From: Antechinus flavipes
Taxonomy: Eukaryota
Length of the DNA: 64,000 nucleotides
Direction: 5' to 3'
Assembly: GCF_016432865.1 (NCBI RefSeq)
Contig: NC_067403.1
Location: 252,402,001-252,466,000 of the forward strand
The position numbers were made by a program, and so were the translations under genes. The notes beneath the pieces were generated by a model. The model was not told the origin of the DNA. It did no database searches and saw only the letters and a program-made list of their open reading frames with translations. Of this stretch, positions 1 to 64,000 are shown in pieces. Positions within the stretch are counted from its first letter, which is position 1. Each line of letters opens with the position of its first letter.

Positions 1-290
1 GGAATCCTTTGTGGAAGATGGAAGACTTATGTCACAGGACCATCCAGCATGAAGTGCCCAGAGTCAAAGGCGGCTTTGTGCTTTGGGAAGGAAGCAGAAT
101 TGCTCAAAAGAGACGTGAGACGTACAAACTGAGAGTCATCTCCACTCCACACTTAGTATGGGTGCCCCCCTCCACAATCATATTGGTCTAATCTGCCAGA
201 GTAGGCTACATGGCACCGTGACCCCAATATAGTACGTTATTTTGGTCCTCTTAGAACAAAGGATTATTCCCAAGCAACCAAACAATCCAC
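1..290 (+). mobile_element. 3' end of an RTE-clade LINE
   Basis: Ends in TTTTGGTCCTCTT..AAGGA followed by a CAA-type tail (ccaagcaaccaaacaatcc). The same terminus occurs in reverse orientation near 14940-14965 (aagaggaccaaaatga). Family assignment from recalled marsupial RTE consensus. Confidence 0.6.
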
Positions 291-1139
291 AAACTCTACT
301 GCTTCTTCCTGGGTGTGCATGATTATAGAAATAGCCACATTTGTTATTTGTCAAGCTCAGAAGAACAAAAAATATTATTATTTTTTAAAAAATAAAAGCC
401 ATCGCCACTGAAAGTGAAATTCCAGCAACAAGAAGGTATAAAAGCAAACCCAGGTCACCTGACTTGCAGCCTCCCTGCTCTTTTGACCATATTCATTTAT
501 ACTCTGGTAGTCACTGCTGTAAAATTGCAATGATGGGACATGACCGGAAGAGAGGGAAGACGACACCAATTTCCCATTTCCGCAGAAGCGGGGGGAGTGG
601 GGAGGGGGAAGGGAGGAGGGCACAGGTATGGGATAGTGCAGAATAAGCTCACTTTCTGGTGATGCTGATTAATTTTGATGACCTTTTAAAAATTCCTTCC
701 TATAGTATAAGGAACAAGTCTCCCAGCGAGGGAAGAATGCAAAGAGAAGTGGGGGGAGGGGTCCGGCCTGGGATGAATAGAGAGGATGAAGCTTATTTTC
801 CCGGTTTCTCCCTTCTCTTTCCCCACTAATTCGTTCCTCCTCCTCCACCATACTCCACCTCCCGCCTCCGGGCCTTCGCCCGGACTTCACGCCTTGTCTG
901 TAACGAGCTCCTCCCCTTCCACCTGCCTCTAGCTCCCATCAAAGCTCGACTCCAGACCCCAGGAGCTTTTCCTGCCCCCCACCCCCACCCCCACGCGCAG
1001 GATTTCTATTTAGGCAAACTTTGTTTCCCACTTCCGGTTAGAGTGTAAGCTCCCTGAAGGCCGGACTTCTCTCTTGCCTTTTTCCCTTGCGTCCTCAAAG
1101 CCCAGATAAATAAATGCTTTATGTAGCACCGTGCAAGGC

Positions 1140-1700
1140 ACCCAGCAGGCACGCGAGTCCGTTGGCCGGTCCCGGTCCCGGTGCCCTTCCCCGTCCCTCC
1201 CCCAGACCCTCTGAAGCCTAGCACAATCCCCAAAGACGTCGCGATGGGATCTACGGATCTACGCAGGCGCAAGTGAGCGGCTCGGAGAGGAGCAGGCAGG
1301 CGCATGCTCCCGGAAAGTGCGGCTCGGGGTTTTGCCCGTCACCAATATGGCCGACTGGGTATCACGCCTTCCAGCCTTTCGTTGGCTGTCGCTGTTTTCA
1401 GACGTCACTGGGAGCGTCGGCAGCCGGAGAACCTAGGAGCTCCACGTGGGTCTTCTTCTGGTGGGCTCGGCTCCGCTCGGCGTGAGGGCATGGAGACGCC
1501 CCGGAGAAGCCGGCGCCTGGGGAAGCAGGAGGCCGAGAGCCCCGCGGTCCCCGCGAGCCCGGCGACCCCGTCCCGGAGGCCCCGCAAGGCCCGGCGCGGC
1601 CTCCTAGGGCCCAAGGCCGAGGCGGCGTTAGAGCCGGTACCGGAAGCGGCGGCGGGGGCGGGCGAAGCGGGCCCGGGATCCCCGCGGAATCACCCGGAGC
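1140..1700 (+). promoter_or_regulatory. CCDC86 CpG-island promoter
   Basis: CpG-rich stretch over the first coding ATG, with NRF1-like CGCAGGCGCA (1262) and GCGCATGC (~1300), ETS-like CCGGAAAGT and YY1-like AATATGGCCG (~1344). Confidence 0.7.
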
Positions 1701-2346
1701 CTGGCCTGGGATCCCCTAAGAATAGGGGCAAGGACTTGGGATCAGCCCAGAAACAGGATCTGGGTCCAAAGTCTCCCCAGAACCTAGGACCTAGTTTAGG
1801 GTCCCTCAAGAACTTTAAGGGACAGGATTTGGGGTCCCCCCAGAGAAAGGATCAGGGCCCCCAGAATCATCCAGAGCCTAGTCTGGGGTCCCCCAAAAGC
1901 CAGCAGAATCAGCAGGCCAAGGGCGCTGGCGGTAAAAGAGAGCCAGGCCTGAGACCCTCTCAAAGCCCCAAGAAGCCTTGTGTGGGGTCCCCCAAGAATC
2001 ACGTGGAGCCCAGCCCCAAAGCTACCCCTTTGGAGGACTCCAAATCTGCCCCAGAAGCCAGCTCAGTGTCCCCCCAAAGTCTGAGAGACAAGGAGTCGGT
2101 GTCCCATCGAGGACAGCCCAGAGAGTGCCCTTTGGGTCAGCCCGAGCCAGTAACCCCTAAATCGGGGGTGCTGCCCCAGGATGGAGCCGCAGAGACACTG
2201 CCAAGGTCCCAGGCACCCCAAACCAAGAAGCGGGATGGCTCTCCTGCCCCCACCCCGGCACCCAAGAAGTCCAAACAGGAGGCCCTGGTCATTCCCAAAG
2301 GAAAGCCCAAATCCGGCCGCGTGTGGAAGGATCGCAACAAGAAAAG
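1490..2346 (+). CDS. CCDC86: CCDC86 exon 1 (coding part)
   Basis: ATG at 1490 ([11 protein letters not shown]), SP-rich region, donor AAAAG|GTGAGG, phase 2. Confidence 0.9.
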
Positions 2347-5300
2347 GTGAGGGGGAGGGGAAGGGAGCCTCTGGGACAGCTCCCGGCAGCACTTGGGCAA
2401 CAAAGTAACCACGGAGGAGGCGATACTTAGTAACTGTCAGGGGGCCTAAAGCTCGTTGAAGGCCCCGTGAGTGCCGGGAGTCGGGGATTGTAAATCACTC
2501 TCAGCTGCTTGGCTGGGCCTGGGCATCCCTAACTCCCCTCCCCAGCCCTCTGCCCTGGGACCAGCCTGGGGAGGGGGGAAGGTAAAAAAGCGGGAGGCGG
2601 GGCCCTGAGCTGAAATTCCCCTCGGTCAGTGTTTGTGTACCCCCACTCACCGGGAGGGCTGCATGGAGCCCCTGCTGTGCTAGGGGGTCCCTGGTGCTTT
2701 AGAAAGACCTTAACTTGATCCTCACGACCACCTTGGGAGGGAGCTGCTGGCCTTATCACCCCAATTTACAGATGAGGAAACTGAGGCAGGTCTCAGCTGA
2801 CAATCTATCCACTCATGCGAGTCTCATTTTGGAGTCTGGGGCTCACTGGCCAGCCACAGCCGGCCAGGGTGGGTCAGAGGTGGCACCCTGATTGCCACCC
2901 ACCAGGCAGCACTGCCTCTCCCTCCATACCCTGTCTGTGCACCTCATGTCCAGTGAAAGGGATGCTGGCAGCTCACCCTCCCGATTAAGGCTCAGGTTGG
3001 GGAAGGCGGTTCCCACAGGCTGGGACACCGCTGCCCTCTGCCCATTGTCGGGCAGCCCATTCAAGAGCCCAGGCCGAGGATCTGAGCCGGGCACCCACCT
3101 CCTCTGCCCGACCTGTGAGAGAGGGCAGCTTCCCCAGCTCCTGTGTGACCCTGGCGCAATATGAGGTGGTGAGCTCCCCATCCCCTGAGGTGTGCAGGTC
3201 CTGCTTGGGTGAGATGATCTCCAAGGGCCCGTCCAACTTGGAGGGTCTGTGACCCTTGAAGCCTCAGTAGGGTCAGAGGTCAGGTAGGAGGTTCCCATCC
3301 CCATTGGCCCTGGCCTGAGGCAGCGGAGGGTGCATTGGATGCAGCCCAAATGGGTCTGAGTGCAGCCTCAGGCTCTTTTCCTTGGGGGGGTTTGGGTTCA
3401 TTGTGAGGATCAAATAAGAGAATACAAGTAAGCAAGCACTTAGTAGGCTCTCTATAAATGCTTGTTTCCTTCCCCTAGAAGGTGATCTGGTTGGTGTAAG
3501 TAAGCACATAGTAGGCACTCTATAAATGCTTTTTTCTTCCCCTCAAAGTTGATCTCTTGTCTGCTACCTGTGTTTCCCACATAGACCACATGGCCCCATG
3601 TTGGCTCCACACCCTAAGAAGAAGCTCCTTGAAGGCAGGGCTTTTGCCTTTAAATCCCTAGCACTTGGCACTAAATGTGCTTGTTGATGGACTGCTAGAG
3701 CACATCCCGAAGGGCTTGGGATGAATGCTGGGTGTTCTGTACAGGACGGGGTGCTTGGGGTCCACCTCTAGAGCCCTCCCTCCCCCCGCCTCCAGGTTTT
3801 CCCAGATGGTCCAGGACAAGCCGCTCCGGACATCCTGGGAGCGCAAGATGAAGGAGCGCCAGGAGAGGAAGCTGGCCAAGGATTTTGCGCGACACCTGGA
3901 GGAGGAGAAGCAAAGATGCAAAGAGGTAAGGGCCGGGTGGGGTGGAGGGGAGGAGGTCCCCAGGGACTTATCGGGCCTGGGCTGGGAGTGGGGAAACAAG
4001 ACAAGATGAGATGGGACGAGAGAAGCCAGCGGGCACGCTTGGGAGGGGAACCGGCCGGATTCTGGACAGGTGGCACTCAGGGTCGGCTTCCTGGAGGAGG
4101 GGGTAGAGTGATTCAGGCCTAGGAGATGTGAGCATAAGCCGGCCTGACAGGAAGTGTCAGTGCCAGAAGCCTCGAGTGCCTGGCTTGGCAGAGGAGGGCC
4201 GGGCTGGAGCCCCCCACAGGGCAGGTACTGCAGGCCTCGGCTTTCTGGTCTGCGTCTCTCATTCTCTGGGAGGATCTCCTACGAGCCCCACGGCCCCCCT
4301 AGAGGGGTCCCGCGGGGGTCACCCAGGACAAGATTGCTCTGAGCCATCGAGCAGGTTAGCCATGGTCAGCCCGGTGTCTGGGAAGGCCAGGTTTGAACTT
4401 CCTGGCCAAGGCAGAGGGCAGGAGAATATACCATTTTCCCCTTTTTTGTCAGGTTGCTTGCCGGGGGGCGCGGGGGAGGGAGGGGGGGGACTTGGAACCC
4501 AAAATATTGCAAAAGTGAATGCTGAAAGCTCTCTTTACTGGAACTAGGGGGAAAAAAATACAGAAACCCAGAGTCCAACTGGAAAACACACACAGAGATG
4601 GCGAGCGGTCTGCCACGGCTGCACACGTGTGGCCATTCTGCACATGTATTAGTCATGTAGTGAAGGAAAACTCAGAACAAAGGGGAAGGCCGGAGAAAGA
4701 AAAGGCAAATGGGCTGATCAAAAAGATGGGGGAAATAGGACATTTTGTGTGGGTGTTAACGAGGAAGTTTCTAGCATGGGCCCAACTGGGGAGTCAGTTG
4801 CTGTCTTGTCCCTGGGGGGCTTCAAAGGGACTGGAAGGCCCATCTAAGGGAAGCTAAATATGGGTCTTTGGCAGCCATGGGCGAGCCTGGGCCTCAGACA
4901 TGAGAAAGTTCCTGGAAACCCTGCAGGCCGCCTGCCCTTGGACTGTCCAAGGCACTCTCCCAAGTTCACAGCCTTGGACTGGGAGGATGATGGGACAAAG
5001 GCCCGCAGGGGTCACCAGGAGGGCCTGCCTGAGACCCTCCCCAGCCTGCCTATCTCCTCTCCCAAGTGCAGAAGGCAGGTAGTCTAAAACAGTGGGGATT
5101 GGGGGCTCAGAGACAGCCCTGACCCTTCCCTTGCTGCCCAGCCCAGGAGACAGTGGGCGACAAGCCCAGCTTCCTCACAGATGGGTCGGGGAAGGCTGGA
5201 GGCTCTGGGTGGTGCCCCGGTCTCTGTGCCTCGTGGATGAGAGCAAGTGGCTCAAGGTTAGCTCCCCCTCATCCTCCCAGACTCCTTGGTTTTGCCCTCA

Positions 5301-6131
5301 TTCCCCACCTCACCCACCCCAATGCCCAGGCTCCCAGGGAGTGAGGTTGAACATGGCGTCGGAGATGTCACAAGAGTGACGTTTATGTAGCACTTGTGGG
5401 ATTGGCAAAGCACTTTACAACCTTGTGTCACTGGAGCCTCACAGCAACCTTGGGAAGTAAGCATGAGTGTTGTTCCCTTTTGACTGTGGAGGAAACGGGC
5501 ACCGGAGGCTGAGCCAGGGTTACCCAGACTGGATCTGAGATCGGTCCAGCACCTTCCTTCTGACACCTGGAGATGTCAGCACTGGGAGAAATGGTGGGAT
5601 CTGTGAGGAAGCTCAGGAGAATATGTTCCCCTCCTCCCAGCCAAGCAGAGAGGGGCCCGGAGGTGGGCACTGCCCGCCGGGCTACCCTCCCAAGTCCTTG
5701 CCCCCCCCCTCATTGCTGTTCCTTCCAGGAGAAGAAAAAGCGGCGAGCGGAGAACATAAAGAGGCGCCTGGAGAATGAGCGGAAGGCAGAGATCGTCCAA
5801 GTGGTGAGTGCCCTGAGCCACCCCTGCCCTGTGAGGGCGCTTGGGGCCACCATGCCTGGTGGCAGGAGGGGGCGGCTTTGTTCCCGTTGTCCCTTCGTCA
5901 AGGTTTTGGGCACCAGGGGAATGTTGACCCCAATCCCCAAGAGTCCTGGGAAAGGAGGGAAAAGCCAGGGGTCCAAGATTCTCAGAGATCTTCCCTCTCT
6001 AACCCCACTAGATCCGGAACCCCACCAAGCTCAAGCGGGCCAAGAAAAAGCAGCTCCGGCGCATCGAGAAGCGGGACACCTTGGCACTTCTGCAGAAACA
6101 GCCCCCACAGCGCCTAGTGGCCAAGGACTGA
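1490..6131 (+). CDS. CCDC86: Coiled-coil domain-containing protein 86; join(1490..2346,3796..3925,5729..5803,6012..6131)
   Basis: Spliced product contains the Cgr1-like C-terminus [57 protein letters not shown]...[46 protein letters not shown]. All introns are GT-AG and frame is kept. Confidence 0.95.
3796..3925 (+). CDS. CCDC86: CCDC86 exon 2
   Basis: CCAG|G TTT TCC CAG ATG ... AAA GAG|GTAAGG. Confidence 0.95.
5729..5803 (+). CDS. CCDC86: CCDC86 exon 3
   Basis: ttccag|GAG AAG AAA...CAA GTG|GTGAGT; 75 nt. Confidence 0.95.
6012..6131 (+). CDS. CCDC86: CCDC86 exon 4 (coding part)
   Basis: cactag|ATC CGG AAC CCC...AAG GAC TGA; 120 nt. Confidence 0.95.
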
Positions 6132-6424
6132 GTGGCTGCAGGAGCCTAATTGTCGCCTTCCTTCTACCCCCAGCCTTTGGCACCGCCCGGCAAGGATGGC
6201 TATGGGGACTGGATCCACTTGGAGGAAGCTGGGCTTGGACCTTGGGGGCGGGAGGGGAGCAGACGTTCTTTGGACTCCAGACTGAGAGACATGTCATTGT
6301 CACCATCTTGGGAGGCAGGAGTGGGGGCCCAGAGGGCATCTGGCTGCCAGCCAGCAGTGAATACCCCACTTCTGGACTCCCCACCCCCTTGAGGAGGACC
6401 TGCAGAGAGAGCTGCTGCGTTTCT

Positions 6425-7070
6425 TTCTGTTTGTTAAATGATAGCTTTTATTTTCAAAAATACACGCAAAGAGAGTTTTCAACATTCACCTTTGCAAAAA
6501 CCCTATGTTCCCAATTTTTCTGCACCCTTCCCCCACCCCTCCCCTAGAAAGCAAGTGATAGGTATGAAAATGGGCAGGTCTATACAGATTTCCACATTTA
6601 TCATGCTACACAAGAAAAATCAGATCAAAAAGGGGGGGGGGGGGATGGGAAAGAAAACAGAGTGAGAATGCTGTGTTGTGGTCCACCCTCAGTTCCCACA
6701 GTCCTCTCTGGCTGCAGATGGCTCTCTTCATCACGAGATCACTGGACTGGCCTGAATCACCTCATCGTGGAAGAGAGTCACGTTGTCAGGATTGATCATT
6801 GTATAATCTTGTTGTATATAATGATCTCCTGTCCTACTCACTTCCTTAGCATCAGTTCCTGTCAGTCTCTCCAGCCTCTCTGACATCATCCTGCTGATTA
6901 TTCTTAGAAAACAATATCCATGCATATACCATCCCGTATTCAGCCGTCCCCCACTGCTGGGCAGCCATTCAGCTTGCAGTTCCTGCCACCACAGACATTT
7001 TTGCACATGCTTTCTGATGCTTTTGCCCTTAAAGCCTGAGGGCTCATGGGTTAGCACATGGAGAATCAAC
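6425..7070 (-). mobile_element. Old L1 3' fragment (ORF2 end plus 3'UTR) between the CCDC86 and PTGDR2 stop codons
   Basis: Reverse-complement similarity to the L1 3' ends at 28400-28860 and 29800-30380 (ttttcaacattcacctttgcaaaa vs gcaagggtcaatgttggaaaa; cagttcctgtcagtctctccag vs ctggagagacttacatgaactg). Confidence 0.65.
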
Positions 7071-7489
7071 AAATCAGAGTTGTTTCCTCCTGACACTGGA
7101 GAGGATGTGAGCGGGAGGGGAGGAGCCCTTGGTGGTCGCTTGGGGAGACGGGATATGCTAGGAGCAAAGGAGCGGCTGCTTGAGCCACTGAGGTCATGGG
7201 TCCATGTTTTCATCGGCCCTGTGCCCATCTCTGGAAAATTGATCCCCCTAAAACTCGTTCCCTCCCAAGTGTTAATGGTTTGAAGTAATTTAGGATCAGA
7301 AGAGCTTCCCAACCTGCTTTAGCAAGTTTGTTCCCCTCCGGGCCTCAGTTTACCCATCTCTAACAGGGGTTGGTCTGAGTTATCTCTGGGTGGAGGGGCA
7401 GAGGGCTGTGCGCCGCCAGAGACGGGGACCGGGAAATGCTCGGGCCGGGACGGTGGGATGTCATCTGGAGGAGCCCCGCCCGGCCCGCC

Positions 7490-8665
7490 TCATTTCAGGG
7501 GAACCCCCTCGGGCTGCCCGGCCGGGCCGGGGGCTTTCTCTAGCTGTCTGGCCGTCCTGGCCCCCAGGCAGGGGAGCCAGCGGCGGGGGAAGCCCGCGGA
7601 GCTGAGGTTGGAGGAGGACCTGGACAGGGAGCCGCCCTGGGAGCTGCGGCGCCGGCGCCCGCTGCCGCACACCAGCTCGCTGTCCTCCACCAGCACGCTC
7701 TCCAGCACGCAGCGCAGCGAGTGGCGCAGCTTGGTCAGCACGTCGGGGCAGGTGAGCACGTAGAGGAAGGGGTTGACCACGCTGTTGATGAAGGCCAGGC
7801 TGGTGACGAAGGGCAGGGCCTGCCACACGGTCGAGCGCAGGCTGGAGTCGTGGTGGGCCCGCGCCTCCAGCAGGCTGAAGACGTGGTAGGGCAGCCAGCA
7901 GAGCACGAAGGCCGCGATGACGGCCATGACCAGGCGCAGGAAGCGGCTGGGCTGGCGGCGGCAGCGGTGGCGCACCCGCAGGCTGACCGCCAGGTAGCAG
8001 GCGCCGATGACGCCCAGGGGCACGGCGAACGCCAGCAGGAACTTGCTGACGGCCAGGGCGAGCTGGCGGCGGCCGCACAGCGCCTCCCCGGCGGCGTCGG
8101 CCGCGCCCGAGCTGTACAGCCGCAGGTTGTAGTAGCACATGACGCGCCCGTCGGCCCGCTGCATGGTGTCCCGGAACAGGAAGTAGGGGACCGTGTTGAG
8201 CAGGGCCAGGCCCCAGAGCGCCAGGCAGACCTTGTGCGCCGCGGCCACCGTGCGGTGGTTCTGGGCCCAGATGGGCTTCACCACCTGCAGGCAGCGGTCC
8301 AGGCTGATGGCGCTGAGCAGGAAGCCGCTGGCGAACATGTTCAGGAAGAAGACGGAGGAGTGCAGCTTGCAGAAGGTGGTCCCCAGCTGCCACGAGTGGC
8401 CCACGGCCAGGAAGTAGGTGAAGAAGGGCAGGCTGGCCGTGGCCAGCAGGTCGGAGAGCGCCAGGTGCAGCACCCACGTGGTGACCACCGTCTGGCGCAT
8501 GCGGCAGCCCACCACGTAGAGGATGACGGCGTTCTCCAGGATGCCCATCAGGGACACCAGCCCGTGCAGCGTCACCGACGCGTAGTCGATGTAGCGCCCG
8601 CTGGTGTTGGTGTGCGCCGGGAGCTCGCTCATGTACTGCAGGACGGGGCACAGCTTCTTGGGCTC
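7490..8665 (-). CDS. PTGDR2: PTGDR2 main coding exon
   Basis: Acceptor tctctccctcgcag|GAG CCC AAG AAG CTG TGC; open to stop at 7490; seven hydrophobic segments. Confidence 0.95.
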   Translation of the reverse strand, partial: EPKKLCPVLQYMSELPAHTNTSGRYIDYASVTLHGLVSLMGILENAVILYVVGCRMRQTVVTTWVLHLALSDLLATASLPFFTYFLAVGHSWQLGTTFCKLHSSVFFLNMFASGFLLSAISLDRCLQVVKPIWAQNHRTVAAAHKVCLALWGLALLNTVPYFLFRDTMQRADGRVMCYYNLRLYSSGAADAAGEALCGRRQLALAVSKFLLAFAVPLGVIGACYLAVSLRVRHRCRRQPSRFLRLVMAVIAAFVLCWLPYHVFSLLEARAHHDSSLRSTVWQALPFVTSLAFINSVVNPFLYVLTCPDVLTKLRHSLRCVLESVLVEDSELVCGSGRRRRSSQGGSLSRSSSNLSSAGFPRRWLPCLGARTARQLEKAPGPAGQPEGVPLK

Positions 8666-11600
8666 CTGCGAGGGAGAGACGGGCCCTCGGCTCAGACACC
8701 GGAGCCGGGCCGTCCCCTGGGCTCGGCCCGCGTCTGACTGCCTGCGGCTTCGGCTCTTCGAAATCATTTTAATGATTTCAGATTCATTGTTTAAATGATT
8801 ATTTTATTGATTTTTAAATTATTCCAGATTCATTTTTAAATGATTATTTTATTGATTTTTAAATCATTCCAGATTCATTTTTAAATGATTATTTTATTGA
8901 TTTTTAAATTATTCCAGATTCATTTTTAAATGATTATTTTATTGATTTTTAAATTATTCCAGATTCATTTTTAAATGATTATTTTATTGATTTTTAAATT
9001 ATTCCAGATTCATTTTTTAAATGATTATTTTATTGATTTTTAAATTATTCCAGATTCATTTTTTAAATGATTATTTTATGGGTTTTAAATTATTTCAGTT
9101 ATTTTTAATTTATTTACTTTATTGATTTTTAAATGATCATTTTTCAGTTATTTCAGATTTATTTTTAAAATTACTATGATTTACTGACTTTCAAATTATT
9201 TTTAATTCAGATTTATTTTTAAAATTACTATTATTTATTGACTTTCAAATGATTTTTTAATTAATTCAGACTTATTTTTAAAATTATTATTACTTTTTTT
9301 ATTTTACTCTGGTAAGAAATCAAGCCAGGATTCCCAAAGACCTAGAAGCTTGGAATACATATCAGAACTTCCTTCCTTTGTTTCTAACCACTGAGGAGGC
9401 TTCACCTGGAGGAGGCAGAGAATCCCTGCCCACCATCTTTGTCAGAACCAAGCATCGCCTCGAGGCATTCCTGCCCCTCTTCCCTCCTGGGTTGCCTCTT
9501 CCTAGCTCTACATGCTCTACAACTCAGCTGTCCTGGAGCATCCCATCCCATTTCTCTTTGTTCCCATGGAACTCTTCCCCTCCTGTCTGCCCTCCCAATC
9601 CATCCCCCCGGTCTCTCAACCTACTCAGAAAAGTAAATGCAAAACCTAATGCAGTCTGTCATGAAGAACCATACCCACCTGGGAGGGGAGGGTGTAGTTA
9701 GACTTTCCTGAGTAGGAGGCGGTCCTAGGACTGAATTCTAAGGGAAGCTGAGCATTCTGAAAGGAAGAGAGAAAGGGTCCCAGACGTGGGGCACAGTCTG
9801 AGCAAAAGCCCTGAGGTGGACCTGAAATATTATTTACAGAGAACATCCAACCTCGTCTCCAAAGACTTTGCCTTCAACCCATTCCCTCCCTGTCCTTTGA
9901 GCTTTTGTGTGCCACGGGCCCCCTTGGGCAGTCTAATGAGACCCATGGACTCCTCCAAATAGCAATGTCAAATGCATAAAATAAAAGCTTAGGATCACAA
10001 AGGGTGATCCTTGAAATGAAGCTGTAAAAACATTTTTTAAAAAACAATTTGACAGAGTCTCCCCCGCCTACATCTCGCTCCCCACGTTTAAGCCTTAAAC
10101 CTAAAGTTTACGAAATTCACCTAATATGCCAGCTTGCCCTCCTGGGGTTCCCTTTCTACTGGTAATTATGAGTTCCACTGGGGAATCTTCTTTCGAATGC
10201 TCTCCCACTCTATTTCATAGTTGTCATTTCCAGGGTCTAGTGTATCCATTTTGTCTGTAAACTCTTCCCTACATAAATCTACCTTTTGTCCCCCAAAAAG
10301 GGCTTGCCTAATAAATTTCCTTCTCTTCCACTCCCATCTCTCCCCTGTCTCCTTCCCATCACCCCCAGAGTCAAAACAAAATTCTCCCTTAGCCATGCCT
10401 TCTCAAACCATCATCCTGCCCCACTCCTGGAAAGCCAGGTCTGTGCTCTGCCCCCTCAGGTGGCAGGAAGGGACAGGGCAGTCCTGCTTCCGACCTGCTC
10501 TTCCTGAGAGTTCTGTGCCCTGACAAAGCAGCGGTGAGGGAGGAGATGGAGGAGGGATAGGGCAGGGAGCTCTGTCATCCTGCAACCAAGAGCTTCGGGT
10601 CTTTCCCTGGCTCCCACGGGCACCCAGACAGTCCCCACCAGTGGCTTAGTAGCTGCAGGCCCAGTGATGGCTAAGGCTGGCAGTGCCAGCCTCCCCCATC
10701 TGATATGCCAAGAGGAAGTGAGATAGGAACAACAGCAGAAGGAAAAGGGTTCCCCACACGCAGGCCCAGATAGGAAGACTGCTGCCCCATTGGGGGAGGA
10801 AAGGGGCCATGTCTGGATAGCCTGGATATTGTTACCCCCCAACAAGGGCAGCAAAAATGGATCCTCCAGTTCCCAAAGGCTCAAGGCCAGGGGCCAGGCT
10901 GTCAGAGAGCCTTTGAGCAGGACGTGGCCCACTGCACTCCTCAAATACTGAGGACATGCATGTCCCCAGCCCATACTGGGCACTCTGAGGTCCCCAGGAA
11001 GGTAGCTCTTGGGACTGAGGGACTTCCACCTGCGCACATGCTGCCAGAAAACAACCGTAGACAAGGTACAGGACTATGGGGGCAAAATGAGCCACGGCCA
11101 CGGGCACTCCTAGGGAGGGGGTGAGGAGGGAGGAATGTCAGCGAGTGTTAAATGATCTCTGTCTTATCACTGAGGATCCTGAAGCAGAGAGTGGTTAAGT
11201 CGCTTCAGGATCTTGCAGCTAGGAAGTGTCTGAGGAGATCTGGACTCGGTTCTTCCTGATTCCCGGTCCAGCACGCTCTGCCTCTAGGCTGGGGGGAGCC
11301 ATGACATGGGGGAGAGAGAGCTATCAGAGAAGGTTCTGAGCTGAGCCTTGAATTCAGGAAGGCAGAAAGACTTCACAGTCTTCTGTGAGGGTCACAGAGC
11401 CTCATTTTAAGGATGAGGAAACCGAAGAAGGAGAGGGTGTAGGACGGGATCACACAGGAAGTGGCAAAGCTGAGGGGAGGAGGGAAGTGGAGAAGTGGAC
11501 AGAGGATAGGAATAGCATCCCATCCCCCAAACAAGGGACAAAGCACAGCTGGCCATCACTGGATCTGCCAAATGCCCAGAACGAAGAGTCTCAGCTCACG

Positions 11601-13740
11601 CTCAGGTTCTCAGGCCTACAGAGCTCCTGTCCTGCACCGACCCTCTTGGTCCTGACAACATTCACTCCAATTTCACAGATGGGGAAAGAGGCTCAGGAAG
11701 ATGAAGGGCCTTCTCAGGCTCACATAGCTTGGCAGTATCTGTTGCAGTTTGAACTCGGCTCTTCCCTACCCTAGCTCCAACACTTCATCCACTATGCCCA
11801 TCCTGAGGGTGGCGTTTACTACTGTGTGACCCTGGCCAAGCCATCTCCCCTTCTCAGGGATTCAGAATCCCCCCCTCTATAAAATAAGGTGGTTAGACCA
11901 GCCAGAGCTAAGGGTCTCTCCAGTAAGTAAGACTTGTCACAAGCCGGGCCATGTCAGGAGCAGAAACTGGAGGCGAAGGATCCACAATTTTGGCACCTTG
12001 AGCCAGGTAACTCCTGATGTCCCTTCAAACCCATCAGCATCATTTTTAGTTCTAGGATCATAAACAGAACTAGGAAGGCCACTAAGGTCACTTTGAACCT
12101 CAGTTTCCTCATCTGTAAAATGGAGAGCAAATACTTATGATGAAGAGCAAGTTGAGATTGTGGATGTTCATATGTGTTATTGACTGGTGTTTTTTTTTAA
12201 AAATTCATTTTGTCTTTTATTTGAAACAAAAAAGCATTTCCATAATACAGTAGAATAAAAATGTCTGCACATGAAATCACAAATCTTCCATGCACAACTT
12301 GCTCTCCCTTTTAAATATATAATAAAGTTATTCTGTCTTGACACTAGTACCTTTACAGATACTAGAATTCCAAAAGAAGAAAAGAACTAAAAACTGAATT
12401 TGGTTCTTAAAACAAGAATTAAAGCCATTCGTATTATTAACAGTTTAGAGTTTGACTAATAGCCTGCAGCATAAATTATGGTTTACATAGCATCTACACC
12501 TAGAGTCAGGAAGATCTGGGTTCAAATCCTATCTCAGACAGTGTGAACCTACTCTAATAAGACACTTAAACTCTTTCTGCCTCGTTTTCCCCATCTGGAA
12601 AATGGAGTTTACAATACTCTCATTTCCTGCGTTTTCATGAGGATCAAATGAGATATTTGTCAATTGCTTTTCAGACTTTAAAGAGCTATGGCAGGACTGG
12701 TGTTCCTTGGCAGTAAATGGGCCACATGACAGAAATTCATTTGATTATAGCATGAGCTCTTCCCAGGCATTTTTTTTCTATATGAGCCAATCCTCTGATG
12801 ACAACGGGGTAGAAAAGCAGACAGTGCTGGCCTTAGGAAGCTGGAGGGGTTCCGAGGACCACAGAGATAGGGCTCGAAGGGACCTTCTAGTCCAATCCCA
12901 TCATTTTACAGTTGAGGAAACTGGCTGCAGGACATCTGGGCAGTCCCCTGGTCCAGCCACTTTATCTCCCAAGAAGAAAGTAAGAGGGAAAGTGAAAGTT
13001 TTTAACCACTGTGACCCCTGCCTAGCCTCCCCCACGGTTTTTCACAGTGCCCATCCAGCACGGAGTCCCTCTGGGAGAGAGAGAAAAGAAGAAGAAGAAG
13101 AAGACAAGNNNNNNNNNNNNNNNNNNNNNNNNNNNNNNNNNNNNNNNNNNNNNNNNNNNNNNNNNNNNNNNNNNNNNNNNNNNNNNNNNNNNNNNNNNNN
13201 NNNNNNNNNNNNNNNNNNNNNNNNNNNNNNNNNNNNNNNNNNNNNNNNNNNNNNNNNNNNNNNNNNNNNNNNNNNNNNNNNNNNNNNNNNNNNNNNNNNN
13301 NNNNNNNNNNNNNNNNNNNNNNNNNNNNNNNNNNNNNNNNNNNNNNNNNAGGTGAGAGAGACGGAGAGAGAGAGAGAGAGGAGAAGAGAGGAGAGGAGAG
13401 AAAAGGAGAGGAGAGAAGAGGAGAGGAGAGGAGAGGGAGATAGAGACAGCACAACGCAGAGAGAGTCGGAGAGAGAGAAATCAAGTATCAGCGGCAGAAT
13501 GGAACCTGGGACTTCAAGTCCGCATCCTAATCTCCTCCTCTCTCCCTCTCAGACGCACTCGGCTGCGTCCCGACCTCCGCGGAGGACGCCGACTACCCCC
13601 GGTGCGGGGTCTCCGGCTCCACCCCCGGCGCGGGGTCTCCGGCTCTCCCCCCGGCTTCTTTCCGCTCTTACCTGAGTCTCAGGTGCAAGTGTGAGAAGGT
13701 GGTGGAGGGGGACCCCTGTTGCCAGGCTGACGGCTCCCAT
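7490..13740 (-). CDS. PTGDR2: Prostaglandin D2 receptor 2 (CRTH2/GPR44); complement(join(7490..8665,13672..13740))
   Basis: Class A GPCR with LCPVLQYMS..NTS..RYID N-terminus, GCRMRQTVVTTWVLHLALSDLL, SAISLDRC, NSVVNPFLYVLTCPD. Position between CCDC86 and ZP1 fits synteny. The upstream coding exon is inferred (see findings). Confidence 0.9.
8770..9305. repeat. AT-rich 45-bp minisatellite (~7 near-perfect units to ~9095, then degenerate)
   Basis: Unit ATTCCAGATTCATTTTTAAATGATTATTTTATTGATTTTTAAATT repeated head-to-tail. Confidence 0.95.
9915..10030 (+). mobile_element. Ancient hAT/Charlie-like MITE fragment (related copies at ~17465-17560, ~19860-20010 and, reversed, ~57240-57370)
   Basis: Shared core ..GGACCCCTTCTCAGAATA..TAAATGCATAAAATAAAA..CAATTAT in four places. 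Family name from recall only. Confidence 0.5.
12480..12700 (+). mobile_element. MIR/CORE-SINE
   Basis: tRNA-like head (gagtcaggaagatctgggttcaaatcc) and core ctcgttttccccatctggaaaatgg...gaggatcaaatgagat. Confidence 0.65.
13109..13349. other. Assembly gap (241 N) inside a GA-rich simple repeat
   Basis: Run of N flanked by (GAA)n and (GA/GGAGA)n. Confidence 1.
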
Positions 13741-13807
13741 CACGAGGCTGCACGGGGCTGTGGAGTCTCCGGAGGCTGGACCAGGCAGAGGTGAAGACAG
13801 TAGGAGC
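13672..13807 (-). CDS. PTGDR2: Putative PTGDR2 upstream exon (5'UTR 13741-13807, coding 13672-13740)
   Basis: Acceptor (T)22-cctccccag| at 13808, donor ACTCAG|GTAAGA at 13671, ATG at 13740 with G at -3 and +4. 23 codons, phase 0, in frame with the main exon. Confidence 0.6.
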
Positions 13808-14261
13808 CTGGGGAGGAAAAAAAAAAAAAAAAAAAACGTGCACTGTAGCCTGTTAACTCTGTCCGGTTTCGGTCCCAGCGACCTTATCTCAGCCCGGAGA
13901 GCAGATAAGTCCGCCGTCAGCCAGCCCGCCCCTAATTTACCCTGCGCGGGGAGCCCCGAGCCCCTCCCTTCGCAGACTGCGCTTTAGGAAGCCCGCAGGG
14001 GGCATTTTTGAGCTTTTGCCCAGAGACCCAAATGGTCCTCTCCCTCAGCCCCAAGTGGGTGGGCGGGGCAGCCGGGGGCAGAGGGCGTACAAACCCGACG
14101 CGCTCTGGGGCTTCTTCCCCATCTGGGGAAATCTCCACTTTTACCAAGAAGGGGATAGAAGGGGAGGGAGGGAAAACTTTGTGGTAGGGCTACAAAGGGA
14201 GGGAGCCAGCCCGGGGGTCTGCCAGCACACGGCCAGGCTGTTTCTCCACCTGCTCTGGGGA

Positions 14262-14275
14262 GCTCTTATAAGGCA
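14262..14275 (-). promoter_or_regulatory. TATA-like box, candidate PTGDR2 promoter
   Basis: TATAAGAG on the minus strand (14270-14263), upstream of the CpG-rich 13550-14250 region that holds the upstream exon. Confidence 0.4.
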
Positions 14276-14929
14276 GACGGCAGAAGTAGCAGAGAGGGGC
14301 AAAGGCAGAGAGCATCTGCATTTCCCTGGTCCTGAGGGTCGCATCTCTGTGTGTCACTCTGTCTCCCCCTTCACCTTTATCTCTGTCTCTTTATATCTCT
14401 CCCCCTTCCTTGTTTCTGTGTCTCTGTGTCTGGTGAGCAGAACAGAAAAGCAATATCCACAATGTTGACAACAACGTGAAGGGGGGGGGGGGGGAGGGAG
14501 GGGGAGGGAAGGACACTATCCAGAAACTAACACTGTATAATGAGACTGGCCAAACAGCTCCCCCAAAGGAGATGGGAAGATGAACCTTCCTCCTTTCTTC
14601 CCAACAATGGGGAATGATGGGTATAAAAAAAATCATCTTGATTCAGCTAATGTTCTAGGGTTCCTAAACTGCTTGTTCTTTGTTATAAGGAAAACTGAGA
14701 AGGGATACCTAGGGAAATGAAGGTGATATAAAAGCAAAAGATCAATTAAAAAAAAAAAACCACTGGAGTGTGCAAAAGTTAAGGGGAGAAGAAAAATGTT
14801 TATATGAGAAAATCAGTGGGACAGCTTCAGATAGATTCTAATAGAATAAACTAATATTCTATAATAAATCAACCGAGTTCATCCAGCTAGTGTGTGAAAG
14901 CCGGGGGTGGGAAGGTAGGAGAATACCTG

Positions 14930-16500
14930 AGAGCCATAAAACGAAGAGGACCAAAATGATATTCCTGTAAGAATGTGTCCAACTAGTGGATCTCTTCGAT
15001 AAAGAGAGCTAATTCAGTTTCAATTGACCAAGGATGGACAGAAGCAGGTACACCCAAAGAAAGAACACTGGGAGATGAATATAAACTGCTTGCATTTTTG
15101 TTTTTCTTCCCGGGTTATTTCTACCTTCTGAATCCAATTCTCCCTGGGCAACAAGAGAACTGTTCGGTTCTACAAACATATATTGTATCTTGGAAATACT
15201 GTAACATATCTAACATATATAGGACTGCTTGCCATCTAGGGGAGGGAGTGGAGGGAGGGAGGGGAAAAATCGGAACAGAAATGAGTGCAAGGGATAATGC
15301 TGTAAAAAAATTACCCTGGCATGGATTCTGTCAATAAAAAATTATTATAAAATAAAATATTTTTTAAAAAGAGTAGAGGTAAAAATGCAATAAAAAGAAT
15401 TTTACTAATTAAGAAATTAAAAGGATTAAATAAAAAAAAAAGAAAAGATAAAAAAATTACCCTGGCATGGGTTCTGTCAATAAAAAGTTATTTTAAAAAA
15501 AGAGAGAGAGAATGTGTCCAACTGTGGCTGATCAGACCAATACGAACTCAGAAGCTCTGCCACAGGTCAGACACAGATAGTCCATATATGAACATTTGGG
15601 GTGGACTCAAATTTTGCCAATTCCGTGTTTCCTTTGGGCTAATTCAGTACTGCTTTGCTCCTAGAGCACAGCACTTTCTCTGATGAGGGCACGCTGTGCT
15701 AGGCGATCCTGGGCCAGTGTCTCCCATGTCATGCAATCGATTCTCAAGTTCTTAAGAGAGGCTTTGTATCGCTTATTTCTGACCACCCTGTGAGCTTGCC
15801 CTGTGTGAGTTCTCCATAAAATAGTCTTTTTGGAAAGCACACATTTGGTCGTTGAAACAATGTGCCCAGTCCAACGGAGTTGCGCTCTCGGCAGTAGAGT
15901 TGGCAGTTTAATTCGGGAAAGGACCTCGGTGTCTGGTACCTTCTCCTGCCAGGTGATCTTCAGCATTTTCCTAAGACAATTCGGATGGAAGCGATTCAGT
16001 TTCCTGTTGGGGCGCTGGTAAACTGCCCAGGTTTTGTAGACATACAACAATGAGGTCAGCACAATAATTTGGCAGTCAGTCTAATACCTCTCTCCCACAC
16101 TTTCCTTCGGAGCCTCCCAAACACTGAGCCAGCTCTGGCAATGTGTGGGTCAATCTCATCCTTTGGACATCCCTGGAAAGTATCCTGCCAAGGAAAGTGA
16201 ACTTACCCACACCTTTTAAAATTCACCATTTCCTGTAACCGATAGTTCCACATCTGGATGGTGGGTGCTGCTGATGGAGGACCTGGGTCTTCCTGGTTTT
16301 ACTTCTTAGTCATGAGATAGACAAGTCTTCAGTAGTAATGACCACTGCTGTTCCTGTTTCCAACTCCATTCCTGCCAAGGATTCCCCACCATCTCTGGTA
16401 TTCTAAGTCTACTCTCTCATTGACTCTAAGCTTGTCCTTTTTTGGCATATTGATGATAAGAGTCTCCAGGTCTTCATAAAATTTATCTTTGACCTCATCA
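14930..16500 (-). mobile_element. RTE-clade LINE, decayed and internally deleted, interrupted by the L1 above
   Basis: Minus-strand pseudo-ORF with RTE C-terminal motifs (LLYVYKTW...RKMLKITWQEKVPDTEVL...AQLRWTGHI) and an endonuclease remnant (DEVKDKFYEDLETL) near 16500. Confidence 0.8.
14985..15508 (+). mobile_element. 5'-truncated L1 (3'UTR only) with 15-bp target-site duplication
   Basis: High identity to the L1 3'UTR at 28490-28860. TSD AGAATGTGTCCAACT at 14970-14984 and 15509-15523. Confidence 0.9.
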
Positions 16501-16551
16501 GGATTTATCAGACACCGTTATGTAAGTGTGTTAGTGAAAGCAAGTGCTGAG

Positions 16552-16848
16552 NNNNNNNNNNNNNNNNNNNNNNNNNNNNNNNNNNNNNNNNNNNNNNNNN
16601 NNNNNNNNNNNNNNNNNNNNNNNNNNNNNNNNNNNNNNNNNNNNNNNNNNNNNNNNNNNNNNNNNNNNNNNNNNNNNNNNNNNNNNNNNNNNNNNNNNNN
16701 NNNNNNNNNNNNNNNNNNNNNNNNNNNNNNNNNNNNNNNNNNNNNNNNNNNNNNNNNNNNNNNNNNNNNNNNNNNNNNNNNNNNNNNNNNNNNNNNNNNN
16801 NNNNNNNNNNNNNNNNNNNNNNNNNNNNNNNNNNNNNNNNNNNNNNNA
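16552..16848. other. Assembly gap (297 N)
   Basis: Run of N. Confidence 1.
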
Positions 16849-16950
16849 AATGCAAGGACTACCTCTCTTTGCCCTTCTCTACTACTTTGCTATCAGTCTT
16901 TGGACTGCTTATGGACCATCCAATAAGTTCTGTTTATTTAACAGGAGAAA

Positions 16951-17037
16951 GAGATGGATAGATAGATAAATGATAGGTTAACAGACAGATAAAAAAAGTA
17001 GACAGATAGACATAGATAGACAGACAGACAGACAGAC

Positions 17038-17074
<37 letters not shown>
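16951..17074. repeat. (GACA)n(GATA)n microsatellite
   Basis: Direct reading. Confidence 0.95.
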
Positions 17075-17075
<1 letters not shown>

Positions 17076-17567
17076 AGCATTTAAATGTTCCTATATGTCT
17101 GGTATTAACACACTGACACATAAAATATAAGTGAAAAAGAGTCCCTTAAAGAGTTCACATCCTAATGAGGGAAGACAACACATAAAAAAGGAACTTTAAG
17201 TAGAAGAAGAAAGGGCAAGGCTGACGAAGAGGAGGCCAGGGGTGAGAATGGGAGTGGTGAGGAAGGCCATCTAAACCAGAGACTCACCAACCACAGGAGA
17301 GAGCTAAAGGGAGGATACATCTCTAGGCTGAGAAGGCTGTTGATGAGGAGGTTGCAAAGTACAAAAAAGCAGGAGGAGAGCTAGAAGGAATCATGTTTGT
17401 ATTTTCCCTTCTATGTTCCTTCTTACAGTTAGTGTGTCACTGACACCTCGAATAGGATGGCAAGATCTATGGACCCTTCTCAGAATATTGTTTTTAAATA
17501 AATAAAATACATGAGATTACAAAGCATTATTGTACTGAATTAAACCATATCGTAATTATAATGGGGA

Positions 17568-17790
17568 GGGGCAGCTAGCCGGCACAGTGGATAGAATACT
17601 GTGCCTGGAGTCAGGAAGACCTAACATTTACTAATTGTGTCACTCTGAGCGAGCCACTTCCCTCTGTCTGACTCAGTTTCCTCATCTGTAAAAATGGAGA
17701 AGAAAATGGTAAATCACTTCATTATTTTTGCCAAGAAAACCTCACAGTCATAGAGTCAGACATGATTGAAAAAGAACTAAACAACAAAAA
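17568..17790 (+). mobile_element. MAR1-like CORE-SINE (second copy ~19010-19250)
   Basis: GGGGCAGCTAG head, CORE ctcagtttcctcatctgtaaaa, RTE-derived tail gagaagaaaatggtaaatcac..tttgccaagaaaacc..gtcagacatgattgaa..aacaac. Confidence 0.7.
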
Positions 17791-20700
17791 AGTAATTTTT
17801 TCTCAATGTGATTGTCAAAGGAGGAGCAGAGAGAGAGAAAAGAGATCTCCTGAAATCTATCTTTACTGCCTCTTGGTTAAGAACCCCCATATTAGAGGGA
17901 ATAAAAGTACAGCACTAATTACCTCCTTTCCCCCTAAGAGTTGTAATGATTCTAAATAGAAAAGTAGGAAGGCAAATGTGTTCATCCACATGGCCCAAGA
18001 AGGCACCCTTCCTAGTTATAAGAGGGGGAAGCAACAAAATCCTGGAAGCTAATATTCTGCCCAAAGTGAAGAGCTTCCTTCAGCAGGACCTACCTCAGGA
18101 TTTGCCTCGACAGCAACCGGAGGGGACGAGAGCTTGGCTATCAGGACTTTTACCAAAAGAAGGAGATTTCCCTGAGCTGAGGGACTCTTGGGGACAGAAG
18201 ACGATGTTCTCAGTGGCCCTTGGTGCTGGAAGGAGCCAGGGACCAAACCCAAGGGCTGGGGTAAAAAATCTGAGCTTTGCATTCCATTATGAAAGTGAGT
18301 TATTTGGGCTGTGAAAATCAGATAGGAAACGCTGCTGCTTTTCCAGAAGCTCCAGAAATCCAGACCACAGGAAGTGTTCTGAGGTGGACAAACCACTTAG
18401 ATCCCTATTGAAAAAGGAACTCATTAGAATGTTGGTGAGATTGTCCTGCTGACAACCCCAAACTCAGTTCCCTTTTGAAAGTAGTCCAAACCACAGAGAC
18501 TGAATGTGGAAGACTCCGGTCGGGGATGTGCTGGTAAAATATTTAACAACCAGCTCTTGGGGGGAATATAGGTAAGGATGTGGGGCAAGGAAGAAATGAT
18601 GGCATGACACATAAATTTAATCTGTATAATAATACAGATTATTTTTTTTATTATTATTTTTCTTATCACTTTCTTAAATTTAGAAGGTAAAAAAAAAATG
18701 TAGTATTTCCAAGGTGTAAATGCTTACACTGAAAATTTCATAATTTGCTCTGTGGGCAGGCCCCTGATTATGATTTCTTAAAATAGATCCATTGAAAAGC
18801 TAAAAAAAAAATTCTAATATTTACAGACTGTTGTAAATCCTTTATGAGTTTTGTGTGTTGTTTACATACTGCTTCTGAATTTCTGTGGGGATGAAATAGA
18901 GGTAATCCTACATCAAACTAATATATTGTTGGTGGTAGTGTTCTTAGCTTGAGGGCTTCTGTAGGACTTGAGGACTTTCTTATTTACATTGATGGAATAA
19001 TATTCTGGAGCAGTGAGATAGTGCAGTGGATCCACCAGGCAGGATAGAGCGTCAGGAGGAGCTGAGTTCAAATCCAGCCTAGCTGTGCGACTGGCCCAGT
19101 CACCCTGTTTGCCTCAGGTTTCCCATCTGTAGAATGAGCTGGAGAAGGAAATGACGCGTTTCCTTCTGGAAAATGGAAATTCCCAGTTTCTTTGCCAAGA
19201 AAATTACAAATAGGGGCATAAAGAGTCATACATGATTGTATAACAACAGGCATTATTTATAATCAGTGATTTTTCTGGAATAAATGCTGGGTGTCATCAA
19301 TATGAGCAAAAGAGAAAGTGACCTTTTATGGGAGCCCCGAAATCACAATGAATTCTCGTAAGCCTCAGATTTAAGAATGCTGGGCTATGGGTAATACTGA
19401 CTAGTCATATATTGTTGGACAAGTAATTTAACTTCTCAGCTTCATTTTCCTTAATTGACTGGAAAGACCTGAGTTCAAACCTAGCCTAAGTTGCTGACTA
19501 TTTATATGACCCTAGGCAAGTCAATTAACCTCTATCTGCCTCAGTTTCCCATCTGTAAAAGGGATGATTAATAGAACCTACTTCCAAGAATAGTAATGAA
19601 GAATAAAAGAAATAATATTTTACAGTCCTATGTAGTAGGTATTAATAGTAATAAGAATTTATAACTATTTTTCTTTTGTTCCTCATTACAGCTCTGGGAG
19701 GTAGATGGATTTTTCAACTCTAGCAGTTCTCAGTACTGAAAAGTTTGAGAGGAATAGGGATCTATCCTAGTGAATGGAGTATCCCTAATCATGTAATTGG
19801 AGACCTCAAAATCTGGAATTAGTATTAATACAATAATCCTTTATAGGCTAAGAATTAACCTTTTTTTGTGTCCTGGACCCTGGTGAAGCTATGGGCCCCT
19901 TCTCAGAATAATATTTATAAATGCATAAAATAAAATCCATAGCATAAAAAAGGAAGCCAATTATTGAAACTCACTTATCAAAATACTCTTTTTAAAAATA
20001 GGTTCTCAGACCTCTATAATAATGGAGTACTGGATAGAGAGTTGACCAGTGTGGGTGGGCCTATAAGCTACAGGAGCTCCCCATGAAGACTAGAGTGGGA
20101 GGGGAATGGAGATGATCGAAGGATTCCTGATGGAGAGGGGTGGAAGATTCTCCACTGAGTAGATGCTTGGATGCTATTTCCATGCTCTCTGGGAGGCAGT
20201 GACTTGGCTCCCTGATTATTCTGAAGGCTAAGGTCCTGAGACCAGCTCTCCCTTGGCAAGAACCCCTAGTGATTAGTGATTGCCTGGTGATTAGGGAATC
20301 ACTGCAAAGGGATTTAATCCCACCCTTCTCCACCAAAAACAAATAAGAATGTATGGGAATGTATGAGCCCACTTGGCAGGGCCCCCACTTTCCCGGATGC
20401 AGCTGATACCCTGCTGAGTCATGGCTCAGAACTGAATGGAGCCTTCGAAGACAAGTGCCCTGCTCTCGCCATTTGATACATGACTCAATTGAGATTAGGG
20501 AGGGGAAAGGACATAATTTATTCTTTGGAAGGATTATATAACTTGTCAAGGTCACAATGGCTGTAAGCAGCAGAGCCCAAGCTGCCAAGCTCTCTGACTC
20601 TATATTCAGTGTCTTTTTCAACCCCACCATGGAATGCCCCAATCTCCCCTAATCCCAGGCTAGCAGCCACTCGGGGTCCATCTGGGAAGCTCCACTGCTG

Positions 20701-23269
20701 GGATGAGATGCCACTAAGTCTCCTTAGGGAGAGATGAAGAACCAGCGGGTCTTGCCATCTGCCCTGCCCTGCCCTGCAACTTGCAACTGCCTTCTGCTGA
20801 GTGTCGTCTCCCCCAGTTAAATCAGGGAGTTCCTTGCTTTATTTATTTATATCCCCTATTTACATCCTATTTCTATCCCCAGCATTTAACACAAGACTTA
20901 GAACATGATGTTGTTCAGTTATTTTTTGGTCCTGCCTGACTCTTCATGACCCCATTTGCCAGGTTTTTCCTGAACCTCAAGGGTGACCTAAGCTGCCGCC
21001 TTCTCTGGCTCTTGTTCTTCTCATCTGTAAAGTATTATTCTGGGAAGGGGCCCACGGTGTCAGGCAGACTGCCAAAGCTTAAGAAAGTCTGTTAAGAATT
21101 ACTATAGTAACAAACAAAACAAACAAATAAAAAAGAATTATTGTAGTAACTTTCATACTTTGAGGACAATCATGGACGTTCCATTCACCAGTGCGAACTT
21201 CCGTTCCGCTCCAATTTTTCAGTAAATTGGCTTTGAGAATTGCCAGGGCTGAAAAATTCATCTTCCTGAAGCCAGCGTGGTGATGAGCCCCTTCAGACCT
21301 AACTAGGCTGGTCCTCAGACAAAAAAACAAAAACAAAACAAAACAAAAAAAAACACAATCTATTATTCAGAATAAACTCCAAGCCTTCTCAGCTCAGTAG
21401 AACAGTTTGCCTTCCAATGGCAGAGCCTTTGAGAACCCCAGAATGCCCTCCTTGCCACAATAAAGTATCAGAGGAAGACTTTCCTGGAGACATGTATCAA
21501 TCATGATATAGGTTATGATTGGAAGAGATCTGCAATATTCAAAGGCGATTAGCTTGCCCATGCACACAAGGAAGACCAAGTGGATGAATGGCTATTGCAC
21601 TTCTAGGACATGGGACCAAGAGGAAGGAAGGGAAAACATCTCTGATCCTCATACCTCCAGCACGTTAAGTGGACTTTTGGGAGAACCCAGACAGGGGCTG
21701 CCCAAGATAGGCAAGCTTGGATGGATTATTGGTGGTTCCCTAAATCGATAAGATCCCAGATCCCCCAGAGTTTTTGAGAATGCTCATAATGATGTCTGAC
21801 CTGCAGAGCTTTCAAAGCACATTCATATCTGGTGTGTCACTCCATCTTCATAATACCATTATTTGAGGCAATGAAAGTCACACAGCTGCTACACAGTGGA
21901 GGCAAGGACCAGGACCTTTGTCTCCTGACTCCTGGCTCAAAACCATAACACTGACCTTTTCTTCCCTCTTTTTGATCTCAAACTTCATGGTCTTTGTGCT
22001 CTGGCTTCAGGGAAAGCTGATCTTCCCTCCCTAATCCCACAGCAGTTTAACCCCCTCCCCTCAAAGCTGGGGGCCTTGGCCACCTCTTTCCTGGGTGAAA
22101 TGCTGGACCCTCTCCCCTCTCCATCGTCCTCATCTCCAGCCCCAGATTTCCCCCATCCTCACACTTGGCAGAAATATTACATGAGAAACTAGTAGGATGT
22201 GAGGACTCTGAGGGAATACATCTCTCTGAACAAAGTGTTTGTTTTTCCACAGCCCTCTTCTTCTTGCTCTTGCTCTCCCAGCAAGCTTCCTGGCCCTCGA
22301 GCACGTACTCCATGCGTGCTTCTCATGAATCCAGATTAATTAGCTAGCTCAGGATGTGTTTCCCATCTTGGGGGGCAATCCAATTGGTTATCGTGGGATC
22401 TGGGAGGCAGTCTGAATAAAAGCCCGGGCCGAGAGTTGGAGTCATAATATTCAGGTATAGAATGTAAGACCTGGAAGACACCTCAGAGTACAAAAGGTGG
22501 GAGAGCAGAGTTGGGAGGGACATCTCTCACTTTAACTCCTCCTGAGACTATGTGACTTTTTGAGCTTCCTCCATTGTCAAACTATGAGATCATCTCTAAG
22601 GCTCTCTCTAGCACCAAATCTGGGTTCCCATGATCCCAACAGAGCCAAGATGTGAAAAGGAAATGAAAAATGGAGACAGCAAAGCTTCGTGACTATGAGA
22701 TATCTCTAGTGGTGTAGATTTAGAAATCACATACATTTTGCCCCTAAACAACTTTTTTTTATATACTGAAAATACAAACAAAGCAGCTCAAGACATCGGA
22801 AATGGATGGGAATCCTTTTGGCTACAAAGTCTTAAACTAAACTTTGCTTCTGTAAAATGTGACTCTCGATGCTGACATGAGACGGGGAGTTCTGTCTGTT
22901 ACTCTAATCTTAGGCAGAAAAATGGAGTTAAGTGCTTGGCTCAAAGTCCCAAAGAATGATAGAATGGGAAGAGACACCAGCATCCATCCCATTCTTCGTG
23001 ATGAACTTTTACACCACCTCCCACAAGTGGTCGTACAATCGTTGCAGGAAAATGGCCAACAGAGGGGAGCCAAGCAGACCCTTCACTTTGGGACAGCTTA
23101 AGTCAAGAATGTGCTGGCAGATGTTCAACAACTGGCCCTCTGGGAAAGAAGAGTCCAGCAAACTTCAAAGGGTTGGGTCTGCATTGGGAACATTTCCCCA
23201 TCACTTTCTTAAGTCCGACAAAATGATAAATCAAACTCAGATTTGGAGCATTTGCCAGTGAGTAGTAGT

Positions 23270-23805
23270 TCTCCTACTACTATTATTCCACAACATCTAG
23301 TACTACTACCAGCCCTACTTTCACCACTACCCCCACTACTATTACTATTACTCCACTACTACTATTCCACAACTATCACAACTACTACTCCTTCACAGCT
23401 ACCGTTATTACTTCTACCAGTACAACTCCTACTATTACAACTTCACAACTACCATTACTACTACTATTACCCCTCCCATCACCACTATTACTCCTCCACT
23501 ACAACTACTGCTACTATTACTACCACTACTACTACTCCACAACTATTACTACTACTACTCCTTCACAACTGCCATTATTACTTCTACCACTACAACTCCT
23601 ACTATTACTACTCCACAACTACCATTACTACTACTATTACCCCTCCCATCACCATTATTACTCCTCCACTACAACTACTACTATTACTACTACTACTCCT
23701 TCACAACTGCCATTATTACTTCTACCACTACTACAACTCCTACTATTACTACTCCACAACTACCACTACTATTACTACCATCACCATCATTACTACTCCC
23801 ACCAA
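23270..23805. repeat. Complex (TAC/ACT)n low-complexity repeat with higher-order duplication
   Basis: Block ctccttcacaactgccattattacttctaccactacaactcc... recurs at 23388, 23558 and 23696. Confidence 0.9.
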
Positions 23806-25199
23806 TTCACTTAACTGCCTCAGCTTCTTCAAATATAAAGGAGCTATTATTAATAACAGCATCTCCCTCTGTGGTTTGTTCTGAGGGAAAAAAAGAAACA
23901 TTTGTAAAGTACTCCCAAACTTCAAAGCATTATAAAAGCTAGCTAGTGATATTTTTAAGGTGCTCCTGCTCTTTCCCCAGATATCCTCCTCCACCCCCCA
24001 CCCCACCCCCAAGGTGAAACAGAATTAGGAGATCTGAGTATGGCTTTCACTTATTAACTGTCTAATCTAGTGGTCTACACATACCACTTTGATACAAATT
24101 AGCTAGCCACGAACACCTCTCTTGCAAGAATTGTAACCACCGTGGGGCTTAGTTTCCTCATCTGCAAATTAAACGTAAATGTACTTTCACTCTCCATCTT
24201 CACGAGGTTGTTGTGAATCTTAAAGTCTGATAGAAGTGGGACCAACTCTCATTATTGTTGTTTCTATTCCTGCCCCTCACCCCGCTCCCTTCCAATATCA
24301 CGAGCCATTCCCCTCCATCTTCTGGTCTTTGATTTTCCCTCACTTGGACCTCTTGGTATTTCTGCTTTCCTTCCAGCTTAATCCCCAGTTTGGTTGGGGG
24401 AAACTTTCTCTCGCCCCCCACCTCCCATTCTCCCTCCAGCAGATCCTCTTCTTGGCTTGGGTCCGCTTTGTATGCAACAGTGTATCTCCATAGATTGTGT
24501 CTTCCCCTAAGATTGTAATCTCCTTGAGGGCAGGAACTCTTTCATTCTTGTTTTAGTAGGTGCTTAATAATTGATTGTGGATTGCTTGATTTAGCCATTC
24601 TTTCTTCCTTGGGACTGTGTATTGCTCTCACTTTTAATTCTCTGGGAAAAGATAGTTTAAGGCAAGTTGAAGTCATCCTCCTTCTCTCTTTCACTTTCGG
24701 ATGAGGAACTGGGATTCTTTAAAATATAAATGACTTATCTAAAGTCACTCAGGTGATAAATGACTGAGCTGGAATTTGAATTTAAGCCCCGGGACTCCCA
24801 GGTGAACATTCTTTATGATCTACAGCACTGTCTTTTCAGAGTCCCTGAGCTCTGCTTCCCAGCACTGTTCCTTTCTCTTTCCATCCCCTTTGCTGAGATC
24901 TCTAGGGCCACCAGAGAACGTGGAGATGTGGTGAGGTACTGATGAGATGAGGAAGAAATAAGAGAAATTTAAAAATTGAAGATAGCATAATTATGCCAGG
25001 GGCCGAACAGCCCATCTTTGATGGAAGGATGGGGGCAGTGTGTGGCAAACTCAGTCCCTCAGTCCCTCCAGGCTTCTCCACCCTTTGGTTTCTCTCAGGC
25101 ACCCAATGGGATATAGGCAGAGATTTCCCTCCCTGCTCCCCCCCCCCATGGCTTGGGTCAGCTCACTTGGAAAAAACAGATTTTGAAAATAAAGTGGTT

Positions 25200-25330
25200 T
25201 AGGGGTAGTTAGTTGAATAGAATATTGGTCCTAGAGTCAGGGGGTTTTGAGTTCAAATTCAATCTCTGATGCTTGACATTTAGGCACAAGTCATTTAACC
25301 CCATTGCCTCACAAAGAAAACAGAAAAAAT
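25200..25330 (+). mobile_element. WSINE1-like SINE (similar copy ~31370-31505)
   Basis: gagtcagggg..tgagttcaaattc..caagtcatttaaccccattgcctc plus A-rich tail. Confidence 0.6.
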
Positions 25331-27889
25331 GTTATCTAATCCAAATCGATATATGATCATGAGTCAATCATCCCTCTTCCTTAGACCTCAATTTCTTCTT
25401 CTGTCAGATAAGAGGGATGGACCGGATGGTCTCAAAAAACTGTTCCAAATCCTGAAATTCTCCATCCTAAATCCTAATTCTAACACTTGATTTTCTATAT
25501 TCCAGATTAAACCGGATTAAAGTCCATATTCTAGGGTCTCTTCCAAATGCATACTCTACATTAGTGCTTCTCCGACTTTTCTTCTCGATATTTGGATACT
25601 ATTAAAAATTATGGAAGATCTGTCCAAAGAGTTTTGTTTATGGCAGTTATATTTATGGATATTTACCAAATCAGGTAAATATCAGGTAAATATTTACCAA
25701 ATCAGAAATAAAAACTCATTTTGAATTTGTAGACCATCTGAAAGGATTTCAGAGACCCCTGGAATTCAAGGACCCACAATTTGGGAACCACTGCTCTGCA
25801 AATGCCCCTTGTGTGTTCTGGAGTCCTTCCAGCTCTGATATTTTATATTCCATTCCACTTCGGAAAGTCTATGTTACATGTCCCCCAGGTCTGTTCCAAC
25901 TTGAATATGCCCCATTATAAGGCTTCTCCCAACTCCAGCAACCTCTCTACTAAGTTTTCTTTCAGCTCTGCCATCCTCTGTTCTAACTTCCCTCTTTGCT
26001 CTAAGGTTTTATGACCTCTGAATACCCAGAGAACATTGCTCTGTGGCCAGAAGTTTGCAGAAGACCTATTAAGGGAAGCTAAGCAATGACAGGGAAGATA
26101 AAAGTCGACTGAGGTCTATGAACACATGTGAAAGAAAGCAGGAAGAAGGAGCCCATTTGGGAGCTAGATGATGCTTCCGATGCTCATCTCCTTTGATCCA
26201 GGAATCCCACTCCTGCGGTTGCACCAAGAGAAAAACAAAGGTTCAACACCAAAATATTACCAGTAACCCTCTGTGTATTAATAGGATGGGTAACCCATGC
26301 CATCAATCGGGAAACAACTGGAATTCTGACATATGAGTGGAATGGAATATTGTTGGACTATAAGAAATGACAAATGTGGGGAGTTCAGGGAAGCAGAGAA
26401 CAATTTATTCTGTTGAGAATAGGAACACTGTTTTTTCACTGATATGAGGGACTCCTGGATGAGGAAACCCTTCACTCATGCAGATCTTCACCTCATCTTA
26501 GGACTTACCTTGAACTTTGGATAGATAAACAATTTTTTTTCAAAGTTGCATGGACAGCATGCATGAGAGGTAGCTCTTGAACTCAAGTCTTCCAGGCTCT
26601 TTTTCCACTAGACCAGGCTACCTTCCTCAAGGGCTGATTAAACTGAAACAAGAAAAAAAAATCATACGCAAATGAGTAAAACAGTGTAAATGAAAAGATT
26701 GCTCAAAGATTACTCAGAATAACTGGGGGGAACCCAATAAAGATTCTAGAAAAGAAATAACAAAACTTCTCCTCTTGCCCAGGTCAGATCAGGGACTGCC
26801 AGAACTGAATATTGTATGCAAAAAATTCTTTCATAAGCAGAGGTATTTAATATTTTTGCTTAATTTTTTTTCTTAATTTTGCTTTCTATTTATTTCCTTG
26901 TTATAGAAGGGAATGAATGAAGATGGGATAGGAAATATCTATAACAAAAGACATCAACATCATGAATTGGAAACAATAAAGATATTTAAAATACCTATCC
27001 CAAAATGTTATTCTATTAAGTAACTCATTTCTAGGTATAAAAGGAAGAAGTTTGGGGTTGTTTTTTGCTTTGTTGCATTATGTTGAACATCCTGCTCTAA
27101 CCAGTTCCCTTAATAGAGCTAGAGAGGATTTGCATAGCCACACCACATGCAATCAGTCCATTTCAGCAGGGTGGAGGATGGGCCAAGGGACTTTGTCATA
27201 GCAGGCCTCAAATAGCTTTGAACCCTAGGAATGGTCAAAGACCAGATCTCTTGGATCCTGTGCCAAATTCCATGACTTTTCTTCCCTGGGGACGGTATTA
27301 GGAACAAGACATCAATCTTTTATGCTTTCTGGCTCCTTCTAAGAATTTGGCCACCAGGGCCTAGGAGTTCTGAGTTCTCTAAAAAATGTGGGAGTCCTTA
27401 CTTTGCCCAGTCGCTCCTCCCCGGCCTCCCACACACTCTATTTCCCCTTAGAGACTCATTATCCATCATATGGTCTAATGTCCATGGTCTTGCCAGTCAA
27501 GTCAAATTTAGTTTCCTTTATCTGGCACTCAATACTTTTCACTGACTGATATCATCCCACCCTTTCCTCCTTAACCTCTATGGTCCAGACAAAATGATCT
27601 CCCTGCCCCCCAAAATCCCCTATCTTCACCCCACTTTGCTCCTTTGCTCACACCCTCCTTCCTATTAATGTTCTCCAGCCCCTCATAGCTCTGACATTCT
27701 TATTAGAGCGTTGCACATGTTTGCATGCACATGAGTGAGAGTCTTCAGTCCAAAGTGGCCTTAATATTTATTTCCTGAATTATAACAAATATCTCAGAAT
27801 TCTTCATCCTCCCAATGTATTGTAGGTCACTGAACCCTTTGTTTATTGCTGTGGGCTCTAAAGATCCTTCAGTCTCATTTTGTGTTTAA

Positions 27890-28860
27890 CAGGATAATTT
27901 TCTGATGAAATTGAAACTATTTCCACTCATATGAAAGAGTTCCAAATCACTATTGATCAGAGAAATGCAAATTAAGACAATTCTGAGATACACACCTGTC
28001 AGATTGGCTAAGATGACAGGAAAAAATAATGATGAATGTTGGAGGGGATGGGGGAAAACTGGGACACTGATGCATTGTTGGTGGAGTTGTGAACGAATCC
28101 AACCATTCTGGAGAGCAATCTGGAATTATGCCCAAAAAGTTATCAAACTGTGCATCCCCTTTGATCCAGCAGTGTTTCTACTGGGCTTATACCCCAAAGA
28201 GATACTAAAGAAAGGAAAGGGACCTGTATGTGCCAAAATGTTTGTGGCAGCCCTGTTTGTAGTGGCTAGAAACTGGAAACTGAGTGGATGCCCATCAATT
28301 GGAGAATGGTTGAATAAATTGTGGTATATGAACATTATGGAATATTATTGTTCTGTAAGAAATGACCAGCAGGATGAATACATAGAGACTTGGAGAGACC
28401 TACATGGACTGATGCTGAGTGAAATGAGCAGAACCAGGAGATCATTATACACTTCGACAACGATACTGTATGAGGATGTATTCTGATGGAAGTGGATCTC
28501 TTCGACAAAGAGAAGATCTAACTCAGTTTCAGTTGATCAAGGATGGACAGAAGCAGCTACACCCAAAGAAAGAACACTGGGAAATGAATGTAAATTGCTT
28601 GCATTTTTGTTTTTCTTCCCGGGTTATTTTTACCTTCTGAATCCAATTCTCCCTGTGCAACAAGAAAACTGTTCGATTCTGCACACATATATTGTATCTA
28701 GGATATACCGTGACCTATTTTACATGTATAGGACTGCTTGCCATCTGGGGGAGGGGATGGAGGGAGGGAGGGGAAAAATTGGAACAGAAGCGAGTGCAAA
28801 GGATAGTGCTGTAAAAAGTAACCCTGGCATGGGTTCTGATAATAAAAAGTTATTTTAAAA
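27890..28860 (+). mobile_element. L1 LINE 3' portion (ORF2 C-terminus plus 3'UTR)
   Basis: ORF 27953-28486 IREMQIKT...HCWW...IPFDPAV.LLGLYPKE...MFVAALFVVARNWK...CPSIGEWLNKLWYM..MEYY is the L1 ORF2 C-terminal domain; AATAAA and A-tail at ~28840. Confidence 0.95.
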
Positions 28861-29309
28861 AATATATATAGGCTAGTCTTCATTACTCCCCATCATAACG
28901 GAGTAAGTAGGAGACATTAGAAAGTGGATGTGATATTTAAGATCAAAGGAGCATCAACACTGGTTTATTTTGTAAAGATCGTTTGCTGAGCTTGCATCCA
29001 TCGGTTAGGCTTGTAGAGGCTGCCTGGTACGGTGAAAAGGATATTGGATTAAAGAGATATGGTCTCAAATCTCAGTTTCAACACTTAATAGATGTATTCT
29101 TCTAGACAATTCATTTCTCCTCTGTGACCCACATGGATAAAATGCAGACAGTCCAACCACAGAGAGCTAGCACTACAAATCTGGATGAGATCGTGGGAGT
29201 CTCCCAACTGGCCACCCCAAGTTCAGGTCCTTTCTGAAGAAGCCCATGCCATGAAGTGACATTAAGTCCATAGGTCTATAGGAGGCCGGTAGAAAAACAG
29301 AACGCACTC

Positions 29310-30385
29310 AAGCCATTCTCTAATTGATAAATGGTCAAAGGTTATGAACAGACAATTTTCAAATGAAAAAAATTGAAACTATTTGTAGCCACATGAAAAG
29401 GTGCTCCAAATCACTATTAATCAGAGAAATGCAAATTAAGACAATTCTGAGATACTACTATCTACCTGTCAGATTGGCTAAGATGACAGGAAAAGATAAT
29501 GATGTTGCAGGGGATGTCGGGAAACTGGGATACTGATATATTGTTGGTAGAACTGTGAACGAATCCAACCGTTCTGGAGAGCGATTTGGAACTATGCTCA
29601 AAAATTATTAAACCGTGCATCCCCTTTGATCCAGCAGTGTTTCTACTGGGCTTATATCCCAAAGAGATCTTAAAGGAGAGAAAGGGACCCACGTGTGCAA
29701 AAAAATGTTTGTGGCAGCCCTGTTTGTAGTGGCAAGAAACTGGAAATTGAGTGGATACCAAGCAGTTGGGGAAATGACTGAATTCATTGTGGTATATGAA
29801 TGTTATGGAATATTATTGTTAGGTTAGAAAAGACCAGCAGGATGATTCCAGAGAGGACTGGAGAGACTTACATGAACTGATGCTAAGTGAAATGAGCAGA
29901 ACCAGATCATTATACATGGCAACAACAAGACTATACGATGATCAATTCTGAGGACATGGCTCTCTTCAATATTGAGATGATTCAAACCAGTTCATTTGTG
30001 CAGTGATCAAGAGAGCCATCTACAGCCAGAGAGAGAACCATGGAAACTGAGTGTGTATCATAACATAGCATTCTCACTCTATTATTTGTTTTCATTGTGT
30101 TTTCTTTCTCAGTTTTTCTTTTCCTTCCTCCTTGATCTGATTTGTGTGTGTGTGTGCAGCAAGATAAGTGTATAAATATGTATACGTATATTGGATCTAA
30201 CATGTATTTCAACATATTTAACACATATTGGACTACCTGCCAGCTGGGGGAAGGAGTGGGGAGAAGGAGAGGAAAATTTGGAACAGAAAGTTTTGCAAGG
30301 GTCAATGTTGGAAAAATTACCCAAGCATATGCTTTGTAATTAAAAAGCTTTAATTAAAAAATTAAAAAGAAAAAAAGAAAAACAA
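29310..30385 (+). mobile_element. Second, older L1 3' portion
   Basis: Frameshifted homolog of the 27890-28860 copy, with a different 3'UTR and an A-rich tail at 30350-30385. Confidence 0.9.
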
Positions 30386-31839
30386 CTCACTGGTTGATAA
30401 CTTCTGCGTTTCGTCTGATCTTCCTGATCTTCTGCATCTGAGGAGTAATATATCACCTGTTGCCCAAAAATGTGTTCCCTTGAGTGCTTTTAGGGGAACT
30501 GAGGACCCTCTTTACATTTGTAGAAACATGGACACAAGCTATGTTCAGAGATTTCCCCAAAATTAATTTGGATAAGAGCATTAAGCCAAAAAGGAACTAG
30601 TATCTTTGGAGTCAGTGCCCCAAATTAGAGCTGGTCTTATTTAGAGTTAGGGTACCTTGAGCCATGGGTCCCCTCTAAAAGAACTCTTTAGCTACAACTA
30701 GCTCCAATTCACTTTTTAGACTTATTTCACATTATTCTCCCCTATGATGTTTGTATTCCAGTCAAAGTGGACCCAAGGCAGCTTCCTAATCTCAAAGCTC
30801 CATTTCCCATCCCTCTGCAGGGGCACAGACTATTCCCTTCTTCCTCCCCACATAGTCTGGGATGGCTTTTGTCAAGGCTCCATTTGTCTTTTGTTCTCCA
30901 AGAGAACCAGGACATCAGGGAGGGGATGCCATGACATGCAAGTGAGTTGGATTTAAGTGAGGGAGGGATGGGCAAGGTCACTTTCCCCCTCACTTTCCCC
31001 TCCAGAGCCTTCTGGGTCCAATAGCAAGACATAGACCAGGAGAGTGGAAATGGCCCTCCCACTCAGGTGATTTCTCCTCTAGGAAACCTTTCCTGATCTC
31101 CCACCAGGGGATATTCTTTCCCTCTTCAAATTACCTTTAATTATCCTCACCCAGTAAGAAGTTAGAACATAAACTCCTTGAGGGGGCAGGATATTTCCAT
31201 TTTGTCTTTGTATCCCTGCACCCAGTGTATTACATGTTTAGTGTTTGTTGATTTGGAGAAAAATAATTCCCTGAATCTTAAAACACAATTTAAAAATATT
31301 AGTATTTTTACTAATTTTTTTATTATATTAATATTTTTATTAGTATTATACTAATACTCAATAACACTATATTTGGGACAGCTAGATGAATGAGCATTGG
31401 ATAGAGGTTCAAATCCAACCTCAGATATTTGATACTTATTAGCTGTGTGACTCTGGGCAAGTCACTTAGCCTTGATTACCTCCCCAATCAATCAATCAAT
31501 CAATAACCCTATAATGAAGAATAACGATAATAGAGACGTGATCAGACCCTCAATCTTAGAGAATCACAGGATCATAGAACTAGGAAGTAATTCAAAGCCA
31601 GTCTAGTCCCACCATTCATTTTACAGAAGAGGAAACAAGTCATTTGGCTCTAATGGGAGCCAGGGAGTGAGAGAGGAGGGAAGAGCTAAGTTCACAGCTC
31701 CCTTCCTAGGGGAAGCCCAAGGGGTATCAAGGGGATTGGGGGTGGGTGAAGGGCCAGGACAGAGCTGCACCGATCCCTGTTTTCTGAGCATTTCCCTGCA
31801 GAGGAAGATCCCAAAGCATCAGTAGTTTCCCACACACAC

Positions 31840-32060
31840 ACCAGGTGTGCTCAAGCTGAAGACCTCCAGATTGGGGACCATTCTCAGGTGAGGGACCCAG
31901 AGCCCCAGGGAGGGAGAGCAGGCCGCGTTCTCTGCAGGGAGGGCTCCTCTCCTCCCTCCCCCAGGGTGGTAGTTTCCCCACAGTCCCTTCCCCGAGGCAG
32001 GTGGGGGCTTCTCCAGGTGCTCCCGCTCTCCTCCTGGGCCAAACAATCCATATAAGGCGG
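31840..32060 (+). promoter_or_regulatory. ZP1 promoter: TATA box and E-boxes
   Basis: TATAAG at 32051; CAGGTG at 31842, 31885, 31998 and 32014. ZP promoters are known to use a CANNTG near -200 bound by FIGLA; 31885 is about -195 from a TATA-predicted start. Confidence 0.65.
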
Positions 32061-32132
32061 CCCTGCGGCTCCCTCTCCAGTGCAGGAGGCGGCAGGGAGC
32101 CTGTCGGGAGGCTCGGTGCGGGAGGTCTCGCA

Positions 32133-32301
32133 ATGGGTGGGGGAAAGTGTTGGGAGTTCCTGCTTCTGGCGACTCTGGGGCTCTTCCTGGGTCAGACACC
32201 TGGAGCCGGGGGCTTGCAGCACAGGCTCGAATGTGGCTCCTACAGCATGCAGTTGCTGGTCTTCCCAAGGCCGGGCCGAATGATCCGCTTCAAGGTGGTG
32301 G
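32133..32301 (+). CDS. ZP1: ZP1 exon 1
   Basis: [20 protein letters not shown]...[23 protein letters not shown]; G|GTGAGT. Confidence 0.9.
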
Positions 32302-35300
32302 GTGAGTGGCTGCTGTTGGAGAGGGCCCGAGTTCCCAGCTGGACAGCCTGTAAGTTCTTGAGGGTGCTTCTGCCTTTGCCTCCCACGCACCTGGAACACA
32401 GTAGGCGCTTAATAAATGTTTGGTTCTTCCACAGCGCGTAGCCTTCTGAGGCTGGCCCCCTAGTGGGAATCGTAGGGCAATCCCGTTGGCTAACCCGAGT
32501 ATAGCGCCCACAGCCGGGGTGACGGCTCTGTGGGCTTCTCTTCCCCAGATGAGTTTGGGACCGCTTTTGAAGTGACCAACTGCTCCATCTGTCTCCACTG
32601 GATCTCCTCCAAGCCCCAGGGTCCCGCCATCTTCTCCGCAGGTTACCACGGATGCCACGTCACGAAGAAGGTGGGCTGTCCTTCTGTTGTCTTGGTCGGG
32701 CCCGGGCAGGGCTCTATGGGTCAAGAGCCTCTCCTGCTGGTCACTGAGGCTGCCCGGTTCTCCTGTAGTATAGAACAGAAAGCTGAGCTGGGGGGCTAAC
32801 GCCTAGGGGGAAACATTGGCTGTTTGACCCATTTCATAGATGAGAAAGTTGAGGCTCAGATTTAGACTTATTTAGAGCTAGATGGACTTCATGTGCCAAC
32901 TAACCCACCCCTTTATTTTATGGAGGGGAAAACTGCGGCCCAGAATGTGACTTGAACAAATTAACCATTGTATGGGGCAGTCAAGTACAAACCGTCTGGA
33001 GTTGGATTTGAACCCAGAACCTCTACTCGATACAAGTGTCCTCTTCCCTGCACCGGACTCCTCAGCCTCGGGGCGTTCTTGCCTGTGGGCAGCCTGATAT
33101 AAACCGGGGGTCCTTTCACTAATACGCCAGGGGGGTGGTAGAGTTCCCCTAGGAATGCTGTGGAGGTGGGGACTGGGGGGAGGAACCGGGGAGGGAAGGG
33201 AGGAGGGACCCGGGAAGGGAAAGCGGGAAGGGGGACCCTCCCCCCAGCCTCTGACCTGTCTGTCTCTACCTCAGGATGATCAGTACCACTTACGGGTATT
33301 CGTGGAAGAGATGCTGGGCGCTCACGTTGATGAAACTCGAGTCGTGACCCTGATCTGCCCCAGACCTGCGCCCCCCAACACGTTAGGCGCCCCGCTTCCT
33401 CATCCCTCCCCCGCCAGCTTCCATCCTCATCCTCGCCTTCCCTCTCCCCCTCACCCTATCCACCCGGAGTGGAGACGTCCATCCCTCCCACCTGTTGCTG
33501 ATCGCACCCGGCCGCCGGCCCGAATCCAGCCCACCTGGCCTCGCTCCTCCGGCCGCGGCTCTCCAGTGCACCAGATCTTCCCGCCGCAGCCAGGTGAGTC
33601 CGGCTCCTTCCCAGGGGTCCTTTCCGCCAGAGGGGGCAGGGGGAGGTTCTTGGCGGACTCTTCCTCGAGGCGAGCTCCGCCCTGCCGCCATCGAGCACCT
33701 CCAAGAGGGGCGGCCTGATGCTGGGGCAGGGGATCCCCCTAGATCAGCCGGCCGCCTCTTGTAGGTCAGGACGGACTTCCCGCGATCCCCCGCGACCCTC
33801 CGAGCCAGGAGCGATGCCGTGTGGGCTCCGGCCGCCTCCCGTGCGCGGAAGGTGCGAGCCCCGAAGCCTGTCTCCGAGCTGGCTGCTGCTTTGACCACAC
33901 AGATGAGGAGATCCCGTGTTTCTATGGCAACACAGGTGCGCTTGCATCCCTAAGTAATTGCTCTTTTTATTAAAGAGCATTAGACCCCCGGCACGAAGAT
34001 ATAGTCCCTACTATCACGTGAACTTACTAATGATAACAAACAACATATACAGCATAAATGCAAAACTAACAAATATGAATGTATATACATGAGAGAGAGA
34101 GAGAGAGATTGGGGAGGATACTAGTGGTTGGGGGATCACGAAGAGAAGGTTTTGAAAAAATTGAGAGAAGCTCTCTCAAACCCAGCTTCTTAAGCTGTGG
34201 CTCACAACCCCATCTGGGGCCTTATAACTGAATGTGGGGGGTATGAAATCATCATTTATTCTCAGTAAATATTTGCTTTGTAGACCTGTTTTATATACCC
34301 GAGTCATATAAAAATTTCTTGGGCAAAAAGCTTAAGAAGACTTGCTCTCAAAGATCACCAGCCCCGAGAAGCCCTGGAGGGGTTAAGTCCCAGCATCCAA
34401 ATGCTCATGTCTTAAACTTTGCACTGCTAAAAATGAGGCAGGAAAAATCTCTGGGTTTGGGCCAAGGCCCTTAGCTATTGATTATCAGGAGCAGCCGTAG
34501 GCCCCCTACCCCGGGTACCCCTCTGACACTAACTTGCCTTGCTCATCTGGCCAGCCACTGTCCAGTGTTCTGAAGATGGCCACTTCATCCTGGTGCTCTC
34601 CCGGAATATGACCTCGGCAAAGCAGGTCAGTCTGGAGAGCATCAGGCTAGCCTACGCCTCGGATGGCTGCGCCCCGACCCAGAGGACAAGAGACTTCGTG
34701 GTCTTCCGATTTCTGGTCACCCAGTGTGGCACCTCCACGCAGGTAAGGGGCAGGGGACGGCTCTGCGGGTGGCTATGGCGTCCCACAGCGGGAAGTCCCT
34801 CATCTGCCTCCCCTTCCCCAGCTGGTCAACAACCAACTCGTCTATGAGAACCAACTGGTGGCGGACGTGGGCATCCAGACGGGGCCAGAAGGTGCCATCA
34901 CGAGGGACAGCACCTACCTGTGAGTAAGCTCTCTGCCCGGCTCTGAAGGCCGGGCAGCCCCCGGGGCTCTTGAGCTATTTAGTACAGAGGGGTTAGCCCC
35001 AGGGACCCGGCAAGCTGTCCGTTCTGGCCCTAGGATCCAGAGCCTGTGCTGTGTCATCCCTGGGCCCTTACAGTGGGTAAGGGGGAACGGTGCCAGGGGG
35101 AGGCTGCCTTTTAGCACGGAGATGGGTATCTGGGTTTGGTTGGCAGAAGGCGTACAGAAGCCTTGGTCGGGGGATTTCATTACCAAGAAACTGTAGTCAG
35201 AAGCCCAAGTCTTAATCTGAAAGTGAGGTGTTTGTTCCATGCAGCAAATGGCCTTGAGGTTTTCGTACGATAAGGAACAGAGTTGGCCCCTAGAAACAGG

Positions 35301-38300
35301 AAGCCGAAGGTACAGGTCCTGCCCGGAAGCCTCGCAGGAGCTGGCGGGCATGGGGGTACAGAAGGCCCTATCGAGGCTCGGGGCCTCCATCTCTGCAAGG
35401 GCCATAGCAGAACCCCGCTATTTGTAGGTAGCGAGTCTCTTGACACTGCTGGGCGAGGTCCTAAGTACTTGGAGGTGACGAGAGGCCCGCCGTCTCCAAA
35501 GGGCACGGGGCCCAGATCTGTCCTCCTATAGTCACATGAGATGCCTTGGGTTTCTTTAGGAGTCACCCTCCCTGACACACTGGTGCCAGTTCTGGCCTTC
35601 AGGGGGCATATAATCTAGCTAAGGGGATGAGATTGGGAAGGGTGACAGAACTGTAACATTCAGGGAAGCAGTCTGATAGTCTTGTCTCTCGGATCCAAGG
35701 AGAGGAGTCCAAATCCTGCCTGTCTTTATCACCTGAGGGACCTTAAAGAAATCACTTAACCCCAATTTTCTCAGCAAAAAGAAATTAAGTGATTTGCCCA
35801 GGCTCATACAGCTAGGCAGTGTCTGAGATCAGATTACTGATTTATTTTTATTTATTTCTATTTTTTTGCTGAGGCAATTGGAGTTAATTAACTTAACTTG
35901 CCCAGGGTCACACAACTAGGAAGTATTAAGTGTCTGAGGCCAGATTTAAACTTGGGTCTTCTGACTTCAGGGCTGGTGCTCTATCCACTGAGCCCCCTAG
36001 CTGCCCCATTTAACTTTAGTGCCTCAGTTTCTCCATTTGTAAAGTAAAGAACCAGACAATCTCTTCATTTTAAAGTTGTGAATTTATGGCCAAGTCTGCA
36101 ACAATCCTGCAGAAATTAGACTAGAAACATCCATCCCTGAACCCGAATCCTTTGACATCTGATAGTTCTGCTTCTCATAGAAGATCAACCAGTAAGAATG
36201 AACCCTCCAACTCTCACTTTGTACATGAAACAAGCTTCAAGCCGTTGGTCTGAAACCTTCTGCTGCCAAGAACCAATCTCATTGGGGCAGCCCAGTGGGT
36301 AGAGCACTGAGCCAGACTTGAAGGCTTTAACCTGAATTTCTCTCAATTTCCTCCTCATGAAATGGAGGTACTAATGGCACCCCCCCGAGTCTGAGATTCA
36401 ATGAGAGCTTTTGCCAAGTACTCGGCAGAATGCCTGGCACACAGCAGGTGCTTCACAAATGCTAGCTCATTGACCCTTCTTTGCAACAGCCCCCAAATAC
36501 TTTGTGTCCGTGCCCCCCTGCTACCAGCTTGCTCAGTCCCTGGCAGCGCCAAGTTACCGAAGACTAGAAATACAAGAGTTTAACTTCAAATGCTTCAATT
36601 ATCTGACCCTAGGTCTCGATTCTTTGGGCCCCTTTAAAATGGGGGGATGATGGTGCCTTCTTTACATGGCAGGTAGCCAAGTGGGGCTGTCAAACCTTAA
36701 GGCACGGCTGGATTGGAGGCTATTCTCAGGCCTAGATCACTGGAGGGAGGCAGTGTTGGGGAGGCAGGAAACCAAAACAGATGGACCTCTTTCCTAAAGC
36801 TTGGCTTGGGAAGGGTGGAGAATGGGGGGGGGGGATAGCCTTTGATTCTGTCCATCCCAACTGTACAAGGGGAAAGGGGGAGCCCCAAGACCGGGCTGCC
36901 TCCTTCTCTCCCCGTAGTCCACCACCTCTCAGAAGGGAGGCGAGCCTCCTTGCTGGGTAAGGACTGGCCGCTTCATTGATGGACTCTAGCTTTTCCCTTA
37001 CGGTACCACTCTATCAGTCTGCTGGCAATGTCCCAGCTCCTTGAGACTATATAAATTCAGCTTTTCCCCATGAAAGGAGCCGGGCCAGCCCCAGCTAACC
37101 GTGTCTCCACATTCTCCCTCCGCCGCAGCCTCCACGCGCGCTGCATCTACAACGTCAGCAACTTCCTGCCTCTCCAGCTGGAAGTCTTCCTGCCGTCGCC
37201 ACCTGCCCCCGTGCTCGGATCCGGTCCCTTGCATCTTGAGCTCCGAATCGCCAAGAGTAAGGAAATCCCCATCCCGCCATCCTCAGACCCTTTTTAGCCT
37301 CCGTACCCAAAAGCTCACGGCAGCCTCCTTCTCTCCCAAACATAGATGAGAAATATGGCTCCTACTATCACGTGGAAGACTTCCCCATCTTCAAGACGCT
37401 CCGGGAACCCATCCACGTAGAAGTGAGACTCCTCCGGAGGACAGACCCCCACCTGGTGCTGGTTCTGCACCACTGCTGGGCTACCCCCAGCACCAACCCC
37501 TTCAAGGAACCTCAGTGGCCGCTTCTGTTCGATGGGTGAGTGGCTAGTTGGGGGCCGACACTGGACAGGGCCCGACTTCTCAGCAGATCGCAGCTCAAAT
37601 CTCACCGATGTCTTTCCTAGATGCCCATTTTCTGGAGATGGCTACAAGACCCAGTTAGTACCCAAGAACATATCAGAGTCCCCCTTCCCCACTCATTATC
37701 AGCGTTTCATCGTAGCCACCTTTACCTTTGTGGACTCTGCCTCCCAGAGGGCTCTCGGTGGACCGGTAAGAACCACGACTCGGTTCTGGACAGAGATGAG
37801 GAAAATCTCCCTCTGAGGGACTGAAGGGATAGAAATGGGAGACAAAACAGCCGGACAACGAGGTGTATGGAAGCCACAAGTGTAGGGAGAGGTTGTGAAG
37901 GGATTTTGGTACCTCCATTAGAAGAGAAATGGGAGTTGCTGGGTTTTATCCAACAGGAAGGGCTGATGCAGTCAGTCCTGTGCACTTCAGGAATCCCCCG
38001 GGATAGTGGTATGGAGGATGAATTGCTGCAGGGAGACCATGAAAATAGTCCACTTAAAAGATGGTGAGAGGCCAGTTGAGGGCGATGGTGTGAGTAGGAA
38101 GGAGACCAGCAACAGTTTGTAGCCAAGACAAGTCTTGGAAGCCTCAGACTAGAAGGTTCCCTTTTCCTGGCTGAGATCCCAGGAATAAAGAGCCTTCTAC
38201 CTCTGGCATCTGCTGGAGTGTTTAGGGGCCCTGGATTCCTTCCTACCCAACACCAGGACAGAACATTTCCATCATGGCCAAGTCTAATAGACTGCCCAAA

Positions 38301-39490
38301 CTTGGGATTCTGTTCTCGTGAGTCAGTTCTAATTAATTTACTTGAGTAAACAGATCCATTTGATCTTCCCCGCCCTGCCTTAAGCTCATATTAAGATGTG
38401 GTTCCAAGGAGCCAGGATATGTGAAGGAAGGTTGTGATGTAGCTGAGAATTAGTTCCCCACAGGAACACTAGTTAACTAGTAGGGGAAGCAATATGGCTT
38501 CCTTCTTGGACTGCCATCTTTGGCTCCTGGCCCCTAGAAGCTGATCCCAGAATTCCAAGAGATGGTCCCCGCAGAACCTCTAAATTCTGCTGGCATGGAG
38601 GGCTGCTGACGACCCTGGCAGCCACGTCACGGCGTGCTGACTTCTGACTTCTCGTTTTCCCCTCCTCCCTCGGCCCAGGTTTATTTCTTTTGTAGCGCCT
38701 CTGCCTGCTATCCCTCTGAGACGGAGACCTGCAGGACTGTGTGTCGTCCAGGGGCTACAAGTGAGTTTTTAGGCTTGGGGCTTTGGGGGCATGAGTAACA
38801 GATCGTCCAGTTGGCAGATCTGTCCCTCCCTGCTGGGTTGCTAATGTAATATCTCAGCGGTAGATGGCCAGGGATTTAAACGAGAGACTTCTCTCTTGAC
38901 AGAGCAGCGCCGTTTTGTAGATGAGCACAATGACATGGAAAGTGCCCAGGACATCGTAGGGTCTCCAGGACCGGTGGCATTTGGGGGTCCTAGAGAACAG
39001 AAGATCACCTTACAGAATGAATGTGTGTGATGGAGGTTTGGCGGGGGGAGGGATGAGGAGAGACATAGATCCCCTTGAGTCTGGAACTACCCCAGAATGT
39101 GGCCTTGGAAGGTTCCCTGAGGGAGAAGGAGGTTTCCCCATGACCTGGGTCTATATTTGGTGTGAACCTTGACAAATGTGGCTTAAATGGGTTATTGATC
39201 CCTTTGGCTAAAATCTTGGGACTATGCCGAGTCTTTATTAATGGGAGGGGTTTATAAACCCTATAGCTTCATCCATGGAGGCCGACCCAAAGGGAAGAGC
39301 CATCATCTCCCGACCCAACGTCTCGGAACCCCATCTTCCAGAAGGATCCTCCTGGAACACGATCATGAGACCTTTGCTGTGGGTGACCCTCTGCCTAGTG
39401 GTGATCACCGTTTTCCTGGTGGTGGCAGCCCTCCTTGGAAGGGGCCAGAAGCTTCAAGAGCAGAACAGGGAATGTGAACAAGGTCAATAA
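32133..39490 (+). CDS. ZP1: Zona pellucida glycoprotein 1; join(32133..32301,32549..32670,33275..33593,33765..33935,34555..34742,34822..34919,37129..37256,37346..37535,37621..37765,38679..38760,38903..39022,39342..39490). Junction 11/12 reads as a stop codon in this sequence.
   Basis: Signal peptide, ZP-N1 with five Cys (ECG, NCSIC, GCHV, LICP), Pro/His linker, trefoil, ZP module, EHP ([11 protein letters not shown]) and TM exon. Phases consistent through exon 11; syntenic position. Confidence 0.93.
32549..32670 (+). CDS. ZP1: ZP1 exon 2
   Basis: [18 protein letters not shown]...GCHVTKK|GTGGGC. Confidence 0.95.
33275..33593 (+). CDS. ZP1: ZP1 exon 3
   Basis: [11 protein letters not shown]...TLICPRP plus Pro/His-rich linker; CCAG|GTGAGT. 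Confidence 0.9.
33765..33935 (+). CDS. ZP1: ZP1 exon 4 (trefoil)
   Basis: [13 protein letters not shown]...[10 protein letters not shown]...PCFYGNT; ACAG|GTGCGC. Confidence 0.9.
34183..34342. mobile_element. 160-bp MITE-like DNA transposon in ZP1 intron 4
   Basis: Imperfect terminal inverted repeats CAGCTTCTTAAGCT (34183) / AGCTTAAGAAGACT (34329). No clear TSD. Confidence 0.5.
34555..34742 (+). CDS. ZP1: ZP1 exon 5
   Basis: [16 protein letters not shown]...QCGTSTQ|GTAAGG. Confidence 0.95.
34822..34919 (+). CDS. ZP1: ZP1 exon 6
   Basis: [12 protein letters not shown]...[12 protein letters not shown]; CT|GTGAGT. Confidence 0.95.
35860..36007 (-). mobile_element. WSINE1-like SINE in ZP1 intron 6
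   Basis: ttttgctgaggcaattggagtt..acttgcccagggtcacacaactaggaagtattaagtgtctgaggccagattt..ctagctgcccc, the reverse of a GGGGCAGCTAG-headed SINE typical of Australian marsupials. Confidence 0.75.
37129..37256 (+). CDS. ZP1: ZP1 exon 7
   Basis: [14 protein letters not shown]...[11 protein letters not shown]; A|GTAAGG. Confidence 0.95.
37346..37535 (+). CDS. ZP1: ZP1 exon 8
   Basis: EKYGSYY...[17 protein letters not shown]...CWATPSTNP...QWPLLFD; GG|GTGAGT. Confidence 0.95.
37621..37765 (+). CDS. ZP1: ZP1 exon 9
   Basis: [12 protein letters not shown]...[14 protein letters not shown]...ALGGP|GTAAGA. Confidence 0.95.
38679..38760 (+). CDS. ZP1: ZP1 exon 10
   Basis: [27 protein letters not shown]; A|GTGAGT. 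Confidence 0.95.
38903..39022 (+). CDS. ZP1: ZP1 exon 11 (cleavage site and EHP)
   Basis: [11 protein letters not shown]...[13 protein letters not shown]...ITLQNE. The donor at the homologous position is weak (GAAT|GTGTGT). Confidence 0.75.
39342..39490 (+). CDS. ZP1: ZP1 exon 12 (transmembrane and tail)
   Basis: catcttccag| then [32 protein letters not shown]...GQ*. AATAAA (39486-39491) overlaps the TAA stop. Confidence 0.75.
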
Positions 39491-41299
39491 AACAGAATTT
39501 TGATGTTTTGCACCAACAGTGTCCTGTTCTAAATTGGGGGAGGTTCCTTATGTCTACAATTGGGCACTCTTGCTGACAAAGACCCTGCAAATTTCTGATC
39601 TGATTATGATCAGATGAATCATCTGATTTTCTCGGATGTCCAGCCCATGGCACCTTATAGGATTTGTTCACAGCCCCCTGGTTATAACCTAGGGCTCTTC
39701 TTCATTGTGTAATATGCCGCCTACTAGCCTTTCCTCTCTGTTTTGTCTTGGCTAAAATAGTTCTTTTCTTGAATGTCAATTTGGGTCTTTCAAAAAAGAA
39801 ATTGCCCTAAATCCATCTTCTCTAACCCCCCTTCCTCCCATCCTAAGCACTGCTCTGGCCAAGAGTTTGCTGACCCAAGGCTGGCCATGAGACCACTGGG
39901 GCACAGAGCTCCAGAGATGAAAGATATTTGTTCAGTATTCCCCATAATGCAAAGTAAAATGGCACTGGGGCTGCTATGATGGAGACCCACCTCCCAACCC
40001 CAAAGGGCCTGCAGGCCAATAGCTGTTCCTTCTAACAGGCTTTTTTTGAAGCTAGAATTGACCAGGAACCATATTTCTCCCAGAAAGAGGTGAAGTCACA
40101 TGATTCTCCTGGTTCCCAGGGGTATTCCTTTGTCCTTTAGTATCTCTTGGGGAGGAAGAAAAGGGAGAGCTTTCTTGTTCGAGTAGAACAGCCTGAAGAA
40201 CATGAGCTTCTATTTTTGCATTCATTGTCCCAGTTCCCTTTCCAGAGAAGAGCCTTCTTCCTTTTCATGGCTCTGAACATGGTTGGCCCGTTATGGGGTC
40301 TCACTGGCCAATGGGGGTTAAAGGCTGTTCTTTAAGCAGGTTGTGGGAAACTGGTGACTCAGAGGGCCTCTGACACTGAGCAGGAGAGGGATGAACTGTA
40401 GCCTGGGGCTACAAGAGGGAAGGGACCCAGGGCAGGACAAAGCTGAGTAAAGGGAGAGCCAGATCTAAAAGGCAGGAGGGGCCTGGGGCCAGATGTTTGG
40501 AGAAGGAGCTGGTGGGAAATCTGGACAGGAAAAGGGGGCCTGACTGAGACAGGGTGACTCGGTGAGAACCAAGGGAGGCTAAGGTGGAGACCCAGGGGTG
40601 ACCCCCCCCCAAGAGGACCCGAGCTGGGGAACAGTTTCATTGGTGATCAGGGTGGAAGCAGTGAGCCACTGCCGGTTGTGTGGAAACCTCAGTAATGGTT
40701 TTCTCCAAAGCACACGAGCTGAGAAGCTCCTTAGAAACCATCCGGTCCTACTCCTTCCCCACCTGGAGGGGAAACTGAGGCTCAAAGGGGCCTGGTCATA
40801 ATCACCCAGGAAATGGGGAACACAGACAGATCCAGACTGTTCTTCCCACTGAGTACAGGAACTTAAGTCCTGAAACCCTCCACCAACCGGTGGAAAGCCC
40901 GCCCCAGGAGCCTTCCTAGAAACATAATGGGGTCTCAGTTTACCAGGGACTCGCTATCTTCTCTGTCCGGGAGAAGCCGCTTCTGCAGGTGGCAGAGATC
41001 AAGATGGCTGCCGCGTCCTCTCATCGGGTCTTATCGAGACTTGGTGCCTTCCAGAGCCGTTCGGGGCCGCTCGGAAACCAGAGTCACGTTCGGTGGCGCC
41101 CTTATCCGATCGTGGCTCCGAATTCAGCCGGCATGCATCTGCTCTGGGCCGGCACCTGCTGGTCCTCTCTGGGCTCACTCCCCCGCGCATGAAACAGAAG
41201 GTTCATGGGATGGTGGGTCCAACGGCAAATATTATAACAAACCGGGCTGGGGACACCATGTGACGCCATCCAAGGGCGTAAAACACAGCTTGTGGGGGA

Positions 41300-42500
41300 G
41301 TTGGGCTTAAGTAACAGCCGACATTCATACAGCAAGTGTAGACGGCCAACTGGGTGATGGATCGGTGTATAAAAAAGTTTGAGATTCATGGGTCTAAATA
41401 ATAGCTGACTTATTTAACAAACTGGGCTATGTAGACACCAGGTAACTGGATCATTGATAACAGCCAGTGTGTTAATAAAAAAAAGAAAAAAGAAAGCTTG
41501 TTAGTCATGCATCCAAGTAACAACTGACTTAATGTAACAAGCGGGGCTGTGTAGACACCTGATAATGGGATCACTGATAACAGCCAGTGTATTATTATTA
41601 TTAATAATTATAATAAAAAGCTTGTTAGTCATGTATCCAAGTAACAACTGACAATGTAACAAGCTGGGCTGTGTAGACACCAGATCATGGGATCACTGAT
41701 AACAGCCAGTGTATTATTATTATTAATAATAATTATAATAAAAAGCTTGTTAGTCATGTATCCAAGTAACAACTGACTTAATGTAACAAGCGGGGCTGTG
41801 TAGACACCCGATAATGGGATCACTGATAACAGCCAGTGTATTATTATTATTAATAATTATAATAAAAAGCTTGTTAGTCATGTATCCAAGTAACAACTGA
41901 CTTAATGTAACAAGCGGGGCTGTGTAGACACCAGATAATGGGATCACTGATAACAGCCAGTGTATTAATAATAATAATAATAAAAAGCTCGTTAGTCATG
42001 TATCCAAGTAACAACTGACTTAATGTAACAAGTGGGGCTGTGTAGACACCCGATCATGGGATCACTGATAACAACCAGTGTATTATTATTAATAATAATA
42101 ATAAAAAGCTCGTTAGTCATGTATCTAAGTAACAGCTGACTTAATGTAACAAGTGGGGCTGTGTAGACAGCCAGTATGTTTAAAAAAAAATAAGTTTGTT
42201 AGATTCATGAGTCTAAATAATAACTGACTTAATATAACAAACTGGGCTGTGTAGACACCAGATCATGGGATTACTGATAACAGCCAGTGTATTAATTAAA
42301 AAAAAAAAGCTTGTTAGATTCATGGATCTAAATCATAGCCGAGTTATTTGAATAAGCTGGCCTGTGTAGACACCAGGTAATTGGATCACTGATAACAGCC
42401 AGTTATTAATAAAAGAAGAAAAAAAAGCTACATTTATGGGTCTAAGTAACAGCCGACTTAATTGAGCGAGCTGGGCTGTGTAGACGCCAGGTGGCTGGTA
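41300..42500. repeat. ~120-bp minisatellite, about 10 units (88-127 bp)
   Basis: Anchor GTAGAC(A/G) at 41338, 41431, 41551, 41673, 41800, 41924, 42042, 42163, 42251, 42366 and 42480. Length variation lies mainly in an internal (TAT)n(AAT)n tract. Confidence 0.95.
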
Positions 42501-43099
42501 ACAGTCTTGGGGGTTCCCAGAACTTGGGGTGCTGCCAGCTTTTTCCCTCCTCCCCAGCCCCTCCCCTGTTCAAGATCCGGACGAAAACAGAGTGGTTAAG
42601 TTCCCTCCCCCCTTCACACGATTGGGGCTGGAATCCAAATCCCCCGGGACCTCCCACCTAGCTGCCGCCCCACGGGTCAGTCTACAAGTATCTGTTGCCC
42701 CCTCCCCCCTCCTGCTCTGTCTCTCTCCTGACAGTTGTGGGGCGGCTGGTGGGCACCAGCTGGGGCTCTGATGGGGGAGGGGCTGCCCGTGGAGAGAAAA
42801 GCACCCCCCCTTTCCGGTGACTTTCCCTCTCCTGTTGGTCCTGCTTGGTTTTTGACCCACTGGGCTAAAGCATGAGAGATGGTTATATGGCACAGGGGGT
42901 GGGGCTCGCCATCAGGAAAACGCGAGTTCGAATCCGGCCTCAGACTGGCGGCTCTGGGACCTCAGGGGAGCCCCCCCCGTTTCTGCCTCAGTCTCCCCAT
43001 CTATAAAATGGGGCTCACTGCAGCACCTCCCATCCTGTGGGACTCTGGGTAAGGTGCTTTGCCAGCCTTCTTGCGCTATCAAAATAAGTGGGTTTTATT

Positions 43100-44250
43100 T
43101 TTATTTAAAAGACCTGGGAGACTGAATGCAAATCAAGCCGCTTCTTCCCTTTGGTTTTTGAATCTCTCCCGCCGTTTTCCCCCTTGCTCTGACTTTCTCT
43201 CCCGGCGGGACTCACGCAGCCGTGGGTAGTAAAATAAACTCGCTGCATCAAACAGAAAAGTCTTTTTACCGAGCAGTTGGCGGGGGAGGCAGAGAGTCCT
43301 GGGGGAGGCAGGGAGTCCGGGGGGAGGCAGGGAGTCCGGGGGGAGGCAGGAGTCCCGCCCGAGGCCGGCTCCGCGCCCGACAGACGGACCAGAGCGGGCC
43401 GGGGCCTGGCCAGAGCCTCTCCCGCACGGATTGAGCTTCCGCTCGGGGAGCAGCTCGTTTCTGCCCAAGCCGTAGGCACATCATAAATGCTTGTGGCTTG
43501 GACTAGACGGGAGGGACGGGGGCCCTTCCTTCTGGCCAGTCCGGGCCGGCCCCGGCAGGCGGGAAGCCTCGGGCTCGCGGATTCCCGCTTTGGGCCGGGA
43601 CTTCGAGCAGCACCTAACAACAGCTGGGGGGTAGGGGGCGGAGCTGGGGGGGGCAGCAGGGGGTGGAGTGGAGGGGGGGCGGGCAGCAGGGGGCGAAGGG
43701 GGGCAGCAGCCCCCAAGGCGGAGGGGGATGGTAGCAAGGGATCGCGACAGAGAGCAGCTTGAGGCCCCTCCCCCCAGTACAGAATAGGGGGTGCGTTATC
43801 CCTCGAAAGCTAGTGCCCTAGGGCGGCGCCCTCCCCTTCTTCCCCCCCCCCCACCAACCCCTCCCCGCCCTAGGTGCAGCCGGCCCGGAGCATCGCGTCC
43901 GTGGCCCCCTCCCCTTCCGCGCCATTGCTCCACACCTTGTGTGACTTGAGCCACCGCAGGAGAAAACAGCCGAGTCAGGGGAGATGCGGGCGATAAGCTT
44001 TGTGTGCAAGAGGCAACCACGGGGCCTCTCGGGGGCCAAGGGGCGCTCCGGCACGCTCGGGGCCCTTTTCTCGCCTTCTCATCCTCTCCAGCCCCCGCTG
44101 CCATAGGCCCCCATTCCGCCACTGACCGCAAACCCCCATCTTTCACAGGCAGAGCTGGGCTCCCGGCCCGGGGGAGGGCGCCTTGGGACGCACGTGAGGC
44201 TGGGCTGCCCCGTGGAAAGCTTCCTCGTCACTGCGGCCTGTGAAGCTGCT
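43100..44250. promoter_or_regulatory. Orphan CpG island with G-tracts and a 19-bp x4 repeat (43282-43357)
   Basis: High GC and CpG density, with no recognised gene start. Confidence 0.55.
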
Positions 44251-44267
44251 TTGGGGGGGAAAGTAGC

Positions 44268-44833
44268 CGGGCTAGAAAAGGGGATGGTCCTGGATGGGCT
44301 AGCCTGGCAGTGAGGGGGCCAGGCTAGAAAGGGGGGTGGTCCTGGATGGGCTAGCCTGGCAGTGAGGGAACCAGGCTAGAAAAGGGTGGTCCTGGATGGG
44401 CTAGCCTGGCAGTGAGGGGGCCAGGCTAGAAAAGGGTGGTCCTGGATGGGCTAGCCTGGCAGTGAGGGGGTCAGGCTAGAAAAGGGGATGGTCCTGGATG
44501 GGCTAGCCTGGCAGTGAGGGAACCAGGCTAGAAAGGGGGGTGGTCCTGGATGGGCTAGCCTGGCAGTGAGGGAACTAGGCTAGAAAAGGGTGGTCCTGGA
44601 TGGGCTAGCCTGGCAGTGAGGGGGTCAGGCTAGAAAAGGGGATGGTCCTGGATGGGCTAGCCTGGCAGTGAGGGAACCAGGCTAGAAAGGGGGGTGGTCC
44701 TGGATGGGCTAGCCTGGCAGTGAGGGAACTAGGCTAGAAAGGGGTGGTCCTGGATGGGCTAGCCTGGCAGTGAGGGAACCAGGCTAGAAAAGGGTGGTCC
44801 CGGAAGGGCTAGCCTGGCAGTGAGGGGGCCAGG
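44268..44833. repeat. 50-52-bp G-rich minisatellite, 11 units
   Basis: Unit GGCTAGAAAAGGG(G)(A)TGGTCCTGGATGGGCTAGCCTGGCAGTGAGGG(GG/AA)CCA; GGTCC anchors at 44286, 44338, 44387, 44438, 44490, 44542, 44592, 44644, 44696, 44746 and 44796. Confidence 0.95.
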
Positions 44834-47290
44834 ACCGAGTTCCTGCTATTTGCTCAGTACCTCAGATGTACTTTGTATTCAAATGTGGCCCTAAGCTGGC
44901 AGATCCGTGCTCAAGGTCTATGTCCAGCTCCCTCATTCTACAGATGGGGAAACTGAGACCTGGGAGACGGCCCGATTTGCCCCAGACTTCACAAAGAGGA
45001 AGCATCAGCTGGGATCTGCGCCCCCTCCCCCATCCTCTCCTGCCAATGCTCTTTCGAGATCCAATTTGTGAAGCATTTAGCACAGTGGCCTTAGTAGGTG
45101 CTTAATAAGTGCTGGTCCCCTCCCTCTCTTTGTGCCATGTTGCAAGCCAACCTCAGTTTCCTCATGTGTAAAATGGATCGCATTAAATGATCTCAAGTCC
45201 CCTCGGCTCTGAATCTCTCAGTAAGGGGAATAAACGACACAATTCTTTTTGGCCAATCAGGAAAGGGATGATGGCGGGGCAGGGCAGGGGCACCTGAGGG
45301 GCAGCAGAGGGAAACGCTGGCCAGGGAGGGCGTCGAGGAGCGCTGGCCTGGCTTTGTGGGGACAAGATGAAGGCCTCGGGCCGTCCCCACCGGCTCCCAA
45401 ACGCCGGCCCTCCCGCTGTGGATGTTTTTGGAGCCAGGCCGTTGGATCAGGCAGGCAGGGCCGCTGGTCGGGCCCAGCTCCCCCAGCCCGAGCCTCTCAG
45501 GCCCCCCCAGCCTGAGCCTCTCAGGCCCCCCCAGCCCGAGCCTCTCAGGCTCTCCTGCCGGACCCAATTCGGGGGGCTGTGCTTCAGAAATGGGCCTGCT
45601 CTGGGAATAACTAGAGTGGGGGGAGGGCCGGGGTCCCGCTGTCCGAGGGCACAAGGACCCAGGGGCACCAGCCCGGAGGCTCAGGGAGGGCCTAGATTTG
45701 GGGGCGGGAAGGAACCCCGGGGTTCTCCGCTGCGACCTCCCTGGGCTCATGAGGAGCGAGAGGCGGGGCCTGGTATAAGCAAGTCGGGGCGCCACAGCCG
45801 GGGCAGAGGCTGCTCCCTGCCCAAGCTCAGAACTGGCTGGAGGGCTCCAGGGCTGCCCTGGGCAAGACCTCTGACATCAGGAAGGAAAGCACACAGCCTG
45901 GGGGAGGGCCCTGGTGACCTTGGGAGGCTCCTGTGACCTCGGGATTCTTGGGAGGTTGGAGAGGGGCCACCTCAGGACCCTGGGAGCCCGGTTAAGGAGC
46001 TGTCCAGTCCTCCAAGCCCAGGCTGGGATTCTGGCGCGCAGGCCTACTGCCCTCTTGTGGACATTTTGGAGTATAACCCCGAGCCCAGGACCACCATTGG
46101 GGTTGGTGATTAGGCCAGGCCCAAGGATGAAAGGGGGAGGGATGTGGAGGGGAGGGGGCCGGGGGTAGGAGCCCGTCCCTGGCTGATGGGCAGCCCCCTG
46201 GGTCTGGAACCTCCCTGTGCCCTTCACACTGGCCAGGAGACCCCCGACCTCCTGCCATCTGGGCAAGCCCCTGCCAGGTGCCAGGATGGTTGGGGCTTGG
46301 TCAGGGTTTGGGGCCCCAAGCCCAGCTCGGGGCAGGTTGCCGGTGACCATCCGTCCGGCACTCAAGCGTCCTGCAGTCCAGCTGTGAGCCTGCTGAGTCC
46401 CTAAATTCAGCCTCAGCCTCACCACCTTTAAGCTGGGCAGAAGTGTGCAGGGCCCCCAAATCCCCAAAAAGCACCACGTAAAGGCCGGCCGTTTCGGGGG
46501 AGCTCGTCTTGCCCCCACGCTTCCTGGCTCGGTGACCCTGGGTCGCCGCTGGGCTCCCCTGCCCCTTCCTTACCTGTCATGGGCTGCCAGCAGCACCTGG
46601 GGCTTAAAACAGGTAAGTTTCTGGGAGGGGGACAGCACAGGAAGGTTGGGATTGGAGAAGGCTTAAGGGGCACAAGTGTCGGGAGCCAGGCCGGCCCCTG
46701 GGGCCCAGCTACAGAATCCCAGGGAAGGCTGGAGGGGCACCTGCACCAAGGGTAGCGCCAGGCCCGGGAGGGACCCGGGGTCGAACACCACCCCAGCCAG
46801 GTCACTCCAGGCTCCATTTACTGGGCAATCTCCCCCAAGGCTCCCAAAGATCGGCTCGGGTCGTCTCCAAGCCGGGCCTGGGGTCTCTGGGGAAGCCGAG
46901 CACTGGGTTCAAGCACTGACATGGAGGAGCATCTATCTACCCGATGGTAGGGGGAAAGGGTGTTCTCCCCTCAAGAGTCTCAGGGCAGAGGACAGTCACT
47001 GTTCAGCACTCCCTCCGATTCCCTAGAGCTTGGCTCGGACCTCCCGGTCAGAAAGGCCCCCTGCAGCTCTCCCAGAGGCAGAAATGGAGGCCGGGGGTCC
47101 TGCCATGGGGCATTTGCTCCTTTCCGAAGGCCATCCCTGGGGACCCCAGACCGCCCCCACTGCCTGTGGAGCAAACAGGGGCCCCCAGTCAGGGAGACAG
47201 ACGCCCTCTGCCGAGAGCCCTCCTGCTCTCCCGGGGAAGCTCGGCCCCCTTCCACGGGCGTTTCAGCTACAGAGACCAGAAAACATTCAT

Positions 47291-47306
47291 TTTATTTTTT
47301 TTTAAT
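47291..47306 (-). terminator. PRPF19 polyadenylation signals
   Basis: ATTAAA (47306-47301) and AATAAA (47296-47291) on the minus strand, ~390 nt after the stop. Confidence 0.75.
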
Positions 47307-47684
47307 GAAACTAGATCACTGCTTACAAAAACCTGCCCATGTTCCGCGCCCTCCCCCTGGGCTCGGCCTCCCCGGGAGCCAAAGCAAGCTGGAGACGGGC
47401 AGGCCCGGCCCCTTCTGTGGTGCCCCCGGGGCAATGGCTCATCTTCCCCGAGGGCGCTGGCTCTGGGGCAGGCCCCGTGCCCAGAGGCGGTGGCACAGAG
47501 CAGGGCGACCTCGGCCTCTAGGACAGTGGCTACTGGCCGAGCCACCCTTCAGACCAGAGTGAAATGCTGTGAGTCCCTCCCCAAAGTCCTCCCCCCTCCC
47601 CTCAGTCTCTCTCCCCTTCCCACCCCCCACCCCTAATGCTACCCACTACAGACACAAAGCCTCAGGGTCTGTAGGGGGCAGGGC

Positions 47685-47782
47685 CTACAGGCTGTAGAAC
47701 TTGAGGCTCCTGTCCATGCCGGTGGAAGCGATGAACTTGGCGTGGTGCCCGAAGGCCACCCCCGTGGTCAGGCCACTGTGCT
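47685..47782 (-). CDS. PRPF19: PRPF19 exon 15 (last coding)
   Basis: [32 protein letters not shown]; 98 nt. Confidence 0.95.
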
Positions 47783-50700
47783 CTGAGGGAGAGAGGGCGC
47801 CAATTAAGGGACGCGCCCCTGGGCTGAGCGTGGGCACCCTCCCCACCCCCCAGGAAGCTGAGGCTCCAGCAGGAAGTGGAGACCCAGGAGCCACCTTTCA
47901 GCCCTGGAAGTGCTCTCTGACAGAGAAGGTCAAGTCTGGACATGAAAAACCCCTGTGCCCGATAACCCCAATAAAGGAGCTGGCCCGCAGCAGGGCGCCG
48001 CTCCCTGTGGGCGAGAGGTCAAAGGTGAGCCAAGGGCTCTCAAAAGGAGGCGGCCGATGCAGTGCCAAAAGGTCCTGAGCAAGAGGGTGGGAAGCGCGCG
48101 TGCCGGAGGGACTGCGGAGAATGGGCCCTCGGGCATCGTCCAGCACTCATTCACTGCCTGCTGTGTGCCAGGCGGCCGCCGAGCCCCAGGAGACACAAAA
48201 ACGGGCCCAGACCCAGGCTGGGAGAAGGGCCCATGTGCCCACATTGTGACCGAGCCCTCCTCCGAGACCCGCATGGCCATCAGGGCTCTGTCCTGGGCTA
48301 TGAGCCAGCATGCTTCGGACGCCGAGCAGAAGCCGGCCCCGGGCTGCCCCGAGAAGTTGGCGAGACCCTGGGACGTCCCTCCTCTGCCCCGGAGGGCCCC
48401 GCGCCCCCTACCTGTGAAGTGGAGGATTTCTGTCCACTGCTTGCAGATGTAGATCTGAACGTCGGTGCCTCCGAGGGCCAAATACGTGCCGCTCTGGTCA
48501 AAGATCAGAGACTTCACCTGTCACGGAGAGAACCGGGTTTAGAGGCTGGGGATCCCGGCCCGGGGGTGGCCCGAGGGTCCGGCTCAAGGCAGGGCCGAGG
48601 ACGCCCGCCAGTCCACCCACCTCAAAGTTATTGTCCAGCTGCAACGTCTTGAAGTTCTTGAGTTTGCGAAGATCCCAGAGTTTGACGGACGAGTCGTCGG
48701 CTGCGGTAGCCAAGTAATAGCCGTTCTCCGAGAAGGCGATGCTGGTGATGGGCCCGGAGTGTCCCGGGAAGTTGGCCACGTTGGTGCGTTCCTGCGGGGG
48801 AGCGGGAGGAGGAGTCAGCCCCAGAAATTCCTTGGGTCCCACCGTGGGGGGGAGGGGGGCCTTTTAGGCAGAAGCGAGAGGACGGGGCAGAGGGGTCCCG
48901 GCGGCCCTCCCCCTCTCCCGGAGCAGCCGTGGCTGTCAGGCACAAAGCTGGCGGGTCAGCGGCGCGCTCGGGGCCTCCCACATACCTTCAGGTCCCAGAT
49001 CTTGATTTGAGAGTCCATGGTCCCAGTCCCAAAAATGAGCCCATCAGGATGGAACTGAGCGCAGGTGAGAGCTGCAGAGGGAGGGGAGAACGAGCTGAGT
49101 CAGCACCTGCCCACTGGGGCCGAGGCGGGGGGACGGGGCCGGCCCTTGGGGGCACTCACCGCAACCCGAAGTCTCGTCGGTGACCTTGGTGAGCACTCGT
49201 CCCGTCTGGATGTCGGAGAAGGCCCAGTACTAGGCACAAACAGACAAGAAGGATGAGGGAGAGGGAGCCCCCGGAGGGTGCAAGAACACGGGGCCCGGGC
49301 CGGGCTGCTCTGGGTCCGAGGAGCAGCGCTCTCAGGAGGCTCACCTGGTCATCCGAAGAGCTCAGCAGGTAGTCACCCGTGGCGTGCAGGCTCAGGCCAG
49401 TCACGGCACTCTCGTGGGCCCGGACAACCTGCACGCAAGAGGCGTTGGGGACCGACCAAATGCGGATGGTGGCGTCCGGGGAGGCAGAAAACACCAGGTC
49501 CTGGGAGGGGGAAACAAGAGGGTCCGACCGTGAAACTGGCAGCAGATCCCAGGGAGGCAGGCCCCGCCCTCCCCCAGAGCCCGTTCTGCTCCCTGGCCCA
49601 GCCCTGGGACAAGGCAGAGGGCTGCAGACGCCCACCCAAAGCTCTCCCTGGCTGAATGCCCTCAGTCTACCTTCAGCAACATGAGTCCCACCATTTCCAG
49701 GCCTGACTTTCTAGCCCTTCCCTTCACAGCATCATGACTGACCAACAGCACTCTCCTCCCTGCTGGGGTCCTGCCGCCTCCCCCAGGACCATGCCCAGCC
49801 CCCCGTGTCTGCTCTCTTCAGGCAGGGTGCTGGAAACCTGCACACCTCCCTCCCCACCCAATCTGGGCTCAGTAGAGACCACCAAGTCATCTGGTCAACA
49901 AGGTGGCACTGCCACCCAGTGGCAGAGGTGGGCAATGGCAGGCTAGCACATGGGGCTGCTTCCCAAGGAGGCTGGGAGGCCTCCAGGCCCACGGTCCCCC
50001 CATCCCCCGCCCCCCTGAGGTTGAGAGGCCCCCAAAGCCACAATAAAGGCCCAGGTAGAGACGCAGTCAGCAAGGACAAGGGTCATCACGTTTACTGGCC
50101 ATGGGACCATCAACTGAGGCCGGAAGGCCCTGGGTTCGTCTCTATTTTACTGATGAGGGACCTGGGCCCAGAGTCCCAGGAAGCCAGAAGAGGCAGAGCC
50201 GGGAGCCGGGGCCCTGCCTCTGGGGGAGCTCGGGACCCTGAGCTGCTTTCTTCCCATAGTGGGGGGGGGCGGGGAGCTACCTGCGAGGACCAGAGACTCT
50301 CCTTGCTGTGAGGGCAGAACTCTGCTTTTCCCCATCGGTGAGGGGCCCATTAAGGAGTTTCCTCTTGGGCCTTTAAAGATCACTCAGGGACTGCAGCTGG
50401 CACACGGGGGGCCGGGGGAATTCTTGTGGGGACCTCAGACCCCCCCACTTTGTAACTTGGGCCAAGTTTTCCCATCTGTCACAGGAGAGATGGCCCTTCC
50501 AGGCCTAAGAGCTGGAATCCTCTGAGCAAGACCCAAGGCAGGTCACTAAGGGAAGGAGTAACCCTGCTGACCTCTGACCTTCACATCAACCCAACCCAAC
50601 CCAGAGAACTGCCCGGGTCACTTCCAAGGGAGCCAGGCCGACAGAGCTGCGACGGCCTCACCTGGGACGGGTGGAACACCACGCTGGTGACCTTCTTGGT

Positions 50701-53700
50701 GTGGCCTTTGAGCGTGGCCAGGATCTGCTCGGAGCTCTTGTCAAAGACGACCACGTTTTTATCCGCCCCTCCTGAGGATGACGCGAGCAAGCCGTGAGGA
50801 GGGGTACTGGGACCCCCCGGGAGCCCGGCCCCCCCAGACCACCTTCGGCCTGCCGCTTACCGGTGAGGATCTTGTTGGTGTCTGACGGGCAGAGGTCCAA
50901 GGCCAGGATTCCCGGGATGCTGGCGCTGTGCAGCCCCTTTACAGAGAGAAGGGCGGCCCCGCGCCATCTGAGCCCAGATTCTGGAGCTAGCGTGCGGCCC
51001 TTAGCTCCCTGGCTAAAGTCGGGGCTTTCTCCTCCCGCCCTCAGCAGGAACCTCACTGAGGGAGCAGCAACACCCCCCCACCCCATCACTAGCAGAAGGA
51101 GGCTCAGTTCCTGGGTCACCAGACCTCCATTACCACAGGCCTCTGGAGTCTGCTCGGAGGAGGACCACTCACCACATGGGATGCCACCTGCCGGTACTTG
51201 CTGAGCTCCTCCGGCTTCACCAGCTCCTCCGGCACCGTCTTCCCCCTCTGTCAACCAGAGCAGCCCCCAAAGGCTCCTGGTGAGTGATGTCAAAAGCCCC
51301 CTCCCCCCTCCCTCCCCAGCACCGCCCCATCCCCTCAGCCCCCTCCCTCCGTGGCACCCCCCCCCATTCCAGGTGCCCGTCCCCACTGGCGGGACTCACC
51401 TTTTTACGCTCCGTGGTGAGCACCGTAGCTTTGTCTTGAAGCTGGAGAGGAGAGCAAAAGGCCATGAGACCCGGCTGCAGACCCGAGTGCCCGCCCACAC
51501 ACGGTGTGCCCCACTTCTCTCTCCAGGCCGGGAGGCAATGGCCGGAGCTGGGGCTCGGCACGACAGCCCGGCTCTCGAGGGGCGGACACCAAGCCCTTGC
51601 CCAGGCAGCCATCACGGAGGGTGGAAGGGAGAAGGCCCAAGAGCCGGGCACTGCGCCGGTCCCAGGGGGCGGTCCAGGTGCCTACCTTCTGGATGATCTC
51701 GGGGGTCATTCCCACCAGCTCTCCCAGATCCATCGGCTCGCCGGCGCCCTGAAAGAAAGAAGATGGCGGCTGAGGAGGCCCGAGGAGGGGCCCCGGCGCT
51801 CGGCGGGGGCGCGCCCAGGGGAGCACTCACCACGACACTGGGCTGGGAGCTCGGCACCGCCTGGGGCACGATGAGCCCGGCCTGGGGCTTCAGCGTGGCC
51901 AGGGCTTCTCGGGCAGCGGTGACCTCCTTCGTGAGACGGGCGATGACACGGCAGGCGGCGTCATGCTGGTAGAGCGCGTGGGACAGCTCCTGGCGGGTGG
52001 TCTGCAGCTGCTGGCGCAGGGTGAAGCTGTGCAGCATGACGGCGTCCTGGGGGAGAGGGGCGGCTGAGACGGGGCAGGGGAGCTGGCGGAGAGGCCCGGT
52101 GCGGCCACACTCCTCCGGGAGCCCCGGGCACAGACCCGCTCCCGACCAGGCCTTCCATCTGCTGCCTTGACCTCCCAGGGCCCCACCGGGAAGCCCGCAG
52201 CCGAAGCGAGCGGACAGGGTCACCCTTAACCCCCGACCCATCTGAGCCTCAGGCGTGATCGCCTGGGACCCAGTGCCCCGGACAGAGGAGCCCCGCGCTC
52301 TCACCCATTCGTCCTGCAGGGCCTTCAGGATGGCCGGGATGCTGGTGGCAGAGGGCGGCTTGGGCCGGATGGGGTGGGCAACTATCCGAGAGACAGAGAG
52401 CGGCTCTTGAGAGATTCCGGCACAAACCGCCCTCCCGCGTCCCTTCCTCCCGGGCTTCTCATCAAGGCCCCCGCTGGCGCCCTGGGGTGAGGTACCTTTG
52501 ATGTCAATCAGCTGCTCCTCAGACAGGGGCTGGTTGTTGATGGGGTCGGTGCCATTCTCTGCAATGTACTTCTCGATGAGCCTCCGCTCGTACACGTGGT
52601 TGGAGACCGGGGACACGCAGGGGTGCTCCGGCACCTCGTTGGAGACTGGGAAGAAGGGGCCCGGGGCTCATGAGCATCCGGCGACTCCCCGACCAGCGCA
52701 ACGCTCAGGGGACAGTCGAGCGCAAAAGGGCCACGGGGGGAGCTCGGGTCCGGCCATCTCAGACGCTGCTGTGGCTCGGGGCGCGAGGGGAACAGCGCCC
52801 ACCCCCAAATTCCGAGTCACGACTCCCTGGGCTCTCACAACTCAGTGCGGGGCCACCAAGTTATGACTCGTCATCAGGAAACGTTTGATGTCGCACCTAT
52901 TTTATATTCCCATATACCTGGGGACACCTGAAAATTTCTGGGGTCACGGATGGGGAAAGTGGAAGGACCCCCAACTTAGAGGTCGTTAGAGGGTCCAACG
53001 GAGCGTCAAAGTCTCTGGGACAGGCCCCGGGGTCAGGAAAAGGGGACAAAGGGCGGCTCTAGGGGGCAAGACCCCAGCCAGCTACAGAGTCCTGTCCTCC
53101 TGGAGCTTGGAGGACAAGTCCGAGTCTACTCAGCGCTGTGAAAGATCGTGGGGGGCCCTGCTGTTTTGGGGCACCACGCTTACCCCGCTTGGAACGAAGA
53201 CTAATCCTGATTGGGCAGACCCTCTGAAAGGGCTTCAGGCACCCCCAGGAGTCCCTAACGCACACTCTGAGAACCCCTGTCCCCCTTTATGAGAGGAGAT
53301 GGGGAAGGGCTGAGCCTAAGGGAGAACAAGACAGGGACGAGCCGCAGCTCCCGCTGAGCCGAATCCCCCCGTTTCTCCCCTTTCTCCCGCAATGACCACC
53401 AAGGACCCACAAGGACGGAGCACCTGCTGGGGGGGGGGGCGGTGTCTGTGGACATCTTCCCTCCATACTTGGAGGAACTCCCCGTGGCACAGCCCCTCCC
53501 CCCGAGCATCTGCTGGGAGGGAGGCTCCCCGTATGGCACCGACTAAGGGGGCTCATCTACCTCCGTCCCTCCCCCACCGCCTGCAGCAGGGCGCAGAGCA
53601 GGTGAGCGCCCCTACTGTGTGCACAGCCACGAGGCGGTTCCCTTCCCAGCCGCTCCCATCCCGCGGCTTCCGCTGCCCCGCCCCCATGCCCCACCCCCTT

Positions 53701-54049
53701 TCTCCAAACCGGGCCACAGTCGCGCGGGTCTGCCCTGGAGGACATGTGCGCCCCCGTTAGCGGGGCAGCTCCTGGAGGGCGGCGGCGGCCGGGAAATCAG
53801 CACCGCGTGCGGCGCACAGTCCAGGCTTACTAAGTGCTTGCAGTGTGCAGGCCGCAGACGCGCAGCCCCCGGGGCGCCGCGTCCAAGCTTCCTCGCCCCG
53901 CGTTACAGGCGAGGAAACTGAGGCCGCGGCGGGAGAAGCGCCTGGCCTCGGGCCATCCCAGCAAGAAGACGCCGGACTTTAGGCTCCACCTGGGGAGGCC
54001 CGGCCGCGAACCCCAGAGGCCACTACTTACTGGAGCAGATGAGGGACAT
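47685..54049 (-). CDS. PRPF19: Pre-mRNA-processing factor 19, 504 aa; complement(join(47685..47782,48412..48517,48621..48791,48986..49071,49160..49229,49345..49500,50662..50771,50861..50936,51173..51247,51400..51441,51686..51748,51831..52046,52305..52381,52496..52645,54031..54049))
   Basis: 15 GT-AG exons summing to 1515 nt: U-box ([19 protein letters not shown]), coiled coil, WD40 repeats ending [11 protein letters not shown]. Essentially identical to the recalled human protein. Confidence 0.98.
48412..48517 (-). CDS. PRPF19: PRPF19 exon 14
   Basis: [10 protein letters not shown]...EILHFT; 106 nt. Confidence 0.95.
48621..48791 (-). CDS. PRPF19: PRPF19 exon 13
   Basis: ERTNVANF...LDNNFE; 171 nt. 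Confidence 0.95.
48986..49071 (-). CDS. PRPF19: PRPF19 exon 12
   Basis: [10 protein letters not shown]...IWDLK; 86 nt. Confidence 0.95.
49160..49229 (-). CDS. PRPF19: PRPF19 exon 11
   Basis: [10 protein letters not shown]...TSGC; 70 nt. Confidence 0.95.
49345..49500 (-). CDS. PRPF19: PRPF19 exon 10
   Basis: DLVFSASPD...SSSDDQ; 156 nt. Confidence 0.95.
50662..50771 (-). CDS. PRPF19: PRPF19 exon 9
   Basis: [10 protein letters not shown]...FHPSQ; 110 nt. Confidence 0.95.
50861..50936 (-). CDS. PRPF19: PRPF19 exon 8
   Basis: GLHSASIPG...KILT; 76 nt; AAG acceptor. Confidence 0.95.
51173..51247 (-). CDS. PRPF19: PRPF19 exon 7
   Basis: RGKTVPEEL...VASHV; 75 nt. Confidence 0.95.
51400..51441 (-). 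CDS. PRPF19: PRPF19 exon 6
   Basis: [14 protein letters not shown]; 42 nt. Confidence 0.95.
51686..51748 (-). CDS. PRPF19: PRPF19 exon 5
   Basis: [21 protein letters not shown]; 63 nt. Confidence 0.95.
51831..52046 (-). CDS. PRPF19: PRPF19 exon 4 (216 nt; equals human exons 4+5)
   Basis: DAVMLHSF...[12 protein letters not shown]...SQPSVV, uninterrupted. Confidence 0.95.
52305..52381 (-). CDS. PRPF19: PRPF19 exon 3
   Basis: [10 protein letters not shown]...LQDEW; 77 nt. Confidence 0.95.
52496..52645 (-). CDS. PRPF19: PRPF19 exon 2
   Basis: [12 protein letters not shown]...LIDIK; 150 nt. Confidence 0.95.
54031..54049 (-). CDS. PRPF19: PRPF19 exon 1 (coding part)
   Basis: gccATG TCC CTC ATC TGC TCC A|GTAAGT; preceded by a (GCG)n-rich 5'UTR at 54050-54092. 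Confidence 0.95.
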
Positions 54050-54099
54050 GGCGCCACCGCCGCTGCCGCCACCGCCGCCGCCGCCGCCGCCGCGCTGGG

Positions 54100-54520
54100 G
54101 CTCCCTTCCCGCCGGGCTCTGCTTCCGGGGCCGAAGCCTCTACTTCCGGTTCTCCCCCTCTCCCGGGGGGTGGTTCCGGTTCGAGGAGGGAGAGGGGGAA
54201 AGAAGAGGGCTGGGCACGCGGGGCTTCACGTGGGGGAAGCCGTCGCGCGCGGGATCCTTGGGCAACTAACGGAAACGGGTCCTTCCCGGCATGCAATGGG
54301 ACCGGAAGGAGCTCGGCCGCCTCCTATCCGGATTTTCCGGAGGGCGCTCGGTTTCTTCCGGAAGAACATGGGATCAGGAACTACATTTCCCATGATGCAA
54401 AGAGAGTAGGGCCGTCCGATTCCCGAGAGGAATACGAAAGGTTGAAAGACCGCGAGATTTGCTGCCCCGGGGCGGGGTCGTTGGCGTTAAAACGCGCCGT
54501 GTCTTGACGTCACTCCAACT
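54100..54520 (-). promoter_or_regulatory. PRPF19 CpG-island promoter
   Basis: Several ETS CTTCCGG motifs, ZNF143-type ACTACATTTCCCATGATGC (54380-54398) and a full CRE TGACGTCA (54505-54512). No TATA box. Confidence 0.75.
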
Positions 54521-55974
54521 GTTTGGACCAGAGAGGGAAGGTTTGGCTCTGCTTCAGCCAGCCTAGTATTAAATTTAAAATTCAGGCCCACGGAGGTGGA
54601 GCAGGGCGGGGCCTTAGGTACCACCTAGACCACCTCCCTTCCATTTTACAGATGGGTAAACAGCACTCTCGGAGGCGGCACGCCCCAGTTACTGCTTACT
54701 TCGCTTGTGAGCTTGGTTGGGTAAACATGGTGCCCCCACGTGGGTCAGTGTGTCAGTCCCTTGGGGGCTACCACATGCAATGTTGGCAAACCGTCGGTCT
54801 CCCGCTGGTCCCAGTGCGGCTGAGAGGCGGCCTCGACGCTTTCATAGCCGTGGGCCCGCGGCACCGGCGGTGGCTCTGTGCCTCAGTTTCCCCGTCTGTA
54901 AAATGAGGGGTTAGACTCTGGCTTCAAAGCTGGGATTCTGGCACCCTGGGGGTGACTGGGCAAGCCCTTTCCCCTTAACTGGGAAATGGAGGACTGGACT
55001 AGACAGTGCCTGCGGTCACTCAGCCGGCCCGGCACAAGCCGGGAGAATCCGGCCGGGACCGCTTCCTGGAGGAGGGGGTGGGAGCCCAACCTGGAAAGGA
55101 GATGGTTCCGAAAACCCACCACAGCCCCCGGGGAGGCGAGCACGGCCTTTACCGCCTTCTCCTGCCGAGGGAATCAAGCCCAGCTAGCTAAGTGTGATCG
55201 CGGGATTCCGGTCCTTCAAGTGTCCCCGGCCTGAGCTGCCGGAAGGGGACGTGCAAGATGCAGCAACGGGGGTGATTTCTAGCCTGGAAAACTGGGGGGG
55301 CAGCGATCCGGAGCGGGCCAGGCGGGGCTGGCTCCTGGGCGCAAAGAAAAGGTCGTTTATTCTGTTTGGCAGGGAGGGATAAGGCTGGGCTAGAGGTCCC
55401 CGGGCAGCTGGGAACGCGGGCGAGAGCTACAGGGGTCGGGCTGGCGCTGGCCAGCGGGTAGGAGGAGCACTGAGTCTGCCTTCCGCAGTCCCAGCCTGTT
55501 GCTTGCCAGTTGAATGACCTTGGGTAAGTCATGGGCTCAGGAGCCGGAACTCAGGATTTAGAATGGAAAGCTATCTCTGAGGTCATCTGAGTTTCATCCC
55601 GTAGTGCCGGGCAGGAGCCTTCTCTTGGCGTTCTCTCCCACGAATTATTGCTGATCGTTATGGTATAACGCGGTGTAGTATTATATGTGCTGTATACGTG
55701 TAACAGGATGTTTTAGTATAATAACAATATGTAATATATATACACACACACACACACATGCCTACTCACAGACTAGCCCCATGACTTATACATGGAACTA
55801 CATATCCCATCTGGACAAGTAGCAAACGTTGCCCTAAATGTAGGGGATACCAAAAACAAAAAAGCATTTTTCAGTCACTGAGCTTGTTGAGTATGACTAG
55901 TTAAAAACTAGACTCTCTTGACTGATTAGGAATCATCAGAGGCAAATAAATGTTCCGGAGTTTGATGCTATTGA

Positions 55975-56215
55975 AGCAGTCGGTATATAGTGGATAGAGT
56001 GCTTGGCTTGGATTCAAGACCTGAATTTAAATCCAGTCTTAGATACTTCCTAGCTGTGCAACTCTGGGGTAAGTCACTTAAGCACTGCCTCAGTTTCCTC
56101 ACCTGTCAAAATGGAGATAATAACATCTACCTCGTAGGGTTGTTGTGGGAAATTAAATGAGATATTTGTTTAAAAAAAAAAAAAGCTTGGATCATAGTGC
56201 CTGGTACATCTTGAG
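55975..56215 (+). mobile_element. MIR/CORE-SINE
   Basis: agtggatagagtg..ctgaatttaaatcc..ctcagtttcctcacctgtcaaaatggagataataacatctacctcgtagggttgttgtg..aaatgagatatttg. Confidence 0.75.
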
Positions 56216-56379
56216 CATTATGTAAATTCTCATTCCTTTCCCTTCCTCCTTCTCCACTTGGCCCAATGTTATTCCTAGACAAGACAAATCTGGAAGATCT
56301 ACCATTTCTAGGGGAACCTGGGCCTGGCACATAGGAAGGGCTTGTTTGTTGACCGATAGCTGACTGGCTTCTCCAGTGC

Positions 56380-56720
56380 CTTTAAGGGCGAGCTTGATTT
56401 ATCTCCCTGCCTTATCTTTCTTGATGCTAAATTTGGAAGTACCGACCAGAATTATCCCTATCATTACCTCTCTTAAGGATTTTGACACATATGGGAGACT
56501 CCATGTTGGAGGAGAGCCCCGAAGATGGTGTCTGGCTCAGCCAAATCAAATCCTTCCTTAAATTCAAGAAACAATAAGCATCGTGTGAGCCTCTCCTCGC
56601 TATATTTGTTAATCATTTGTGTGATTGTAAAGTTGTGGTCTGTTGTAGGGCATCATTTGGGAAAACCTGTTTCCTCCTCCTTCATATCAGCATCAAAAAT
56701 TCCTCCACATGCGTGGACTT
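56380..56720 (-). mobile_element. Degenerate RTE-type reverse transcriptase fragment
   Basis: Minus-strand translation ETGFP..TTDHNFTITQMINKY..CLLFLEFKEGFD..IFGALLQHGV...KIRQGD..SP matches non-LTR RT motifs, with stops. Confidence 0.65.
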
Positions 56721-59700
56721 TTTGACCGAGAAATCAATTGCCTCATCCGAGAGATCGAAAAGAACTAGATTCTGCCATAATCAGCAAGTGCTCGATTTCC
56801 TTGCCTAGAAAAGAAATGGAGACCAAGAGCAATCCCCATTTGTAAAATCCAGTGGAGAAGTGTGGTGAGAGACTGAACAGTCTGGCCATGTAAAACATCA
56901 AAATTTATCAAGAGACATAACTGGGCAAAATCATTCCTAGGGAATTCAGAGATGAAATTAGGACGACGACAGTGAATGGATGAAAAAAGGAAAAGATCTG
57001 GCATTGTCACTCCGGCAAAAACTCTGTTTCTGAATCGGGGACAGTGGACAGCAGCACTGGGAGTGGACTCTTCACCGCACAGCATGGCTAGGGAAGATTT
57101 ATAGGAATGATTCCAAAAAGCATAAACAAGAGCATCAATCACAATGGAGGAGGATTTATCCAGGGAGTCGGTGTTCAGTCTGATGTGTTTCCCCAGTCAA
57201 AGAGTAGGTATAGAGTAGGGATCTATAAAATTGTGTGGTTTAAAGAAAGATGATTTTATTTTTATTATAATTGGTTTTTTTCTCTAATCCTCTGCATTAT
57301 GTTTTATGCATTTAAAAACATTGTTCTGAACAGCTGTCTATAGGCTGCCCAAAGGGTCCGTGACAAAAAGATCAAGCAGCTGTGGTGTCTAAGGGACCTT
57401 CCTTATGGAATGTCAGCATGGTTTGCTAAGAGAACTTGCAGAACTATTCATTGTGTTTCAAAGACCTGGGCTGCCTCCAAGATAACTGACTCATTGGGCC
57501 CTGAAAATGGTTGTAAAGTAATCTACCTTTCCCCTCATCCCACTTATGATTTGTGTATAAAATCTCTACCTTGCCTGCAACAGAGCTCTCCTGCCCAGGA
57601 GAACTTCCAGTTTGCAAACTGTATTCCTCACTCTGAAAATGATTAAACTGCTACTTGATGTCTAAAACCTGCCCCTTGGCCCTGCTCAGTGTGGCTCTAG
57701 TACAGCTTCCATCCAGGAATCTTTGATCGCTTTGTTCGTTCCCTGGGTCTGTGGATTCTGTAGTTTTGGTGGGAGTGAAATAGTCTGTCCCAAAGCCAAT
57801 ACCCATGCTCTTTGGAAGTCTCAGGAGTCAGGGACCTTGTTCCTATCTTAAAGCACTAGACACACCCTCTTCTGGACCATACGAGACATCTTGAAGTTGC
57901 CATTAAAGAGAAATAAGCCTTTTGGATCCATGCTCCAAGACTGGACCCGGACTATGTGAGCTCAGAGTTAGGGGGAGGCCTGGACCACTGATCTGGTGTA
58001 AACGTTTTGTTGTTGGTCGCTTGCATCCAACTCCTCAGGATCTCATCTCAAGGTTTTCTTGGCAGAGATGCAGGGGTTTGCCATTGCCTTCTCCAGCTCA
58101 GACGGGGAAGCTGAGGCCAACAGAGTGAAGTGACTTGACTAATAAATACGTGAGGGCAAATTAGTGCTTCGGTCTTCCTAATGCCAGCCCTGGCACTGTT
58201 TCCACTGCATCAGTGTAAAGGAGACCAGCGCTAAAAGACAGCCAAAGTCCAAGTGACCCGGTCAAGCTCTTCACAATGTGTGGGACACCCTCTGCTCTCA
58301 TATCCGTCTGATTTCTTGCCTTTTTTCAAAGCCCAGTCCCAGCACAGCCTCTTGGCTGAAGGAGAAGTCATGTCCTCCCAGCCTGTGCCCTTGGGGAGCT
58401 ACTTTGTGATAGAGATTATGTTTATCTGGATATGAATGAACTCTAGGGTCTCCCTCAAGAGAGTCTTAACTGCCTTCCCAAAGTGTGGGTTGTCGTCTTT
58501 GTACTTTTGTATCTCCAGCATTTAGCCTAGTGCCTGGGACATAGCAGGTGCCCCAAAATGCTTGTTGAATGAAGAAGTGGATGAAAGGGGTTTAGGTTCT
58601 ACCTTGACAGATAACCCAAATGGGAATAATCACCTCTCCCTCTCTCCCCCTCTCCTTTTGTCTCTCCCTTTCTTTTTTTTCTCTCTCCTCTCTCTAGTTC
58701 ATATCCTTATTTATTCTTATCCTGTTTTTATTTTTTAGTCTATCAACAGGTTTTTATTAAGAACTTGCTATTTTCCAGAAACTGAATGAGGTATTGGGAA
58801 AACCAGAACAAAGTATGAAATAATTGTTACTCTAATGGGGACGGAAGGTTACATTCTAATTGGGGAGAGAAGTACATATAAAAATGTAGACAAATACAAT
58901 TATATACAAAGTATTTAAACTAGTTCAGGTAGGAGAGTACTGGTGGTCAGGAGATCAGGAAAGGCTCCATGAAATAGACAGTATTCTGAAAAGGGATCCA
59001 TAGCTTTCATCAGATTTCCAAAGGGGTCCATGTTACCTTTTTTTGTAAAAGGTCATGGTAGAAGGAAAAGAGAAAAGGAGAAGGAAATAAGCATTTATAT
59101 AGTGCCAACTATGTGCCGGGCACTGTGCTAAATGCTTTACAAAGATTTCATTTGATCCTCATAACCGTGGAAGGTAGATTCTATTATCTCCATTGTACAG
59201 AACTGAGGCAAATCAGTGAGTTGCCAAGGTTCATAGAGATAATTTTCTGAGGCTGGTTTTGAATTAAGTCTTACTGATTCTAGGCCCAAAGCTCTAGACA
59301 TTTGAGCTACCAGCTGCCTCAGGACCCAAGAAAGAACTTGAGAATGGCCACATTTAGAGAGAGGGGATAACACAGGTATTAGGTTGAATTAGTAAAGGAG
59401 ATTGAGAAATCATCAGACAGGCAGAAAAGAAAGAGTTTTCAGAAGATGAAGTTGATTAACCACTTCAAATCCAGCAGATGGGCTAAGAGATGAAAAGAGA
59501 CCATTGAATTTGGCAATTGGTAACTTTAGCTAGAACCACAGGAGATGAGGTGGAAAGCCAGATTACTGAAAGTTGAGGAGTGAGTCTCCTACAAGACTAA
59601 AGATTCCTTTCCTCTGAGATTCCCTCCAATTAAATATACCCTCTATACCAAGTGACAGGGGGAGGCTGAAGATTGAGGGAAGGATCACAATCTGCTGGAG

Positions 59701-62181
59701 AAGACACAGGGGAGGGGGGAGTGGCGTCCAGTATAGGAAGAGGTATTTTTTTGGCCTTGGCAAGAAGGATGTCTTGGGGGAAGGAGGAAAACATGATCAT
59801 GAGATGGAGAGAATGTGACAGCAGGGAGCTCCCTCAGAATGGCCTCAAAAAAATTTTTTTTTCAGTAAAGCAGGAAGCAGGGTCCTAAATTTGCAAGTGT
59901 AATTGAGACCTGGCAAGTGCCCAAACCACCTGAAGTGGTGATGTTCTGACTGAAGAGACTCAGATCCTGCTTTTGAATAATTATGATCACCCTTATAGGA
60001 AAGTACTTTGGAATGACCAGAGCGGGCATGAATGTCCTGTAACAGGTTCCAGTTGATCAGCCAACATGATTGGAGGGAGACTTGTTTTACAGGTTTTGAC
60101 TCTAGAAAAGACTGTGTCTTCAAAAACTCCCGACTCAGTATGTTGGCTCATTATTGTTTCATTCCTGGAGGGACTCTGTGACCCTCATCAAGAATGATTT
60201 CAGGGGGTAAAAGAAAGGGTCAAAAAGCCTCCTACCTACCCTCTCCTCTGGCTTGTTCATTTCTGTTCTAAGGAAAGGGAGTAGAGCCTCTTATTTAGGT
60301 CAGAAATGAGAGTTATAGGAATCTAGGCATTGCATATTGAAATCTAGCCCAGAAGTTGTCCAGCTTGGTATCAGTGCCCCAAGGAGGGACCTTGGAGACT
60401 CGGCTCAACAGGACATGATCTTGGTACGGCTCATACTGTGAAGTCACTTGAATGAAGCTCAGACGGCCCTACTAGACATTATGGAAGAGAAGAGGGAGGG
60501 AGAGTGGATAGTACACCACTGGATGGTGGGGATATGTTTATCAATGTTTGCTCTTGCTATATTTTCAAAGTAAATCGCCCTTTACAAAGCTGATGGAGGT
60601 TAACTGGTTAAACAACTGGGATGTTGTTCACTAGCCCTTAAAATGTGGGAAACACTGCTGGTGGGACTCCTGTTGCTGGCAAAGAAAATAGATATTACCA
60701 ATCCCCTGAGGTTAGAGAGAAATGTATCTTTCCGACTCCAGAAGGTCAAAATGTATACATTACTACAAAATTGCTACATCTTTAATCCATTCATTGTGAT
60801 CTCTCACCCTTTTCTTTTTGCTCAACTCCTTTAATTGTCTAGACTTGAATAATAATCAAGGTTACTGGCTGTAAAATTTATTAGAGGAGCAATAAAAACA
60901 AATATGTAAAGAATAATTTGTACTAAGTCAGCTGTGGGAAAGCACACAAAGTTCTCTTTAACTATAACTCTAAGCGCCGTCTTAGGTCCGGGAACAAAAT
61001 TTCACTCTTGCCTCCCTATCTGCCTTTAAGATTCAGCTCAACCACTTCTTACTTGAGACCCTTTTTAATGGTTAGTGTCCTTTCTCTCTCTTTCCTATCC
61101 CCCAACTTTTATTTACAATATGCTTATGGTATTTACTTTCTGTTTACCTGAATCCCCAGTTATTGCAGGTAGAATCTAAGCTCCTTGAGAACAAGGCCTT
61201 CCCATTGTAGCAAATACCTCATAAATGCTTGTTTTTAAGGAAGCACAGATTTCCTTGGAAGATGTAATTTTTTTAAATTAAATTTTTATTTTTTTAAAGT
61301 CACTAAAACTCGGACTCCTGCCCCTCGAAATCCCTCCATCTTCCCCCTCAGTTCTCATAAGAAATAAGACCTTACTCCTTTTCTCCCTGCCCTGGCTTCA
61401 GCCATCACCGGATCCAGTAACTCCAGAATCACATTCAAACTCTGTCTCCTCATCCAATGGCAAACTGTCACTCCAAGATTCCATCACTTCTGCATGTCGC
61501 AGTAACATTAGCTATCATAATGTCTCTTGAAGAAAGTATTGAAATTGGTTCTGCACCTGGGAATAAAGCAGATAAGGAAAGACACCCCCCTTCTCTCTAC
61601 AGAGAGACCATTCTGTGGCTGTGGAATATGGCTCTATAGGGAAAGAACCTCAGCGTGAGGATCAGCTGTACTTCGAGGTCTATTTTGAGGTGGATGTTGG
61701 AAAGTGTAAAGACAAGGAGCACCAACCAGTTTTTTTTTGTTTGTTTGTTTTAAGGCTGTAAGCTCCTGGAGGACAGGGGCAACACTGTTTTTCTCTGGCT
61801 GGCTGGCTCTTACTAAGTACTCAATAAATGCCAACTGATTGGCCCATTGTCTGTTTTATCTTTGTGCCCCCCCCCCAATTCCGGGGCCTTCACAGAGACC
61901 CCTTTTTATAAGACACATCTAATTATGCAATAATTGGATCTACATGTTCCTAAAAACCACCCCCTTCCCCCTATGCAAAACGGAGCCATAAAAGCCACAG
62001 GACCTATGGGGGAAAGGGAGTTAGGGTACCACACTCAAAGACTTTGTAGATAACACATTTAAAAAAATAGACACAATTTTAAAAAGGGTGGCACAGTTTT
62101 ATACATGTTAAATGGCACTTCACCTTGAAAGAGACCTGAAGTTTGCTGGCTGAAGTGGGTTCCATCCGAAGGGCCTGCGAG

Positions 62182-63927
62182 CTACTGTGGAGTGACAGAC
62201 CGAGGGGTGTCCAAAGCCAGGTGAGAAGCTGCACTCCCAGATGTGCTCGGGCCATTGATTTCTCGTCTCTTAAGATACACATAGGATTTCTGCTGCTTTG
62301 CCAGCCTCCTCCTCTCGTACTGAAGGTGCCGGTAGGGTTCCAAATTGGTCCGGATGCCACGAGCCACTATTCTGCTGCGTTCAGCGTTGTAATCGTTGTC
62401 CTCCAGCCACTGCAGCTGCTTTTCTATCACCCCTAAAACGTCAGACAACTGGACCGTGTCCAGCTGCCTGGGAGCAGCCTTCGGGCTGTCTTCCTCATCC
62501 TCGTCCTCTGCCTCAGCCTGCCCTTCGGCAGCCAGCTGTCGCATGTCCTCAGAGGAGAGGCGATCAGGGGGCGCCTCTAGAAGCTCGTCTACGTCTTTCT
62601 TCTTGACCCCCTCAAATCCAACTTGCTTCGCCAGATCCACGCAACTTGCCTTGATTTTTTTTAATTGCTCCGAAGGTTCGAATCCTTTAAAGTCGTGAAT
62701 CAAGTCGGGGAGCATCTTCTTCCACACACGGTGCAGACACTCTCTGGTGACATCGTTCCAGGCTTCAACGATGATGTCGATGGCCATTTTGATGTTAAAT
62801 CGCTTCCAGAACTCGATAACGGTCTCTGCATTCTCCCCTCCGGTGGCCGAGAGCAGCATCTTAAATGTTCGCCTCAGGTAGTAAGCCTTGAACAGGGCTA
62901 TCACCCCTTGACCCAGGGGCTGGATCAGGGAGGTGGTTTCAGGGGGCAGAAAGATGAATTTGACATTGGGATTGAGCTCAGCGATGGTCAGGGGATGGCT
63001 CGGTGCGTTATCGATAATTATGAGAATCTTAAAAGCCAAGTTCTTTTTCTTGCAATAATCCTCTAGAACGGGGAAGAATTCGGCAAAAATGTCGATGCAG
63101 ACTTGGGCCGTCATCCAGCCCTTCTTGCTGTAGCGGTAGTGAACCCCGAGGCTGGCCCTGACGATGCCCCTCAAGGCCTGAGGATTGGCCGAGCGGTACA
63201 CCACTACGGGCTTGAGCTTCAGGTCCCCGCTGGCGTTGGCGCCCAGTAGGACGGTCACCCGGTCCTTGGCCGCCTTCGGCCCGGGCCCGTGCTTCTCGGC
63301 CCTGGAGATGTAGGTGCGTCGCGGCATGCGCTTGTAGTAGAGGCCCGTCTCGTCGAAGTTAAAGATCTGGTCGAGCGTGTAGCCCTCCTCCTTGACCAGC
63401 TTCTGGATGAGCGCCGGCAGCTCCTTGGCCGCCTTGAGCTGCGCGCTGGCCGCCTCGCCCAGCAGCTGCAGGCTCTGGAAGTTGTAGCGATGCTTGAAGC
63501 CGCTGAACCAGCCGCAGCTCGCCCGGAACGGCGCCACCTCGCCGGGGTTGGACGACTTGCGCTTCAGGTCGGCATAAATGGACAGGGCCTTGCCCTTGGC
63601 GGTCAGGAACGTGGTGCCCGACCTCTTGCCCTCCATCCACAGGCTCAGCAGCCTCTCCATCTCCTCGATCTCCCTGGGCCGCCCCCGGATGGACTTGGCT
63701 GCGCTCGTGCCGGTGCCGGTCCGGGACGTCTCCTTGATCTTGACCGCGTTGTCGCGGATGGTGCGCAGCGTTGACTCCTTGAGGCCCGTGGCGCGGGAGA
63801 TGTCGCACGTCCTCTCGTTGCCCTCAAAGCGCTTGATGATGTCCAGCTTCTCCTTGATGCTCAGGGCTTTCCTCTTGCCGGCCCCTCCGCCGCCCCCGGG
63901 CAGCTTGGAGCCCGGGCGCTTGGACAT
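62182..63927 (-). CDS. Tigger/pogo transposase-derived protein (TIGD1-like), 581 aa, single coding exon
   Basis: Intact ORF: CENP-B/psq HTH (KRKALSIKEKLDIIKRF), Tc5 HTH (FRASCGWFSGFKHR), DDE_1 domain (QIFNFDETGLY, KDRVTVLLGANASGDLKLKP, IIIDNAPSH, TTSLIQPLGQGVI..FKAYY), acidic C-terminal tract. Confidence 0.9.
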   Translation of the reverse strand: MSKRPGSKLPGGGGGAGKRKALSIKEKLDIIKRFEGNERTCDISRATGLKESTLRTIRDNAVKIKETSRTGTGTSAAKSIRGRPREIEEMERLLSLWMEGKRSGTTFLTAKGKALSIYADLKRKSSNPGEVAPFRASCGWFSGFKHRYNFQSLQLLGEAASAQLKAAKELPALIQKLVKEEGYTLDQIFNFDETGLYYKRMPRRTYISRAEKHGPGPKAAKDRVTVLLGANASGDLKLKPVVVYRSANPQALRGIVRASLGVHYRYSKKGWMTAQVCIDIFAEFFPVLEDYCKKKNLAFKILIIIDNAPSHPLTIAELNPNVKFIFLPPETTSLIQPLGQGVIALFKAYYLRRTFKMLLSATGGENAETVIEFWKRFNIKMAIDIIVEAWNDVTRECLHRVWKKMLPDLIHDFKGFEPSEQLKKIKASCVDLAKQVGFEGVKKKDVDELLEAPPDRLSSEDMRQLAAEGQAEAEDEDEEDSPKAAPRQLDTVQLSDVLGVIEKQLQWLEDNDYNAERSRIVARGIRTNLEPYRHLQYERRRLAKQQKSYVYLKRREINGPSTSGSAASHLALDTPRSVTPQ

Positions 63928-64000
63928 GTCCGGGCCGGGGGCGAGCGCCGGCCTTAAGCAGGGACACGGTAGCGATGGGCGGCGCCGCCGGGGCAGGGGC

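What the first reader, a model, noticed from the sequence alone, without database searches (positions are those of the whole stretch)
62182..63927. Candidate marsupial-specific domesticated Tigger transposase gene upstream of PRPF19
Seen: 581 uninterrupted codons in a window where the other old transposon copies are fragmented or decayed. Both HTH domains are intact; D192 (NFDETG) and D306 (IIDNAPSH) are kept but the third residue is Gly339 (QPLGQG, GGT at 62913-62911, one change from GAT) at DD32D spacing. No terminal inverted repeats seen on the 3' side; N-terminal Gly linker, basic NLS-like KRK and acidic EDEDEED tract. Known: pogo/Tigger transposases were repeatedly domesticated (CENP-B, JRK, TIGD1-7), often keeping DNA binding and losing catalysis; from recall, human has TMEM109 and no TIGD gene next to PRPF19. 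Inference: an independent exaptation giving a sequence-specific DNA-binding protein that might recognise Tigger/MITE ends genome-wide, possibly sharing a CpG promoter with the next gene beyond the window.
Basis: partly seen in the sequence, partly recalled or inferred. Interest (0 to 1): 0.85.

Follow-up and report, generated by a model that had tools for sequence, protein, structure and literature searches.

The report
Marsupial domesticated Tigger transposase gene
The 581-codon reading frame is a real gene derived from a Tigger "jumping gene"; marsupials have kept it intact at the same chromosomal spot since before their living orders diverged, it has a previously unnoticed sister gene 3.3-3.6 Mb away, and no paper I could find describes either.

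Summary
Confirmed. Window 62182-63927 (-) is an intact 581-aa pogo/Tigger-type protein (Pfam DDE_1 2e-40, CENP-B_N 5e-7). Its triad is D192, D306, G339. The window comes from Antechinus flavipes.

- **Orthologs:** RefSeq "TIGD1-like" models exist in 8 marsupial species. In six of them, counting the window, I verified the position next to TMEM109; PRPF19 downstream was seen in three. All eight carry Gly at the third catalytic position.
- **Selection:** dN/dS among orthologs is 0.08-0.12.
- **Not a known TIGD gene:** identity is 35% to TIGD1 and 28% or less to JRKL, JRK, TIGD2-7, CENPB, POGK and POGZ. TIGD1 falls in a separate clade.
- **Paralog "B":** a second gene, about 75% identical, lies 3.3-3.6 Mb away on the same chromosome, upstream of a serpin gene. 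It is present in 9 species. It keeps Asp in Diprotodontia and Dromiciops and lost it independently in dasyurids (Gly) and didelphids (Asn).
- **Transposon origin:** both genes keep terminal-inverted-repeat relics (CAGTCAGTTCTGCTATAA) that match a shark transposon of the same family.
- **Promoter:** gene A sits in the TMEM109 CpG island.

Most likely it is a nuclear, sequence-specific DNA-binding protein that cannot transpose. It is a new member of a known kind. The scan noted this same stretch before, on the same DNA.

The parts
62182..63927 (-). Single-exon coding sequence of marsupial Tigger-derived gene 'A' (581 aa), Antechinus flavipes ortholog
   Evidence: ORF. The exact protein is in the public collection on the 264,590,327-bp contig that also carries Antechinus flavipes paralog B. 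Orthologs are 85-98% identical in 7 other marsupials. dN/dS is 0.08-0.12.
63736..63876 (-). First helix-turn-helix (CENP-B_N, aa 18-64)
   Evidence: Pfam E 5.5e-7, 29.6 bits. It is 72% identical to the shark transposase against 59% overall. dN/dS is 0.09.
63475..63660 (-). Second helix-turn-helix (HTH_Tnp_Tc5-like, aa 90-151), diverged
   Evidence: Pfam 14.1 bits, E 0.046, below the cut-off. The family profile matches CENP-B 1HLV across positions 19-152 at E 7e-15. dN/dS over aa 71-170 is 0.34, the highest of the folded domains.
62722..63267 (-). DDE_1 match (aa 221-402), the larger part of the RNase H-like core (aa 186-405)
   Evidence: Pfam E 2.2e-40. AF2 pLDDT is 85-97 in this region. Foldseek matches Mos1 (3HOT, E 1.9e-5), SETMAR and Sleeping Beauty catalytic domains. 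dN/dS is 0.05.
63352..63354 (-). First catalytic Asp, D192 (GAC, in NFDETG)
   Evidence: Kept in all 17 marsupial A and B proteins.
63010..63012 (-). Second catalytic Asp, D306 (GAT, in IIDNAPSH)
   Evidence: An invariant column in the 38-sequence alignment A3.
62911..62913 (-). Third catalytic position, replaced by Gly339 (GGT, in QPLGQG)
   Evidence: Gly in all 8 A orthologs. Asp in the transposon relatives and in paralog B of Diprotodontia and Dromiciops.
62488..62508 (-). Acidic tract EDEDEED (aa 474-480) in a low-confidence linker
   Evidence: AF2 pLDDT is below 50 for aa 471-485.
62257..62457 (-). C-terminal three-helix domain (aa 491-557), the most constrained part of the protein
   Evidence: dN/dS is 0.02 in both A and B. 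AF2 pLDDT is 91.5 when modelled alone. It is conserved across Tigger1-like transposases. It has no Pfam family and no PDB fold match.
61916..62181 (-). Transposon-derived 3' untranslated region, homologous to that of paralog B
   Evidence: Collinear blastn hits between the A and B 3' UTRs in Dromiciops (E 8e-10 and 1e-7), ending about 20 bp before the right TIR. Alignment A2.
61916..61933 (-). Probable degenerate right TIR relic (11 of 18 bases match the family TIR), identified by position only
   Evidence: Alignment A2 places it opposite the intact right TIR of Dromiciops B, L002 12188-12205. No match at 3 or fewer mismatches in the window.
63928..64000 (-). Start of the 5' UTR and CpG island; the left TIR relic and the TMEM109 first exon lie beyond the window edge
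   Evidence: GC 0.70 and CpG o/e 0.85. In the orthologous loci the left TIR relic lies about 310-320 bp upstream of the ATG.

Best explanation
This is the Antechinus flavipes copy of a marsupial-wide, single-exon gene that arose when a Tigger-family (pogo superfamily) DNA transposon inserted beside the TMEM109 promoter CpG island, between TMEM109 and PRPF19, before living marsupial orders diverged. The host kept the transposase reading frame under strong purifying selection. The third catalytic Asp became Gly in the common ancestor of all sampled orthologs, so the protein should no longer be able to cut and paste DNA. It keeps a CENP-B-type two-module DNA-binding domain whose first recognition module is still close to that of the active transposon, an RNase H-like core, an acidic linker, and a very strongly conserved C-terminal three-helix domain. 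It therefore most likely acts as a nuclear, sequence-specific DNA-binding protein in the manner of TIGD, JRK and CENP-B proteins, and it is probably transcribed from the bidirectional CpG-island promoter it shares with TMEM109. Shown here: the origin, age, synteny, selection and loss of the third Asp. Inferred: nuclear DNA binding, use of that promoter, and the biological role. A paralog (B), upstream of a serpin gene 3.3-3.6 Mb away, comes from the same transposon family and forms a sister clade.
For: The ORF and its domains are. The same protein family occurs in 8 species of four orders: Didelphimorphia, Microbiotheria, Diprotodontia and Dasyuromorphia. The TMEM109 neighbour (Pfam BRI3BP, opposite strand) is seen, and PRPF19 on the same strand downstream. 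Pairwise dN/dS (NG86) is 0.083 for Antechinus-Sarcophilus and 0.10-0.12 against Dromiciops, with bootstrap 95% limits of 0.036-0.153. In the tree, A (8 species) and B (9 species) are each monophyletic at 100/100 and are sisters at 100/99. Each gene tree puts didelphids basal, as the species tree does. TIGD1 lies in another starred clade. Identity to human TIGD1 is 35% and to every other known family member 28% or less. The family profile matches the CENP-B DNA-binding domain at E 7e-15. The fold matches Mos1 and SETMAR. TIR relics: B of Dromiciops has TA-flanked 18-20 nt ends that are 95% complementary. A of Dromiciops has a left-end relic with 2 mismatches at the equivalent position, where 0.02 matches are expected by chance. 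A shark copy carries the same TIR. In the orthologous loci a CpG island runs from about 1.4 kb upstream through the coding sequence, with an NRF1 palindrome just outside the left TIR relic; the 73 bp upstream held in the window are equally CpG-rich. Annotated TMEM109 isoforms end about 280 bp from the ATG in Petaurus and Monodelphis. As a hint of transcription, RNA-labelled runs of a related species hold the same share of the stretch's words as that species' genome-sized runs, and three small runs of the window's species hold 97-98%.
Against: The kind of the small runs is unknown. DNA binding, nuclear localisation and targets are untested. The second HTH falls below Pfam's threshold. Genome-wide copy number was judged only from annotated proteomes and about 170 kb of marsupial DNA, not from whole genomes. 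Absence from eutherians and monotremes rests on protein databases and on recall of the human locus; decayed relics there were not looked for.
Confidence: 0.82

Rival explanations
1. The gene pair is older than marsupials. The transposon was domesticated, or A and B separated, before the metatherian-eutherian split, and eutherians (and perhaps monotremes) later lost both copies. On this reading the gene is retained only by marsupials rather than born in them.
For: Synonymous divergence between A and B is saturated (dS above 2), against 0.5-0.8 for Antechinus-Dromiciops orthologs. The A and B untranslated regions are only 46-51% identical, against 73-83% for orthologs. The stem branches of A and B (0.097 and 0.086) are about as long as or longer than the crown depth.
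Against: No eutherian, monotreme or sauropsid protein lies closer than 49%. The closest, from echidna, sits at another locus (between a cyclin and MRPL20) and branches outside the shark, Trichuris and marsupial group. If A and B are two insertions of already diverged transposon copies, their divergence overstates the age of domestication. Rates may also have been faster early on.
Confidence: 0.2
2. It is an ordinary, possibly still mobile or recently mobile Tigger copy whose ORF happens to be intact.
For: TIR relics and transposon-derived UTRs are still recognisable. The family is multi-copy in a shark, where a second element end sits next to the shark copy.
Against: The insertion sits at the same site in species of four marsupial orders. 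dN/dS is about 0.1. The third catalytic residue is lost in all orthologs. Only two paralogs appear per proteome, about 75% identical. No other TIR match was found in about 170 kb of marsupial DNA.
Confidence: 0.01
3. It is the marsupial ortholog of a known gene (TIGD1-7, JRK, JRKL, CENPB, POGK or POGZ) that has moved to a new locus.
For: RefSeq names it 'TIGD1-like', and the best reviewed match is human TIGD1.
Against: Identity to TIGD1 is only 35%, and 16-28% to the others. Afrotherian TIGD1 proteins cluster with a marsupial SCAN-Tigger protein in a separate starred clade, far from A and B.
Confidence: 0.01
4. The protein keeps an enzymatic role, such as DNA nicking or another nuclease-like activity, using the two remaining Asp residues. 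Its conservation would then reflect catalysis rather than only DNA binding.
For: The RNase H-like core is under very strong constraint (dN/dS 0.05), and D192 and D306 are invariant in all 17 marsupial proteins.
Against: The DDD/DDE triad is needed for metal-ion catalysis in this superfamily (established knowledge for Mos1 and other Tc1/mariner transposases). The third position was lost three separate times in the family: in the A stem, in dasyurid B and in didelphid B. That argues catalysis is dispensable. Catalytic cores are also conserved in other domesticated transposases that are thought to be inactive.
Confidence: 0.05

Closest known systems
TIGD1 / Tigger1 transposase (human Q96MW7)
   Same: The architecture matches from end to end: two CENP-B-type HTH modules, a DDE_1 core, an acidic linker and a C-terminal helical domain. 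The structural alignment covers aa 18-581. It is the closest reviewed protein.
   Different: Identity is only 35%. TIGD1 sits in a different starred clade and at a different locus. TIGD1 copies are reported as multi-copy (PMC7386202), whereas this gene is a single syntenic ortholog in each marsupial.
Stationary domesticated pogo genes: JRK, JRKL, TIGD2-7, CENPB, CENPBD1, POGK, POGZ (Gao et al. 2020, PMC7386202)
   Same: The kind of event is the same: a complete pogo/Tigger transposase ORF kept as a host gene under purifying selection at a fixed locus. The DNA-binding domain is retained and the catalytic triad is often degraded.
   Different: This is an independent event from another Tigger lineage, 16-28% identical to those genes, and restricted to marsupials among sampled taxa. 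That survey set 'TIGD1-like' sequences aside as pseudogene-like and did not analyse them. Unlike the paper's operational criterion of no TIR or TSD, TIR relics survive here.
CENP-B DNA-binding domain (PDB 1HLV)
   Same: The N-terminal 19-152 region matches CENP-B(1-129) by profile at E 7e-15, and Foldseek gives 29% identity. This supports a two-module, sequence-specific DNA-binding domain.
   Different: No match to the CENP-B dimerisation domain was found for the C-terminal domain. The target sequence is presumably the family's own TIR rather than the CENP-B box (inference).
Autonomous Tigger-like transposons of Chiloscyllium (shark) and Trichuris (whipworm)
   Same: These are the nearest relatives (58-59% identity) and share the C-terminal domain. 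The shark copy carries the same TIR, CAGTCGGTTCTGCTAGAA.
   Different: They keep the third Asp, although the sampled shark copy has Glu at the first position. They show transposon features: multiple proteins in Trichuris, and a neighbouring element end in the shark. They are not syntenic with the marsupial genes.

Membership tests
pogo/Tigger transposase superfamily (sequence descent) | DDE_1 (RNase H-like) catalytic domain | tested here: met
   Pfam PF03184, E 2.2e-40, full profile 1-177. The fold matches Mos1 and SETMAR.
pogo/Tigger transposase superfamily (sequence descent) | N-terminal CENP-B-type HTH (PF04218) | tested here: met
   29.6 bits against a cut-off of 21.2. Profile match to 1HLV at E 7e-15.
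pogo/Tigger transposase superfamily (sequence descent) | Second HTH (HTH_Tnp_Tc5, PF03221) | tested here: inconclusive
   14.1 bits against a cut-off of 22.2, although aligned over profile positions 4-63 of 66. Transposon relatives score 31-36 bits. The 1HLV match spans both modules.
pogo/Tigger transposase superfamily (sequence descent) | Complete DDD catalytic triad (needed for an active transposase) | tested here: not met
   The triad is D192, D306, G339 in the window and in all 8 orthologs. It descends from the family but is not an active member.
pogo/Tigger transposase superfamily (sequence descent) | Terminal inverted repeats with a TA target-site duplication | tested here: inconclusive
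   In the window there is only an 11/18 right-end relic, and the left end lies beyond the window. The ortholog in Dromiciops keeps a left relic with 2 mismatches. Paralog B in Dromiciops has both ends flanked by TA.
Domesticated ('stationary') transposase gene | Orthologs at the same locus across distant species | tested here: met
   TMEM109 on one side in Gracilinanus, Monodelphis, Dromiciops, Petaurus, Sarcophilus and, by collinearity with Sarcophilus, Antechinus. PRPF19 on the other side in Petaurus, Sarcophilus and Antechinus.
Domesticated ('stationary') transposase gene | Purifying selection (dN/dS well below 1) | tested here: met
   0.08-0.12, with bootstrap upper limits of 0.15 or less.
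Domesticated ('stationary') transposase gene | Single or low copy number in the genome | tested here: inconclusive
   Each proteome holds two paralogs, and no further TIR matches were found in about 170 kb of marsupial DNA. No whole-genome search was possible with these tools.
Domesticated ('stationary') transposase gene | Transcription as a host gene | tested here: inconclusive
   RNA-labelled runs of a related species, and small runs of the same species, hold the stretch.
Known mammalian genes TIGD1-7, JRK, JRKL, CENPB, POGK, POGZ (orthology) | Ortholog-level sequence identity and shared clade | tested here: not met
   Identity is 35% to TIGD1 and 16-28% to the rest. TIGD1 is in a separate starred clade.
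Known mammalian genes TIGD1-7, JRK, JRKL, CENPB, POGK, POGZ (orthology) | Shared chromosomal neighbourhood | not testable with these tools
   That human has no TIGD gene between TMEM109 and PRPF19 is recalled, not tested here.

The most novel reading that the evidence does not exclude
A and B form a two-gene system built on their own transposon ends. B keeps the full DDD triad in Diprotodontia and Dromiciops, and in Dromiciops it also keeps both TA-flanked TIRs at 95% complementarity despite its age. It may therefore still be a catalytically competent, 'stationary' transposase or nuclease. A lost the third Asp early but keeps a near-ancestral first HTH, and in Dromiciops a left TIR relic only 2 mismatches from the family sequence. 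A could bind the same ends, either as an autoregulator of both genes or as an inactive partner or antagonist of B. This would resemble the pairing of active and inactive domesticated transposases in other systems.
Probability: 0.12. Interest if true: 0.8.

Novelty: new member of a known kind. Interest (0 to 1): 0.6.

Why it matters
Pogo/Tigger transposases are the most often domesticated transposases in mammals, but the catalogued cases (CENPB, JRK, JRKL, TIGD1-7, POGK, POGZ, CENPBD1) come from eutherian-centred surveys. The main survey explicitly set 'TIGD1-like' sequences aside as pseudogene-like (PMC7386202).

This work shows that two such 'TIGD1-like' loci are genuine, strongly constrained genes. 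Both are shared by all four marsupial orders sampled and appear absent from other mammals. They add a lineage-specific pair to the catalogue.

The pair also offers a natural experiment. One family lost the third catalytic Asp three separate times, while some lineages of the paralog keep the triad together with recognisable transposon ends. Gene A shows a simple route to domestication, by landing in a neighbour's CpG-island promoter.

The biology could be tested directly in Monodelphis or in dasyurid cell lines.

Tried and rejected
- **Read laying:** After that I worked beside those places and sent none of their letters to any tool (the local BLASTs left them out).
- **The look-up of encoding contigs:** it returned no DNA for Gracilinanus, Monodelphis, Petaurus, Vombatus or Trichosurus. 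dN/dS and TIR comparisons therefore rest on three species per paralog, and TIRs of the DDD-keeping diprotodont B genes could not be examined.
- **phmmer against the PDB:** the single protein found nothing. Only the family profile reached CENP-B.
- **C-terminal domain:** no Pfam family, no meaningful PDB sequence match and no fold match at E below 2.5. The idea that it resembles the CENP-B dimerisation domain found no support in the fold search.
- **Literature:** searches for a described marsupial Tigger or TIGD gene, for Trichuris Tigger horizontal transfer, and for a Sarcophilus transposase fusion found nothing relevant.
- **Constraint on UTRs and TIRs:** I tested whether they are more conserved among orthologs than the surrounding DNA. 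They are not: 73-83% identity inside against 73-82% outside. The near-perfect TIRs of Dromiciops B are only suggestive of constraint; my rough Poisson estimate is p about 0.02 under the minimum age.
- **Segmental duplication versus transposition:** A-B similarity is detectable only within the element (blastn hits stop about 20 bp short of the right TIR). Because neutral sequence of that age is at the alignment baseline anyway, this favours transposition but does not prove it.
- **Gene conversion:** I rejected it as the cause of the shared Gly codon in dasyurid A and B, because the neighbouring codons differ.
Full report
**Observation**

The minus strand of the window carries one uninterrupted ORF from ATG at 63927 to TAG at 62182, 581 aa. 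Pfam finds a full-length DDE_1 domain (E 2.2e-40) and a CENP-B_N helix-turn-helix (E 5.5e-7). D192 is GAC at 63354-63352, D306 is GAT at 63012-63010, and the third position is Gly339, GGT at 62913-62911, within QPLGQG and 32 residues after D306.

HTH_Tnp_Tc5 reaches only 14.1 bits (E 0.046; cut-off 22.2), whereas transposon relatives score 31-36 bits. A profile of the family nevertheless matches the two-module CENP-B DNA-binding domain (1HLV) at E 7e-15 over positions 19-152. GC content rises from about 0.5 at the 3' end to about 0.7 at the 5' end of the gene.

**Source and relatives**

An exact look-up shows the protein is already in public databases, on a 264,590,327-bp contig. That contig also carries an Antechinus flavipes paralog, so the window is Antechinus flavipes. 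RefSeq models named "tigger transposable element-derived protein 1-like" fall into two groups.

- **Group A**, to which the window belongs, has members in Antechinus, Sarcophilus, Monodelphis, Gracilinanus, Trichosurus, Dromiciops, Phascolarctos and Petaurus, 85-98% identical to the window protein.
- **Group B** has members in Vombatus, Dromiciops, Petaurus, Trichosurus, Phascolarctos, Antechinus, Sarcophilus, Gracilinanus and Monodelphis, about 75-77% identical to A.

The nearest proteins outside marsupials are a shark (Chiloscyllium) protein at 59% and Trichuris proteins at 58-60%. A metagenome fragment is 70% identical over 291 aa. The nearest other mammal is an echidna protein at 49%.

**Synteny**

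Group A lies head to head with a BRI3BP-family gene (TMEM109) in Gracilinanus, Dromiciops, Petaurus, Sarcophilus and Monodelphis. TMEM132A lies beyond TMEM109, and PRPF19 follows on the same strand in Petaurus and Sarcophilus. The window is collinear with the Sarcophilus locus. This places PRPF19's ATG near 54070, 8.1 kb downstream of the stop codon.

Group B lies 7-8 kb upstream of a serpin gene in Vombatus, Dromiciops, Antechinus, Sarcophilus and Trichosurus. A and B are on the same chromosome, 3.30 Mb apart in Dromiciops and 3.64 Mb apart in Sarcophilus, in opposite orientation. From recall, human SERPING1 and PRPF19 lie a similar distance apart on 11q12, so the serpin is probably SERPING1. 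That is an inference.

**Selection**

I built codon alignments of three A and three B coding sequences. Nei-Gojobori dN/dS for A is 0.083 (Antechinus-Sarcophilus), 0.103 (Antechinus-Dromiciops) and 0.115 (Sarcophilus-Dromiciops). For B it is 0.055-0.081. All bootstrap 95% upper limits are 0.15 or less.

By domain, the RNase H-like core has omega 0.05. The C-terminal helices (aa 501-555) have 0.02 in both paralogs. The region containing the second HTH has 0.34 in A. The last 26 residues are nearly unconstrained. Between A and B, dS is saturated (above 2) with dN 0.14-0.16.

**Phylogeny and known genes**

I ran a maximum-likelihood tree of 46 proteins. A and B are each monophyletic (100/100) and are sister clades (100/99). 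Didelphids are basal in each, matching the species tree. The next branches are the Trichuris elements, the metagenome fragment, and then shark plus a lobster fragment. The echidna protein lies further out. True TIGD1 (afrotherian proteins) groups with a marsupial SCAN-Tigger protein in a distant starred clade.

A structure-based search of reviewed proteins gives 35% identity to human TIGD1. It gives 28% to JRKL, 24% to TIGD2, 23% to JRK and TIGD6, 21% to TIGD4, TIGD5 and CENPB, 20% to TIGD7, 17% to TIGD3, 18% to POGK and 16% to POGZ. The gene is therefore not an ortholog of any catalogued family member.

**Transposon ends**

In Dromiciops B an inverted repeat flanks the gene 326 bp upstream of the ATG and 420-440 bp downstream of the stop codon. 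It reads TA-CACTCAGTTCTGCTATAA ... TTATAGCAGAACTGACTG-TA and is 95% complementary. That is a canonical pogo/Tc1-type end with a TA duplication and an element length of about 2.5 kb.

- The left end is kept in Antechinus and Sarcophilus B, with 2 mismatches.
- Dromiciops A has CAGTCCGTTCTGCAATAA at the equivalent place, 313 bp upstream of the ATG. It is the only match in 21.7 kb, where 0.02 are expected by chance.
- Sarcophilus A is more decayed.
- The shark copy has CAGTCGGTTCTGCTAGAA 255 bp after its stop codon, and the end of another element sits just upstream. The family is therefore a true transposon in the shark.

Alignments of the flanks show weak A-B homology through both untranslated regions. 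The blastn hits are E 8e-10 and 1e-7 in the 3' UTR, and they stop about 20 bp short of the right TIR. In the window, the right-end relic falls at about 61916-61933. Only 11 of 18 bases match, so it is recognisable by position alone. The left end lies beyond base 64000.

These data favour two transposition insertions from one family over a segmental duplication. They could represent a local hop along the chromosome. Neutral sequence of this age is already at the alignment baseline, so this is not proven.

**Catalytic residues across the family**

All 17 marsupial proteins keep the first two Asp residues. Gly replaces the third in all eight A orthologs. In B the third position is Asp in the four diprotodonts and in Dromiciops, Gly in the two dasyurids (GAT to GGT, with different neighbouring codons from A), and Asn in the two didelphids. 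The third Asp was therefore lost at least three separate times, while the rest of the core stayed under strong constraint.

**Structure**

An AlphaFold2 model built with a 38-sequence alignment has mean pLDDT 78. Confidence is high for the two HTH modules, the RNase H-like core (85-97) and three C-terminal helices. It is low for the N-terminal Gly-rich tail, the linkers and the acidic tract. Foldseek matches Mos1 paired-end complexes (E 1.9e-5), SETMAR and Sleeping Beauty catalytic domains, and the CENP-B DNA-binding domain.

The C-terminal domain modelled alone has pLDDT 91.5. It has no Pfam family and no solved structural match. It is shared with Tigger1-like transposases across animals.

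**Promoter context**

In Sarcophilus and Dromiciops a CpG island (CpG o/e 0.7-1.2) runs from about 1.4 kb upstream through most of the A coding sequence. An NRF1-type palindrome, GCGCATGCGC, lies about 80-200 bp outside the left TIR relic. In Petaurus and Monodelphis, annotated TMEM109 isoforms end about 280 bp from the A start codon, on the other strand. So the element landed at the edge of the TMEM109 promoter, and A most likely uses it bidirectionally. This agrees with an earlier first-reader note (s1-189140).

B, by contrast, has AT-rich, CpG-poor flanks, yet a coding sequence with CpG o/e near 1.

**Expression**

Only indirect evidence was obtained. Three small runs of the window's species (50-58 million letters, kind not stated) hold 97-98% of the sampled words of 61500-64000. 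RNA-labelled runs of a related species hold the same share (0.29) as that species' genome-sized runs. The first canonical AATAAA lies 892 nt after the stop codon, at 61290.

**Literature**

Gao et al. 2020 (PMC7386202) catalogue pogo-derived genes in vertebrates. They state that "TIGD1-like" sequences were excluded as pseudogene-like, with the data not shown. Six further full-text searches found no description of these marsupial genes.

**Verdict**

The ORF is a domesticated Tigger transposase gene that was fixed before the marsupial radiation. From general knowledge, that radiation began roughly 75-90 Mya. The gene is under strong purifying selection, lacks the third catalytic residue, and is not orthologous to known TIGD genes. 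It is one of a pair.

Its function as a nuclear, sequence-specific DNA-binding protein, possibly recognising its family's TIR, is inferred from three things. The CENP-B-type DNA-binding domain is retained. The first HTH module is close to that of the shark transposase. Analogous domesticated proteins behave this way.

It is a new member of a known kind. The gene models exist in RefSeq, but the genes appear to be undescribed.

Noticed in passing
L004:10001-11779 (Antechinus, same genome); also L005:10001-11782 and L002:10001-11767: Paralog B of the gene lies 7-8 kb upstream of a serpin gene, on the same chromosome 3.3-3.6 Mb from A. Its dN/dS is 0.055-0.08. The third catalytic residue is Asp in Diprotodontia and Dromiciops, Gly in dasyurids and Asn in didelphids.
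   Followed up: yes
L002:9675-9694 and 12188-12207: Dromiciops B keeps both TA-flanked terminal inverted repeats at 95% complementarity, together with an intact DDD triad. In dasyurids, where the Asp is lost, the right end is decayed or deleted. This may point to constraint on the ends.
   Followed up: partly
L005:~8588-8727 and L004:~8682-8751: A fragment of about 140 bp of B-type coding sequence (aa 263-310), with stop codons, lies 1.3 kb upstream of B in both dasyurids. It looks like a decayed partial duplicate.
   Followed up: partly
Proteins P0135, P0284, P0286 (Sarcophilus, Antechinus): A separate marsupial gene fuses a SCAN box to a Tigger transposase (670-934 aa). It is 42% identical to this protein and groups with true TIGD1 in the tree.
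   Followed up: no
L007:10001-11725 (echidna): An intact 574-aa Tigger ORF, with the third Asp kept (QPMDQG), lies between a cyclin gene and MRPL20 in Tachyglossus. It is 49% identical and not orthologous to A or B. It may be another domestication or an intact element.
   Followed up: partly
Proteins P0008, P0009, P0015 (Trichuris suis, T. muris): Whipworm Tigger elements are the sister clade (100/99) of the marsupial genes, closer than any vertebrate transposon sampled. A metagenome fragment (P0134, 70% identical, DDD intact, host unknown) is the next branch.
   Followed up: partly
L001:9607 and L003:9481: An NRF1-type palindrome, GCGCATGCGC, lies just outside the left TIR relic of gene A in Dromiciops and Sarcophilus, inside the CpG island shared with TMEM109.
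   Followed up: partly
L002, L004, L005: 10001-11800 against their flanks: B's coding sequence has CpG o/e of 0.6-1.2, although its flanks are AT-rich with CpG o/e of 0-0.3. It behaves like an orphan CpG-rich island confined to the ORF.
   Followed up: no
window 63418-63927 (codons 1-170): Synonymous divergence between Antechinus and Dromiciops is 0.19-0.23 in the 5' third of gene A and 0.6-1.3 in the rest. This fits protection of the CpG-island part from methylation-driven mutation.
   Followed up: no
Nothing was laid, and the places were avoided afterwards.
   Followed up: no
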